In this document: positions 1 through 5,919 of the stretch, piece by piece
Position numbering within the stretch: the first letter of the stretch is position 1
How the letters are laid out: each line of letters begins with the position of its first letter
Assembly: GCA_964426185.1 (NCBI GenBank)
Contig: CAYRPF010000118.1
Coordinates: forward strand, 1 to 5,919
Direction of reading: 5' to 3'
DNA length: 5,919 nucleotides
DNA from: an uncultured archaeon
GTDB taxonomy: Archaea; Asgardarchaeota; Lokiarchaeia; Sigyniarchaeales; Promethearchaeaceae
Made by a program: the position numbers and the translations under genes
The notes under the pieces: model-generated
Databases searched by the model: none
What the model was told of the DNA's origin: nothing
Seen by the model: only the letters and a program-made list of their open reading frames with translations

Positions 1-7
1 TTTTTTG

Positions 8-100
8 AATTGGAGTCGCCATGAGTCCCACGCGCCCCCTAAAAAGGCGGCTCAGTTGTATGAGGTTTTACCATTAAGCTTACCTCCGTCGCACAAGAAA
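8..100. other. GC-rich structured non-coding element, candidate ncRNA or cis-element of unknown class
   Basis: Hand count gives 46/84 G+C (~55%) over 11-94 against AT-rich flanks. On +, GAGTCGCC(13-20) pairs with GGCGGCTC(46-53), extendable by AATT(8-11)/AGTT(54-57). A second hairpin is closed by GAGGT(62-66)/ACCTC(82-86). No family recognised, and the element may continue beyond the window edge. Confidence 0.45.
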
Positions 101-414
101 AGAAAAGATATTATATGGATAGTTGATATGAAATTGGCCTAAGTATTTAAATAATTGAATATATAAACGAAAAGTATGAGATTAATCGTTCCAACGCGAT
201 AAATAATATAAATTGCAGTTTAAACATCATTCTAGGATCTTTAGGTTCAAAAATCTTCTCAATTCGCATTTTTCGCGCAGATTTAGAAAGATCTATGGTG
301 TTAGAACTCATCATCAATTCAACATATTTCTTAGAAGTTAAGAAAAATCTATGTGGAAGGATATTTATATCTTCCGCTATATATTCCAAAAAACCATTTG
401 CAGTGCAAACCAGC

Positions 415-443
415 AAAAAAAAAAGAAAAAAATTTCGAAAAAA
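415..443 (-). terminator. Archaeal-type oligo-T terminator of the minus-strand gene cluster
   Basis: A-runs on + (A10 415-424, A7 426-432, A6 438-443) are T-tracts on -, starting 7 bp after the TAA at 450-452. Confidence 0.6.
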
Positions 444-449
444 GAATAG

Positions 450-1046
450 TTATACTCGCCAGCGCATATAAGCTGGTCCTAAGAAGCAGATACATAATGC
501 AGGAACTAAAACAAACAATCCTCCCCAGCCTTGAGTAAATACTTCCAATATTATACCTAATAAGAGCATTTTTGGTAAGCGTAATTTTCCGAGTACTACG
601 ATATCGTTTACCAAAAAGTTGTAATCTCTAGCTGCAATTTTCTTTGAAAAAGGTAATACAAAAAAGAAGATCAGTAAACCCGACAGAATCGCACCAATCA
701 TCATCCAGATTCCAGAACCAATCGCCGCATTTCCGATATTTCCTCCGATATTTCTATTCAGTGCAATTCCACCAATTAATGCTATTATACCCGCAATCAG
801 ATAAACGAGGATATTTCCTATCAACACAAGCCATGACCACTTCCCCGTAAAGACTACGTATTTTTCGATAGTATTCCAGACATTTTTGTTGGTATTCTCA
901 TAGGAAATCATACCAGGTGCATCAGCAGTATTAATTTTGGTGTTAGCATCTGCTTGGGATTCCATATCAAATCCACATTGACTGCATATGCTTTTTCCTT
1001 CTAATATTGCCCCACAATTGGGACAAAATTTCTGTTCTGTTGACAT
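450..1046 (-). CDS. Zinc-ribbon domain-containing integral membrane protein (198 aa from ATG 1046; the ORF track starts at GTG 1055)
   Basis: N-terminal FCPNCG..ICSQCG (CxxC-x9-CxxC) zinc ribbon, then a polar linker and 3-4 hydrophobic segments (WSWLVLIGNILVYLIAGIIALIGGIAL; AIGSGIWMMIGAILSGLLIFFFVLP; MLLLGIILEVF..GGLFVLVPALCICFLG). The GTG at 1055 lies within an SD-like AGTGAT just upstream of ATG 1046, which favours 1046 as the start. Confidence 0.8.
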   Translation of the reverse strand: MSTEQKFCPNCGAILEGKSICSQCGFDMESQADANTKINTADAPGMISYENTNKNVWNTIEKYVVFTGKWSWLVLIGNILVYLIAGIIALIGGIALNRNIGGNIGNAAIGSGIWMMIGAILSGLLIFFFVLPFSKKIAARDYNFLVNDIVVLGKLRLPKMLLLGIILEVFTQGWGGLFVLVPALCICFLGPAYMRWRV

Positions 1047-1118
1047 ACATATCACTTAATATAACAATATTTAGCTGTTTTTAACAGTATTTTCATACGT
1101 TAATGGTTCTAAAATGCT

Positions 1119-1646
1119 TTAATTTCTTTTAAAAGTTACCTCAATTCTCCGATAGAAAAAAAGGAGGTTATCATATTGCTGAGGTGAAATTCTTACTCCC
1201 TCTGGAAGAATTCCTGCCGGAGAGAAGGAAAATTTTTTTAGGAGCTTAATACTGGCGATATTTTCTTGTAAAACTTCCGCAAATAGAATCTGAATATTGC
1301 TATTTTCATCCCGAATTTTTTGTAAAAGAGATTCCATCAAGAGCGTGCCAATTCCTCTTCGTTGATATTCCGGATGAACTTGATAAGACAAAAGACTGAT
1401 ATGATTCAATAAATCCTCGGTTCTTGGCAAGGCATAGATATTTCCAACAAGTTGATCTTCGTATTTAGCAACTAAATAAATGGAATCGGGTTGATCATGT
1501 AAAAAATCTAGAAAATTTCGCATTTCTTCTCGAGAAATTGGTCTTTTGCGGGCCATCCAATGAGAATGTGATATTTCTTGATTATGCAATTTAATATTTT
1601 CATCAAAATCATCTGATGTGATTGGTTGTATTTTTATTTGTTCCAT
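1119..1646 (-). CDS. GNAT family N-acetyltransferase (175 aa)
   Basis: Acetyl-CoA-binding motif A VHPEYQRRGIGTLLM (R/QxxGxG), motif B AEVLQENIASIKLLKKFSF, and the typical YLVAKYEDQLVG strand. AAAGGA lies upstream of the ATG. Substrate unknown. Confidence 0.92.
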   Translation of the reverse strand: MEQIKIQPITSDDFDENIKLHNQEISHSHWMARKRPISREEMRNFLDFLHDQPDSIYLVAKYEDQLVGNIYALPRTEDLLNHISLLSYQVHPEYQRRGIGTLLMESLLQKIRDENSNIQILFAEVLQENIASIKLLKKFSFSPAGILPEGVRISPQQYDNLLFFYRRIEVTFKRN

Positions 1647-1700
1647 GCGGTTTGGATTCCTTTTTTTGTCAGTATTTTTGAAGTAAAATTAAAGAACAAA

Positions 1701-1922
1701 TCATGTGCCCGAGTAAAAAGATGCTTTCTTCAATCTATCGATTTCTTTGGCAAAGAGTGTACGAAATGGGAATTGAACTTTAATTTTGAATTCCAATTTC
1801 TGTTGGTTAAGTCGATTAATTAAATTTTCTGCTTCGGTTCTTGTATCAAAATGAAACTCTTCCGAACCGCCATGTGGCTTGGATAAAATTATCCCGTATT
1901 TTACATTAAAATTATTGCTCAC
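1701..1922 (-). CDS. Small hypothetical protein (73 aa, GTG start)
   Basis: Co-oriented and closely spaced with the GNAT gene, with protein-like composition. A BRE/TATA-like element sits 20 bp upstream of the GTG. No family recognised. Confidence 0.6.
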   Translation of the reverse strand: MSNNFNVKYGIILSKPHGGSEEFHFDTRTEAENLINRLNQQKLEFKIKVQFPFRTLFAKEIDRLKKASFYSGT

Positions 1923-1942
1923 AATCAGAGATTATCTCTATC

Positions 1943-1957
1943 TGTATAAAATTTTCG
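1943..1957 (-). promoter_or_regulatory. BRE-TATA promoter for the 73-aa ORF/GNAT cluster (probably leaderless)
   Basis: Minus strand reads CGAAAA-T-TTTATACA (1957->1943), matching the archaeal BRE+TATA consensus at leaderless spacing from GTG 1922. Confidence 0.55.
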
Positions 1958-1999
1958 TTATCAATGGCCTAATATTCCGATTCTGGGGGAGAACCAATC

Positions 2000-2101
2000 C
2001 ATATAATGGTATTTTTAACTGACCTCAAATTTGATATGCGTTGAAAAGATTTACGTGTTAGGCACTTGCAAAAGCTTTTTGAGCCTACCAACATCTTGAT
2101 G
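2000..2101 (+). pseudogene. Non-coding diverged copy of an internal 102-bp segment of the downstream GTPase gene
   Basis: Ungapped 94/102 identity with 2289-2390. It translates as HIMVFLTDLKFDMR*KDLRVRHLQKLFEPTNILM versus HTMVFLTDPKLDMRWKDLRVRHLQKLFEPTNILM, with TGG->TGA at 2042-2044. The offset of 289 bp puts it out of frame with the gene. Confidence 0.9.
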
Positions 2102-2105
2102 TCAT

Positions 2106-2789
2106 ATGCCTCGATATTTTTCTACTCCCAAATATGTAACGATCGATCTGTTTGGAAAGGTGGGAGTAGGAAAAACAACCATATTTAATCATTTTGCAGG
2201 GGATCGCTTGTTAAAAGATGGGGGAAATCTTTCCTATGATTATAGAATTTACTTTGCAAGATGTTGGATTTTACCACGAAGATGGGAGCATACAATGGTA
2301 TTTTTAACTGACCCTAAATTGGATATGCGCTGGAAAGATTTACGCGTTAGGCATTTGCAAAAGCTTTTTGAGCCTACCAACATCTTGATGATAGTTACAG
2401 ATAGTACACGGGAGGATGTACTTGCAGTTAGGGAATCATTTAGTATGTATCCTAAAATTAAGCGAAAACTTATCATTTTTGTAATCGCAAATCAACAAGA
2501 TCTTCCTGGACGTTTACCACTTTCTGAAATTAAAGAAATACTTCAAATGAAAGATGTAATTGGGATTAATGCCACCGATCCTGCATGTATACCCGTTTTA
2601 GAAAAATTCTTTGAAACGGCAGTGTTACGGTATTTTTCCATGTTAGCTAAAAAAGGCCAAGCAATGATGGTGTTGGATGAAGAAGAAATCGGGTTTGGTG
2701 CAAAAATAAAACAGAAAGAAAAAAAAGAAGGGAGATTCTCACATCGAATCCAACAAATTAAAGAAAAATTAGATAAAAATAGAAAATAA
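2106..2789 (+). CDS. Atypical Arf/Ras-superfamily small GTPase-like protein (227 aa) with a basic C-terminal tail
   Basis: P-loop GKVGVGKTT (aa 17-25); IVTDST (Arf-type VVDS); ANQQDLP (aa 128-134, cf. Arf ANKQDLP); G5-like INAT (154-157). The G3 position reads LTDPKL instead of DxxG. The C-terminus is Lys/Arg-rich. Confidence 0.85.
   Translation: MPRYFSTPKYVTIDLFGKVGVGKTTIFNHFAGDRLLKDGGNLSYDYRIYFARCWILPRRWEHTMVFLTDPKLDMRWKDLRVRHLQKLFEPTNILMIVTDSTREDVLAVRESFSMYPKIKRKLIIFVIANQQDLPGRLPLSEIKEILQMKDVIGINATDPACIPVLEKFFETAVLRYFSMLAKKGQAMMVLDEEEIGFGAKIKQKEKKEGRFSHRIQQIKEKLDKNRK
2289..2390 (+). repeat. Intragenic copy of the 102-bp direct repeat (GTPase codons 62-95)
   Basis: Direct repeat of 2000-2101. 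The last 36 bp (2355-2390 vs 2066-2101) are identical. Confidence 0.92.
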
Positions 2790-2821
2790 AAAAACAATCT
2801 AAATTTGATCTGTTCTTTTTT
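2788..2821. terminator. Bidirectional oligo-T terminator region between the convergent GTPase and hcp genes
   Basis: T6 on + at 2816-2821 follows the GTPase stop. A7 on + at 2788-2794 (T7 on -) follows the hcp stop. Confidence 0.45.
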
Positions 2822-4508
2822 ACTTTCCAGCAAGCATGGCTGCAATATCGCCTTGAACGGAATCAATCGGCATAATATTGAATTTCTCGACCAGTACTTT
2901 TGCAACATTTTCAGATAAGAACGCAGGAAGAGTGGGACCTAATCGAATGTTTTTCACACCCAAATAAAGTAATGCCAGCAGCACTATTACAGCTTTTTGT
3001 TCGTACCAGGCAATATCAAATGAGATAGGCAGATCGTTTATAGATTCGGTTTCAAATATTTCGGCTAACTTCAAAGCCACAACTGCTAAAGAGTAGGAGT
3101 CATTGCACTGTCCCGCATCAATTACCCGGGGAATTCCTCCGATGTCTCCCAAATCCAACTTATTATACCTATATTTAGCGCACCCAGCAGTTAAAATTAT
3201 TGTATCATTCGGTAGATTTTTCGCAACCTCGGTATAATACTGGCGACTTTTCATTCTTCCATCACATCCTGCCATTACAATAAATCGGCGTAAGGCTCCA
3301 CTTTTGATAGCATCAATTATTTTATCCGCTACCCCAAGAATTGATTCATGGGCAAAACCTGTCATCACGGTTCCGTCTTCTATTTGTGTGGGGCTTGGAA
3401 GTTTTAATGCCAGATTTATTAATTCAGAGAAGTCTTTCGGTTGATTTCCTCTCCTATCTGAGATCCGTTTGAGACCTTTAAAGCCAACTGCACCTGTGAC
3501 AAAAACCCGGTCTTTATAACTCTTTTTAGGTGGGACCAAGCAGTTTGTCGTCATCAAAATGGCACCATTGAATGATTCAAATTCTTTAGTTTGATGCCAC
3601 CATGATCCTCCATAATTTCCAACTAAATGGGGGTATTTTCTCAATTCTGGATAGCCATGTGCCGGGAGCATTTCACCATGAGTATAAATATTGATCCCCT
3701 TATCTTTTGTTTGTTCGAGTAATTCATATAAATCTCGTAAATCATGACCGCTCACCAAAATGGCTGGACCTTTTTTTACGCCAAGATTTACTTTTGTGGG
3801 TGTTGGATGCCCATAGGTGCTAGTGTTTGCCTCATCAAGCAATGCCATTCCTTTTACACCGAATTCACCCACTTTCATCACGATTCCCACCCAATCATCC
3901 ACAGATAAGGATTCATCCTGCATTTGAACAAGGGTTTTTTCTAAAAATTGATAAATTTCAGGATTTTCATATCCCAAAACCATGGCATGTTCCAAATAAG
4001 CTGCCAATCCCTTCAATCCAATAATTGCAAGATCCTTTAAAGAGCGAAGATCTACATCAAACATAGACAGCGGATCTTGCATCTTTCCCTTTAAAACTAA
4101 AGCATCTAAGTTTTCTTCAGTGATATTATCTTCCCATTCGGTCCATTGAGGGGCGTTTTCCACACCATCCAATTTTTTAGAACCGCTGGCAAGTTTTTCT
4201 CGGATTTTTTCCTTCAAAGTCTTTCGAAGTTCGATTCCTTGCTTTATCTGGTTCAAAAACCATTTATTGTCGAAGTTGGCATTCGTTATTGTGGCAAATA
4301 GCGTTTTTATAATATGATGAGATCCTGCAGTAGTTTCTAACTGCACTTTTCGAGCCAGTTCATTCCAATAAGCCATTTGCTTGCATACAAATAAGGCTAA
4401 ATAATGCAAATTTGTCGTATCAGAGGGCTTTCCACAAACGCCTCGTATGGTACATCCCTTGTTATTCAAAGCCTCTTGGCATTGATAACAAAACATTTTT
4501 TGTTCCAT
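2820..4508 (-). CDS. hcp: Hybrid cluster protein (prismane protein / hydroxylamine reductase / NO reductase), class I-type, 562 aa
   Basis: N-terminal MFCYQCQE..GCTIRGVCGK (C-x2-C-x8-C-x5-C cubane motif) and TITNANFD. Hybrid-cluster ligand motifs are all present: VSGHDL, YTHGEMLPAH, MTTNCL, MAGCDG, TAGCAKYRY, DAGQCNDSYS, AWYEQKAV. RLGPTLPAFLS is also present. Confidence 0.98.
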   Translation of the reverse strand: MEQKMFCYQCQEALNNKGCTIRGVCGKPSDTTNLHYLALFVCKQMAYWNELARKVQLETTAGSHHIIKTLFATITNANFDNKWFLNQIKQGIELRKTLKEKIREKLASGSKKLDGVENAPQWTEWEDNITEENLDALVLKGKMQDPLSMFDVDLRSLKDLAIIGLKGLAAYLEHAMVLGYENPEIYQFLEKTLVQMQDESLSVDDWVGIVMKVGEFGVKGMALLDEANTSTYGHPTPTKVNLGVKKGPAILVSGHDLRDLYELLEQTKDKGINIYTHGEMLPAHGYPELRKYPHLVGNYGGSWWHQTKEFESFNGAILMTTNCLVPPKKSYKDRVFVTGAVGFKGLKRISDRRGNQPKDFSELINLALKLPSPTQIEDGTVMTGFAHESILGVADKIIDAIKSGALRRFIVMAGCDGRMKSRQYYTEVAKNLPNDTIILTAGCAKYRYNKLDLGDIGGIPRVIDAGQCNDSYSLAVVALKLAEIFETESINDLPISFDIAWYEQKAVIVLLALLYLGVKNIRLGPTLPAFLSENVAKVLVEKFNIMPIDSVQGDIAAMLAGK

Positions 4509-4558
4509 GGTAGTTGACCTTTGCTTTTAGTTAACTTAAGTCTATGTGTCATATGTTT

Positions 4559-4572
4559 TCTTAAAATTTTAT
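4559..4572 (-). promoter_or_regulatory. Candidate BRE-TATA promoter of hcp
   Basis: Minus strand reads ATAAAA-TTTTAAGA (4572->4559), about 50 bp upstream of the hcp ATG. The AT-rich context limits specificity. Confidence 0.35.
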
Positions 4573-4580
4573 CACTATTG

Positions 4581-4598
4581 TTTACTTCTAAAAGTAAA
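4581..4598. promoter_or_regulatory. Perfect 7-4-7 inverted repeat, candidate operator upstream of hcp
   Basis: TTTACTT-CTAA-AAGTAAA lies just upstream of the candidate BRE/TATA. Confidence 0.35.
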
Positions 4599-4777
4599 TT
4601 TTGCCTATTTCTTCTATCCAATAACTCATTAATGAAACTGGGCATTTGATCCCATTTTTTTCCTTTCCAATGTATAGGGTTCCGTGTGTTAGAATACAAT
4701 AATGTAACGGGTCCTGCCCTTCTTATTGAAAGAGTTTTTCTTCCTTACTTGATTTTTTTTTTAATCTTCTCCTTTTT

Positions 4778-5833
4778 CTATTTACCTAACATTTCAGCAG
4801 GAAGAGAAGAAGTTATCGCACTCTTACATTTCTCTATCCAATTGCTTATATAACTCCTCACTGGTTCTTCAATTCTTTTTGATTCAATCTTTGAAATTTC
4901 TCTCTTCGTTGGTCTTGAAGCTGAATTAATGATATTTTGGGATTTTTCTCCAGGTAGGTGAACCATGAGCAGGTTGCCGTAAAGATTAGTTTTCCATTCG
5001 ATTTTCTGGGTTTCATCGGCATTTTTCAGTTTCATCTTCACATTATACCCCTTCCTTAGCTTTTTCAGCACAAATTTACTTTGATCAGCCGATTTTAACT
5101 GAATTTGCCATTTCTTCGTATATAATCGACATTTAAACAAGTTTTCATCAAAAATTTCTGCGAATTTTACCATTTTGCTGAAAATCAAATTGTAATTATG
5201 TTCAAACATCAAATTTTCCAGCTGCTCTAAACTTTCTACTGGATCTATCATATATACTGAATAATAATCTAAATATGATTTGAGTAGTTGATTAAGAGCC
5301 CGCTGGAATCCTGCCGACTTTGATTCATTTTCTTCTTCCGCAGAAAGAACTTCTTTTGTGCTTCTGTCTACTATTTCTGCTGATTTTCCTTCATACCCGC
5401 TGATTTTAAGTTCAAATCGATTTGTAATCAAACGTGAATACCTTTTGGTCGGATGTGCCATGATTTCAGCAAAATCTTCCAAATTTCTCTTTATTATTGG
5501 TTCGCGGCTGTGCTGAATAAAACCTGCCCAATTTCTCATTTTCATATCGAAATATAGCAGTTGTAAAGATTGTTGTTTCTTTTTACGCTCTTCCAAAGGC
5601 AATCTCCATGCTTCGAGTAAGGAATCCCCTCGAATTTGCACACAATTATCGTGGGAAGCTAATCTCAAACCGGTTATTAAACTAAGGAAAAAGCCAAAAA
5701 TGATAAATCCCCATAAAATATAAGGAGAAAGGGGGGTTCGATTCATTTGCCAGTAAACTAATCCAAATATCGACCCAAAGATAACCAATTCAATCATTAG
5801 GAAAAAGGTTTTTTTGCGCTTATTCTGGGGCAT
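4778..5833 (-). CDS. Hypothetical membrane-anchored protein (351 aa; two N-terminal TM helices plus a large soluble domain)
   Basis: Long ORF with a basic N-terminus KRKK, then FFLMIELVIFGSIFGLVYW and YILWGFIIFGFFLSLITGL. The rest is hydrophilic with no motif recognised. Confidence 0.85.
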   Translation of the reverse strand: MPQNKRKKTFFLMIELVIFGSIFGLVYWQMNRTPLSPYILWGFIIFGFFLSLITGLRLASHDNCVQIRGDSLLEAWRLPLEERKKKQQSLQLLYFDMKMRNWAGFIQHSREPIIKRNLEDFAEIMAHPTKRYSRLITNRFELKISGYEGKSAEIVDRSTKEVLSAEEENESKSAGFQRALNQLLKSYLDYYSVYMIDPVESLEQLENLMFEHNYNLIFSKMVKFAEIFDENLFKCRLYTKKWQIQLKSADQSKFVLKKLRKGYNVKMKLKNADETQKIEWKTNLYGNLLMVHLPGEKSQNIINSASRPTKREISKIESKRIEEPVRSYISNWIEKCKSAITSSLPAEMLGK

Positions 5834-5854
5834 AATTAATATTTATTCTGTGAA

Positions 5855-5862
5855 TTTTTAAA
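5855..5862 (-). promoter_or_regulatory. TATA box for the 351-aa gene (leaderless spacing)
   Basis: TTTAAAAA on - (5862->5855), 21 bp upstream of ATG 5833, with no SD motif. Confidence 0.4.
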
Positions 5863-5919
5863 TGTCTGTTAAGTTTTAAATGCAGTTAATTAACAAAGGT
5901 ACGAAATCAGTTAGATTGG

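Follow-up and report, generated by a model that had tools for sequence, protein, structure and literature searches.

A non-coding copy of an internal segment of a small-GTPase gene, probably serving as its core promoter, in a Lokiarchaeia-type archaeon

We analysed a window of 5919 nt, which is the entire contig C118 of a MAG consisting of 155 contigs and 92% complete. Directly before the start codon of a small-GTPase gene, this window contains a 102-nt copy (A') of a segment inside that same gene (A). A' is very likely the remnant of a partial duplication. It carries a motif that matches, in both sequence and position, the predicted promoter signal of other genes in this genome, and A' probably acts as the core promoter of the GTPase gene, which would be transcribed as a leaderless mRNA. 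Taken as one explanation, a duplication remnant that now serves as core promoter is the reading that we hold with moderate confidence; the order of the mutational events and the promoter activity are what we infer from the sequence. The features of the locus are collected in Table 1.

Table 1. Features of the window and the basis of their assignment
Feature	Coordinates	Strand	Basis or comment
Zinc-ribbon membrane protein	450-1055	-	ORF
GNAT acetyltransferase	1119-1646	-	ORF
73-aa gene, divergently transcribed, no family assigned	1701-1922	-	Conserved upstream neighbour in congener G001 and in L033/L034
Rest of the divergent intergenic region, 77 nt	1923-1999		Motif of the minus-strand neighbour at 1944-1959, 37 nt before the start of that gene
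A', non-coding copy of GTPase codons 62-95	2000-2101	+	Repeat search, alignments, five assemblies
BRE/TATA-like motif in A' (A-run 2070-2073, T-run 2076-2080)	2066-2081	+	Candidate core promoter; 8.41 bits
Spacer TCAT between A' and ATG	2102-2105	+	No Shine-Dalgarno-like sequence in the 25 nt before ATG
227-aa divergent Arf/Arl-like small GTPase (P-loop protein)	2106-2789	+	P-loop, orthologues, PDB profile match over residues 83-151; Pfam Arf just under cut-off
A, source segment inside the gene, codons 62-95, HTMVFLTDPKLDMRWKDLRVRHLQKLFEPTNILM	2289-2390	+	Orthologue alignment; most conserved stretch of the family
Identical twin of the motif inside the CDS (LQKLF codons)	2355-2370	+	Cryptic promoter-like site, predicted to predate the duplication
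Hybrid-cluster (prismane) protein	2820-4508	-	ORF
351-aa protein, no family assigned	4778-5833	-	ORF

The repeat pair and the GTPase gene

In a repeat search of the window, A' and A aligned ungapped with 94 of 102 nt identical (92%) at a spacing of 289, and gapped local alignment of extended regions returned the same limits. No homology past these 102 nt was found at the DNA or protein level by gapped local alignment, flank shuffles, or a protein search of the genome. The 187-nt left flanks gave an alignment score of 11, compared to a shuffle mean of 11.4 +/- 1.9, with 320 of 500 shuffles reaching 11, and the protein search found an upstream counterpart for residues 62-96 only, broken by one TGA. 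These results reproduce the ungapped match and sharp limits described in an earlier reading of this DNA made from the letters alone (the sequence-only reading), as well as its statement that the codons outside the copied segment lack a counterpart. The eight mismatches fall at the positions listed there (A'/A: 2004 T/C, 2025 T/C, 2026 C/T, 2032 T/G, 2041 T/C, 2044 A/G, 2056 T/C, and 2065 C/T) and comprise seven transitions and one transversion; the longest identical run is 36 nt. As that reading also noted, A' ends at 2101, with 4 nt between it and the ATG at 2106, is out of the gene frame (offset of 106 nt), and has TGA at 2042-2044 in place of the TGG in A. In a whole-genome search, A and A' were the only two copies, and the pair was recovered in a genome self-BLAST with an E-value of 2.4e-35.

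The repeat pair is genuine and no assembly artefact. The same or a near-identical protein is encoded on contigs from a JGI metagenome (3300013103), a megahit assembly in ENA (ERZ27227322), and two MAGs in NCBI, which differ from the window at 14, 16, 5, and 3 positions, respectively, and thus are not duplicates of one contig. A and A' are letter-for-letter unchanged in all five assemblies, including the window. The doubt voiced in the sequence-only reading, that the two copies might have been created by assembly, is thereby answered by five assemblies with distinct SNP haplotypes. An error of assembly or binning could be suspected in a genome that is a 155-contig MAG with scaffolding artefacts (55-nt overlaps flanking 100-N runs), but it is extremely improbable, given the identical structure obtained by different pipelines, the 8% divergence between the copies, and the finding that neither junction has shared sequence able to mislead an assembler.

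Scaffolding artefacts of this kind were observed elsewhere in this genome (G000), where twelve exact 55-nt direct repeats at a spacing of 155 are scaffold joins in which one 55-mer flanks a stretch of 100 N on either side (for example, C73:7920-8129, C79:1517-1726, C91:4731-4940, and C27:3377-3586). These joins are assembly artefacts that can be mistaken for duplications.

The start of the GTPase gene was placed at 2106 because of an in-frame TGA at 2097-2099 and an MP(K/R/Q)Y N-terminus that is conserved in the orthologues. The G1 P-loop GxxxxGK[ST] is present (GKVGVGKT, residues 17-24), and G17, K18, G22, K23, T24, and T25 are invariant among 20 orthologues. In contrast, the G3 motif DxxG is absent and is replaced by D69-P70-K71-L72, which has no glycine and of which D69, P70, and K71 are invariant in the orthologues. 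The G4 site reads NQQD, NMQD, or NKQD compared to [NT]KxD, with N129, Q131, and D132 invariant among the 20 orthologues. A perfect P-loop is thus combined in these 20 Lokiarchaeia-type orthologues with invariant D-P-K for DxxG and with NxQD for NKxD, and judging from these motifs, the family may consist of atypical GTPases or pseudo-GTPases.

The Pfam Arf model scored 21.6 bits with the 227-aa protein, just under its cut-off of 22.3, and a PDB search with a profile of the 20 orthologues matched Arl2/Arf only within residues 83-151 (E = 2e-4). The sequence-only reading had assigned the copied segment to beta3, G3, switch II, and beta4. This placement is broadly right, as residues 83-151 align with Arl2/Arf from alpha2-beta4 onward, but what was called G3 is DPKL and not DxxG. 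By the source names of its relatives, the protein is 79% identical to one of Candidatus Harpocratesius sp. and 64% identical to those of Lokiarchaeum ossiferum and Promethearchaeum syntrophicum; these names place the source organism among Lokiarchaeia-type Asgard archaea.

Lineage restriction, origin and decay of the copy

GTPase orthologues were found in 10 of the 40 related genomes searched (56-81% identity), and at these ten orthologous loci no second match to the protein was found. Likewise, a counterpart of A' was not found in L032 (87% protein identity), in L033/L034 (79%), or at four metagenome loci (L026-L029). In total, the upstream copy was not found at 15 related loci, the closest of which has 87% protein identity, and a metagenome scan for closer relatives returned the same species or distant ones only. 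A' is therefore restricted to one lineage or species, which is the outcome of the comparison with orthologous loci that the sequence-only reading had suggested. The intergenic gap between the 73-aa gene and the GTPase gene is ~107 nt in the relatives G001 and L033/L034 versus 183 nt here.

The four genes upstream of the GTPase gene are syntenic in congener G001, whereas synteny is broken immediately downstream. Compared to the hybrid-cluster and 351-aa genes found 3' of the GTPase gene here, the 87% and 79% relatives (L032 and L033) have a DUF2085 gene at this place.

The copy derives from the gene that it precedes. A' shares 92% of its positions with its own A, compared to 79% and 75% with the G001 and G002 orthologues and at most 83% with any orthologue, and lineage-specific states are common to A' and A. 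Together, these results imply that A' is a self-copy that postdates the split from the relatives. The same identities (92% to its own A versus at most 83% to any orthologue) exclude a remnant of foreign DNA or of a replaced allele, the latter having been one of the origins entertained in the sequence-only reading. Insertion of a mobile element with duplication of its target was also rejected: what separates the copies is 187 nt of codons 1-61, a conserved part of the gene that all orthologues possess.

Since its duplication, A' has changed as non-coding DNA. At sites 2004, 2025, and 2044 the state of A matches every or nearly every orthologue, and at sites 2032 and 2065 it matches most of them; by this comparison, at least three and probably five of the eight differences arose in A'. 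The changes in A' hit T63, the invariant P70, and L72, and convert the invariant W76 to a stop. Because the stop is derived and invariant residues are lost, A' is not under coding constraint. At six of the eight differences, A' has A or T where the gene has G or C, a bias that relaxed constraint would be expected to produce in an AT-rich genome. The copies differ by 8%, compared to at most 0.3% between sampled strains, implying that A' is old relative to the present diversity of the species.

The genome self-BLAST returned 45 non-overlapping local direct-repeat pairs, and in the context listing A/A' is the only pair with one copy inside a gene and the other in the non-coding DNA that immediately precedes the start of that same gene. 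A genome-wide system of genes preceded by their own internal segments was rejected, as no second case occurs among the pairs listed. The sequence-only reading had raised the prospect of further genes preceded by such copies; among the pairs listed, no other gene start abuts an internal segment of its own gene, and the arrangement is a one-off.

Several other direct-repeat pairs in G000 are gene-end fragments located 0.85-2.9 kb from the gene (C33:1805-1985/4714-4894; C29:9583-9699/11177-11293; C121:2442-2513/3295-3366; and C53:14042-14143/15003-15104). These repeats are 72-181 nt long and 90-98% identical. One copy coincides with the 3' end of a gene, its partner is in non-coding sequence, and such pairs could represent attachment-site-like duplications around inserted DNA.

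A promoter-like motif within the copy

A promoter motif was modelled from this genome. We took 530 ORFs with unambiguous ATG starts and used the 321 that lack a Shine-Dalgarno-like sequence; the GTPase gene of the window was absent from this training set. The 321 genes show an A-rich and then T-rich signal at -40 to -26, from which EM derived a 16-nt motif whose core is AAAA, two variable positions, and TTTT and whose modal start is at -40. Such an arrangement is typical of archaeal BRE/TATA promoters that give leaderless mRNAs. Among all 2324 ORFs, matches of at least 6.5 bits cluster at -48 to -37. The model is built on crude ORF-based start calls and describes an AT-rich, low-information pattern in a genome of 35% GC.

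A' contains a strong match to this motif at the expected place. The 16-nt match at 2066-2081 starts exactly 40 nt before the ATG, scores 8.41 bits compared to a 90th percentile of 7.3 bits in the training set, and is the second-best plus-strand match in the window. A' occupies -106 to -5; hence the proximal promoter, if any, must sit within A'. No plus-strand motif above 3.3 bits was found in 1900-2000 and none above 2.4 bits in 1923-1999, and the last 25 nt ahead of the ATG contain no Shine-Dalgarno sequence. Among 12 orthologous regions, 9 have their best motif match within 120 nt upstream at -38 to -43 (5.4-7.8 bits), a count that overstates independence, as many of these are close kin. The spacing here is consistent with that of archaeal leaderless genes, in which 22-24 nt separate the promoter box from the gene start (PMC6028130). 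A literature search for transcription start site (TSS) maps of Asgard archaea found nothing specific.

In tests of motif position, which were post hoc in that the sequence had already been seen, the fraction of coding positions that score at least 8.41 was 4.4e-5, that of nine-position windows with such a score was 3.9e-4, and 1.3-4% of the fragment end points in this gene would place a comparable motif correctly. No mismatch occurs beyond the first 66 nt of A', and -40 to -5 is identical in the two copies (p = 0.026 with the 3' end preset). If a run of 36 nt or more free of mismatches may lie at any place, p = 0.24, so that the clustering, likewise tested post hoc, is weak.

One congener departs from the common spacing. 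In G012 (L010, C225), the motif lies at -80 versus about -40 in congeners, and AGGAG is found 7-11 nt before the ATG. From these sequence features, the GTPase locus of L010 looks like a switch from leaderless to leadered, Shine-Dalgarno-dependent expression.

The arrangement could have arisen as follows. In an ancestor, after the split from the closest sampled relatives, the GTPase gene would have undergone a local partial duplication. The simplest route would be a 289-bp tandem duplication of 2102-2390, after which the promoter, ATG, and codons 1-61 of the first unit were lost; the intact second gene copy would have had the motif at -40 from the moment of tandem duplication, and its expression could have continued. 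Alternatively, a one-step templated repair patch may have turned ~26 nt of promoter into 102 nt, which fits the lengths equally well (183 - 102 = 81 nt here versus about 107 nt in the relatives). In a break-point search, the intergenic alignments with G001 and L033 had diverged too far to choose between these routes. By either one, the original core promoter would be gone and a slowly decaying 102-nt copy would be left against the start codon. The A-run and T-run would be a by-product of QKLFE codons, that is, a cryptic promoter-like site that was moved before the ATG. Use of A' as promoter would explain why this duplication survived and was fixed. If the motif in A' is active, an internal sense TSS would also be expected near 2392-2396 from its twin at 2355-2370.

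Alternative explanations and comparison with known systems

The promoter reading has to be weighed against a neutral one, in which A' is a functionless decaying by-product, the gene is transcribed from elsewhere, and the motif at -40 is a coincidence. The twin motif at 2355-2370 in the CDS is not known to fire, and transcription could instead start from the TATA-like element at 1944-1959, which the gene would share with its divergent neighbour; acting bidirectionally, this element would give a GTPase transcript with a leader of ~120-150 nt that contains A'. Consistent with a neutral remnant, A' has acquired a stop and lost invariant residues, the feature is limited to one species, several other gene-fragment repeats adjoin genes in this genome, and the motif is AT-rich and of low information, with its position tested post hoc. 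However, the motif scores only 2.3 bits on the plus strand at 1943, the long leader would be without a Shine-Dalgarno sequence, and the orthologues appear to be leaderless with the motif at about -40. The probability of the coincidence is ~4e-4 to 4e-2, depending on the null chosen, and we regard a purely neutral remnant as a possible but unlikely explanation. The suggestion in the sequence-only reading of a simply decaying remnant is therefore right as to a duplication remnant, but incomplete as to its decay, since the 3' third of A' matches the promoter motif at the place of a promoter.

No support was found for A' being a cassette, a switch, or a regulatory RNA, the other roles that had been put forward. 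A non-expressed, diverged copy of an internal segment that adjoins its gene could serve as a silent donor cassette for conversion of switch II, or as the template repeat of a diversity-generating system. Yet the genome has one donor only, which would write a stop into the gene and destroy invariant residues; conversion would act on the best-conserved segment of the family, not on a variable one; and mosaic A/A' alleles were not seen in the five assemblies. As to a template repeat, the mismatches are not adenine-specific: read on the plus strand, A' has A at one of the eight sites, and read on the minus strand it has A at five of them. We give a donor or template role almost no credence. A diversity-generating retroelement was excluded by the unfit mismatch spectrum and the lack of a reverse transcriptase, none being found among the six larger ORFs of the window or the called genes on longer contigs. 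The direct repeats, 289 bp apart and with a run of 36 identical nt, make a loop-out physically possible, and the 289-bp deletion would remove the ATG and P-loop with codons 1-61, so that the pair could be a recombination liability or a one-way off switch that generates null subpopulations. Such an event would be irreversible and hence not phase variation, and against it stand the intact arrangement in five of five assemblies, the absence of truncated or deleted forms among the contigs and proteins searched, with no near-identical truncated protein in the protein search, and the 8% divergence, which shows long coexistence of the copies; this role is very unlikely. A compound role is about as improbable, in which A' would be both promoter and recombination arm and rare exchange would either delete the ATG and P-loop or write the stop and switch II changes into the gene, giving heritable GTPase-null subpopulations. 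The proposal of a cis-regulatory RNA likewise found no backing: no Rfam family was detected in the window, and the RNA spanning A' was predicted to fold with no more stability than shuffled sequences (z = -0.49).

Should the promoter in A' be confirmed by transcript mapping, this locus would be a clean natural case of the birth of a promoter from a gene's own coding sequence. A coding stretch that resembled BRE/TATA by chance would have been duplicated to the right distance and would have replaced the original promoter, which would illustrate the tolerance of leaderless archaeal genes towards such a replacement. The organism is related to the archaeal lineage that stands nearest to eukaryotes, where promoter architecture is barely characterised, and the analysis also provides a promoter motif, with its spacing, that can be used for this genome. 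No new kind of genetic system is revealed, and as a remnant alone A' would be ordinary genome turnover.

Silent cassettes for antigenic variation are exemplified by pilE/pilS of Neisseria and vlsE of Borrelia. A' resembles these systems, as well as diversity-generating retroelements, in being a non-expressed, diverged, partial gene copy near the gene. It differs from pilE/pilS and vlsE in being a single copy with a stop, in corresponding to an invariant core and not to a variable surface loop, and in the lack of mosaics. A closer likeness is to segmental duplications by slippage or template switching, which also leave two nearby direct copies with sharp limits, one of them non-coding with disabling changes, in one lineage. 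In contrast to such tandem duplications, the order here is A'-B-A and not a full tandem, which calls for a second deletion or a templated patch; moreover, A' is old (divergence of 8%, compared to 0.3% at most among strains), and with its 3' end it occupies exactly the place of a promoter.

With leaderless archaeal promoters of the BRE/TATA type, A' shares a purine/A-run followed by a T-run at -36 to -26 and the lack of a Shine-Dalgarno sequence, at a position that is common to the orthologues and to hundreds of genes in this genome. Unlike a classical TATA box, the T-run of A' ends in G (TTTTTG) and not in A, and the candidate element derives from coding sequence. Promoter capture at a duplication junction reportedly occurred at rnk-citT in the E. 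coli long-term evolution experiment. Here too, a local duplication would have set a transcription signal before an intact CDS, and the rearrangement was fixed; the junction lies 4 nt before the ATG, the copy was not found at 15 related loci, and a promoter-like motif is predicted within A'. Capture of the rnk-citT type brings in the existing promoter of another gene, whereas A' comes from the coding sequence of the same gene and its resemblance to a promoter would be due to chance. Thus, unlike in captures of that type, A' appears to replace the gene's own promoter without new regulatory input.
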